A stretch of 64,000 bases of DNA from Rotaria socialis (taxonomy: Eukaryota), in NCBI GenBank assembly GCA_905331295.1, contig CAJNYD010000185.1, forward strand, positions 1 to 64,000. The letters are read 5' to 3'. Each line of letters opens with the position of its first letter. The stretch's first letter is position 1. The position numbers and the translations under genes were made by a program. Under the pieces are notes generated by a model. It searched no databases. It was not told the DNA's origin and was given only the letters and a program-made list of their open reading frames with translations. Below are positions 1-64,000 of the stretch, one piece after another.

Positions 1-2074
1 GAAAGGCAGTCTCTACCTGTTGATTCAGATGAGTAGTAGTGTATATTTACCGATTAAAGTGGAGTCTCTGCTATTTGTTGATTATGACAGAAAATTTAAA
101 AATCGTTAATAGATATTTCTTTATTGGTATCGCTTGATTATAGGAAATCCTTCATCATAATTTTATATAAAATGTATCTAATATTTCGATGATCTTAAAA
201 GATTTGTTCATTATCGGAGTAATAAAATAAATTTAATGAGTTCTAAAAGAAAAACGAAATTCAAAACTTATTTTTTGACTATATTCTCATCCTAGTTACT
301 TCTCCAATAATAAGCAAGAAAAGCAAGAAAATAAAATACTTTCAGGAATCAAGAATGAAAGAAGAAAATAGAACGAACGTAGAGTGTTTTAGGCCATGAT
401 TCGAGTTCTTCCTGAATGGATCGGATTAAAGCAGCGATCAACTTAGATTATCTGCTCTCAGAGTAAATACTGATACGATTTACCAAATGCATATATTTCC
501 TTCCTTCAAGAATAGTAAATTCTTCGTATATGTGTATATCATTAGCTTATATCTATACTATGAAAAATACGACACTACGTGCATTTTTCACTGATAAATC
601 AAATGAACAGTAGTATTTGACAGAGTGGCTTCGAGTAAACGAACGTTTCACCACTCGTTAGGAATAATACTCTGTATCTATAGTTTGCAAAGATATAAAA
701 CAATATCATTAATCGTTCCGTTGTTGTAATGGTATTGTTCACAGTACACACAGTAACACAGAAAGAACGATGAAGGACATTGATCAATAAAGATGATAAA
801 CTAAGGTTAAATTTCACGTATAAACAATCAATTTCAGCCTATCTAGGGAAGTAGAGTAGTATCCAATGGACTCCATCGGAAACGTTATAGTTCAGTAGTC
901 TTAACAACATAGATATTTTGCTTTAGAAATGAGTAAAATTCTCACATAAAATATATTATTATGTTGTATTTTTTTGCAAAACATTATCAATATTGAAGTA
1001 GAAATAATGATATTGTCGGATGTTCTAAATGACACCGGTCATTTTTCATCCACGCAATACGAAGTTCATTTGAAAAGTGAAATATTTATATGATTACAAG
1101 TAACACTTGCCCATGGGCTCGCTCAGCTCTTTCTCGTAGAGATAGTGCATTTTGAAGCTTAGCTTTTGCAGAATTTTGCTCAAAGGAAACTTATGAAAAG
1201 AAAAATGAAACGGTATTATGAGCGAGATTAACACATAATTTTCAATAAAGTCAAAAAACACTGTTTTCATGGAAATCTGTGCTGTAAAGAGTCGCTCTCT
1301 GGCTCACCTACTTGAATTTAACTAAGAAAGTTTTATCATCTTGAATGGTAAGCTAGGAATATATTTGATTTTTATCAAACTTTTATTATTGACTTTATAA
1401 AAATTTCATGGTGGACAAACTATGAGTCATCGAACTTTAATTTTCAAGCTTGTATTCAGACGTTGCAGACATAATATCTTTAAGTGACTCTCATGTAATT
1501 TTTCAAATCGTTTTTCTGGTTCAGTATCTCGTATGAGGTGGCACATTACAGTCTTCCCCTACAAAGAGGTACCTGAGATGTTATCGTTTAGCAATAATTT
1601 CATATTTGGATCGCTTGTAAGGATAAAATCTAATTCAAACGGTATTCTTATTTATAGGTTTCAAAACGACAGAATAGATTTCTCATGAACCTTTGGTTTA
1701 TTAAAAGATTTTTAGTAATTGAATCTAAATAAAAAGTCATCCAACAATCCACATCCATCTATACACAATAGCTAATACGTTGGATACACTTATCACTACA
1801 GAAAGACATGGAAAATAGCATTGTTGAATTCTTATGCCAAAACTTGTATTACGTGTTTATTATTTATCAAACATAGTCACCCATTTCAGTAGAGGATTAG
1901 CGACGCTTACGTCGCGTTACTTGTGATTTGGATACCGAGCAAAAAAAATCACTTTTTCATTCAATTTCATTTATATTTGATAAAAACGTAGATAATATGC
2001 AAGTTACGATGATATTTTATTCCTAAGGTAACATATCAGCTATATTCTTTTTTTTGTCGAAAAAAATAAAAAAA

Positions 2075-2146
2075 TGACCCCGACGTGACTTGAACACGCA
2101 ACCTTCTGATCTGGAGTCAGACGCGCTACCGTTGCGCCACGGAGTC
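2075..2146 (-). tRNA. trnW-CCA: tRNA-Trp (anticodon CCA), 72 nt, intronless
   Basis: The reverse complement is GACTCCGTGGCGCAACGGTAGCGCGTCTGACTCCAGATCAGAAGGTTGCGTGTTCAAGTCACGTCGGGGTCA. It shows an acceptor stem, an A-box, the anticodon loop CT-CCA-GA and a GTTCAAG T-loop. T-runs immediately downstream (A-runs at 2060-2074 on +) fit a Pol III terminator. Confidence 0.97.
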
Positions 2147-2734
2147 GACATCAGTGATAGAACAGAAAAGAAACTAGTTGTTCCTATGTCGAAAAAACGC
2201 AATACAAAGCGTTCTATCCAATAAGTTATTTTCTTTAGTTTTACATCCGATCTATATGAGATAGATATGGATGTGTTAGTAGTATATCGAACAGTGACCG
2301 TTCATTTTTATCTTAGTTCAACTACGATGAAGACCAGAAGAAGAAGAAGAAAGAAAAAAGAAAAATTGTTTCTTTCCTCGCATATAAGCTAAGCTGGCTC
2401 GTTCGTTCTTGTTCTCTTTTCTTTTCTCTTCTCTTCGTCGTCATTCGAAATCGACTGTGCCCCCTACCGCAGCCGCTACAACTAACGCGGTTGTTCGCCT
2501 CAAACAGAAAAGAGTTGTGTGCATTGGTTGGTTGATTGGTTGGTCGAGGAAGAAGATGGAATAGAACGAACAAACGATGTGATCAGAATATATGGCCGTT
2601 GTCAGTGTTCCTTTTTTTCTTTCTTTTTGCCCTCGTCGTGTCTGCGATAGGCGTATACAATAGAGCTTGTTTTTTTTCTCTTTCTTTTACAGATCTGAAC
2701 TCTTATTTACAGATAGATGCGCATTTATTGAAAA

Positions 2735-5700
2735 ATGGATTTAGAACAACCTGGACATGTTACTACAAATGGTCATGCGACTGTTGGTGATGATGAACTT
2801 CATCGATCAACAGAAGAATCGACTAACGATAAACAAAATGGAGATGCAGTACGTAAATAAAATTTTATCATTGTTTTTATTTATATTTACTTGTTTACCT
2901 TTTTTTTCTTTTTCTTTGTGATAGATGACTGATATAGGCGATGTTGTTGACGGTCGAGAAATTCAACTTCTCGAAACTCCTGAAGATATTCAAGCAAGAC
3001 GTGAACAAGTTCTTGCACGTTTTGCACATTTTAAAGAGGCAGCTAAATATCGTCGGGATAAACTTGAAGATTCACGAGAATATCAATATTTTAAACGTGA
3101 TGCTGATGAACTTGAAACATGGATCAATGAAAAAATACAATTATGTTCACAAGACGATACATATCGCGATACAACAAGTGTTCAAGTAAATAAAAAAATC
3201 GAAGAGAGAAAAAGAAATCTATGATGAATAATATCTTCATATTTAGGTAAAAATACAAAAACATGAAGCATTTGAAGAAGAAGTCACAGCCCATTACAAT
3301 GCGGTAGTACGACTCGATGAAGAAGGTGCAGCAAAAATTTTTCGTGATCATTTTGCATCAGCTGCTATTCAGGTTAATATACAAAACGCTACTTTTATTT
3401 CTTTTATAATGTTTTTATTTCTTCTTCTTTCTAGGGACGTCTTGATGAAATTCATCGTTTGTGGGATTTACTTTTAAAACGTTTACAAGAAAAATCTGCT
3501 CGTCTTCAATTAGCACGCAAATTAGAACAATTCTTTCGTGATTGTGATGAATTTATATTTTGGATGCGTGATAAAGTAAAGTCTTTTTTTGGCTTGAAAA
3601 AAAGAAAAGACATTCGTATATTTTTATTTCTTTAGGAAACATTTGTTTTATCGGATGATTTTGGTAAAGATTTGCAAAGTGTTCAAAATCTTCAACGTAA
3701 ACATGATAACGTTGAACGAGATATCTCTGTTTTACAAGAGAAAGTTGAGAATTTACGTAAAGATGGCGCACGTATTCAAGAAGATGTACCCGAAGGTGCT
3801 GATCAAATTGATAAACGTCTAAATGATATGATCCAAGCATGGGACGATTTACGTGCTAAAGTAAATTGAATAAAAATAAATAAATAAACTTATCTTCAAT
3901 GTTTGTTTTTAGTCCGATGAACGAAAAACTGTTTTGAATGAATCATTTCGTTTACATCGTTTTTTATCTGAATTTCGTGATTTAATGTCATGGGCATTAG
4001 ATATGGAAGCTCAATTATCATCTGATGAATTAGCTAAAGATGTATCAGGTGCTGAGGCTTTAGTTGAACGCCATTCAGAATTCAAAGGTGAAATCGATGC
4101 ACGTAAAGATAGTTTTGCTAATGTACAACGTATTGGCAATGAATTAATTGAACAAGATCATTATGCTAAAAGTGAAATTGAATTTAAATTACAAGAATTA
4201 CTTGATCAACAAAGAAAATTAGATCATTTATGGTCACAACGTTTAATGCTATTACAAGATTGTATGCATTTACAATTGTTTTTACGTGATATTGATCAAG
4301 CGTTGACATGGATACAAAAACAAGATCAATATTTAGTACAAAATATTAATGATATTGATTCATGTCAAACGTTAGATGATTGTGAAGGTCTAATTAAAAA
4401 ATATGATGATTTCGAAAAATTACTTCAGGCGCAAGAAGAAAAAGGTAAATAAAAATATTCTTTATGTAAGGCCAAATGATGATTGTCCTAGTTTCAATGC
4501 GTCTGGATACTAGGCCATTGTTTCCACAGGGTATCCTCATAAACTATCCTTTGAGTAGTTTCTTCTGAACAGAGAAACATTCATTTATCTGCATACGATA
4601 AACTCGAAATATGTTCGTCATTTACACTTTTGTTTTTTGTTTTGTTTTAGGCAAAGCTTTAGATGAGTTTGGCCGTGATCTTCTTAATGCAGGACATTAT
4701 GATTCTGATTTAATTCAAGAAAAACTTGATTTACTTTATCAATCTCGTATTAGTTTATTAGAAAAAATTAATACAAAACGTCGTTCATTACAAAATACAC
4801 TTAATTATTTTACGTTTGAACGTGACTGTGACGAGTTAAAATTGTGGGCAAAAGAAAAATTAAAAATGGCATTAACTCGTGATTATTTAGATACAGCTAA
4901 TATTAATATTAAATGTCAAAAACATCAACAATTTTTAAATGAATTGGCTGCATATCAACCCAAAATGGATTCTGTTATATTAACAGGGCAAAAGTTAATC
5001 GATGAACAACATGGACAAACACAAAATATAAATCAACATTTAACCGAATTGGAAGATATATTAAATAAATTAGTTGAAGCAGCTAATGAAAAATCCGATC
5101 GTCTAAAAGAAGCTACTGATGGACAGGCATTTACACGTGGCTTAGAAGAAATCGATATGTGGATTAATGATGTTGAAAATACTTTAACCAATGATGATTT
5201 TGGTAAAGATATGACATCAGTACAAAATTTTCAAAAGAAACAACAATTACTGGAAAATGAATTTTCATTAAAGAAAGATCGTATTGATCAATTATCAAAA
5301 GATGCTGAACATTTTCAACAAATTGGTCATTTCGATTCGAACAATATCTTGAAAAAACAAATACAACTTGTGACACGCTTTCAATCATTATTAGATCCAT
5401 TGAAACAAAAGAAAGAAAAATTAGATGCATCAGCAGAATTTCAACGTTTATTACATAATATTGAAGTTGAAGAAGCTTGGATTCGGTAAATAGATTTTTG
5501 AAGAAATCAATTCACGAAGCTTTCTGTGTTTTGTTTTTGAAATATTCTAGAGAAAAAGAACCAAGTATCATGTCAACAAATCGTGGTCGAGATTTAATTG
5601 GTGTTCAAAATTTATTAAGAAAACATCAAGCTTTAATGGGAGAATTACAGAATCATGAATCACAAATTCGTACAGTTTGTAATGAAGGAGAAGATATGAT

Positions 5701-8700
5701 AAATCAAGGTAGAACCTATTTTTAATTATGAATTCTTAGTTTTAGTGAGTAATTGTGTATTTATTAGGTCATTTTTCATCGGCTGAAATTAAAAAACATA
5801 TTGTTAATTTACAAACGAAATGGCAAAACTTGAAAGAAGTATCCGTACAAAGAAAACATGATTTAGAAGATTCATTACAAGCACAACAATACTTTAGTGA
5901 TGCTAAAGAAGTTGAATCATGGATTCAGTAAGTCAATATTGAAATGTAAAGTATCGAAGTTGTCCCACAACAGATGAAATTTCTACGAGAAAAAATAGAT
6001 AAGATTCCTCTGATTGTACTATCGAATGCAATACGATACAATCGTTTATGTAGGAATTCATTGATAGCTGTTCAATACTACCGTATAGAAAAATCCTTAG
6101 CATTTATTCAGAAATTCTGTTACGTATGATCGTATATACTGTGTTGAAATTCCCAGTAGTGATATTTTTTTGATTTTTCTAGTGAAAAAGAGCCCGTCGC
6201 ACAATCAACTGATTATGGCCGTGATGAAGATTCATGCAATGCATTATATAAAAAACATCAACAATTATTCAATGACATTAAAGATTTTGAACAAACTGAA
6301 TTAGAAGAACTTCGCCAAAAAGCTCAAAAATGTCATCAACCAGAAAAAGCACTTGTTGCCGAAGATGTCTTAACAGGTCAACGACAAAAAGTTCTCGGTC
6401 TTTATGATTATGTTGAAAAAACACCACGAGAGATTTCAATGAAAAAAAACGATACGCTTATATTACTTAATTCATCGAATAAAGATTGGTGGAAAGTTGA
6501 ATTAAATGACCGACAAGGTTTCGTACCAGCAACATATTTAAAGAAAATTGAAAAGGATCCAATGTCAGTTAATGAACAAGACCGTCTTGATGAATATACA
6601 GTTAGTTCAAGACAGCAACAAATTGAAAAACAATATGCTAACTTATTGAATATTTGTCAACAACGATTAGATAAACTTGGTAAGATATTTTCAATATAAA
6701 TTGTAGATGACATCGATACGAAACAAAAGAATTTTGTTTTGCTACTTGTCGGGTTTCGTATGTAAATAGAATCCCAAGCGTTAAGATAATGATTGCACTT
6801 TAGAGAGTTCTTTTGTTATGTGTAACTGAGGATTATGGTTTTAGTGACCTGGTACGGAGCTGTTTGCTTGAAAATGATACTTTAAGGACTAAATCCAAAA
6901 CTTGTGATGAACAAGATAGAGACAGTTACTTCTAAAGTTTTCAGGCAAACTTTTGTCAATTCGATATGGTCATATATGAGAATTATTTGTTTTAGCTGAA
7001 TCATCGGATGCGTATAAATTAATGCGTGAAGCTGCTGATCTTGTCGTATGGATCAATGATAAAGAACGCATTGCATCTGAAGAGTCTCTTGGTAAAGGAC
7101 CTGATGATGTCGAAGAACTTCAACGTCGTTTTGATGAATTTCAAAAAGAATTACGTACAAATGAATTACGTCTCGTTCGTCTTAATTCGATTGCTGAAAA
7201 ACTTCTTCAATTGGGCCGTACAGATGCTGCACTTAAAATTCAAGTCGATATCAATAATTTGAATCGTAAATGGGACGATTTGAAAAAGAATGCTGAAGAA
7301 CGCGAACAACAATTATTATCAGCATATGAAGTTCAACGATTCACACGCGATGCTGAAGAAGCACAAGATTGGATCAGTGAAAAATTCGAACAACTCGATC
7401 CAGATGAACTTGGACAAGATTTACGTAGTGTTAAACGTTTACAAAAGAAACATGAAGCATATGAACGTGATCTTAATGCACTTGGCGATAAAATCCGTGA
7501 ACTTGGTTTGTTGAAAAAAAAACATTGCTCTTTTTTAATCATTATTTGTATTTTTAGATGATCTTACAAAACGTTTGATTACTTCACATCCCGAACAAGC
7601 TGATGTTATTATTCAAAAGCAACAAGTTATTCAAAATCAATGGACTGATTTAACATCAAAAGCTGATTTACATAAAGTATGAATTTGTTTTGTTGCTAGA
7701 AGCTTGTTTTGATACAATATTTGTCGGTTTCGATTTTAGGCAAAATTATTAGATGATTATGATTATCAAAAGTTTTTAACTGACTTCCGCGATTTAGCTG
7801 CTATTATTAAATCAATTATTCAACAAATATCATCGGATGAACTTGCACGTGATGTCCCAGGCGCTGAAGCTTTACTTGAACGTCATCATGAACATCGTTC
7901 TGAAATCGATGCACGTTCAGGTGCATTTCAAGCATTTGAAGATTTCGGTAATGATCTTATCAATGCTGAACATTTTGCTGGTGAAGATATTAAACAAAGA
8001 TTATTGGAAATGGATGAAATTCGACAACATCTTGAAACGTAAGTTTTACATCTTTGATAATTCGAAATAAGAAAGAAACAAAAAATTCCATTTTAGTGCT
8101 TGGAAAGAACGACAAGATAAATTAGATGAATGTCTTGGTATGAAAAAAAATATCTATCAGAATGAAAAGATCGTATGTTTTGCTTTTTCTTTAATTTTTA
8201 GAACTTCAATTGTTTTATCGTGATTGTGATACAGCTGAAACATGGATGGAAAGTCGAGAAAAAGCTTTAAAAGATGAAGCCGTCGAAGTTGTTGAAGCAG
8301 CTATTAAACGACATGAAGATTTCGATAAAGCTATCAAAGCTCAAGTAAGTTTTATAATATAATGAAAATGTGTGGCGGTAAATCGTCCCTTATGAAATCA
8401 TTTGTCACCAGTGTGAAGCAATAAACAGATGAGATCATACCATTGACGTATATTTTAGGAAGATAAAATCAACAACTTGAAACAGTTTGCAAATCAATTA
8501 GTATCTCAAGATCATTATGAGAAAGCTGGCATTGATGATCGTCTACAAGGTGTACTTGATCGTTGGACTCGTCTTCGTCAAGCCATGATGGAATATCGTT
8601 CACGTCTTGGCGAATCTCAAACATTACAAGACTTTTCAAGAGATGCTGAAGAAATTGAAGCTTGGATTGCCGATAAATTAGCTGCTGCTTCTGATGAACC

Positions 8701-11700
8701 CGTCAAAGAAACACAAAATTTACAGGTAAGAAGAGAAAGTAAACAGTTCTAATTGATTCAAGAGTTTGGTGGTAGACCAAAATAGAATGAATAAAGATCT
8801 AAACTTGGAAAAACATCTGTAAATAAATAAATATATATATATACCTAGGCTAAAAAAATACAAGTAAGTCTCCTGTTTGTATTTGTCTGTGATATTGAAT
8901 TGGATGAGAATTACTCGCAGAGTTATTTGCCATTTTGGATGAGCGTGCATTTCGTGTGTGCTAGTGCATTTTTTAGCATGATGCAACAATCTTGCATGAA
9001 ATCATACATTACTATCTTTTTATTAATAGTAAGATCATGATGGATTTGCTTCGTTTTATTTAGAGTAAGAGTCAAAAACATCAAGCTTTTGTTGCTGAAT
9101 TAGCAGCTAATACTGATCGTATTCAATCGATTATTGGCATGGGCAAAGGTACGGAAACGTTTTTGAAGAGAAATTTGTATTTTATTTGTTTTGGCATTTT
9201 GAAAAGGTCTTATTGATTCACGTAAATGTGCTGGTCTTGAAACAACTGTTGATAATCGTTTACAACAAATCATTGAACAATGGGAATTTCTTGTACAAAA
9301 ATCATCCGACAAGAGTTTGAAATTAAAAGAAGCATCACGACAACAGACATTTAATGCTGGTGTTAAAGATGTTGAATTTTGGCTTGGCGAAGTATGTTAT
9401 GAGATTTGTTTTTGGATCGATCACAATCGTTTTCCCGCTTTGTTTAGATTGAAAATCAATTGGTGAATGATGATGTTGGCCGAGACTTGACATCCGTACA
9501 AAATATGCTCAAAAAACAACAATTACTTGAAAATGATATTACTAATCATGAGGTACTTTATAGAATTTGGAAATAGGCCCCTGAATTTTTCCTATTGACA
9601 TTGTCCTGTTGGGTATCTATGAGAGAGTTATGCTAAGGAAAATGAGTAAGGTGTATGAAACCTCTATGGTGACAAATTCATGACAGATCACAACTTCTAG
9701 ACAACATTTTCACGAGTATGCCAATTCGAGAAAGAAGTTCTCTTAATTAAATTTTACAAACCTAACACTCATCGTTGCTTGAACTCCCAACACACAATAT
9801 ATATATATATATATATAATTGTGTTCGTTTTTCTTTTCAGAGTGCTATTATTGAATTAAACAAAACTGCTGATGAATTTATTGAAAACAATATGTTCGAT
9901 GTTGATAATATCAAAGAAACACGAAATTCAATCAATGATCGTTTTGAAAAGTTCGTTTTCAATGAAAAATTTCAATAGTTGAATTAATATTTTTCTATTC
10001 AGAGTTCGCAATCAAAGTGATGGTCGACGTCAACGTTTACAAGAAGCATCAACTGTTCATCAATTTATTCGTGATCTTGAAGATGAAGAAGCTCAACTAA
10101 AGTATGATCCATCGTTATCACCACGATTTATTTAATTTTGCTCTTATTTTTCTAGAGAAAAGAAATTACTCGTTACCAGTGATGACTATGGTCGTGATTT
10201 CAATCAAAGTCAAAATTTACGTCGTAAACATAAACGCTTTGAAGTCGATCTTGGATCTCATCAACCAAATGTACAAAATCTTCAACAATTAGGCTCACAA
10301 TTAACTGATGAAGTTGGAAATCCTGATATTGAACGTAAATGTAAAGATTTACTCAACCATTGGGAAACATTAAAACAAGCAACAGATGATCGAACAAAGA
10401 AACTTGATGAATCATTAACATATCATAATTGGGCAACAAGTCTAGATGAAGAAAATGCTTGGATTAAAGAGCGTTTACATGTTATTAATAATCCTGATAT
10501 TGGTACAACTTTGGTTGCTGTACAAGCCTTACAAAAGAAACATGAATCGTTTGAAGCTGATTTTATTATACAAAAAGAACGTTGCCAAGAAATTTTACAA
10601 CAAGGACAAAAATTAATGGAACAAGTAAGATTAATATTTTTTTTTCTTCAAGAAATTAATGAATATGTTTTGCTTCGTAGGACAATCACTTGTCACCACA
10701 AATCAATGATCGAACCAATTACTTGCAAGATGCATTGAAACGTTTAGAAACTGATGCCAATCGACATAAATATCGTCTACTAGAAAATGCTTCACTTCTT
10801 CAATTTATGTGGAAAGCTGATGTTGTTGAAAGTTGGATCAGTAAGTGACTCTTTAGATCATATTGACAGGTGGATATTCATACTTATCATAAGTCGTCAG
10901 TTTGAGTTTTGTTATTCTTTTAAAATAACAAGCTTTGCTCTAGAGTTGAGTAGGAGGAGAAGAAGAAATTTACGCGAAGTACATCTAAAAAAACAATTGT
11001 GAATATTGTTTAACTCAGTTTTTCGGTTCAGCCGTTTTGAAGCGGATTTTAGAATAAGCAACAATCTAATCTATGAAGTATAGTTTGAGATAGCGTATTA
11101 TTAATGATCACTCAGCATTAAAATTTGATCACAGATTATTAACTACCACCACAATTCAGTTGACGAAAAAAAAAATCAATTATTTTGAATTCACTAGGGA
11201 AATTCTATAGCACTTTTCAAGTTCTTTAATGTATTTCGCCGACTATCGTGTAATTGTTTAACCTTGGAGAATAAGTTTTCTTTCAAGAGATGATTAGGAA
11301 TCCATATTCATGTTTGTTTCTCTGCATTTAAATGGTATTTTTTTTTTCATTGTATAGGTGAAAAACTTCATCAATTACGAACTGATGATTTGGGTCATAA
11401 TCTTTTATCCGTGCAAAATCTTCTTACACGTCATGAAACATTCGAAGCTGGATTAAATAATTTTGAACATGAAGGCATTCGTTCTGTGACTGACCTCAAA
11501 GAGGAATTAGTATCCACTAATCATGCTAATTCATCCAATGAACAACGCGAGAAAATCCAAGCGCGCTATGAACTTGTTTGGAACAAGTAAGAAACATAAT
11601 TTGATGAAACAATAATTTCAAAAACAAATTTTATTTTAGTTGGCAAAAGCTATTACAAACAAGTGGATTAAGACGTGAAAAATTGAAAAAAGCGGAAGAT

Positions 11701-13336
11701 CGTTTCCGTAATATTGAAGAATTATTCTTACGCTTTGCCAAAAAAGCATCAGCATTTAATTCATGGTTTGAAAACGCCGAAGAAGATCTTACCGATCCAG
11801 TTAAATGCAATTCATTAGAAGAAATTCGAGTATGTTTTGCTGATTAAAACTAAAATTTTTATTTATTTTTTCTTTTCAAAGGCTCTAATCGATGCTCACG
11901 ATCGATTTAAAACTGTACTTGAAGAAGCTCGTTATGACTTCGATGAACTTAAAGCATCCGACGATAGTATTAAATCATTGAATATGGCTGCTAATCCATA
12001 TACATGGTTTACCATGGAAACACTTTTTGATACATGGAAAAGTTTAGAAAAATTGATTCGAGTATGAAAATATTGACCTTAAAGGTTGTGAGTAAATTTT
12101 AAAAATTCCTCTTTAGGATCGTGATGGTGATCTTCAATTAGAGAAGAAACGTCAAGAAGAAAATGATAAATTAAGACAACATTTCGCTGAATATGCTAAT
12201 GCTTTCCACACATGGCTACGCGGCATTGAGTATGTATAATTGTAGATTAGTTTTTCAAAAATTAATTACTCATTGTTTTAGATCATCTATGATGAATGCT
12301 GATGGTAATCTTGAACAACAACTTCAAACAATTAAAGTAAAAAAATCATCTAGAAATTGATTCCATTTTGATTGAATTTTATTTTTTTTTATAGCAAAAA
12401 GTTGATGAACTTCGACAACAACGACAAAAACTGAAAAAACTTGAAGATCTTGCCACTGAACTTGAACGTCGACTTATTCTCGACAATCGTTATACAGAAT
12501 ATTCCGCACTAAATCTTGCTCAAGCCTATGATCAATTAGATCAATTGGGCATGCGTATGCAGCATAATTTAGAACAGCAACTAGCTGCAATGAAACATAG
12601 TGGTGTTAGTGAAGATCAAGTACGAGAATTTTCTATGATGTTTAAACACTTCGACAAAGAAAAATTGGGTCGACTTAATCATCAAGATTTCAAATCATGT
12701 TTACGAGCATTGGGATATGATTTGCCAACTGTTGATGATAACCAACGTGATGAACAATTCGAATCCATACTCGATGTTGTTGATCCAAACAGGTTTGCTG
12801 CTTTTTTTCTTTTTTCATAGAGACAACTTTCGAGGATAGCATTCTCAATAAGACTGCAGAGTAACTCGACACAAATTCATGATCAGAAAAACTCACGGAT
12901 CTAAATTTTTAAAACTAATTGTAATATAATTCATTCTATTTATTAATAGAAGTGGCACAGTAACATTACCAGACTACATGACATTCATGATCAGTCGAGA
13001 AACTGAAAATGTCTCATCGATTGATGATGTTGTTTTGGCATTTAAGAGTCTCACAGAAAATTCAGAACGACCATATATCACACGTGATGAACTCTTTGCT
13101 GTAAGTATTTTGGATGATTTAAAATAATAAATATAAAATTAATATACTTCAATTTATAGAATCTACCACAAGAACAAGCTAAATTCTGTTGTCGCAAGAT
13201 GAAAGCATACCGAGATCGTAACGGTCGTGAAATCAACAATGCATTTGACTATGATGATTTCACTCGTTGGCTATTCAATCAACAACCACATGCAACTTAC
13301 AGTTATCATACATCAGCTGTGCCGTCACCATCGTGA
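2735..13336 (+). CDS. SPTAN1: Spectrin alpha chain, about 31 exons, roughly 2380 aa (my estimate from summed exons)
   Basis: Exon 1 (2735-2848, MDLEQPG...) splices in frame to 2925. The N-terminus has the alpha-spectrin tetramerisation motif [15 protein letters not shown]. Tandem spectrin repeats follow, with an SH3 domain at ~6390-6550 ([46 protein letters not shown]). C-terminal EF-hands ([28 protein letters not shown]) precede the last exon [10 protein letters not shown]...PSPS*, with TGA at 13334-13336. Confidence 0.96.
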
Positions 13337-14539
13337 TTATAGACACAAATGCTAGTTAATTTTGTCAAGAGAGAGATCATTTTAACACAGTCTCCATATA
13401 TATATATATTTGTGTGTGTGTGTGTGCATTTTTGTTTGTGGTTAATTGGCTTTTGTTGCTCATTTTGCTTATTCTGTATACTATTTTACTCAAAATCTTA
13501 TCGTTTTTTTTCACATTTTGTTTGCTTATTATTAGAATGAACAAGAAAAAAAACCAATTGGTTGTACGTGTGTGTGCGTGCGTGTGTAATGAATTGGGAA
13601 AGAAAACATAATTTAGATTTAGTGTTTTTTTTTCACGGTATTTAATACATTATTTGTGCAATAAGATTTAAATCTGATCAGACAACACAAGTCAAGGATA
13701 ACATCTCATCGGAATCAAGAGAAATCTAAAACAAAATATTAATAGATATCTTGTTTCTATTGACAGAGTATCCGGTGGTGAAAAAGAAGTGTGAAAACAA
13801 TTAGTATTTGTATCTTGCTATCGACGGTATTGCCTTGATCATCATAGAAATTTATTAGTGTGTGGCTTCCATATGTAAATATATTCAGTACGGAAGCAAT
13901 CAAGTTGACTGAATCGAAATTTTTAATTTAATTTCTGCAGAATGCGTGCTTGAAGAATTTGATCTTGGAAATTCTCAGAGGGAAAATCTAGCTTTTTTCT
14001 ACATAGTGGAATTTGGTGACATCTGTTGATTGCATCTAGAGCGGTTCAGACACTTGTTTGAGCTATGGCAACATCAGTGCTCATGGTACCAACGGAACCA
14101 ATCGATATACATAAATCTCTATGATTCTTTGCGTGAATAAACGATTTGTCATCAGGAATGCTATATAAGTATATGATTCATTTCATGGTCGATTTTTATA
14201 TTCGATCGGAAAACTTACGGTGTGTAATCAAAATAATATTGTTCCATCGCACTAAATGTCTTTTTGCTTCTTCGAACAAGATAAATGAAAAGAGATACCT
14301 GAGATCACATGAGTAGTGACCGTATCTAGTGACTTCAAGGTAAGGCTCATAGTAAGATGTATGTATGTATATATATATATGCACAAATGCAAAGCTTCCT
14401 AGACATAGTTGACTAATTCTCCAAATTTGATTTAGTTATTTGTTTTTGCACATTTTATAAAGCGATTATATTCAAGGATATTTTCCATTTTAAGCATAGA
14501 AAGACGAACCAAAGAAATAAACGAATATTTTAGATAATC

Positions 14540-17500
14540 ATGAAGCTGGAATTAACTATTGAAAAAAATGTGGTTCTAAAACGTGATAAACCTTGGTCGT
14601 ATTTTTATTTTCTTAACGATCAAGATCTGCTATGTTATAATGAACATAAAAAATTCGAATCAGCCAATTCATCGAATGGTAAAATTGATCATGTACCAAA
14701 TAGAACAATAGCAAATATATCGAAATCATCGCTGACACATTGTGCATCGAATAATGGAAAATTTTGTGGATTTCTTTCTCCTAATTATGAAGTAACTATT
14801 TGGGATAAGGACAAATTAATCCGAACGATTCCATCATGTTTACATGCTGTAAAAGCAATTAAAAGCAAACCATTTATTTCTCTAAGTAATAATGGTGAAC
14901 AAGTTCTTCTTATATTTCAACAACCCTATCGAATATTTCTCTGGATTAAGTCGCCTGTTATTCCCTTACCACAAACTCGCCATCATCAAAAAAGTCCCTT
15001 ATGTTCACATATTGGAAATAATGCAACACATGAAATCGGTACTTGGCACGATCTAAATATAACTGATGAACAATTTAATATAATGAATGATGATAAATAT
15101 AAAATATCTATTGATTGTTTTTTTCGTTCAAAATGTTCGTCAGTGATTTGTGCATTTGTATTCTATGACCAATCAGGTTATATCCAAATCAATCGAATTG
15201 ATATTGACTGCAAATCAACAATTATTGGCGAACAATCATTATCATATTCATTTGAAGTTCTTCAAATACCAATCGCGATTTCAGCATCTTCATGTGCGAT
15301 ACGATTTGCTCATACATCACCTATATTAGCTATTAGTTTTCTAAGCTATGTCCTGTTTGTTTCTTTAACAACAATAACATTTTCAAAATTAATTCCCATT
15401 GAATGTTCATTTAAAACATCACCAACTCATCAACAAGTTTTTATCAATGATTTAATTTGGAGTTATGATGATCAATTTATAATCGGTTTGACTAATCGTG
15501 GCGGTTTATTTTTCCTTAATCGTTTTGGTTCACAATTGCATTTAATAACACAAGGCGAATGTGTAACACAAGGTCCATCATTATTCGTTATTATTCATCC
15601 ATTGATTGGAAAAGATAGTGAAGCAACAACTCATTTAGGTTTAGATTCATTTATGCAATCGATTGCACCATTTTCTGATGATGATAAAACCAAACAACAA
15701 AGATTTTCACTAGCAGCTGATACGAATAAATCATTGATCTATTGTAGCGATGGTTATCGTTTAGCACGTTTGACCTATTCGCAGAAAATTCGAGATAGAA
15801 GATTTTATGATCCATTACTTAATCTATATTTACTGGATCTAAATAGACAACAAGAACAATCAGTATTTCATAAAGCAAAGTAAAAAATATTTTCTTTTAT
15901 CAAATTAAATCTAAATCTATATATGTATATGTATATATATTTAGATTGTATGATGAATTTCCTAAAGCTATTGATCATTCAGATGCAGATAGTATTGGCG
16001 GTGGTGGTGAAATCAGTATGTCGAAAAAATATGGAAGTTTAACATCTTTAACAAATGATGATCTACCGGAACTTTCATTAGAAGATGTTTTCTCTGCTTA
16101 TCATCTTCTATTAACATCGTCGAATCGAGTTCAACATGAAATTTGTTCGTGTCTCGAACGAACAACACAAACGCTACTTACATCATCGGACAAGGATGAT
16201 ATACTTACACCAATTCAATTATCACATTGTTTAACAAATTTAGTTTTATCATCGACATTTAGCTCGTTGAATTTTTTACATCTTTCATGTATAACAAAAT
16301 TTATACCATTATTCATCGGTATATTTGAACAGCAAACAACTGTTGTTAATGATCCAGAATTATTACAATTGTGTATTCTGTATATTATTGAACAATGGCT
16401 ACAAGCCGTTTTATACATACCAACGACGTTGAATACATTTGAATTGTGTCGAAGACAAAAAGTCATAAAATCTAACGACGATGAACAAGAACACCAATTT
16501 CAACTTTGTAAAGCAGTTCAACAATTACAATTATTACAAGGAACAAATATTAATTTGGATGATTTTTTACCTGTAAAATTGCCTGACGGACGAGGCGATA
16601 TGCAGGTAGGCATTTTGTTTTTAATTAATAATCGAGCATGTGATATGAGGAATACATGGATTTTTTTTCTAGTAGTTTCATATGTATATTTTTCATAAAT
16701 TCTTCGTTTGAACGTATTGACAAGTTTATTTTTTTTAACGATAAACTGTTGTTTAGCAGTAGACTTCTCTAACGTGAGATATGACTGACTTGAACATTAT
16801 TCGATCTGTTATTGAATTTCATTTCTAAAAACAAGATTTCTGATTTTTTTAAAATTTAAGGTAAGCGATTTACATTTCAATCGTTTAACACTTCTACATT
16901 CATGGTACGAATTGTGGTTAGCAGTAGAAAAAAAATTTCGTCGCGATGTAAAAAATTTACCAAAATATTTAACAACAATTCGTCTTTTCGTTCAATCAAT
17001 ACTTCATTCATATCCATCGTTAAGCTCAATTCGCCTATTACCTTATGGTCATCAGACTGATTTAAATGATCTTTTCCCGCCAGCTATAACAATTGTTGAT
17101 CATCCCCTGCATACAAAAGGTTACTCAGCATTAAATGAACGCCGAAAACAGCGTCGCCGATCACGTAATTCTATTGATATGCCAAATTCAGCTCGTCCAC
17201 TTCGCCGTGGAAAACCACCAACAGAAGCTCGTAAAGCTCTTGTACTTCATCGTGTACTCTATGCACTACTTGAACAATATAATATTCGTGATGCTGTCTG
17301 CATACTTAATGTTGCTTTACGACGTGAAACATCTCTTTTATCATCATGTCTACCTATTGATCTGTTTAGTGCTAATTTATTTCAAAATATTGACACACGA
17401 ACTTATTTTGGTATGCCTGGCAATGCTCTACGATCTGTTCTACGCACTTTAGCTCGTTTTATGGCTCGATCAATGATGACAACGGACAATCAAGATGAAC

Positions 17501-20500
17501 AGCAACTGTTCATTTATTCCATTGATTCAGCGTGTCCATTGCCAAATTTATTTAAAACAACACAAAAAATAAATGAACGACTAAAATATAGAATGATTTA
17601 TATTGATCGAAATCGTTTAAATTTAGCTATACAACAACAGAAAATGAGTAAATTTTGGCAACCATTAAAAGTATTGGAATTATTTATACTTGGCCAATCA
17701 CCAAATGAGGCTGTGTAAGTTATATAATTTAACTTTTATATTACACTTTTTCAATACGTAACTTTCTTTCTGTATCAGAGATTGACACATATTCCTACAC
17801 GCTCGTTCTAGTAAACATCAGTAGTATTTAATACAGGATCGATCTTACACAAGTCATATCTATAAGAAAAATGTTGGGCTATTTCAATCTTCTGCCAGAG
17901 ACAGTGTGTCTTGTACTGAAATACTGAATTATTCTTTACAACATATTTTGCCTATTTAGATTATTTGCTAAATTAGTTGGTGATTGGCGAACAGCCTTGT
18001 GTTTAGCTTCTGTATTACCACCTCACAACGGATTATACGATGCATCTAAACCAACAAAACGCATATCTCCATCGTATTCACCTTTAAATGCTGTTACAGT
18101 TGATGCATTACTTTACACAAAATTATGCGAATATCTTCAAATAGATAATCTTAAATTTGCACTTAAACGTTCGTATAAACAAGATGAAATCATCTCATTT
18201 ATTCAACATTTACCTTCAACATTAGAACAATTTCTCCTGTGTGCTACACTTTTACAAGTACCATTAACAGAAATGTTATTAAGACGTTTAAATGCTACTA
18301 TGATCTATTTATACACATCAATACCGATATTTATATCATCGAAATATTATTTACCATGTCCACCTATTTATTCGTCAATATTAAATACATATGACGACGA
18401 TAAATACGATATTGCATGTAAATATGAAACACATATACGTTTAATTTATTACCGTACAATACATATATTTATTCAATTATTATCCGCAAGTCGAATACAA
18501 TTATCGTGTCTTAAATGGTATTTAGATTATTTAACAATGACAAATAATAGACGTAGACAAACAACAAATGAAACGAATGATAGTTTTTATTCAATTAAAG
18601 TTTTACTTAAATCATTACGTTTTCATAAATTACCAAATATACCCGATCGAATACTTGTTTATTTTCGCGATTTTTGCATTATATTATTTCTATTAGATAC
18701 TCGTGATCGTTTATCACTTGCTTTACGTACGTACATACGTAATAAAACTGAACAGAAGAGTCTGTCAGATCAAATTTCATGGAAAATTATTAGTTATGCA
18801 ACAATACTTACTTCATTTCGTTGTTTAATATCCGATGAAATGGAATTATTACGTGTTGTATTAAATATTTTCTTTGATTTTCCACCGTCAGAACAATTAA
18901 TGCGAGCATTAGCCACATTAATTATTGCACGACAACATCACGATACCAATGCAGATGATAATGCCGAAGTAAAATTCATTGTTGATAAATTAAAAGCAAA
19001 ATGGGCACAAATCAACCCAACATTTATTCAATTATATGAAGGATTTTTAGAATCAACTATTCTACAAGATGTTCAAGGAGATATTGTTCAACATTATATG
19101 GATGATATGTAAGAGTTTTTTTCTTAAACATATTTTTACTAGTGACGATCATAAAACAAAACGTTGGTTACGAAAATAATCATTTTCTTCTGTGTGTTTG
19201 AAAAAACTTAAAACGACAGAATATAGATTCTATGTTTATCAAAGTGAAATTAAAGAAATAGTTCTGATAACCGATAGAGCTCATCGAAATCGAATAGTCG
19301 TTTATGAAGGATCAGCTATCTCACTATCAACCTATTTCAATGCCAATTTTTCTATGAACTCTTAGAATCTTACTTTGTTCTAGACAAGATCATCATCAAC
19401 AAGAACCATTATTTGATTTTAAACCTAAATGGTTTGAAACAAGTGTTGAATATGGCGAATTTATGGCCATGATAACTCCACTTCTTCTTGATACATCATC
19501 ATTGACAAATATCAAACAACAAGAATTAAATAATGATCATACCAAATATGATAGTACATCTATTCCTTTATTACAAACAATGAGTGCACAATTACATGAA
19601 TTGGAATTACCAATAAGTCTTGATAAACGATATTTACTTAAACAGGCTCCACTTTTTGTTCCACCTCATGAATATGTTGTGTTTCCTGTGCGTATGGTAC
19701 CATATGATGCACAACAAACTATGTTTCAACAAACACCATCAAGTGTTAATAATACCACTGTTGGCAGTTTTGTTAATATATCGTCAACACAACAACCACC
19801 TAGTGTTGTTAGTCTCGCAAATCAACATCGACGTAATTATTATACTTCAGATAGCCATACAAATGATATGAATACAAATAATAATAGAAATCCTATGATG
19901 GAATGGGATGGACGTTCAGATGATCCATCGCGATCACATGTACGACAATTTGATGAACCATATTCTGAAGCTGCACGTCGTAGTATTTGGATGGTTGGTT
20001 GGGCTAATCGTGGTTTTACAACTACTACTGATCAGACACAAACAGCTGGCATGCGCATTCCTGTATCTGCGCAGTTTCTTGCTGCAAGCTCATTAGTTAG
20101 CGATCCACAACATTATGAAGCAACCGTTAGGAAACACCCATTACAAAATAAAAATAGTAATGATCAAGCCGACAATGATACTGATCTAACAAATATAACT
20201 AAAGATAGTGAAGATGATGATGCAGGTCGTACACAAAGTGATTTACCATCGAGTCCTCGTCGACGTGATGCTTCATTTCGAAAAAATTCACTTGAAGAAA
20301 GTGTCTCGCTACCTATGATGAGCACTGATGGTGGTGGAGATCTTGGTCGTAGTTATGATATTCGTGCACCGTCAAGAGAAACTGGCGGCGATGAAACGCC
20401 TACGTATGATCCACGCGATTTTCCGACTGACTTCTATAAAGGGCCAACTGTTCAGCAAAATAAATATCAACAAAGATCAAGTCCAATACCACATATTTCA

Positions 20501-23500
20501 CCGTCAACAACGAATGAATTTCAACGGCAACAATCACCTCATTCTGTTCGACAATCGATGAGTGATCGTCGTTTTCTGGATGATTCGGATCCATATGCAA
20601 CTTTACGACTCGAACAAGAAGAACGAGAGAAATATTCAATGAATGGTAATAGAACGTTTCTTTTAACTGATTAGAAAGAATGGGTTTGTGAATGTTTGCC
20701 ATTAGGATACAATCGAATTGAGTTTCAATTAATTAGTATTCTATTGAATGAATAGCTTTGATTTTTGTTGTAGATTCGTTTGTAGAAATTCATTTAGACT
20801 ACATACGATGAGTCTCATACTGTTGTTTCAGATGCTATATCAGTCAGCGATTTACAGCTAACTATTTATTGAAGATGATTGAATAAGTTTCTCAGGATTG
20901 ATTTCTAAAAATATTCAGCAGCTGTTTTAAAATCCACACAGATGCAATAAATCATTCGTTTGATATCTATTGAGCTTATCGGATTTCTAACTTGAACAAT
21001 TAAATACTATGTATTTCTATTCAATCTAGATGCAAATAGAACAATGGCCTCTAAACAGTCACCTCTTGGTCATTCTCCATCGTCACGAGAGTCACATAAT
21101 CATCAACAATCACCATTTCAAGATTCAGCTAATCGTCGTAGTCCTACAAGAGATCCAAATGGCCGTCGATCTCCTACTAGAGATGCATATAGTCATCGGT
21201 CATCTTCTCGTGGTCGACATCGTGACCATCATCATCATCACAATCATCAATCGCAGCAACAATTTTCACAAATTCCACCACCACCACCATCATACGGTCA
21301 AGTTCGAGCACCTGTGCCAATTCAATTTACTCCGTCAATACGTTTACCACTTCTTCGTCTCGGAGCTCCTGCCGTCTCTGCTCTACCTATAGCAGTAACA
21401 CAAACACGACTACAATTACCTGCAGCACCAGTTACTGTTTATCCTCCTCGATCAACATATATTTCACCACCACGACCTCTCGCGATGCTTCATTTAGAGC
21501 CTCAACTTCCGCCACCAGCATCGCTTTCACCACGAGCTACACGAGCTGACCAACAAAAATTTGTATGTGTGCAAAATTTAATGCAACATTATGCTGACAG
21601 CAATCGGCCTCGTCTTCAATTATTACAAATGCGTCCACATCCGAGAACAAATGACACGACTGGCTTAAACATACCAATGCCGACAACGAATGTTGTCACT
21701 AAATCATCAGATACGAAAGTTGACACAGGTATACAAGTCGAAGTACCTCGACAAGATGGTTTTGTTATTGAACCAGGTCTTTTTCAAGTAAGTTCCATTT
21801 TCTTTGAAGGCAACAAACAAAATGTTCCTATTCATCGCTCTTCATTATAGACACTATTACGAGATGCTACTGGAGTAAATTTTACATCGGCTGAAGCTCA
21901 CTATGCTGCTGCACGGGAAATTCAAAAACAAGCAATGGAGGCTCGCCGTCGTGAACGATCAACGATGACTGATTTACCAGCTCATCAAATTCTATACGAT
22001 CTACAATATGCTCGTGGTGGTGAAGGTGATGAACGAAAATTTGTTAATGTTACTGATATTGCTGGACCACATGCTGATGCATTATTGGCTCAAATTGAAC
22101 GAGATCAAATTGAACGAGAACAGCTTCGATTACGTCAACAGCAACAACAACCACCACCGGCACCCCCACCATCATCAATACCTTTAAGTAATAACATGAA
22201 TGAAATGCCACCAACGTCCTATGCGATTGGTTTCGAACGACAATATGGACAAATATTAGAACAACCATCATCATATCCACTAGGATTCGAACAACAACCT
22301 CCAAATGTTAATAATCCTGATAACTGGCAACAAAGAAGTGAACTTATTTTACAGCGTCAACGAGAACGAGAGGAAAGGGAAGCAGAACAACTCGCATTTG
22401 GTAATGCTGATACTGATCGTTCTCATCGAAGAGTTACATATGAACCAAACGTACAAGTATATGGTTCAGATGAATATGTTTGTATTTGATTGAATTGTAT
22501 TTTCTCTTATATTTGTTCTTTACTTGTTAGGATGTTCCTCTCGATTATCTCATTCGACAACCACATCAAACAGCACCAACATCTGATTATAACTCACATT
22601 TAGTAGATCCTATTTCAGTTCGCTCAACTACACCTCGTTCACCACACATGCCACTGTCTAGTGATCGTCAAGTGCCAAGTAAAACGACTACGCTTCATGA
22701 TCCACTTTCTGCACGTAGACAATCTTCAAGCGAACATATAATGCCAACTAAGACTACTAAACCTCTTAATCGATTTTCTCCACGTAAACAGATTTCAAAT
22801 GAACCTCCAATAGAAATTAAAACTACAACACCTCGTGATCCATTCTCGCCACGAAGAACTGCCAGTCAAATATCGCATTCAGTAGCTGGAACACCACGTA
22901 AAGCTGCATCGCCGACTATTGCTGAGCGACATCGTGAAGCTCGTCAACGAAAACTACAAGGATTATTACGTAAACGTGATGAAGAGGCTCTTTCTCTTGC
23001 TGACGCTGCTCTTCACGGTGAACCAATACCAACAACACGAACATTGGATGAATTTCAGCTTGAAGCATTAGAAACAAGTTTTACATCAACCGTGCGCGAA
23101 CTAGGTGGTGCTGATGGAATCATAAATCGTACATATGATCTAGATTTAATGGATGATGATGACGCTGATATCGATTATGATTATTCAGAGCGAAGACCAT
23201 CGAGACCAATGTCAGCTACGACATCTAATGCGAACCATAATTCAAGTCAATATTCGACTTCATCTTCAGGTCTACCACGACCATCATCAGCAGCATCGTC
23301 GACTAGATCTTCTCGAAAAATGACACCAATGGGAAAAGCTATTGTTCAGGTCTGTTTTGCTTAAGGATTTCTCATAATTTCAAATTTGACTGAATTCCTA
23401 ATTAAGTAAATCGATTCTTTTTTGGAATTTAAAAAATGAATTTCTCTTGGCATAAGATAGATATCAATTAATAAATTTTTTTTAGGCTAAAAAGAAAGGT

Positions 23501-24438
23501 CCACCACCGGCTCGTAGTAATATGGCACGAAAGCGACCACTTTCATCTCCAGCTAATCTTGGACAAAAACGAGGCGCAATGACTGCTCCTGTAAAAGGCA
23601 GTCAAAATCAAACTGGATTGATACGAACAATGCGCAAAGCATCACCGCCTGCTCACAAGCCAATGACATATAATGAACGTGTACGTGCTTTGAGTAAGAC
23701 AGACAGTGAAGTACGGTCAACATCAAAATCTGATCCAACTGATCCTAAAGCACTCATGCGTTTATATGGTACACGACGCGTACCAGGTCTCTATGTACCC
23801 TATGAAAAGACGGATCCGCGAGTAACAAAGACATATTCAGAACGAATGAAAGAATTGCAACAACCAGCATTAGGTCAACATCAACATCAACGACAACGAC
23901 CAACACAAAGACAAGAAGAACAAGAACAAGAATTTGATCAACGTCCATCGAGTGCTCCGTCCAGGTAGACATTCGTATGAACCATTGAAAGAGCTTATTT
24001 TTAAATATAATTGTTTTCAGTTCGGCCAGCTTATCTGATTGGGAAGTTGATGATCGTATTAAACAGTTATTGGCCGATGATCAAGATGTATCACCTAATA
24101 AAAAATTTACTAGAACAGTTCCACCATTGCCCAATCTTGATGAACTCGATGATGATAATGGTGATGATAATATGGATGATACAACTTATAGTTTGACACG
24201 TGTAACTGAACAAACAAATGAAAATACTTATGGTGATGATCTTCGTTTACTTCAATATCGACGACCAAATACATTGACTACAAATACTTATGGTGGTACA
24301 AGAGTTAGTGCACGAAGTAGTGCGGGTGGTGATATGACAGCACGTGATGAAAGTGAAATGTCTGTAGGTGAAAGTAGTATTCCAAGCGTTCTCGATTGGA
24401 GTGCACTCGATAGAGATTTTCCGACCGGGACTCATTAG
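14540..24438 (+). CDS. CPLANE1: Ciliogenesis and planar polarity effector 1 (CPLANE1/JBTS17/C5orf42)-like, multi-exon, with a long disordered C-terminal half
   Basis: The N-terminus MKLELTIEKNVVLKRDKPW resembles the vertebrate CPLANE1 start as recalled (MEIRLEILTSTGIKQKKPW). The block GECVTQGPSLFVIIHPLI...KQQRFSLAA...YCSDGYRL matches the conserved GP...HPL...RQRFS...SDGY block. YLPCPP and LVGDWRTA segments are also present. ORF pieces from 14540 to 24438 link through GT-AG introns. Confidence 0.8.
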
Positions 24439-25788
24439 CTTCATATGTATAATGTTTTTTTTTTACTTCTTTATTCCTTTTTCTATCGCGTAGGATTAAT
24501 AATTTTCACTGATGGGAATAATAAAAATGATAGAAACAACGTTTTGACGTTCTAGATAAATAAAATAAAAAGATTTGTTTCCTAAATGCCTTACATAATG
24601 AATTTATCAATTAGAATATTCAATAAATTTCTCCCAAAAGTCACATCAATGTACATTCGATTACTATTGAATAGAAATGGAACCAAGTGTCTCCCATGTC
24701 ACTTTATGTAGCTACTTATCATACTATTAAATGGCTGAATATTCTCTGCTGAGATATGTATCTAGAAAAGATGCTTCAATATTGATGTCAGCTATTCATA
24801 ATATTTACCTTCCATGATGATTATTTTTCATGCCAACATATAGATTACCATGCATAATCTATAAACAAATGTGATGATGAAAAACACGAGTAAACATTGA
24901 ACTTTCCGTACTAATAAATAGAAATATTTGTTCCGATTTGATATTTATATTCCAAATAAAATATTCAATCATCTCTATGCTACTGATGGATTAAACCAAA
25001 TAATTGCATGATAACGTTTTATTGATTATGAATCAAGACAAAATCATTGAGGGAGTAACATTTTCTTCTCGTATTATCTATGGATGACTTTAAGCATTTA
25101 ATTGTATAATATTTTGAAATAATTGCAGAACTCAAATACAAAATTAACGTTAAAACTCTTCGTGAAATAGAAAACAGTTCAGAGAAATGCACAACATCGG
25201 AGACTTAACAATAACTAGCTAACGTTTTAAATCTTATTCAATATGAAGGAATACAACGTATAATAGAATCAATAATAAATAATGCATGATTGCGATCAGT
25301 TTTTTTTATAGTTAACCTGTTTCGCAGAACGTGAAAGTAAGGCAAGCGATGTCTATTTTTAATTTACAAGCAAAATCATGAATCTTGATACATGTTTCGT
25401 CTATTTGATTTATCATAAACTATACTTTATCATATATGAGTTTGATTATATTGTCAAATTAGATAACTACTGTTTTGGGGTTCATTCGAAATCTCAGAGC
25501 GACATCTTCATAACTATTGTATCATCTTTAATATTATTGATTATAGCTCATTGAAAATCTACTGTTCAACAACAAAACAGGTTAACAGTTATACAATGCA
25601 TATGATCTCTATCTCTATTGTAGTACCCAAGTAACAGTTAAAATAACATGCTTGATGTCGATTGACGTAATTCTTTCCGAATTTGAAATCTGAAAGAAAA
25701 GAGAAAAACAGCTGACATTTTTTGTTTTGCAGAAATAGAAAATGATTATTGTTTTTCATCGGATGTCTCTATTGTTTCTGTAACAAAC

Positions 25789-28642
25789 ATGGCGTTAGAT
25801 GATTCTAGTAGGCAGAGAATATTTTAATTGTTAAGACATTTATCTTGTTTCTCAAAATGATCTATTAGAACCGTCCGGAGCCGTAGATCAACTCCGTGAC
25901 CTTTTTATACAGTTAGATCTTCGCGATTCTCCGTCACAACTCTCTCGTCATTCAAGTCCATCTCAAGTACTCATCAGTCAATAAATTTCTAACATTTATT
26001 AATATATTCATGTCTCCTTCTAGGCATCGGACGATATGCCGAAAGCAAATGAATTCTATATTCTTCTACAAGCAGCTGATGAAGTAGCTCTCCGGCTAAA
26101 AGATGAAAATGATGCATTGCATGTAAGTACTCGAACAAAATCTTCTGACGAATTATTTATTCTACTGTTATATTTTATTGAAATAGGATGAAAATAAAAA
26201 ACTTCAATCAAATCTTGTTACTCTCATTCAAGAGAATAATCGTCTACATGAAGAAATCCGAAGCACATTTGTATCGGATATGCTTCGTTTAATTAATACA
26301 GATGATGGGCGACCAATAACGAACAAAGAAGTATAGTCATGAAGAAAAATTGATCTAAATTTTTATTCTAAATTTTATGCTTCTCAAGTCAGAAATAGTT
26401 GAGCTGTATACGAAACAGATGCGTAGTCTAGAGATGGAATTGAAAGCTACTAAGTATGAGCGATTATTTTGAATGAAAGTTGTTGCTAGAATCTATCATA
26501 ATTGTAGAGAAAAAATTAATTTGTATGAAACTTTTGCACAAGCACCAAACGATCTAATCTATTGTCTCAAATGTGGAACTTCTCTTCCATTTTATCAACA
26601 TGCTATTGAAAATAATGAAAAATTCGCTGATATTATGAAGTAAAATTATCAGTAGTAAATATGTCAGCCGATGTCTATCGATTTATTCGTAGAGAAAATG
26701 AAACTAATAAGCGTAAACTACGGCAAACTCAAGTAAAACTTGAACAAATTGAAATTCAACAGCATGAAACATTAGCTAAGTTACAAGTATCACTTGCCAT
26801 AAGTGAACAAAATCAATTTGAAAAAGCAGAAGTAAACTATTTATTGTGAAAATTTTCCTCTATTTTCTAATGTTACATACTTTCATATAGGCTATTGTTG
26901 ACCGAGATCAAATTAGAATCGAACTTGTTGAAACTCAAAAGAGACTACGGAAATATATTGATGAAATGAATGAAACAATTCTGAATGAAAAATATAATAT
27001 TGAGACATTTTTTAACGATCAATTGAAAGAAAGTGCTGAAAAAGTAATGAATCAAGAGATTGAGTCTTAAATAAAAGAATTTTCAATTATATTTTCAGGC
27101 GAGACAAATCGAAGAAAAATGTGCACAATATGAATTAACAATTGATCGATTGATAAGAGAAAAAGCTTCATTAACCGCTGATTTAGACGTTTGGAAAGAG
27201 CGTATAAAAGAACAAGAAATTGATTTCAGCCAAGTGAAAGTTCTTCAACAATTAGTTTCATAATAATTGAAAGACTCTTTTCGCAGACATCGGACTGTAT
27301 TAAACTTAAAATTCAGCAAGTCATGCGCGAACGTGATCAAGCTAATAATAAAACTGTGCAAATTCGATCGGATTTTGAGAAATTCCTATCACAAAGTAAT
27401 CAGGTAAGAAGAAATAAGTTTGAAACGAAAACAAATCATCCTATTAGAATTTAATTCAACTTCATCATCAACTTGGTGCGACACAAATGCGACTCAATGA
27501 AATCGAAAATGAGCTACTTCAATCTAAGAAACAATGTTTGGATTTAATCGAAGAAATAAATCGCTTAACACGAGAGGTATACGAATATTTACTAGATTCT
27601 GTTTTGTAAATGAAGTTATTCAACAGATGAATCATTTTTTCACTCAAACGGTTTATGAATATCTTGAGAAAATATGCGTTTTCGATCATTCATTAACGCT
27701 GATACATTTGATGTTTCTATTTCATAATAGGAACTCCGACAAAGATCTGAAATTTTATCTTAGTACAAATCAGCTAAGAACGCAAGAGATCTTTTGGGAA
27801 TATTGATAGCTTTGTTTGATTGCAAATGTTTCATATAATCTTGAGAGAGGAGACCGTTGATTACTTTTGACATGCATCCTATAATTTCAAAAACTTTTTA
27901 TTCCTTATTTCACAGCTCTTAGCAAAACAAAACGTCAATATTATTTGTCTCATAGAAATATATTTAGTGTTGTAAATTTCTGAGATGTATTTTATGCTTC
28001 CTTGATAAACAAAATCTGATCGATTCTCTAATGCAGAGATAATTGCATTGAATGTTCGAAAATTTTGTTTTTCTCTATGTCGAAAAACGATTTACTAGAA
28101 AATACATATTCTTCATTTTTTGTTTTATTTTTGAAGAATATTATGTTAAAACATGTTAAACAAAGTCTAGAAAAATCACGTGAGGAAAATCTCGATACCA
28201 TCATCGCCATATTAAATCAATGTGAACAAGATTATCGAACATCAATTCAAAATCTTGAATTAGAACGACATCAATCATTGGATTACCTTGAAAATCTTGT
28301 CAATAATCAAAATATAATTTTAAATAAATTACGTTCATATTCACAAAACCTAATTGATCATATTGAAACAATACTAGAACAGAAAGCTCAAATTGTTCAA
28401 GATATAACAAATGAAAATCAAGAAGTACGTATGAAATTATCAAATGCATACGAACGTCTGGAACAAGTAGATAGACAATTAATACAACATAATGATACAC
28501 ATATTAAATTGAAACAACGAATTATTTATTTAGACAATAAAGTTAAAACATATGAAAACATGGTAAGTTTAATTTTGTTATATTAAATTACGATTGATTT
28601 CAATTTCTGTCGTAGTTTAATCAAATTAAGCTACACGATTAA
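25789..28642 (+). CDS. SDCCAG8: SDCCAG8 (NPHP10/BBS16)-like centrosomal coiled-coil protein, multi-exon
   Basis: ATG at 25789 (MALDDS) splices to KPSGAVDQLRDLFIQ, similar to human HAVNQLKDLLRQ as recalled. LQVSLAISEQNQFEKAEAIVDRDQIRIEL is similar to QISEEANFEKTKALIQCDQLRKEL. A CLKCG motif and coiled-coil exons follow. The last exon 28616-28642 ends in TAA. Confidence 0.72.
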
Positions 28643-28863
28643 ATCGATTATTAGCAAAGATTAAAGTGAATATCCCAGTGAGGTTAATGTTAGTTTTATT
28701 CGTATGGGAATTATACTATTATTTTTTTCTTTTTTTTTATAAAATAGTGGGATAGAATATAAGTATAAAAATAAATGTATAGCTGTGAGCAACCCATCCA
28801 GGAGGCATATGAAATATCTAGCAGATCAACATACCGGAGATTAACACTCAATAGTCAATGTTT

Positions 28864-30963
28864 TTATGCAGTGTTATTATCTGTGGACGTTTGTTCTCGT
28901 TGACTGAGATCAATAGTAAAAGCCACCGGTGTTTGAGCACGATTTCGTCGGCGAACATTATAAAGGTCTCGAACAATCACTGTATCACGTGGCTTCTGAG
29001 CACCAGATTGAGGTAAATTAGGTGCACTAGGTTGATCAAGTATAAATGTACGTTGACGCTGTAAATCGTTTGTTGAAGGTACTTGTTCTTGAATTGAGGG
29101 AATAGTGGTGGTTCGACCTCTTCCTCGTCCGACTATAGCACCACCTCTTCCACCTTCACCACCACTGCCCCTGCCACCAAAGATGGGCCGATCATCTCCT
29201 TCAAGCGATCGTGCTGCTGTTGTGCTTGTAACATAGTTACGCCTTGGTGATGAATCTGATGGTGCTGGTGGTGGTGGTGGTGGCGGTGGCTGAGTTTGTC
29301 GATTGTTAGCCGCTGCAAATGGATTTGAACCAAAGATGGAGGATGATTGAGCAGTAGATGTTGAACGATGAAGTCCTTGTGGATCCCATGAAGCTGTATA
29401 GGATGATGTACTAGTTCGAGCAGGTACTGTTGCATTCAGATCAGCAAATAGATTATTAGCGCTGCGAGAAGGACCGATTTGCGTAGGGAGATAACCAATA
29501 GTTTGTGATAGTAGAGGAGTTTGTGATGCTATGTTACCCCGAGAATAATAAAGATTTTCTAACTGTCGGTCTGAACAAAATTGACGGCTGAAAAACTAGC
29601 AAATTCTTGTCATTCAAACAACTTACACTGACCATTTTGAGATTGGGCTTGCCATTGTGATGGATTTCTTGGTGGTGTAACATATTCTGTTGTGGCATAT
29701 GGAGGATTTAATACAGTAGAGACTCTTGGTTGTTGTTGTTGTTGTTGTTGTGGTTGTTGTTGGAATTGAGCAACTTGATTTGTTGAAATTTGAGATCGCT
29801 GTTCTTGAGATGTATCAATTAATCGACCGAAATTTTTTATAGCGGAAGAAATAGCTTCTTGATCATTAAATACAAGTCTTAACTGGATAATTTCGTCAGT
29901 AATATATAGATATATTTTAAATCATGCATATGACCTTATTCATTACCTGCTCACCTTCTGCACATCAGATGGCATTTGTGTTTGTACACCTTGAATTTGT
30001 TGTGAATAACGATTAGATTGTGCTCGCATATTTGCTAAATCAACATCAGTGACAAATTGTCCACTTTTTAAAATAAATAAATGAATCAAATCATAAACAG
30101 ATCAAAGTAAAAGTTTACTTCGCAAATGCTGCTCCTACTGATTCACAAAAACTTGCTACGCTTGCTAATTCAACTTCACCAGTTTCTTGTTGTAAGCGAG
30201 ATGTTCTGAAAAACATAATATTCTCGTATACAGAAAATGAAAACTACTCATTTTATTTACCTCAACTGTGATTGCATATAAACTTCAGCTTCAGTCAATA
30301 ATGCTGTCTCACGGTGCTTTAGTTCATCAATTAAAGTAGCTATTACTAATGATATTTCTCGTCGAATTTGTTCATGATTTGTTTTAACAATATTAACTCG
30401 TTGTTCATATGAAGTAATTTTATCGCTCAATGCGGGTAAAGTACGACGTAATTGACTGACAGAAGAATTGATGTTTTGAAATGTTTCACGTAAATGTGGC
30501 TCTCGGCATTCAGTACAGAAAAAATTCGAGCAATCATGACAATTTACAAGAGCTAAGGCATTTTATATAAAAGAAAAAACACATTTAGCTTTCTCTCCGA
30601 GTAGATTACTTTGTTTTTGTGCGTTACAACGACAACATCGATCCGGAAGATTGATATTTGTTGATGGTTGAATATCAAGAAATCCAATCATAGTTAAATT
30701 AGAAGGAAATGCTTGAACTCCACCTGGTATTAAAATTTCAATTAAAATTATATAGACCATTTTTTTTATTTCAAACCTTGTGGAATCACATGTTCTCGAC
30801 GACATTCAGGGCAACGTAACGAGCGTGCTCGTGGATCGACTAAATTTGTTAAGCATGGTGTTAAACAAAATGTATGCATACATGGTAAAACTTTTGGAAG
30901 ACGAAATGTATCCAAACAAATAGGACATGTGGCCAAACGTTGCATTCTGTTCGCAGCAGCCAT
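28864..30963 (-). CDS. TRIM-type RING / B-box-like / coiled-coil protein (nhl-1-like N-terminus) with a low-complexity C-terminus
   Basis: The RING is CPICLDTFRLPKVLPCMHTFCLTPCLTNLVDPRARSLRCPECR, followed by GGVQAFPSNLTMIGFLDI. A B-box-like CCRC...VNCHDCSNFFCTECREPH comes next, then a coiled coil (IDELKHRETALLTEAEVY). The tail is Q/P/S/G-rich and ends ...STDNNTA* at 28864. Confidence 0.85.
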
Positions 30964-31337
30964 TTGTCAACTTTTGTTTTTCGATTTTACTTTTTTATGG
31001 TTTCTTCTCAATGAATCAAATTGTTTCTCGATGAAAGAAATATGAGAATCTAACACCATGTTTTGTAATGCGCTGTGTCGTTGGCAATCAACCTCGGAAT
31101 GCTACAAAACAAGATGTCGCAATCTATTGGAATTTTTCAAAGTAAAGGTTTGTTTTTTCGAACATCTATATTTTATAGTTCGTTTAAAATGAAGTAAGGA
31201 ACGAAAATAAGTTTACGTGTTTAATTTTGCAGAACGCCTTTTTATCTTATGTGGCCTATCAAAATATAGATATATCTATTTAATTTGAATTGAACTTTTT
31301 CACACGGCTAATGAAATAATCGGATGGAATATTTTAA

Positions 31338-32404
31338 GGGAAAATGACACCTCGTCTCATCTCTTTTTTACTAACTCCGGTAAAATAATTTGTTTGCGAT
31401 CTCCTGACATGAAAAAAAGACATGACGTTCGGAATGACAAAGGCATGGAAACCGTAATAAGCAAAAGACGACACGATTTTCACACTTATGTTCAGGCTTT
31501 GTTTCCCTGTGAGAAAATATGAAGTGATACACTATAGTCGCAACTTAAAATCACACATAGTCAACGTTTCAGTGGATTCAAGCATCTACAATTGCACTTC
31601 TGTTTGCTATAATAACTCTAGTATTAGTTATTATTCTCCTTATTCCTTCAATACTTTCTGTTATCAGATATTAACTTTATTGAAAGAAAATAAATACGCA
31701 TATTCATGAGTCTAGTGTTAATGTACATCATCATTCTATTTATTCTTCGATGAATGTGCACGTTTTTTGAACCTGGCTATTTGTGTAATTTTTCGATGTT
31801 GAAGCAATGAGATCAGATTGAGATAATGATGTGTAAGATGAAGACGAAGCAACAGGACTATGATCTCTGGGTCTAACTATAAGACAATTCAATGCTGGAG
31901 TTGAACGTAAATAAGATTTAGGAGCAGCTTGCTCAGTTGTTGCTTTCGACAACTGTTGGTTTTTTAATCAACTTCTGCCCTTAGAAACAACTTCTAAGAC
32001 TATAGCACAAGGAGTATAGGTAAAGAAAGAATAATTACTTATATAATTATGGATGCAATCAAACATGCAACCTATTATTGTCTATGAGAGCAGAAAGTTT
32101 TTATATCAATTACAATATCCTGATAAATTCTTTTACGAGCTTCACGTTTAAGTACCGTTAGAATTTCTCTCCGAGCTACCGGCGGTGTTTATTAAGATCT
32201 CCAAGTGTTACATTAAATATAGCAAAAATACTCTACTCCGAACATCTGATAAACACATTACGATCTTCCAGCTGTCTATTACGATCTCCGGTACATAGGT
32301 GTCTACGAACTCCCGCCATAAATTTTTACGAATAAAATTAATTTCCGAACACTCGGTAACATTTACCGCTGTTCGGAAGAGGTGAGACGAAGCGTAACTT
32401 TCCC
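31338..32404. mobile_element. Degenerate non-autonomous TIR element, about 1.07 kb
   Basis: The left end GGGAAAATGACACCTCGTCTCATCTCTT compares with the reverse complement of the right end GGGAAAGTTACGCTTCGTCTCACCTCTT (5 mismatches). Recurrent (ACG)ATCTCC(GG)-like motifs lie near both ends. Confidence 0.5.
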
Positions 32405-33946
32405 TATTTTAATTAATATTTAATATTTTACGGAGAATTTATTTATATGAACCATAGAAAGTTCTAATATGCTTTATGGTAATCGGATTTACAATTGGAA
32501 AATCTCTTCACATAGAATAATCGTATAAAAAACGATAAGAAATAGAGAATTGAGGATTCACTTTTCTATGATTCATTTATTTTTATAATTTCTAGTTCAA
32601 ATGGCTTTTTTCTTTAGCCTGAGGCTTTTAAAACTACGCATAGTTTCATGTAAAAACATCCAATAAAATTCCATTTCGCGTGATAAATATATCCATCGCG
32701 TGATGAACAGCGAGTTACTAAAATATTCATGATAGTTCATCTCTTATGTTGCATATGATATCACGAAATAAGAGTGAAGCATATCACTCTGGGAACTGTC
32801 ATTTGTGAACATAGATAATTACTACTATAAAATGAACCTAAGCCAAAATAAATAAGAGCATTAGGATAATAAAAGTAAAGGAAAAACTTGTGCCAAAGAA
32901 AAAAAATATATAAATTGACATTTCTTCACTGGTCGACACTTGAAAGAAAACGTTTTCAATTTGAGTAATATTCAGAAAAAAGATTTCTTCGCTGATTATG
33001 CTTAAACTAGCATGCAATGTAATATTCTTGTTCGAAGTTTTTTGAAAAAGATCCACTAAGCTGCTTACTCAAAGATTTATATTCTAAATAAAGACTAGAA
33101 CATATGATGATGACTTCGACACGCTTCGTCAAAATTGAACTAAAAAAACGTTACTTTTTATTTTGTAAATTTAATTAAAACGCACTTGCTGGTTAGTTAT
33201 ATGATACATTCATTCTAATAGCTTTTTATAATTGTAAGAGCTAAAGCATGAAATTAAAAGCAAGTTGACCAAATCTCAATTACACATTAAATGACCGCAT
33301 TGACTTTGTAACTGAGTCAATTATGCCTATTAAAAATAGCTTTGATGTTTATTGAAGAAGAACTAATGATAGGATTATCCTATGGTTGTATATAAAAGTC
33401 AAAAACAGAAGAACGCGAGAAGAAAAAAATAAGCTTCCAACAACGAATTTTCTATCGGCGAGCATCATTTCCCAAATGCAACATCATGTGCTGATCAAAG
33501 TAGTTTTTATCATGACACTTTATGAGTAGCCTTGAAAATATGATTCAATTAATAATTTTCACCATTCAAGCCTCTTAATTTGATTAAATAAACTGCAAAT
33601 ATATACTGTTGGATTTCGTCTTTTTTTGAATGTAGCCAGTATTATCATTATATCGTTTCTATTGGCGTTGCATATATCTAATTAGGGAATCGATTATCGT
33701 TCTAGTCATCGGCTGCACCCAATCGAGTTCGATACTTTCTCGATGCCGTTTTATTGTTTACATATATACATTCATAGAAACGACATAGAGCGAATAATAG
33801 TAGAATTTAGAAGAAGAAAAAAATGACAGCGAGAAGAGAATCTTTTTCGAGCATAACATTTATAGAATCACGATACATTTGTCAAGAGTTCTCCAATGGA
33901 AAGAGTAGGTGGCTGGAGGAGGGCGGGGGGGGGGGGGGAAGTGGCA

Positions 33947-33990
33947 NNNNNNNNNNNNNNNNNNNNNNNNNNNNNNNNNNNNNNNNNNNN
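33947..33990. other. Assembly gap (N run) flanked by poly-G and poly-C tracts
   Basis: 44 N bases lie between a G-run and a C-run. Confidence 0.95.
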
Positions 33991-36735
33991 CCCCCCCCCC
34001 CCCCCCCCCCCACCATGCAAATTGCGTTGAAAATAGTTTTTTTCTGATTGCCCAAAAATAATACTTTATCAAGTTGATATTGGCGAAATACAAGCACCTT
34101 ACTTGATTATTGTTAACATTTATATTATTCTTCTATTTATTCATAATTAGTATAGTTAAATCATTGTTAATTAGAATGGCTGTTTTCATTGAGCATGCTG
34201 ATCTCATATCAATTACTTTCTATTAATATTCGATCATAGATAGAATGCTGATCACATGCTTAATCATAATATACGAATTTATAATACAGAATGATGAATG
34301 CATACATGCATTTTTTATTCAATTTGATTATGGACGTGTGAGCAAACCATTGTACTTTCTTTCTCATTGCTATGGATAAAACCAAGTGCACAAATTTGAT
34401 GTATGTCAACTGAGAGTATTGGTTCGATCGTGCATCATTTATCATCCATGTCCCTTCAGGTTTATTTTCGTTTATCTAATGTCTTTTTACATTGGTTTAA
34501 TATGATTTGTAACTAGTAATTTATTACACGAATAGCATCGTATAAAAATGATTGGGAAAAAGGAGAACAGAAGATAAAATGTTCAAGATACAAGACCAGA
34601 AAAGAGGAGAACAACAAGAATACGATTGTTAGCATTGGTTATTGCTGCTCATTGTTTGATAGTTAGACGTAAAGAGAAATGTTCACTAGTGAATCAATGG
34701 GCGAGTGAATTGTGGTGATGATGATGATGATGACGGTAGAAGAAACGCAAAGATCTAGCGTGGTTATAGTGTAGGAAAGAAGCCGATACCGAAGAAGAAG
34801 CAGAAGAAGAAGAAAAAGAAGAGAAAGAACATGAGGATGAAGATGAACGAACATCAACAGAAAAAATAGGAGAAAAAAAAATAGCACGCAAAAGAAGGAC
34901 ACGCAATCGATTTTTGTGCTGTGCTCGCTGGTCTTTGTTTCTTGAAGGACACAAAAAGAATAGTAATCTATCGCACGTACTATGATGTTTAATACTTCTA
35001 CTATAATATACCATGATGCTGCTATTATGAAACTATCAGTTGGTAGCACACGATGGTAATGATCATTTATTCATGAATTCACCTATTGTAATTGTGATTT
35101 GTAGTAACTTACAATTGATTTTGTTCTCAATCTATTTTGAATATATATATATATATATATTACTCTACAAATTCTAAGATTATTTTGTTTTTCGACAAGT
35201 CTTATTTTCTTTTTATATCCGGATGTGTACTGACTGCATTTCTATTTTCAGATTAATTGAACCAATATCTCGAGGGAACACTTGCTGATGTACTCCCGTC
35301 GATATCAACGTCATATTTATTTACTATCTAAGACTATTTGAAGATAAGTGCAAGAAAGGTCTAGCCATTCTGATCTCCATGTGTTTGTTTTTGTAAGTAT
35401 TCGTAAAGATCATAAAACATACAGATGTATTCCATCACAATGCATGTGTGTGCGTTAAATGTTTTTTTTGCCATTATAATTAAACACATCTTCTTCGGTG
35501 TCTTTTTTTCTGGAAACATGCATCAACGAGTCGAGTTAGGTAACTACTAGAGAAAAACAATCTTCCCATTATATACGAATAAAATTTACAAACAGACTTT
35601 TATTTTTGGATACACTCGTGATAATAATTTGTAACTTCAATGACATATCAATTTATATATTTAGAAGACAGGAAAATATTAGCGACTATCTAACATTAGA
35701 AATATGATTAAACAACCTCAGGCGATTTTTTGTTGAATCAATATCTTTAGAAGAGTAAAATTTGGAAAAGGAAAGCTTCTTATACACATCGTTTCCGTTG
35801 TATTTGTTATAAAATTTACATAGTTGATTTTTCTTTCGGAGGCGTTCTGAAACTTGAACGGATTCTATTTACTATTCTTTGCCTTTTTTTTGCTTTTTGA
35901 GTTGGAAAAAGAAGGATCAAACTCGTGCTTAAACTGGAGAATTTCATGACTATTGGTAGCCAAGATGAAGCAAATAGATCTTCCGGAAATGAACACAAGG
36001 TTAGACTTTCTCGTTGTTTCAGTTACTAATTACAAATATAGACAAAGAAAAAAACTATTTTAATTGTGTTAATATATCAAGTTTCATAAGTACGTGACAA
36101 AGGCGAGGCATTACATCTTTATCCTCTTTCAATTTATCCTCTTTACTAATCTACTTAGTATATACACAAACATCTACTTTCCCTTGACTTTTTTTATCGT
36201 AGGATGTTTATACAGAAAAATTGAGAGAGCAAACTTGTCCTAATCATATGCATATAAGAAGAACTACTCTCATTGAACTACTCTCTTCCTTCGTATGCCT
36301 GTTGGATCTATCAATAATGATAGTTAGGATGCAACGACTATAGACGAAGATGAAAGAAGAAAGAGAGATAGAGAGCACAACGAGAAAATGGAAAAAATTT
36401 ACCCTTCGGCGTAAAATCCGTCATCATCTGAATGTCAAAATTTCCTTCTCATGGCATCAATATAGATGTTGATGTAGACGCAACGGATAGAAATAAATAG
36501 AAACTGACAAAATTACATCAGGTGCAGTTATTCTATTTGATACAGAGGCACTTTTTCTTCTTCTTTTTTTTTATCCATTTTTTCCATTACTGAAAATAAT
36601 TACATTGCAATATATTTATATGACCAGATTTTTTCAAGTCTATTTCTTTTTCTTGCATATCTTAGTAAGTCGTTTGGTTGAATTGTAGCAACAACAAGAC
36701 ACAAATTTATTAACCAAAACGGCAATTAACATAAC

Positions 36736-39700
36736 ATGTGTCATTATTGTTGCTATTTAACACATATGAACGCATCATTATCGCCAAATAGTCATGGTAC
36801 TAGTCAATGTATCCCACAGTATTTGAAATGCGGCCGTACAGGGTCATGCAGTTTAACTGTATCATTATGTCTCGTTAGTTTAACAATATTTTTCGTAATG
36901 CTTAATACTACTCTGGTTCTTTCGCACTCATCACGAATACAACAACAACAGCGAGAACAATCATCAAACAAAATTCTTCAAGAAAATTCGCGAGGTAAAG
37001 AAAGTTAATTTGATTTTGTTTAGTTTTTAATGTTTGCTTTGAAAATAATTTAGAAAATGATGTCTTTATAATAAGATATTTAGATTGATTTTTCTATTCT
37101 GTACATAAAGAAAAAACAACGCCCGATGATTATATGATAGACAAATATAAAGCTAAAGATTTCTATTAGAATTACATCATCTCTATTCGACATAAAATGG
37201 AAAAGTGTCTCGGAGAGAAATTCTCAATAGAATAAGACCATCAAGTTTACCTAAAATATAATAGACATTCTTTTATTGCAAGTTTAATATTAACATGGGC
37301 GAAACATAATATTCAGAGATGAAGAGACATAAAAACTATCATCTAATATCATTAACTAGCATTTTATACATGCAACATATTTTACTTTTGCAATAAAGCT
37401 TGATGGTTGTTTATCATAAATATTTGTTTTATTTAAATAAAAATTTGAAACTATTCTTGATAGATAGTTTCGGTGTTAATGCAGCGCATGATCAAGATCA
37501 ACAACACGCCAAATATCGTCATTATTCTTCATCAAAAGCAACTGGTTCTGATGCCTTACCTAATCCACCAAAAACAAAACGTTTAACACATGAAAAACGT
37601 TTGATTCGCGATTTACTTAGTAACTATCCAACTATATATGCGCGTCCAATACGTAATGTATCTGAGCCTGTTAATGTTACTTTTGGTTTAACTCTTATAC
37701 AATTGTTTGATCTTGGCTCAAGTGGTCAAAGAATGCAAACAAACACATGGAAAACGTTGATATGGCAAGATATGAATTTAGTTTGGAATCCTGTTGATTA
37801 CGGTGGATTAGCAACAGTTTGTTTACCAGCTGATTCAATATGGACACCGGTATTCTAAGAAAAATAATTGAATTTGCTTTTTTTGTGAATTTAAAAGAAA
37901 TTTCTTTAGGATGTTGTTTTATACAATTATGCTGATGAACGTTTAAAAGATTGGCGTGAAATTTCTGCTGTTATACAAAATACAGGTGATATTCTCTATG
38001 TACCAGCAACAATGCAATTTAGTGTTTGTTTTCTTGATATAACGAAATTTCCTTACGATATTCATCAATGTTCATTAAAATATCGCTCATGGACATATGA
38101 CTTTTCAAAAGTAGTTCTCTCGTTTAAAGACAATATACCAGGTTTGGATATGACGGCATATTTAAATTCAAACGAATGGAAAGTCATACCACTTGAAGCA
38201 AAAAAAACTATTACAAATGATACATTTTCATTGTTAACATTTACAATGATTATTCAACGGAAAGGTGGTCTTTATGGATATATTTTAATATTACCCTGTT
38301 TACTTTTATCTGCAGCAACAATGGTCGTGTTTTGGATTCCACCTGAATCTCCAGCAAAAATGATTTTAACTATATCAATTTTTTCTGGCCTATTTCTCTT
38401 ATTACTTTTGCTTGCTGAATCAATACCAGGTATGTGATTAAAACTGTTCCCTGAAGAATATGTTTCTTTTTAATGACTTTATCTTCTATTTCTATGTTTT
38501 ATTTTTGATAATTGCGATTAATGAGCCTGAAAACAAGACGTGAAATCATTCTTTTTTTCACTTAGCAATCGTCATAACAACTCTCAGAAACCAAACAGGA
38601 TTTAATCTATCCTTTAAATGGATTTATATGATGAACAAATATCCAATAAGAAATCATAGATATTCTAAGACTAGACTCTTTAGTATAAGTTCGTCGTCTT
38701 TTTTTCTTAAGTTTAATTATAGGATACTATTTTTAAGTAGTTTTATGATGATTAAAAATTAATCATTGACTTCAGCTCGACAAGAAGCAAAGATACGACT
38801 ACCAAAGTTTAAAAAGTATTTTTCTGTTTCGACTCAAAGCCTTGCAAGAAAATTATATCGTTCTTTGATTGAAGATCTACCATATTTACTTTATAACATC
38901 TTAATGCCATCGATATTCTAGTAGAAAAATGTATAGTTTAATTTAGTAGAAAGAAACGTTGACCTTCAGTATTCAACTATAGCAAATGAACATGACAAAC
39001 AACAGTTCGTTCGTATGCGGATGAAAGCAAATTAAACCGGCAGACATGTCATGTGCACGATAGCATACTTTTATTTCATGAAATAATTAATGATAAGCGA
39101 GCAGATGAAACAAGATGACTAAAATAGATGTAATTAAAATTCATTAAGATCTTCAAACATCACGTTTATAGATAATCTGTCTGGGTTTTTTTTCTAGCTC
39201 TATGTAGTAATGGCGCAAAATCATACTTTAGCATACATTTGAAATAGCAGCAAATAATGAACCATGTCGGCATACCCGAATTTTTCAAGTTCGCCGAAAG
39301 TTTATGATCAGTTTGCGTCCGATTTTTTTATTCTAAACTAATTTACATCTTTACATTGCTGACATAATTTAATCATATTAAATCGAATTAAACTATATAT
39401 ATATATATATACACATACACCATCAGCATGATGCATTTTTTAGGAATGTAAACAACTTATATATGCCATTAATAAATCTAGCTAGTTTTAGTTTGACTAA
39501 TAGCATAACGAATTTCAGTCATATTATTAAATTATGTTGAACGAGGTCTTATTTTGATTGATCACGTGGTCACAATCGTTAATGTGTAGCATCGATCAAG
39601 TTTTTGTTTTTTCTTAAGATTTTAAATTATCTAACTATTACTTATTTAAGGTGGTGGTGGTACTCCTCAAATTGGTTATTATTATTGTGTCAATATGGTT

Positions 39701-40363
39701 GTTGTGTCAGTCACAGCTGTTCTTGCTACCATAGTTATTCATATCTATGTTCGAGGTGATCGACGTCAAGGTGTTCCACCATCAATTCGTCGTTTGTTTC
39801 TGCAGTACCTCGCTCAATTTTATTGCATGGCTCCGAAACCATCTCATAATTTAGCTTGTACTGTTACATCTCGTCTTGGCTCACCGGTGCCCGGCGCTCT
39901 TGTATTACCAGAAAAAATCTTTTTAACGCCACATTATCACGAGGAAGAGTTTTCCAAAAAACTTAAGTTACTTAAACAACGTTTTCATGATTTTCATCGA
40001 CAGCAACAAAAACAACAACAAAATTCTGTTGGGGGCACAACAACGACAACAACTGATACAATAGCTGCATTGAGTATTAATTTACGTTCTATTGAAAATG
40101 ATTTAAAAGAAATTCGAGACTACCTACGACACATGAAGCAGAAAATTGAAGATACGGATCGATCCAATAAAGCTGCTGACGATTGGAAACAAGTTGCACT
40201 TGTACTCGATCGAACATTTTTCTTTGCTTATTTTGGTTGGCTTATTCTATCGCTTATTGTTATGTTTCCAAAGACAACAAATATATCAAAAGGTACTTGG
40301 TCAACACCAATACGAACACTTACCAATTTAACTAATGACACGAGCGATATAACATTGATATAG
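36736..40363 (+). CDS. Cys-loop ligand-gated ion channel, nAChR-like non-alpha subunit, predicted anion-selective; 4 coding exons (~36736-36994, 37464-37848, 37910-38429, 39651-40363)
   Basis: The N-terminal helix is EKRLIRDLL...ARP, followed by IWTPDVVLYN and the Cys-loop CFLDITKFPYDIHQC (C-x13-C). Loop B is SWTYD. M1-M2 reads ...FWIPPESPAKMILTIS, M3 is IGYYYCVNMVVV, and M4 is DWKQVALVLDRTFF. There are no vicinal cysteines in loop C. Confidence 0.93.
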
Positions 40364-43300
40364 TTTCTTTTCTTTTTTCTTGTAAAACTAATATCTCGGT
40401 GCTACGCTCTCATCCTAATGCTTTTCCTCCTATATTTTGTATGATCAATTCGCAAGTTTTGTATTGTATGTATACCGTTTTTTTTTTCTCCAACGAATGA
40501 TTTATTGTTTAGACGAATACAACATGTTTCTATTAGAATATTCTGGATTCTTTTTTTTTGTATTGAAAAGTGCCATTTTCGAACAAGTACCTAACGAAAC
40601 GGAATAATTTCGATGAATTGAAAATTATTTGTTTTAATTATTTCAGTTGGCTCATGAATATGATATCTGACTTGGAATTTTTTCAAGATACAATCTTAGC
40701 TTTTTCTTTCGGTTGAAAATCGCACTCAAACGCATGGCATTAAGAAAACAAAGTCAAGATATTGTACTTCTCTTTAGAAGTTAAATTCTATTCTAAGCAT
40801 CGTGCATATTAATATTATGTCTTTGTCTTCACTACGGCTCAATTGCATGAGAAAAGCGAACACATATGGAATGATAAATTTCGTAATTTGATTTACATGA
40901 TCTTCTTATATTGCAAATGAAAATAAATTAGCCTACAGAAAAAGAGCAAAACTCGATTAATTTTATCTCGAATCTAAATAAGTCATAGAATACTTCATAT
41001 TTTTGTAATAATTTCATTAAAACATGCTGTTAGGTGTTCATGCATTGTATAGTCGTTCGAGAAAATCTTCTGAATTTTCATAGAAATCCATGATTATCTT
41101 AGTGCTATCAATCTCGAACATAAATATAGAAGAGGGTATACAGCGTTTTCGCCTACTTGCTGTTGAAAATTTCCGTTGAAACTTCCCCCTGTTTCACAAA
41201 TTTTAGTATGAAACATCCCGTTCTTGGGCGGTGTTCTATGTTGAAAACTCTTCATTTTCTCCTTCCTTCAGAGTTTTGATTTACGCCCGCACATCTGCTA
41301 TCATGGTATATGATTGGAACTAAATTGGTATAAAATAAAAACATTCATATTACTCATTGCTTATAATTGATAAAAGCCAAGCAATATAGTGATTCACTGT
41401 AGAATCCAAGAGATGAAGTAATAATAGAAAAACGTATTTAAATTCGTTTCTGTATGAACGCTGTATTTTCTAAATAGAAAAACAATGAAGAGTATTAAGC
41501 TGATAGATATTCGACAACCTACTGCATTTGAATTGTATTTAGCACGACATCTAATGTAAAATTGTGACATACATGTTATAATGATTTAATAATACGATAA
41601 AGAATGTTGCAAGATACTCCTAATTTATTGATGCTGACGAAAGCAGTTCAATCTGTTACGTGTGCCAAACTACAGGGAAATGTAATCATTAAACGTATCT
41701 CCATAGAGATAAATACTTGATCAATTGAAGCAAAGAATTTTGAATGCTGAGATTAAAAAGTTTCCTTTCTATTTTATGCAATACATTTTTATGTGAATTT
41801 ATTCAGCTCAATTATTTACAATGAAATTTTTAGAAATCATACGCTTCTCTAATATCAATAGTTGTCATAGTTCTAGTTGAGTAAATAGTGTAAAATATTT
41901 ATTAATGCCATTGTAATCAAATCGAAATGATCACAAGAACAAACAAAGATTGCTTGTACTAAGTATGATTAGCATGATAGCAGATTTTTCGGCACGAGTT
42001 CTATAAATATATATCTTATTGTGTGTCTATAATTTGTTTTTCAAAACGTAAATAAAAAATCTGCCGAATAAAGTCACATAGACCTACTGTGACATATATT
42101 TTAGACGTTTCGTGTGCGACAAGAGATCAATTAATGATTGAGTTCACACGAAAGGTTGGTATATATTACGAAGACGCGACTTTTCCATGTCAACTACTAC
42201 ATCAAATATTTGATTGGTTCGGTCATGAGCACTATAAAAGCATGTTGTAATTCTCGTCTTTTATACTCTAGTGTAATAGATTTTTGATGGAAAAAAAAGA
42301 ATTTCTATTGCTTATCGGAAGAACATTTCTATTAATCATCTTTTTTTCTGTTTGTCTCACTCGGCGGTTGTATTCCATTTTGTTTCTAACTACGTAGTTT
42401 TGCACTTACGTTTCCTTAATTTTGACACAAGGAAATGGCTGACATTTCACATGCAATCTAGTATAAAAATTTCTGTCAGAAATTAATCTAATTGATTTTC
42501 CGTATTAGCTTAATACTGTAAGTCTATGTGGCGTCTGTTCGAAGACAAGATTTTTTATTGTACACCAGAAATCGAAAATATCATAGACTATCTATGAATA
42601 AATCATCGAGAAAACAACGATCGTTTATTTGAATAAAGGTTAAGACTTCGAACTCGTTTTTTTTTTAAGAAATCTGATATTATTTTAGTTTTTTCCCGTT
42701 TACATGATGATTAATTTTGAATATCAGTGCCAACATAAGTGAAGTACGTATTGAATACTATAGATTTTATGTTCATTCTGTTTATGACTTCAACTAGATT
42801 TTTATTTGATTTCGCTGCGTTTTTAAAATTTCAAGGATTGTGCTTCTAATTTAAATTTCGATTCTACGTAAAAAGGAAGAAGCTATTACAACGAAATACT
42901 TTAAGACTTATATGAAATTTAAGCTGCATGTCTTGACTGAATTGAAGTAATGAGTTTTTACTCAAAAAAAAAACTGTTTGAATTATAGACTTATGAAATG
43001 GATCGGTTTTTCATTGATGAAATCTATAAATAAATCGACTAGTTCTGTCGGTACAATGTCTTACAGAGAAGTGAAATAATCACTATGAATCTACTTTAGT
43101 TTCGGTACTATTTTCGTCACACTCTACAACTGTTTGTCTCAACAAGATCTCTAACGATTTAGAGAGGAGATATCTAAAAAGTGTTCTCTACGTTCGAATA
43201 TTTATTTTACACCCCGATTCACTAAACTTACATGTTCCTGCATATGATTGGCATAGAAGATCCCAAAATCCCTGTCTAACTCATTGCAGTATCAATTTAT

Positions 43301-43801
43301 AAAGCTCATTATTGAGCATTTTTCGTGTAATAGTTTTGTTTTTCTTCGTATACGAATGTTCAAGATTTTTGTTCATACGTGTCAAAGTTGGAAACTCGAG
43401 AGCAGTGAATGATTCAATATTTTTCAGAAACTGATTGATCCTCAATTCCAACATAGCGTGTTGTCCGTAAGAATGCCATTATGTCAAAGTCTTCATAGTT
43501 TCAAAATTGAGAAAGGCTCGTGATTATGTTTGTTGGATTTGTTTGGAAAAGCAAGCAAGAAAACATGTTGCTATCTTACACTTATTAAATCAATCGGATT
43601 GGTGCCTATCGAAGCTTATGAACTGGTCAATTGTTACATCTTAAGATCGAACAAAGATCATACAAACAGCGTGTCTTTCACAGTATCGAAGGTACTGCTG
43701 TGAATTCTTTATTGTGAACATCATTTGGAAACAGTCGATTTCAAATAAGAAAAGTAACCATAGAAAACAATTAATCATATCTTTGATAGATTGACAATCT
43801 A

Positions 43802-45418
43802 TTATCCATCTTTTTCTTCTACTTTGTTATCCAGTAGTGGCAATGCTTGATCGTCATCATTGATTCCAAACATATCTTTTGCGTGTACTATCGCAAATTT
43901 TTTATAATCATTGGCTTTACCCAAAAACAAATTCATCAGTAGCGACATATATTGTTTCATTGACGGCGTATTGTTAATCAGGATGGCAAACTCTTTTTTC
44001 GAAAGATGTTTGTTTTGTTCATAAAACTGTTCAATAGATTGAACCATGCGATTAAATTTAGGCCGCACTTGCTCTTCCATTTTAGTAATTCTCTCCAAAG
44101 ATGAACAATCATCTTGTAATATTGATCTTAAATCGTCGGATTGCTCATTGATTATATTTTCAAATAGATGTCGCAAAGAGTTTACACTATTTTTGCAATG
44201 ATGTAACTGAAGATATTTGTTAGTTTTTACTTTTACTAAATAAGAAGTATCGTCTGGACGAATAATTTCAATAACATAGCCTTCGCCTTGAGTCTCAGCA
44301 CGAATATTTTTTATGATTTCACTTTTAGGTACCTGATTTGAAACCGATTTAAATGGAACTACATGTTCAAGAATCGATTGAAAACCATTTTCACCAAGGA
44401 ATGATATAAGACGTCGAGCAAATAGAGTCTCACCAGTTACATGATACCGAATTGAGAGTACAGTCAGTTCAGCACGAGGATAATCAAGAACGATTCGATT
44501 GGTAGGTGACGTATATTCCATATTGATAGTGTACTGAAGATGAGCTAAACGTTCGATTTCGCATTTAAATTGTCCTAAAATAAATTCATATTCAGTTGAA
44601 ATGGTTAATAGCGTATTATGGTCAAACAAAAATTATGAACTACCAATATCAAATCGATGCATACAGAAACTTCCTAAAGACTTCTGAATCGAAAAACGAA
44701 GACGCTTAATTCTTTCTTAACACTACTAACTATATAATATAACAAATAAATTGACAATATCGTGTGTAAGAAATTGTAGAATGACGGTATGGAAATTAAA
44801 TTTTAGTAGTCCTCAAAAATCTGCATATAATTTCTCTTAACAGTGTTTCAAAAGAAACCTATTGAATATCTTCTCTGTTTTTAATGCCAATTCAGTCATT
44901 GTCCGGCAAGACGTGAACTCATTAGTGATATACATATTGTTTGAATTTTTGAATTATGCTTATCGCGTGTTGAAACAAGCAACAATACCTTTTAGTAAAT
45001 CCATTGCTTCAGATGCCTGCGAAGAGTTGAACGATGTTTTTGATTTCAAAAGAACGATTGGTTGATTCGCCTGATTAAAATGAAGAAATGTTGATATTAG
45101 TGACCCATCAATCTTATCCATTTGATCGCCGAATTGTCCTAATTCATGCTCTCGCGAACCATTACCTTCGTCGTAATTGAAGAATTTTTCTGGTGGCAAG
45201 GAAACTAATTTAACGTTGTCAAGATCAGTGATGTTGAACATTGTTCCACGACAATTTAAAGCAGACGGAAGGTTATTGAAAGTAGTGTAGGAACATAGTC
45301 GATAATTGAATGTACGATATTTAGTAGAATCACGTTGAGCATCTTTATAATAGAAGCCATCGTCAACTGAACAGTTTGACATGAGATTATGATAAAGTTG
45401 AGGCATCAACTGAGCCAT
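43802..45418 (-). CDS. T4 RNA ligase 1 (Rnl1/RnlA)-family ATP-dependent RNA ligase, 400 aa, two exons (45418-44989, 44574-43802)
   Basis: The protein is colinear with T4 Rnl1 as recalled: LYHNLMSNC, YRTFNY, ALNCRGTMF, PPEKFFN, motif I KIDGSLISTF, KSK, NMEYTSPTNRIVLDY, motif IV EGYVI, motif V VKVKTNKYLQLH, and C-terminal SDDLRS...LMNLFLG. A phase-1 GT-AG intron at 44575-44988 (AAAG|GTATTG...ATTTTAG|GACAA) joins the two ORFs in frame. Confidence 0.92.
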
Positions 45419-45486
45419 GATTGAAGTAGACGTGCGTTATGTTTTCTAAGGAAGTAATTATTTAGTTGACATTAAACAAAATGTAG

Positions 45487-45559
45487 TTTATAAATACAAA
45501 ACAGAGTTGCAAAACACATAATCAGCCAATGTTGCAACATTGTGACTGCAATTGACTCA
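45487..45559 (-). promoter_or_regulatory. Putative promoter of the RNA ligase gene (TATA box, 16-bp palindrome, AP-1 motif)
   Basis: TATAAA lies on the minus strand at 45487-45492, about 70 nt upstream of the ATG. A perfect palindrome CAATGTTGCAACATTG is at 45527-45542 and TGACTCA is at 45553-45559. Confidence 0.4.
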
Positions 45560-46778
45560 TAACATACATCTTGTGTATTACGAGTCCATGATTCATTCTT
45601 TCTCTTAGTTGCTTTGTTCTTCTATCAAGGCGTGCAAATAGCTGAATACGTTTTAAACGAAGGAAGAAACTCACAATGTATGTGTCCACCCGCAATATTT
45701 TTATTTCGTTTCAGCTCGCGTGTATCCGAGTGCAAAATATTTTGAGATATATTTTCGGTATCACTATCTATTGGGTTGATATCGTGTTACTTATTACACG
45801 CTCCATAGTTGTTGTCAGGGGCAACAATATCAGTTTTCATATGATAAATAATTTGACGAATTTAGCATTTCCGTTGAATTTCTTATTATTTTAATATCAA
45901 TAAAACTTGTATGATTTAAATATCTTATTTCTCATGATAGACCGATCGATGTAGGCATTTACATTATTGATTACAAATGCACAAAAACGAAAACTTCCCT
46001 TTCATTCTACTGCAGAAGAAAGGTTGCTTTTGAGTATGACTCAATGATAGAAGAATTTTTTTGCATTATTTAAAAGACATGCTTTTTAGTTGCTGTGCAG
46101 TTCAGTAACTATGTCTATAATGTGAAAAAGTATCATGTTAAACACTTGAATTACTGTTGAGTAAATAGTTTGAATGAAAAATAGATTCTTCGTATTGCAC
46201 GACCGTACGCGAATAATTCGTTTTTTCCTATTTGATATTTGGTAGTCATCAATGTGAAAGAGTTGAATTTTCTTCAGTTAGTTAACTTATACAGTGTTTT
46301 TACTTAAAGTTTCAATTATATTGAATAATATGCAATACCTCTTTTTTAGTTTCTACTATCTTCTATTAATAAATGTATATTAATTATAACTTTATCTCTT
46401 ACATCAAAGGGAGCATCATAATTTACCTATAGTTTCTCTTGATAAATTATACGATATAGAAAATTTCCTATGAACGCGCTGTGCAAAATGAAAAGTCTAG
46501 ATATACAATTCCATCGATAATGTATGAAAATTTTGTTACAATATGTTCCTTGATTTTTATAGAAATTTTCTGTAAGCAAAAAACTATTGAAACATTAGTA
46601 TTGTCTATGTGCGGTCTTGTTTTCATGTTCATAATGGATCTGTTATGAATAATACGGGTAATAATAACAACCAGATATAATTCAGTCTTATTTCATGGTA
46701 ATTAGTATAACAATAATGTATTAAGTAAAAGAATTGAATATCGGCTATAGAAGAACGCACAGAATAGCTAACTAATCG

Positions 46779-47186
46779 TTCTGTGTACTGAAAAAGTGAG
46801 TACACTTTATATTCGGTCAGTGTGTCCGGCCGTTAACACGATAGCTCTTGAAAGCTTTATCCAATTGTCTTGAAATTTTGTACACATAATGACCTCATTA
46901 ATATCTCAGTCGACTTCGAAGATGAGAAGAATCCGTCAAGAAATGGCTGAGTTATCGAAAAAATTGTCATTATTGACCAGACCATCCCTGAGGGAGGGGG
47001 GGGGGGGGACGGGGTATTTTAAAAAAAAGTTTTTNNNNNNNNNNCCCCCCCCCCCCCCGGCCGGGGGGGGGGGCGGACCAGGGATATTTTCAAAAACCTT
47101 TTTTCTCAGAATTATTTAAAACATATATAAATCGACTCACGTCAGTTTTTGCAGTACACAGAAGAGTCAGATGCGAATCCGATGTT
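46779..47186 (+). mobile_element. Non-autonomous Helentron/DINE-1-like (HINE) element; contains an N gap at 47035-47043
   Basis: Subterminal inverted repeats are TTCTGTGTACTG (46779-46790) and CAGTACACAGAA (47152-47163). A partial inverted copy, AGTACAC, follows the 5' repeat and can form a 5' stem. A 3' hairpin TCAGAT-GCGA-ATCCGA (47167-47182) is followed by TGTTT. Confidence 0.6.
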
Positions 47187-48745
47187 TCCTCATTTATTTA
47201 TGCATGACATGGATTATGTGATTTTCGTCTAAACTAAAAAGAAAGAAAAATGCTTGGTGATTGTCTTTACAGTGATTCATGTAATTTCAGACGAAGGAGT
47301 GGATATGTTGTCTATTGAATTTCCTAGGTGGAGTTGCCTCTTCTCTTTATTTTAGACTTCTAAACCCTCATTATAAACAAAAAACTGCATGCTACTTTTC
47401 CTGAAATTTACTTTGAATCAGAAGAAACTTCGTAGACTCATTTTTATGTCAGTAACGTTCTGGTCTCAACAGTTAATTTTAATACAAGTGCAACAATTTG
47501 ATGGATTTTACTGTGCGATAGAATACTAATTGAGTAACAAATGAATCATACACCATCGAACATGGAAATGAATCTGTTAGGTAGAAAAAAGGAAGAAAAT
47601 ATCTTCATAGAAATCAGTAAACCAATTTTAATACAGTACGAAATACAGTTGTTGTATAAACTAACGCAAATTCTGTTCTTATTTTTTTCTTCTATGCTTT
47701 CCCCTTGGCTTACTCATGAAAAATTCATACTTTCTGTTTTCGATGACCTTGACAATTAGCTATAAAATGTTAATCGTTGGAAGCTTTGTGAAAATATTTG
47801 ATGTAAATAATATTTTTCACTGGTTTGATTTTATCTGTAATAGAAGTAATAGCGATTTTCAAATGGGTCACCAAAAACATTACTGCTTCGTAAAATTTAT
47901 CCTTTTCAGTATTCGAAACAAATCCAAACAAAACTACGAGAGAAAATAGATCCTATGACCTTTCAAGGTTTTACTTGGCATGAATTTATTAATAATATGT
48001 AATCAATAAAAGAAAATATACATTTTTATGAATAATAGAGATGAAGAAACTATTTTCTTAATTGTAAAACTGTTTATTATTTTGCACGACAATTTTTCCC
48101 TAAGATACACTTGCATCAACAACAATACTTAGTTAGTATATCGACATTCATATACGCAAATCATTCGATATAGATGTTATTAGGGCAAACATTTGAGCTG
48201 TATTTCGACCACGAAAACATAACCAGTGCTATACCTTAAAAATAAAATATTGTTTATTATTGATAAAATTAGTCTTATTAGACGATGAAGTGAAGTCATC
48301 ACTAGAAATCTTTTTCAATATCTGCAGAATAGGAAATAATATCTTTTGAAGCTGTCCGAAATTAATATCTTTTGCGAAGCATATCTCTGATTTCTTTTTC
48401 TGCGCTGCAATAGTTTGCTTGTTAATGTACATCGTAATATCGTCCTCTTACATTTGGTGAGTCATGTTATGTTGTAGTGATGATGCATTCAACTGATTTT
48501 TAGTCGATGATTCGTTTTGATATCTTCTGTCTTTTTTATGCATTGCGAACGCGAAAGATAGATGAGGCGCAATGCAAACATACTCTCGTTACACATCATC
48601 AACCAGTATTCAGGATATCAAGTAGAGAAAAGAAAACAAAAAATGAAGAGGAGTGTTGAAAAGAAAAATATGTCGGCTTGCATTTTTTCGTGTATTCATT
48701 GATGATTTGTATTCAGTAAAAAAAACCATTCGATATAATAGCGAG

Positions 48746-50488
48746 ATGAATAACACAGAATCAAATACAACAACAGCACGTTATACGAAGAATCCACTCT
48801 CGGCAAATGAACACTCAGCTGATGAGACAGTTGTACAACAGTCAGTAGATCCACCTCCAGCATATGGTAAAAACTAGATATCTGCTGAGAAGAAATGCTT
48901 CTTTTTTTATATTGGTATACTTGTTTACGTTTCAAGATTTAGATTTTCGGTATAGATTTTAATCACACAATTGAATAGTATAATCGATTCAAGTTAAGAT
49001 TTTTTGACATGTATTTTCAGTTAAGTTATTCTTACTACTTTAATAAAGTATTCTGATTTACGAAAGAAAATTCGTGTGATAGTAATAAGAAAGACTACTT
49101 ACTATCATCATGCATATAGGGGATACAGTGTAGTTTGACATTAATCAGAAAGGAGATAATATTTATCGATTATTCATTGATGTTTTCAATGCGGATTTTC
49201 CATATAACTTACGAATACTTTCGATTTCAGTAGTAGCTAATAGTTGTAATTTTTTCAGCTCCCTTCTCTCCCCTATCATAGATTGCTGAAATAAGACGAT
49301 CACTTTTTTTCTAACCATATTAGTCGAGAACCAACAATAATATGAGAGTCAAACGTTTTTGAAGTTTATGAGGAATATCTGAATCTATTAAAAGTTATTC
49401 AACAAGTTGTTAAGTATTACTTTATAAGTTTATAACGATTAGCTGCTAGTTGATTTAATTGAAGTAGGTCGTTTCTAGCTTTTTACGACTCATCACAAAT
49501 TGTCATGAATATCTTTTTTAATGTTTTCTCTCATGATCAATGACCATTTGTTTTATTTTCGAGCAAACTATTCAAACCTTTGTTCGCATGAACTTAAAAT
49601 GATATCCAAGTCATAAAAATTAGATTATACGAATTAGATACGCATGTATAAATAAATCAACAATATTTCATTGAAACATGTAAAGAGTTTGATTTTATCG
49701 CTTTAAATCTTCTCGAAGAGTTTTGTAAATGATGATTTTACAGGTTTATATATTAAAGTTACGTATTCAAAGAGCTATATTCTATGTTCAAATAAAAAAC
49801 AATTTTATCTTTATCTTAGATCAGATTGTGAACAATGAAATAACTAGAACAGAATATGAGTATCATCTTCGTTCATTCTTACTGTTTAAAAGATTAGATT
49901 CGTTAAGTCATTTTGTTCAGATTTTGTATTTTCCAAAGTTCGATGAAAGATTCTTGACTGTGATTCGGCCGACATGTCGACAGTTTGAAACGAGTTTTTT
50001 TTTATAACGTAGCATCTTTTAATTCACAGAAGTTAACATTTCAACTACGTATTTGAGCATATGTATCTATCTAAGTGGCTACTCTAGAAACAATCATTCA
50101 TCTTTATCTTTCAAAAGCAGACAATGCGAAAAATGACCCTTCGAAACAGAATCAAGCTGTACCGCCGGTGACACCACCAGTGACACAAATAATAACTGTT
50201 ATGCAACCAAAGTTAGGCAGTTTACCTGTTCAATGTACATGTTCAAAATGTCATCAAAGCATTGTGTCACGTACCGAACTTTCAAATGGTTTGGCAGTGT
50301 GGGTAGCTTGTTTAGCGCTCGTAGTTGTCGGCTGCTGGCTTGGATGTTGCCTCATTCCATTCTGTGTCGATGATTTGAAGGTATGCACACGTTACATCGT
50401 TTATTTTTCGCAGGCTTGTCTTTTCTAGGATGTAACGCACTGCTGCCCAAACTGTAACACAGTGTTGGGTATAAAGAAAAGATTCTGA
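48746..50488 (+). CDS. LITAF-domain (zf-LITAF-like) protein, 3 exons (48746-48866, ~50118/50121-50380, 50429-50488)
   Basis: An N-terminal PPAY (PPxY) motif is present. The LITAF domain reads PVQCTCSKCHQ...hydrophobic stretch...GCCLIPFCVDDLK|DVTHCCPNCNTVLG, and the stop TGA is at 50486-50488. Confidence 0.93.
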
Positions 50489-51436
50489 TCCGTTGATTGC
50501 CGAACATCACGCACAAACAAATTTTTCAATCACTATAGCTTTTTGGCTAGTTTCTCTTCTTAAATCCATTTCGCTCTTTTTTTTGTCTTGCTTGCATGTA
50601 CAATACTCAATACTATATTGCTTACCATTAAAAAATAGGAATTCATATCAACTCAATTTGTAATAGAAATCTGTTCATTCTCTTCTTCTTATGCACGATA
50701 TCACGGCATTAATATTTCTTTTGTTTAAAATTCTACTGGTCAGACTACTGCAGAAAAGATTCGCTGTCGGAATTCATTGACTTCGACATCTTCAATTTTT
50801 TCTGATCGTCCTACACATTATTTACTTTGTTAAACTGTTCGAGTGAGTCTGTCCTCTAACAGCAAAATCAATTGCGATCATGTAAATTTACTGTAATTTT
50901 TGATAGTATAAAATCAAAAAAAGAAAATAAATCCAAGTAAAAAAATTGTCAGGCACAAGAGCTTCTAGAACTAACAGTTGTTAAGATATCATTCGTCATA
51001 TAAATGTTTTCATTCAACAAAAGTGCCTACAAAAATTGATATAGTGGAAAATGAATTATTTTCCTACGAGTTATCTATGTCTAAGTATCGAAATAACATA
51101 CATCATGTTTTTGGGTACTTTCAAATAAAATTAACGCACTAGTACTTTTGGATTTAATTATTTTCGAAACAAAGTGTTACCTTTTTCCATCGAACAAATC
51201 GTTCGTTCATATGTGGCACCTGTACAATTTATTTTGTTTATGAAGTTGCCTCTTTATTTTTACTACTCTGCAAGATGTAAGTGATGAGAAAACTGGATGA
51301 TCAGAGGTGACAGAAAAAAATGCCGAATAGCTAGCTATAGAAGATAGAAACAAAGAAAACCTAGACGTCGGTGACTAAATTTTTTAACAAACTAAACCAC
51401 CAGAAGAATTTTAGCGGTGTGAGTGTGGATCGTATC

Positions 51437-51689
51437 TAGAGGTGTTAGCCGATGCCTCAGTCATCGGCGGCGGCGCTCAAAATCTTTAGAAGCTATTTTT
51501 AACAATATTCGTAGTTTTGAGAATTATGTAACAGAAAATGGAAAAATGATAATATAGAACGTTCTTATTAGGAATTTGATCATAACAATCCGGAAGACTG
51601 CTTCTGAGTATCGAAAATATTCAAAAATTTAGTATTCCTGTTTATATGACGGCGACGGCGGCGGCTCAACCGCTCGGCTTACACCTCTA
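51437..51689. mobile_element. hAT-type MITE, 253 bp
   Basis: TIRs are TAGAGGTGTTAGCCGA and TCGGCTTACACCTCTA (15/16 match). GGC repeats lie subterminally. The flanks ATCGTATC and ATCGTACT look like a decayed 8-bp target-site duplication. Confidence 0.75.
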
Positions 51690-52077
51690 ATCGTACTGTG
51701 TAAACATTTGACCTCTAGCTATCGACATATATATGTGCTTGCAACTGATTTTCTTTTCAATATTTTCTACCAAGATCGTAAGAGCAATTGTATCAATTGA
51801 AATTAATTTCATCATTCTTATTATCATTTAAAAATATACAGCACATCATTCATACTCTCGTAAGTATCCACCTTTATCATCACACACACTCTCACTGTAA
51901 TATTACATTGAGATATTTCCATGCTATATGCCGCATATGACAAATGTCAATACTGATAAATTTCTCTTTTTGTTATCTTGTATGCGAGATCATGTGACTA
52001 TTTAAAATTGTCGTGTCTTATCATTTGTATGAACTGAAGATATAAAAGATTTTCCATTAGTTTCGCTCGCTCATTCT

Positions 52078-52965
52078 ATGTCTACCGCAACAGTAAATAT
52101 CGCGCGGATACCGGCAGCAAAAGAAAATGTTGAAGACGAGATCTTAGAATGTCTTCGACGTGATGGCGTAGCTATTGTTACTGGAATGTACACAAGAAGT
52201 CATGTTGAGCAAGTGAAACAAGACCTGGCACCACATTTTGATTCTGATACAATTGATCAATCAGGTTTTTTCCCTTCGACTACACAACGAGCCATGGGTT
52301 TCTTTGCCATTTCACGGGCTTGCATCGACATGGCCATGAATCCATTACTTTTATCTGTGGCCAATCGATTGCTAACATCGACGTATACTTTTTATGTCGG
52401 CTCAGAGAAAAAAACGGTTCAATCAAAGCCAATAATTTCATCAACGGTTGGCTTCCGTATAAATCCCGGTGGTCAGCAACAGGAACTTCATAGGGATGAT
52501 ACAGATTTTCACGCGAGGCCTTGCGATTGGCCGATGATGATAGGCTGTATTATTGCCCTTAGTCGAACTCACAAGAACAATGGAGCAACTCTTGTGATTC
52601 CTGGTTCACATTTGTGGGAAGATTCAAATCGAGCACCTCTTGTCGAAGAAGCTATCCCTGCTGAATTAGAGCCGGGTGATGCAGCCATCTTTGTTGGAAA
52701 TCTATATCATGCTGGAGGATCTAATCTAACTCTAGATGAGCGACGCGAAATAGCTGGTATATTTATGGCCAAAGGATTTTATCGACAAGCGGAAAATGAA
52801 TACTTAGCAGTACCACCTGAACGTTGCAAAGAACTCCAGTTGAGTCCAGCAGAATTACGTGTACTTGGCTATGGTATATCACAGCCTGCTTGCGGTTTCT
52901 TCAAATACAAAGATCCCATGGAATCTATTTTTGGAATAGTGGATGATGAGACGGTTCTTTTATAA
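52078..52965 (+). CDS. Phytanoyl-CoA dioxygenase (PhyH) family Fe(II)/2-oxoglutarate dioxygenase, intronless, fungal/microbial type
   Basis: The 295-aa ORF is uninterrupted. It has LRRDGVAIV, the HxD motif in QELHRDD, NGATLVIPGSHLW, the distal His in LYHAGGSN, and RQAENEYL...LGY. TATAAAA is at 52041-52047. Confidence 0.92.
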   Translation: MSTATVNIARIPAAKENVEDEILECLRRDGVAIVTGMYTRSHVEQVKQDLAPHFDSDTIDQSGFFPSTTQRAMGFFAISRACIDMAMNPLLLSVANRLLTSTYTFYVGSEKKTVQSKPIISSTVGFRINPGGQQQELHRDDTDFHARPCDWPMMIGCIIALSRTHKNNGATLVIPGSHLWEDSNRAPLVEEAIPAELEPGDAAIFVGNLYHAGGSNLTLDERREIAGIFMAKGFYRQAENEYLAVPPERCKELQLSPAELRVLGYGISQPACGFFKYKDPMESIFGIVDDETVLL

Positions 52966-54509
52966 CAAATAGGTATCTAAAATAGTAATGGTGATAGAGC
53001 AGCATCTAGCCAATCTAAAGGTTTTAATTGCTACATATGCACTTCGTGTTACTGAGATAGCTCACAATAATATGTTGTAGCGACCTACAACGACTTTATT
53101 ACACTTACTATTAATATTCTGCGAATTCATTGTTAATGGTATTGTGTTGCAAAAGAAGAATAAGATATGAACCTTTTCTCTACAGTCACTATCTACATCT
53201 GCAACGGTGGGCTGTAGTTCTACCAATGATGGGAGAGATACACCTGCTGGAGTGCGTAATTCACGTAGATTCATCTGAACTTCAGCACCACTCCAGTTAT
53301 ACTCATATTTTATGTGAGTCAAGTGAGTATCACCTCCATCTCTCTTGCCAATATCTGTTTCTTAATCTGCACAATACTCATGGCCTCTATCCTTCGGTAT
53401 TGCTTTCTTACCATTTTGTAAATAGTTATCATTCGTATTAGTTGATATATAAATCAGTCCTAGTGTATTAATCCTATGTGTACCAACTGACTCTTGATCT
53501 TGGTAATCTAGGTCTCCATATTCGTCAAAATAATTTCAAGTTGTACTAAGACAATGCGAATAGTCATGAGTGGTAATATTGAAACAGAAGAGAACTCCGT
53601 TCAAATAGTCGACATAGTAGATATGTGATAAATCTAATTTTTCTTCATACAGTCATTTCAATTGTTCAAGAATGAAACTGAAGGATATAATTCATCTTAA
53701 TCGAAAACAACTAGTAAATTATACGCTTTTGTTTTTCAGATCATTTTATGCGAACCAAATCATAAAATATTGCAATGGATTTGGATTATGAAAAAAAAAA
53801 CATAAATATCGATACTTTGAAGAATGATTGTCTTCGTACATCTGGTTCATGTCCAAAAGAAAAGCCGATCGAGTAACATTGCAATATAAATTCAGAATAA
53901 TAAACTGTGTTCATCCTTGTTTTGTTTTCTATATTTTTCAATATTTCAAATACGTTTTACACAAATTAGTACAAAGAGAATAACTCATTTCGAGCTATTC
54001 AAACGGATCGCACTGAACTGGACTACTCGAATGAATTTTTTCCCCCCTTGATAAATGTTTTTGATGCCACTACCACAACACCCTAGCAAAAGTCATTTAG
54101 TCAAGTGCATTTTATTTTACTAATTGAAACTATCATGAAGCTTTGACAGCTAACTTGGGTCGCCGACCTATATTCAGTGTTTACAGAACAAGAAGCTGCT
54201 TCGAAATAATTTATTTTTTTTCTTGAGAATTGACATCAAGTTAGTTTCGAAACTTATTTTTTTATGAGGCGAATTAATTTGAAAATAGTGTTCTTTGAAA
54301 TTAACCATATATTTTTGGTGATGGTGAAATTCGACAATGCAAAATTTTATGGCAATAGGCCAAAAACAAATTCAACAGCTGAGCAGAAAGCTTGAATTTG
54401 GGTCAATGAAGTATATAAACCTTCGAAAGATAGTGAGAATATCATGCATTATAGCTTTATGTGAATGAGTAGATGCAAACATGAAACCCAGACGGATGCC
54501 ATTATAATA

Positions 54510-55822
54510 TCGGGTGGCCCATAAAGAATGAGGGTTGTAGTATTTCATGGATATCTCGGAAACTATCCGCAATTTACCAATACTTTTTTCCCAATTGAAA
54601 GAGAATTTTCTTCTCTACAAATTCATAAGTAAACATTTTGTGCCATTGTACAATTTTCTGGTGCGAAAGTATGAAGAGTAAAGAGCTCCAAAACATAGTA
54701 CTTTCAAAATATAAAGCTGGACAATCTTGTATTATGATCCATGAGGATCTTCATGGTTCAGTAGGCTTATCAACCGTCGAAAGGTGGTGCAAAATGGTTC
54801 GAGACACCGGCCGGATTACTTTATTGAGATCACTGGGTCGTCCAACAACAGTAAGAACTGCAGCAAACATACAGAAGGTAAAAAAGCGACATGATCGATT
54901 ACGAATTTTTTCGTGCCGTAAAATTGCACGTGATTTGAGAATATCTCGTACAAGTGCTCAGAGAATTCTCAAAGATGATCTAACACTAAAATCTTTCAAG
55001 AAAAAAGCCCAGCCAAAAACTTCTGAAGCCCAAAAAGCAAAAAGATTAAAATTTGCAAATTGGATACGAACGAACTTTCGCAAAGAGGACACTTCGAGAT
55101 TTTTGTTTTCTGACGAAAAAATGTTCGACAGTGATAGAGTTTATTAACTTCCAAAACGAGAGAATCTGGGCGCCAAGTCGTGCTGATGCTGATGTGAAAG
55201 GTGGTATCAGACAGGTACAGAAGTTTCCTAAAAACGTTATGGTCTGGCTGGGAGCATGTTCCAAAGGGGTGTCCCCTTTGGTGTTTTTTAAAAACGGAAC
55301 AGTTGATCATGAGTGGTACATACAAGAAGTACTCCCTGTGGTTCTGAAATTCGGGAACGACATGTTCGCCGACAACTGGACTTTTCAACAAGATGAAGGA
55401 AGGCCGCATATTCACCGAAAAACTCAAGATTGGTGTCGAACTCATTTATCATGTTTCATTGACAAAGACCATTGGCCTCCAAATAGTCCTGATCTAAATC
55501 CCCTGGATTATTGTATTTGGGATGAATTTGCCGGTGCTATCAACTGGGATCTCGTGACATCCAAGGCGGCTCTTATCCATGAACTGAAACGTAGTGTGAA
55601 GAAAATCCGCCCTGAAGTTGTTTTTGAAAGTTGTGCATCTTGGACGAATCGATTGTATCGATTGAAACCAGCTAATGGCAACTGTTTAAATAAATAAATT
55701 TAGACCATTTTTGTAGAGAAAAAAATTCTCTATTAAACGAAAAAAAGAGAACAGAAAAATATGAAAAATTGATTAAGATATTGAAGAAACAGTGAAACCC
55801 TCATTCTTTATGGGCCACCGGA
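54510..55822 (+). mobile_element. Tc1/mariner superfamily DD37D (maT) DNA transposon, 1313 bp
   Basis: The 27-bp TIRs are TCGGGTGGCCCATAAAGAATGAGGGTT and AACCCTCATTCTTTATGGGCCACCGGA (1 mismatch). TA dinucleotides flank both ends (54508-54509, 55823-55824). A transposase lies inside. Confidence 0.95.
54671..55697 (+). pseudogene. DD37D transposase with a single +1 frameshift near 55145
   Basis: The N-terminus is HTH-like, followed by FSDEK, VMVWLG, FQQD and WPPNSPDLNPLDY. I count 37 residues between the second and third Asp. The two ORFs 54638-55147 and 55053-55697 join if one T is removed from GTTTATTAACTTC. Confidence 0.88.
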
Positions 55823-55997
55823 TAGATTGTTATGAAAAGTCATACTTCGAAATTTTCCAAAAATAAATGATTCACGAGTTAATAAAATACCGCATCATAG
55901 CGATTATGATTGCGACAATAAAAAAACACAAATAATAATATAATTTATTCAAAATTTCCTATTATTGTACGGTATAATTATTTCTATGAGTATGATT

Positions 55998-57928
55998 TCA
56001 AAGATATATTCGCATGTAACCTTCAATGACATGACGGCAAATAGGGCAAGAGCGCAGAGAATGACCGCAAGGCACACATGTAGATAGGTGACCGCATGGC
56101 ATGCTTGCAAGACATCTTGCTTCCTCTAAGCACAACACGCACAGATTAACCGATGTTTGATTATTTTCCTGGCTACGATTAGAGTGACCATTTTCTTGAG
56201 ATTTATTCTCTTGTGGGTCCTCTTTAATCGGATTGAAAAATCCAGAATTGACATTTTTTCGAATTGATTCTGATGATGAGGTTGGTATTTCAACATCACT
56301 TTTGGCTGATGGATTACTACAAAATCGCTGTGATGCTGGTTTTTTATGCGCATGAGCTTCTAAAATAGTATCTATACAAATATCTTCATTTATTTTACTA
56401 CTTCATTAATTACCTAGTTGCTCTGCCTCTCGAATCTTTTCCATAACTATGCATGGTACGAGTATGTTTTCCTTCTTGCCACCTATATGTTTTATTTGTT
56501 TTTGAAGAATTATACAAGCCATTAATAGATCACTATCACTCATAAAATCTTCATCTAAAATCAATGTAAACGTGTAGTTTTACTGTCACTTGAAACAAAA
56601 TAAAAAAATTGCCTACCTACGTTTCAATCGAAGTTGGTCTTCCCAACATCTTTTGATAATTGACAGTTTGAAATTTTGATTTAGAAGCCTTTGTGATATC
56701 GGCAAATCGAGGCGTGCAGCGACGAGCCGTGGCAAAGTACTCTCATCTGGTATCAACAAACATTGTTTGCTTGAGTTTAGAGAATTCATTGATGACCCAT
56801 TGGTTGCATCATTCGCTCTCGCTTTCTCTAAAATAAAGTCTATCATTTTCACTTTTGCCAAATAAGATACAAGAAAATACCTTGCTGAATTCGTGTCGAC
56901 TCTCGAATCTTTCGATACAACTCAACACCACACAACTGTTCTGCATAGGCACAGCATGGAAACCAGCGTGCATGCTCAATTGTGGGATTGTCATTCGGAC
57001 CCCAGTTTTGAAGAGATTCATTACAATAGAAACAAGTCACAATATTTGCATTACCAGTATAAAAGAATCCAGCTCTCACTAGATCGTCTACAGATGGTGA
57101 ATCTGTATTCGACCAAGTTTCAAACGATGCATGTCGTTGTGTGATTTCCATGTAAGGTGAATTGCAAGCCTTCACATGAACTATGGGATTCGATCGAAGG
57201 AGATCTGCTCTACTGGAGGCTAGTGACTGATCAGTACCACGCTGTTCGTTGATGACTAAAATAGCTGCTGTTTGAGGACGAGCTAACATAGCAATAACAT
57301 AAGGACACTTGGGCGAAAGTGTTCTATGAATTTCACATGGTGTATGACTATTTTGAGTCCATTGCTGACAAATAATATTACAATAAATGCAAATGACACG
57401 ATCGCTAATATTACAACTGAAAAATCCGGCTTCGATCATTTCTGAACTAGTAGGTGATAATTGATGAGGCCAATGTGAAAAAGTACGTTGTCGTACTTGT
57501 TTTGTAATCTCGGCCTCGCATAGTGTGTAGCTTTGTTTGTCAACAGTATTTTTGTTGATTTCATGGCTTGGTACTGATTCACAAGCATCGTTTGTTTTTT
57601 TGTGAGATACTCGTGATAGCACAAATGGACAAGTTGGACTTCGTTTAGCATGAATATCCATTGGTTCCGTGTCCAGTTTTGATGTCGACACCTGAATACC
57701 ACATAATTGGCAATGAGCGTCATCAGTGTCATTGGAACACTGTAATCCAGCTAAGGTGATAACTACATCAGAGTAAGATCCTCGTCTTCCACTCCACTTT
57801 TGGCTTATTTCTCTGAATTTTCCCATCAGATCACCCCAATCTATTACAGACCGCTGTTCGCAGCTATTATTTTCCCTTGTTTGATATCGATTATCGATGT
57901 ACGATTCATTCGTTTTTGAAGATTGCAT
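55998..57928 (-). CDS. Inhibitor of apoptosis (IAP/BIRC) protein: one degenerate BIR, two BIRs and a C-terminal RING; 4 exons
   Basis: The BIRs are RQRTFSHWP...AGFF...DRVICIYC...EIHRTLSPKCPY and RHASFETW...LVRAGFFYTG...VTCFYC...EHARWFPCCAY, with a degenerate CQLC...IHAKRSPTCPF upstream. The spliced last exon encodes CVLCLEEARCLASMPCGHLSTCVPCGHSLRSCPICRHVIEGYMRIYL*, with TGA at 55998-56000. The start codon is uncertain. Confidence 0.93.
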
Positions 57929-60900
57929 TTTGCCTATTTTTATAAATAACTAAGAACATTTATTAACATTTATATTAATATAAGGTTATTTCAGTATTCG
58001 TAGGTGGGTATTTTCCAACCTGAGTGCTTAGTATAAGCAGGAATTTTTCGAAATTTCTTGCTAATTTCCGCGTTTTGGGAGAGGGTAGCCGAGACTTTGT
58101 TAGATTATTTCTTTTCTAAAGGATAGCTATGAACCATTTAGAACAATGCCTAGTAAAAGATTCAGATTTTTATCTTTTTTAGTTAATAGTAACAAGTAAT
58201 ATTCAATATCGATCGTTTGTCAAATAATCAATATTTCTTCTAAACTTTTATTGATTTCAAACTAAATAGATAAATTCAAATGTACATTCATAGAAAACTA
58301 TAAGCATTTCAAGTAAACAATAAATAGTCACACTGCATTAGCTGATTCTCTTACTTTCATTCGTGCCGTGTATTAGATATACAACTTCGAGAGAGTGTTT
58401 TATTCCGTTATTGGATTTTAAAAAATTCAGGGTATCCATGCAAACTCATGAGTATTATATTTCGACTGGCAACTATATTATTTATGGTAATACCAATAAC
58501 TCACCGCGTCAGAGATGCAAAATGGACGAGACTATCTTTGATATTGCCAACTACAACAAAATGATCATTGGTTTTAATATCCCCTTGGAATGACCTTATA
58601 AACAATATCGATGTAAATTTCCAATGCATCATGTTGGCCTACAGCAGGGGTTAATTCTTAAGAGCTGTTTCAGTTGCTTTTGGGATCTTTCCTATGAAAT
58701 TGATTATTTATCATAATTATCCAACTGCGTTTAATGTAAACACACGAAATTTCCAAGTCAGTAATTGTAAAATAACAGACAGGCGTAACCTGGGTAATAA
58801 TAAATCAAAGAAAGAGGAACGAACCATGACAGTGAAAATAAACATTGAGAGAAACGCACGTTGAAAATAATGTTTTCGATGGTTATTGAGCTTGGCTTCG
58901 TTTAGTTTTGTTATTCACTCTTCTTATAGTTGCAATTTTTGAACATGACTTATGAGCAGTTGTTTTTCAGTAGGTATTCATAATTTATATGAGTTCTGAG
59001 CTTGTTTCTTCTAATATAATAAAAATATTTCAAAACTCTTCTTATTTAAAACATTCTCATCTGAATTCGTTCTTAATTAAAATAGGAAAAGCAATCATTA
59101 TGATCTCATAATACTTATTTTTGAAAATTTGAAATTCATACAATTTCGTATTTTATAACTTCCATGCATGCAAAACTATATTAATTTCGTTATAGGCTCG
59201 TCTACTTTTAATGGACCATGTAGTCTAGATTCAATTTTTCAATCGTAAAAAATTTACATGTAAACATGAATAAGAAATCTAAGAATGACCTATCATCGTA
59301 ATATAGATACCAATACAATCGAATACAACATTATTATAGCAAAAGCAAAATGAGTAACTGATAAAAAATGTAGATAGAGACTGTATAAATACTCATTATA
59401 TATCATATGATTTAGAAAAGAAGCGGATCATTGCTTCATGTTATAAACTTTTGATGAATGCACATATAGTTTTGACTTTTGTTTCTAGAAACAGTTCTGA
59501 TGAAAAATATTTATAACGATTAAGCAATAAACCAAGTAAATATAATGATCATATATATAAATGTCCACTAAAGCTATTCTAGAGTAGGTATGTGTTAAAA
59601 GGTATGGCGAATATATGATGAATCATATAGATACCTTTATTTATCGTACATTTCTATATTTTGTATGTACAAAAACATACTAATATGAAGGAAGAGTGTA
59701 TGCATCTAGGAGAAAATACAGCGTTAGATCAATTGATTAAATAATGAGAGAACGTGCATTGATGTATTTCATTGACTCAATTTTCAATATATAATAATAC
59801 AAGCATTACATTTTTGTTGACTTTGAGCTAACTGAGTTGCGATTTCTATAGATTTTCGAGTCGATGTACGAATACCATTGTAAAGCCTATTGCCAATAGG
59901 TTTGATGGATCCGAGGATTGAAAATTAAAAAAAAAGTGTATATTTTTCTCATTCACTGAATTCGGCTATATATATTTTGAAAACTACGTCATTTTATGCC
60001 AGTCACCGTTGGAAAAATAATTATCAAACTTATCTATGATAACACAGGAACCATGTGATTGATTCTATTCTAAAAATGCAACACTAGGCAAATCAAATTA
60101 AATTAAATATGAGTTTTAACACGAGAAAAAGGTACTATCTTAAAGGAATTCTGAATATTAGAATGTCTGCTGATAATAATTTCTAAGTAGTTATATTTTT
60201 TTAATTGTAAAATATTCATTTGTTGTAATCTTGTGTTTTCGTTCGAGTTAAACTTCATTATAGATAAAAATTTTAAAATTCTATATTATGAATATAAATA
60301 AATTCAAGTTTTGTGCATGAAATTTTTAGAAAAATGCGTCTATTTTTGATATAGCCGAAACTTTTTTCTATCGACAATTTTTTTTAATGTAGTCTACCTC
60401 TTATTTGCATATGACACCGTCAATATGGACTTCCGTCGCTGAGACAAAGGAATCAAGAATCAAAAAGGAAGAGAAAATATAAAAGATGAAATTATGTGTA
60501 ATATATTTGTCGTAGGACACTTGTTAAAATATTTGACAAGTTTTCTAACTATGTTGGCTGATATTTGCTAATGTTTTACTGCATACTTGCTGTCATCATC
60601 CTTTTAATAGCATTTTGCATACTAGTCGTCAAAGATTAGTCATTTATTTTGTGTTATCATTGATTTTGGCCAAATATGACAAGCGGCCATCATTTTCGAA
60701 CGTTCGAGCTCAAATTTTGAGATAAGATATGAAACAAAAAATAATGAAAATTAAAAACAATGTATCCCTGATACTCGTTTTGTCTTTATCAATGCAGAAA
60801 AAAAAAATATTTACTCAAAAAAAGAATGTTGTCAGAAGAAAAAAAATGTACATAGCATTTTTTTCGTTTGAGTAAATATGTTTACATTTTTTCTTGCGCA

Positions 60901-62989
60901 AAATTTCCAACATGAGTGTTGAATATAGGCCACAAGATAATGAAGCACGTAAATGTGCCTAGTTATTTTAAGTAGCTGACTGATAGCATTTTTGTGTGAC
61001 CAATTTCTTCAATTGAGTATCATGAGTGCTAGTGGAAATAGTAAAAGCTTTTCTCAGCAAAACATTTCGCTTGCAAAATTCATCGAAATCCTCGACTAAA
61101 ACGAAAAGCAAGGAATAAAACTGTTATGCAACCATTGCATGTTGTATATTTTTCACCATATTCGAGGCCACGTTACATGATAGGTTTCTGTATAAGTAGC
61201 GCTTCATTGAATCACCCATTTCAAATTTTTTCGAACTTGAGAAAAAAAGAAAAATGCCCTTCGAACTATTTTTACTCAACCTATTGCAATGCATAAAAAA
61301 AACAACATTTAATTGCTTGATAAGAAATTTTTTAATGGTTTCTGTTGTGATGGTTCTTCTTTGAATTTCGCCATAGAATTTTTGTGAGAGCCTTCATAAT
61401 GTATTTTACCTTGGCAAAAAAAACATGTGACAAACAACGCAATTAGCACTATTGGTGACGGTTGTTTTTATTTGAGCAAAAGGTAGGCAATTTGAGAAGT
61501 ATCCTTGGGTATATTCCTAGGAAAGCATTTATTTCAAGTTTGATTTAAAAAAACATGAAAAATCATGAGAATTTGACTTAAAGCTGCAAGAAATATCAGA
61601 CTTTTATATTACGAAAAAGTAAAATAATACTCAATTCATCCTTATGACCTCGATAGTAAATATTTTTTTATCATGATTCTTTTCTTTTTATGGACGCAAA
61701 TCAGAAATTTATATTTTCACTACTTTTTTCCGTTCGTCAAATTAATAAAATCATTAAATTCACTAAAACTGAAGTGTACTTCCTTTGAGAGAATATAAAT
61801 GTGACTATATAACAGAAATATCGGATGATGGCAGAAAATGAGTGAATACAAGACAATATTCATTCGAACAATAATAGCTTATGTGTCGGTACTTCAACTC
61901 AAGAAAGGTAGATTAGGACTTGATGATTGTTACAATGGACGTGATGCCAAGGCAAAGAGACTGTACCGCATGTAATAAAGCGTTCACCAACATTTATCGA
62001 TGCGTCAAATGTTGAAGCATTCAATGAACGATAGTGGAATAGTTTTTATCGAATGATTCCTATCTGAATGACTAGGAATAATTTTAAAAAACGTCTCTTG
62101 AAATACTGACGACTATTCATATTTTTAAATAAATGAAATATTTTTCTCTTTGGATTACCATATTAGAGCTGATATAGATTATTAAGTGAATATAAGTTTT
62201 TGAATATTGAGTTGCTTGTAGGCTTTCAACTTCCTCAATAAGACATTCATTGAAACGTTTATAATATGTACCTATATGTATTTTACGTCATTAGTATACG
62301 GAAAAAATATTCGAACTTGGAACTTGTAGAACCGATTTCCAATGAATTCTATTTACATAAGACTTCTATGGCGTAGTCCTTATTTTGCTCTCCCATTCTA
62401 TATTATTTGCGTTGTTAGTTAACAATTACCTTGATACCCTTATTGCTCTTTGTAGCAATGATTTTGATTGCAGTACATTTTTTTTTCTGTTCTATATTAA
62501 CATTTTGTCGCTTTCTTGATGCTTACTTGGTTTTTACCCACTTGCATGACCTATAAATGCAGCTGTTTGTTATTTATTTCAGATAAGACGTGCTTGGAAA
62601 TTTCCAACAAACCTTCATATAAAGTACCTGGTTTTTTCCATTCAATTAACCATCAATATGTTTTGTCAATAAAAACTAGGATGTATTGGAAATTCCTTTA
62701 CAGCCAATATGTATGTATATATATACAGTGCTATTCACAAATATAGAATCGCTGTGGAATTCAGTTTTCTTTTAATTTTTTTTCTTCTCCATATCACGTT
62801 TTCTACTCAAACCTACTCTATAAAATAGTTTTCGATGTGTTCTTTCAGAACCTACCGCGGTAGATTCTAAAAGAGCATATCGAAAGCTATTGTAAAGAGT
62901 AGGTTTAAGCAGAAAAGCGATATGGGGAAGGAAAAAAATTAAAAAGAAAACTGAACTCGAGAGTGATTCTATATTTGTGAACAGCACTG

Positions 62990-63168
62990 TATGTCGCAGG
63001 ACAGGTTAAAATTCAGTTCAGATTAAAATCGATTGAAATAATTTTGATCTGAACTAGTTCGCTTTAAAATTAAACAAAGAAGATTTTAAACTGAACTATT
63101 ATAGTTCAGGTTAAAATTATTTCAATCGATTTTAATCTGAACTGAATTTTAATCTGTCCTACAACATA
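62990..63168. mobile_element. Foldback-type MITE / long inverted repeat (~67-bp arms)
   Basis: The arm TATGTCGCAGGACAGGTTAAAATTCAGTTCAGATTAAAATCGATTGAAATAATTTTGATCTGAACTA recurs inverted with about 5 mismatches. Internal CTGAACT motifs are present, and the element adjoins a (TA)n tract. Confidence 0.75.
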
Positions 63169-63357
63169 TACATATATATATATATAATTGTATGCTGCCA
63201 AACGATTATTCGATGCATTCGTGTTAGCAATAGAAAAGTAAGATATCAGTTTAAATAGGTACGTATGTCGCATATATTGGAAAGTTAAACTAAAACTAGA
63301 ACTGTTCTGTCACGTATTACGAAATACGTAATAGATACTTGTGAGCTCAAGGTCACT

Positions 63358-63661
63358 ACCCACCCAGGTCAATGATTCCGGAGGACGGATACTGTAGGAG
63401 CCGGCCAGAAAGATGCGGAAAAATCACCGTATCTGGTCGGAAAGCGCTGGAAAGTGGAAGTAGTATTCTGGTCAGCAGTTGCCGGATATTTTCGATGTAT
63501 TCCGGTCAACTTCCAGCGGGAAATCACAGGAAACTTGGCAGGAATTCACAGGAAAATAATCCGGCTATTTCCGACCGGAATACCGCTTCCACTTTCCAGC
63601 GCTTTCCCGTGCTTTCCGGTCGTTTCCCGCCGTACCTCCACGACTAGGGACTGGATAGGGG
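63358..63661. repeat. GC-rich interspersed repeat / MITE-like element with CCGGA(A)-type internal motifs
   Basis: This is an abrupt GC-rich island with many CCGG/CGGAA/TTCCG motifs, GGAA-oriented on the left and TTCC-oriented on the right. The ends are loosely inverted (CCCACCCAGG...GGAGG / CCTCC...CTGGATAGGGG). Confidence 0.5.
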
Positions 63662-64000
63662 TGAAGTAGCTTACCGCCACTCTCGACAATGATGTTTATT
63701 TGCTTCTTCACATATCCAGAGTGTAACAACTTCATACATAACACCCGTATATATATAGGATAGAGATATATTAGAACAATGAAAAAGAGAACAGGAAGAG
63801 AAGGAAGGCGAATTATCGAAGCGTGCCATCAATATCGCACAATATCCTTTGGAACTATTTGGCTACGTGGTCAAAGCGATGGGCGATGTTAATGCTTAAC
63901 TTGAAGAAAAAATTGGCTAAGTGACCAGTTTGAAAAAAGGTAAATAACGCACAGAGATCCCTAGTCAACTCTCCCTAGAAGAATCCCCAGGGAGTCCCCT

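What the first reader, a model, noticed from the sequence alone, without database searches (positions are those of the whole stretch)
43802..45418. Domesticated phage T4-type tRNA-repair ligase (Rnl1) in an animal genome, with a spliceosomal intron
Seen in sequence: two ORFs join through a 414-nt phase-1 GT-AG intron into an intact 400-aa protein. It keeps nucleotidyltransferase motifs I (KIDGS), III (NMEY..PTNRIV), IV (EGYVI) and V (KVK), plus the C-terminal helical domain. Established knowledge: T4 Rnl1, working with T4 Pnk, reseals tRNA-Lys cut by the PrrC anticodon nuclease, and its C-terminal domain confers tRNA preference. Animals normally ligate tRNA halves with RtcB rather than an Rnl1 enzyme. 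Inference: this is a horizontally acquired, expressed RNA-repair enzyme that could counter ribotoxins from pathogens or RNA breakage from desiccation or radiation. The intron and metazoan neighbours argue against contamination. Foreign genes are common in bdelloids and RNA ligases may already be noted among them, so novelty must be checked.
Basis: partly seen in the sequence, partly recalled or inferred. Interest (0 to 1): 0.9.

Follow-up and report, generated by a model that had tools for sequence, protein, structure and literature searches.

The report
Phage-type RNA ligase in a rotifer
A bdelloid rotifer carries an intact, intron-containing gene for a phage-type RNA ligase that likely reseals tRNAs broken during infection; the gene is real, but this borrowed, infection-induced family has already been reported in related rotifers.

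Summary
Two exons joined by a 414-nt phase-1 GT-AG intron encode a 400-aa protein identical to an NCBI Rotaria socialis model. It has both T4 Rnl1 domains and the active-site residues. Contigs from two related organisms, guessed to be RNA, skip exactly this intron, and one carries the rotifer spliced leader. dN/dS is 0.14-0.34, so this is a domesticated foreign gene. It is not new as a kind: Nowell et al. 2024 (PMC11258130) list Adineta genes with T4 Rnl1 as top hit, call them horizontally acquired, show them induced by a fungal pathogen and propose repair of ribotoxin damage. Adineta and Rotaria copies come from one old acquisition. The donor was not T4 (29% identity) but a clade of uncultured phages and unclassified large AT-rich replicons (41-51%). 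No Pnkp lies beside the gene or beside most near relatives. The gene is kept in species that do not survive drying. Best mechanism, inferred: an ATP-dependent ligase that reseals nicked RNA loops, probably tRNA, after other enzymes heal the ends. Activity is untested.

The parts
44989..45418 (-). Exon 1 (codons 1-143 plus one base): Rnl1 N-terminal subdomain with R57, K78, F80, motif I and K127
44575..44988 (-). 414-nt phase-1 GT-AG intron at codon 144; the same site and phase carry an intron in 6 other bdelloid-like loci
43802..44574 (-). Exon 2 (codon 144 to stop): motifs III, IV, V and the C-terminal helical domain
45113..45115 (-). Codon of K102, the predicted adenylated lysine (T4 K99)
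   Evidence: alignment with T4 Rnl1
44225..44284 (-). Motif IV (E241) through motif V (K258, K260)
43907..44194 (-). T4_Rnl1_C domain (PF20819, residues 271-366), the part that gives T4 Rnl1 its tRNA preference
   Evidence: role in T4 from PMC6379707 passages
45419..45425 (-). 5' UTR end where the contig of related organism B carries the 23-nt Rotifera spliced leader; the acceptor used by the window's own organism is not shown
   Evidence: loose end; consensus in PMC3795323 Table 1; no leader copy in the window
43666..43801 (-). 3' UTR as far as the RNA-guessed contigs X10 and X9 reach
   Evidence: table 8

Best explanation
This spliced Rotaria gene encodes a T4-Rnl1-family protein, likely acquired once by an early bdelloid from an uncultured phage or large bacterial replicon, which is predicted to use ATP to reseal nicked RNA loops, likely tRNA anticodon loops, during infection. 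Shown: gene structure, both Rnl1 domains, active-site residues, splicing and trans-splicing in close relatives, purifying selection, and one clade with the Adineta copies. Taken from the T4 enzyme: K102 is adenylated, AMP passes to the RNA 5'-phosphate, the 3'-OH attacks, and the C domain steers the enzyme to tRNA. [quoted passage not shown] Also inferred: the Rotaria copy is infection-induced like its Adineta paralogues.
For: Pfam PF09511 scores 48.1 bits (cut-off 28.3) and PF20819 54.6 (cut-off 27). Of 19 T4 positions checked, 18 are identical and R318 is K. An AlphaFold model (pLDDT 88.7) has the three T4 Rnl1 entries as its top Foldseek hits (E 7.5e-22 to 2.4e-20), ahead of fungal Trl1. 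Spliced and leader-bearing contigs exist. dN/dS is 0.27 against X10 over codons 5-383 and 0.14-0.30 against four deeper loci. Adineta+Rotaria copies form a clade at 100/99. Published induction: 4 of 5 A. ricciae genes at 7 h and 24 h, 5 of 6 A. vaga genes at 7 h and 6 of 6 at 24 h, for the GO term 'virus tail fiber assembly', whose four A. ricciae genes all have T4 Rnl1 as top hit; the term does not appear in the two desiccation sheets. T4 Rnl1 plus Pnkp protects yeast from the tRNA ribotoxin zymocin (review PMC5699542, passage). Rnl1 ligases seal breaks in loops of stem-loops (PMC4408790, passage).
Against: No enzyme assay exists. The induction data are for Adineta copies only 49-55% identical to this protein, in other paralogue clades, and I did not map the published gene ids to my protein ids. 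R71, E100 and E185 of T4 are not kept, and the first two also differ in the donor clade. The TIGR02308 score (239.7) is just under its cut-off (242.25). No healing partner was found in the window, and the genome could not be searched. No ribotoxin is shown for any Rotaria pathogen. Animals have RtcB, which joins such ends directly. dN/dS over the C domain alone is 0.55 on few changes (4 synonymous, 9 non-synonymous).
Confidence: 0.5

Rival explanations
1. An active ligase whose target is ribosomal RNA cut at the sarcin-ricin loop by fungal ribotoxins, as Nowell et al. proposed for bdelloid RNA ligases in general.
For: Relatives of the pathogen used in that study secrete such ribotoxins, and the family is induced by it. 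The target is a loop in a stem-loop.
Against: The retained C domain directs T4 Rnl1 to tRNA. Access to an assembled ribosome and the end healing are unexplained. The authors call it a hypothesis.
Confidence: 0.2
2. A general RNA-repair ligase for oxidative, radiation or desiccation damage, switched on as part of a broad stress response rather than against a toxin.
For: Two horizontally acquired RNA ligases are over-expressed after radiation in A. vaga (PMC10809525, passages); their family could not be determined.
Against: RNA-ligase terms were not enriched in desiccation or in the radiation study as a whole. The gene is intact and constrained in two species that do not survive drying.
Confidence: 0.2
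3. A non-repair use: the protein adenylates, circularises or binds RNA ends in a host pathway such as small-RNA handling, and its induction is incidental.
For: One bdelloid paralogue lineage has lost the essential R54 equivalent yet persists in Adineta and Rotaria, so not every copy need be a ligase.
Against: The window's copy keeps R54, K75, K99, R166 and the motif IV-V residues.
Confidence: 0.08
4. Contamination or a dead relic of phage DNA.
For: The nearest non-rotifer relatives are all prokaryotic or viral where context is known.
Against: Intron conserved in position in 6 other loci; spliced and leader-bearing contigs; open frame in several assemblies of two species; dN/dS well under 1; spectrin, ion-channel, LITAF and IAP genes in the same window; a 14.4-kb DNA contig of another sample spans the tested stretch.
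Confidence: 0.02

Closest known systems
Bdelloid horizontally acquired RNA_lig_T4_1 (PF09511) ligases of Adineta vaga and A. ricciae (Nowell et al. 2024, PMC11258130; preprint 10.1101/2021.09.04.458992)
   Same: Same family and same clade; T4 Rnl1 top hit; introns; horizontal origin; ribotoxin-repair hypothesis already stated.
   Different: This is a Rotaria paralogue, 49-55% identical to the Adineta copies, in a subclade whose named members are all Rotaria. Its induction is unmeasured. The passages read give no donor lineage or age for the family.
Phage T4 Rnl1 (gp63/RnlA) with Pnkp, the anti-PrrC tRNA repair system
   Same: Domain order, fold, active-site residues and C-terminal domain.
   Different: 29% identity; a direct T4-like donor is rejected; no linked Pnkp; eukaryotic intron and trans-splicing.
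Rnl1 genes of uncultured phages and of unclassified AT-rich large replicons
   Same: 41-51% identity; the bdelloid clade sits inside this group (100/98, 100/99); most lack an adjacent Pnkp too.
   Different: Intronless, in gene-dense prokaryotic DNA; the exact sister lineage is unresolved.
Fungal/plant Trl1 ligase, vertebrate RLIG1 (C12orf29), Naegleria Rnl1-family ligases
   Same: Eukaryotic ATP-dependent 5'-3' RNA ligases; Naegleria is reported to have seven Rnl1-family members.
   Different: Trl1 has another C domain and fused healing domains; RLIG1 lacks the Rnl1 RNA-binding domain; Trl1 ranks well below T4 Rnl1 in the fold search.

Membership tests
Rnl1 family (T4 RNA ligase 1) | Nucleotidyltransferase domain PF09511 above the Pfam cut-off | tested here: met
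   48.1 bits against 28.3, residues 55-263
Rnl1 family (T4 RNA ligase 1) | Family-defining C-terminal helical domain PF20819 | tested here: met
   54.6 bits against 27, residues 271-366; helical in the model
Rnl1 family (T4 RNA ligase 1) | Motif I, III, IV, V residues and ATP-contacting R54/K75 | tested here: met
   K102, D104, E163, E241, G242, K258, K260, R57, K78; R54/K75 essential per PMC6379707; the choice of the other positions is partly recalled
Rnl1 family (T4 RNA ligase 1) | Fold closest to T4 Rnl1 | tested here: met
   Top three Foldseek hits are T4 Rnl1; TM 0.55-0.56 with rmsd about 14 A, probably from a different domain angle, which was not checked
Rnl1 family (T4 RNA ligase 1) | ATP-dependent joining of 3'-OH and 5'-phosphate RNA ends, with tRNA preference | not testable with these tools
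   Needs recombinant protein
TIGR02308 equivalog (T4 RnlA) | Score above the curated cut-off of 242.25 | tested here: not met
   239.7 bits; of 6 Rnl1 proteins scanned only the Adineta paralogue P0041 (251.9) and P0052 (262.4) pass. Not filed under this equivalog.
T4 Rnl1-Pnkp tRNA repair system | A partner polynucleotide kinase-phosphatase | tested here: inconclusive
   None in the 64-kb window; no fused form over 700 aa found, weak evidence; whole genome not held. One A. ricciae gene has a baculovirus kinase/ligase fusion as top hit.
Bdelloid acquired Rnl1-like ligases (Nowell 2024) | One clade with Adineta PF09511 copies, nested among non-metazoan sequences | tested here: met
   100/99; support 1.0 for 20 rows
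Bdelloid acquired Rnl1-like ligases (Nowell 2024) | Induction by fungal infection | not testable with these tools
   Published for Adineta only; the runs here are contigs and give no expression level
Trl1 (Rnl6) tRNA ligase | Trl1-specific C domain and fused kinase/CPD modules | tested here: not met
   400 aa, only the two Rnl1 Pfam domains; Trl1 hits at E 4e-11 or weaker

The most novel reading that the evidence does not exclude
Bdelloids run a phage-style heal-and-seal tRNA repair pathway as an inducible immune effector: a ligase captured from an uncultured large phage or an unclassified Betaproteobacteria-associated giant replicon, wired to host end-healing enzymes, neutralises anticodon-cutting toxins of pathogens, and its paralogues have split into active and adenylation-dead forms. 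No animal case of this turned up in my searches.
Probability: 0.3. Interest if true: 0.65.

Novelty: new member of a known kind. Interest (0 to 1): 0.3.

Why it matters
The family is known but, in the papers I could read, never tested biochemically. This copy has the most T4-like active site among the paralogue clades and is a ready reagent for asking whether an animal repairs toxin-cut RNA with a phage enzyme. The C domain points to tRNA rather than the ribosomal target proposed in print, and the lack of a linked Pnkp makes the healing partner a concrete question. Retention in species that cannot dry favours infection over desiccation as the selective force. As a discovery it is modest, because existence, origin by transfer and the immune hypothesis are published.

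Tried and rejected
Own genome: none is held, so a Pnkp partner, RtcB, Clp1/ANGEL2 and the paralogue count could not be checked. Run search: no RNA holder listed on record; five runs guessed to be RNA were laid. Fused forms over 700 aa: none among 2193 candidates, weak evidence. GTDB scans: 0 of 75 pattern matches were relatives; 19 of 167 were, all distant (25-32%, one 53-aa piece at 43%), so no named cellular donor was found. T4-like phages as donor: rejected; the best cultured phage is 38%. AT-rich replicons as direct sister: they give the best identities among non-rotifer hits, but no tree supports the pairing. A quick tree placed P0202 (cluster on contigs up to 554 kb) inside the bdelloid clade; the careful tree moved it out. 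Giant-virus donor: the ESM Atlas's top feature clusters are labelled mostly Nucleocytoviricota, but AT-rich loci carry a betaproteobacterial tmRNA (2 of 7 scanned) and only 2 of 157 ORFs had a mimivirus-type early motif (motif recalled); not supported, not excluded. A second Atlas query and a second fold comparison did not complete. The AU test for all bdelloids with the Didymodactylos fragment did not finish and was replaced by trees with the full-length protein. The Burroughs and Aravind review is not held. The radiation paper's gene tables were not among its held supplements. A literature search for the giant replicons found nothing relevant. Earlier scan findings: nothing. No complex prediction was run, as no partner was in hand.

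Full report
Observation. The gene lies on the minus strand as described: exon 1 45418-44989, a 414-nt phase-1 GT-AG intron, exon 2 44574-43802. The spliced frame is 400 aa, has no internal stop and equals NCBI model P0165 of Rotaria socialis; of six other full-length models compared, three more R. socialis models differ at 1-2 positions and three R. magnacalcarata models at 32-33. The exons match consecutive halves of phrog_562 and of T4 Rnl1. The whole protein passes both Pfam cut-offs, PF09511 and PF20819, and misses the TIGR02308 equivalog cut-off by 2.5 bits. Coding GC is 0.347, the window's 0.327. The window also encodes spectrin, a ligand-gated ion channel, a LITAF protein and an IAP, so the context is animal.

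Expression and domestication. No holder was on record as RNA. Of five runs guessed to be RNA that I laid, two (X10, X12; other organisms, about 95% alike) have a contig that skips exactly 414 bases with the expected ends; three do not cover the junction; the DNA run X7 keeps the intron in a 14.4-kb contig. The X10 contig ends 7 bases before the ATG in 23 loose letters that are the exact reverse complement of the Rotifera spliced leader in PMC3795323 Table 1 (passages read), and the window has no copy of that leader. This marks the contig as a trans-spliced mRNA in a close relative; it gives no level. Of 15 loci given to, 10 covered both halves: 6 have their best intron at codon 144, phase 1 (49-355 nt), 3 are open without an intron (two near-identical bdelloid-like loci and one at 45% that is probably prokaryotic), and 1 had no single-intron solution. 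These loci are called bdelloid-like from identity and low coding density, not from names. dN/dS against X10 is 0.27 over codons 5-383 (22 synonymous, 22 non-synonymous; 53 of 63 differences used, 6 unlisted and 4 at or beyond the 3' end left out), 0.34 with the tail, and 0.14-0.30 against four deeper loci, two of them near saturation.

Protein. Against T4 Rnl1 the window's protein keeps 18 of 19 positions checked; R318 is K here but R in R. magnacalcarata. In the wider list of 31, R71, E100, E185, G269 and R318 differ. R54 and K75 are essential in T4 per PMC6379707, which also states that the C domain gives specificity for tRNA anticodon-loop breaks (passages); my choice of the remaining positions is partly recalled. 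The AlphaFold model (pLDDT 88.7, pTM 0.72) finds T4 Rnl1 first and fungal Trl1 next.

Origin. Homologues occur in Rotaria (R. socialis, magnacalcarata, sordida, two Silwood species), Adineta (vaga, ricciae, steineri) and Didymodactylos. No other named animal appeared among the rows listed (119; 120 of 339), but most rows are unnamed and the exhaustive profile search (9847 hits, best 150 listed) carries no names, so absence from other animals is not shown. Adineta and Rotaria copies form one clade (1.0 for 20 of 180 rows; 100/99). The Didymodactylos copy joins it at 94/92 in one careful tree and 67/91 in another, fell apart from it as a fragment and in one quick tree, and shares a short deletion at the intron site: one origin is likely, not shown. 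The bdelloid clade lies within a well supported group of uncultured phage and metagenomic sequences; grouping it with T4 and two T4-like rows is rejected (AU p 0.014). Trees used LG+G4 on subsets I chose (37-71 rows), after removing near-duplicates at 88% and three distant rows. The highest non-rotifer identities (44-51%) are to genes on gene-dense contigs of 27-32% GC, up to 785 kb among fetched loci and 2.2 Mb in the protein table. Their neighbours include WGR-PARP, TerD, photolyase, SUF, NusG and a seryl-type tRNA synthetase domain (Pfam class II core), and 2 of 7 loci scanned hold a betaproteobacterial permuted tmRNA. The same peptide patterns did not find this group in GTDB or IMG/VR. Context is known for 12 such loci; the other members are assigned by tree only. 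Which lineage is sister to the rotifers is unresolved.

Partner. A profile of T4-like Pnkp found nothing in the window, in 0 of 13 near-phage loci (8 distinct contigs, some fetched twice) and a kinase-only hit in 1 of 12 AT-rich loci, against 41 of 80 other Rnl1 loci of 15 kb or more. Flanks were only 8-10 kb. T4 Rnl1 needs ends healed to 3'-OH and 5'-phosphate (PMC1920235, passages), and humans have Clp1 and ANGEL2 as possible healers (PMC11494293, passages). Whether bdelloids use these is inference.

What is in print. Nowell et al. 2024 (PMC11258130; passages of main text, rows of supplement files 1, 5, 14, 15 and passages of file 9; files 11, 13, 16 not searched and one file too large to read) report RNA ligases, PF09511 among them, as horizontally acquired and strongly induced by a fungal pathogen, and propose repair of ribotoxin damage. 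Four of seven A. ricciae ligase rows have T4 Rnl1 as top hit. The GO term carried by those four is up in 4 of 5 A. ricciae genes at both times and in 5 of 6 and 6 of 6 A. vaga genes, and is absent from the desiccation sheets (text). The 2021 preprint already cites introns against contamination (passages; its supplements are closed). PMC10809525 reports two acquired RNA ligases up after radiation, family unknown to me (passages). PMC4632278 shows that R. socialis and R. magnacalcarata live permanently in water and did not survive drying (passages). Searches listed no paper on the enzyme's activity, donor or Rotaria copies; subscription journals are mostly not held.

Mechanism and verdict. The most likely function is ATP-dependent resealing of nicked RNA loops, probably tRNA anticodon loops, in infection, after healing in trans (0.5). 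T4 Rnl1 with Pnkp protects yeast against zymocin (PMC5699542, passage), so the chemistry works in a eukaryote. Ribosomal repair (0.2), general stress repair (0.2) and a non-repair use (0.08) remain open; contamination is excluded in practice. The feature is real and well kept, but it is a further member of a published family with a published hypothesis. Interest 0.3.

Noticed in passing
L065, L067-L071, L076, L081, L083, L086 (contigs up to 785 kb); P0062 and P0139 on contigs of 2.2 Mb: A group of AT-rich, gene-dense large replicons with mixed cellular-type genes, a betaproteobacterial permuted tmRNA (L068 18970-19367, L076 15431-15868) and frequent basic C-terminal tails (46 of 157 ORFs). Not found in GTDB or IMG/VR by the Rnl1 patterns; could be giant phages, megaplasmids or an unplaced bacterial lineage.
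   Followed up: partly
P0102 (A. vaga), P0129 (A. ricciae), P0125 and P0127 (Rotaria spp.): A bdelloid Rnl1 paralogue lineage with cysteine at the essential R54 position and further changes, kept in two genera: a possible adenylation-dead or repurposed copy.
   Followed up: partly
L072-L074, 10001-11143 in L072/L073: An intronless copy inside the bdelloid clade, in low-coding-density DNA: likely intron loss.
   Followed up: partly
window 52033-52965 (+): Single-ORF PhyH-family Fe(II)/2-oxoglutarate dioxygenase whose best solved relatives are secondary-metabolism enzymes such as swnH1 and nvfE; a second likely foreign gene 6.6 kb from the ligase.
   Followed up: partly
L006 9161-10189, L007 9377-10105, L081 12207-12932: In near-donor contigs a PF09414 (Rnl2-type) ligase lies next to or near Rnl1; bdelloids also have induced PF09414 ligases, so joint capture is worth testing.
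   Followed up: no
window 54629-55697 (+): Two overlapping frames that read like a Tc1/mariner-type transposase (my reading; no Pfam hit at E 0.001).
   Followed up: no
window 45231-45262: A 32-base piece of exon 1 also matches another contig in runs X7 and X13 with unlike flanks; unexplained, perhaps a paralogue fragment or repeat.
   Followed up: no
P0202 cluster (109 members, contigs up to 554 kb): An Rnl1 of the near-donor group on contigs of megaphage size (size comparison recalled, not tested).
   Followed up: no
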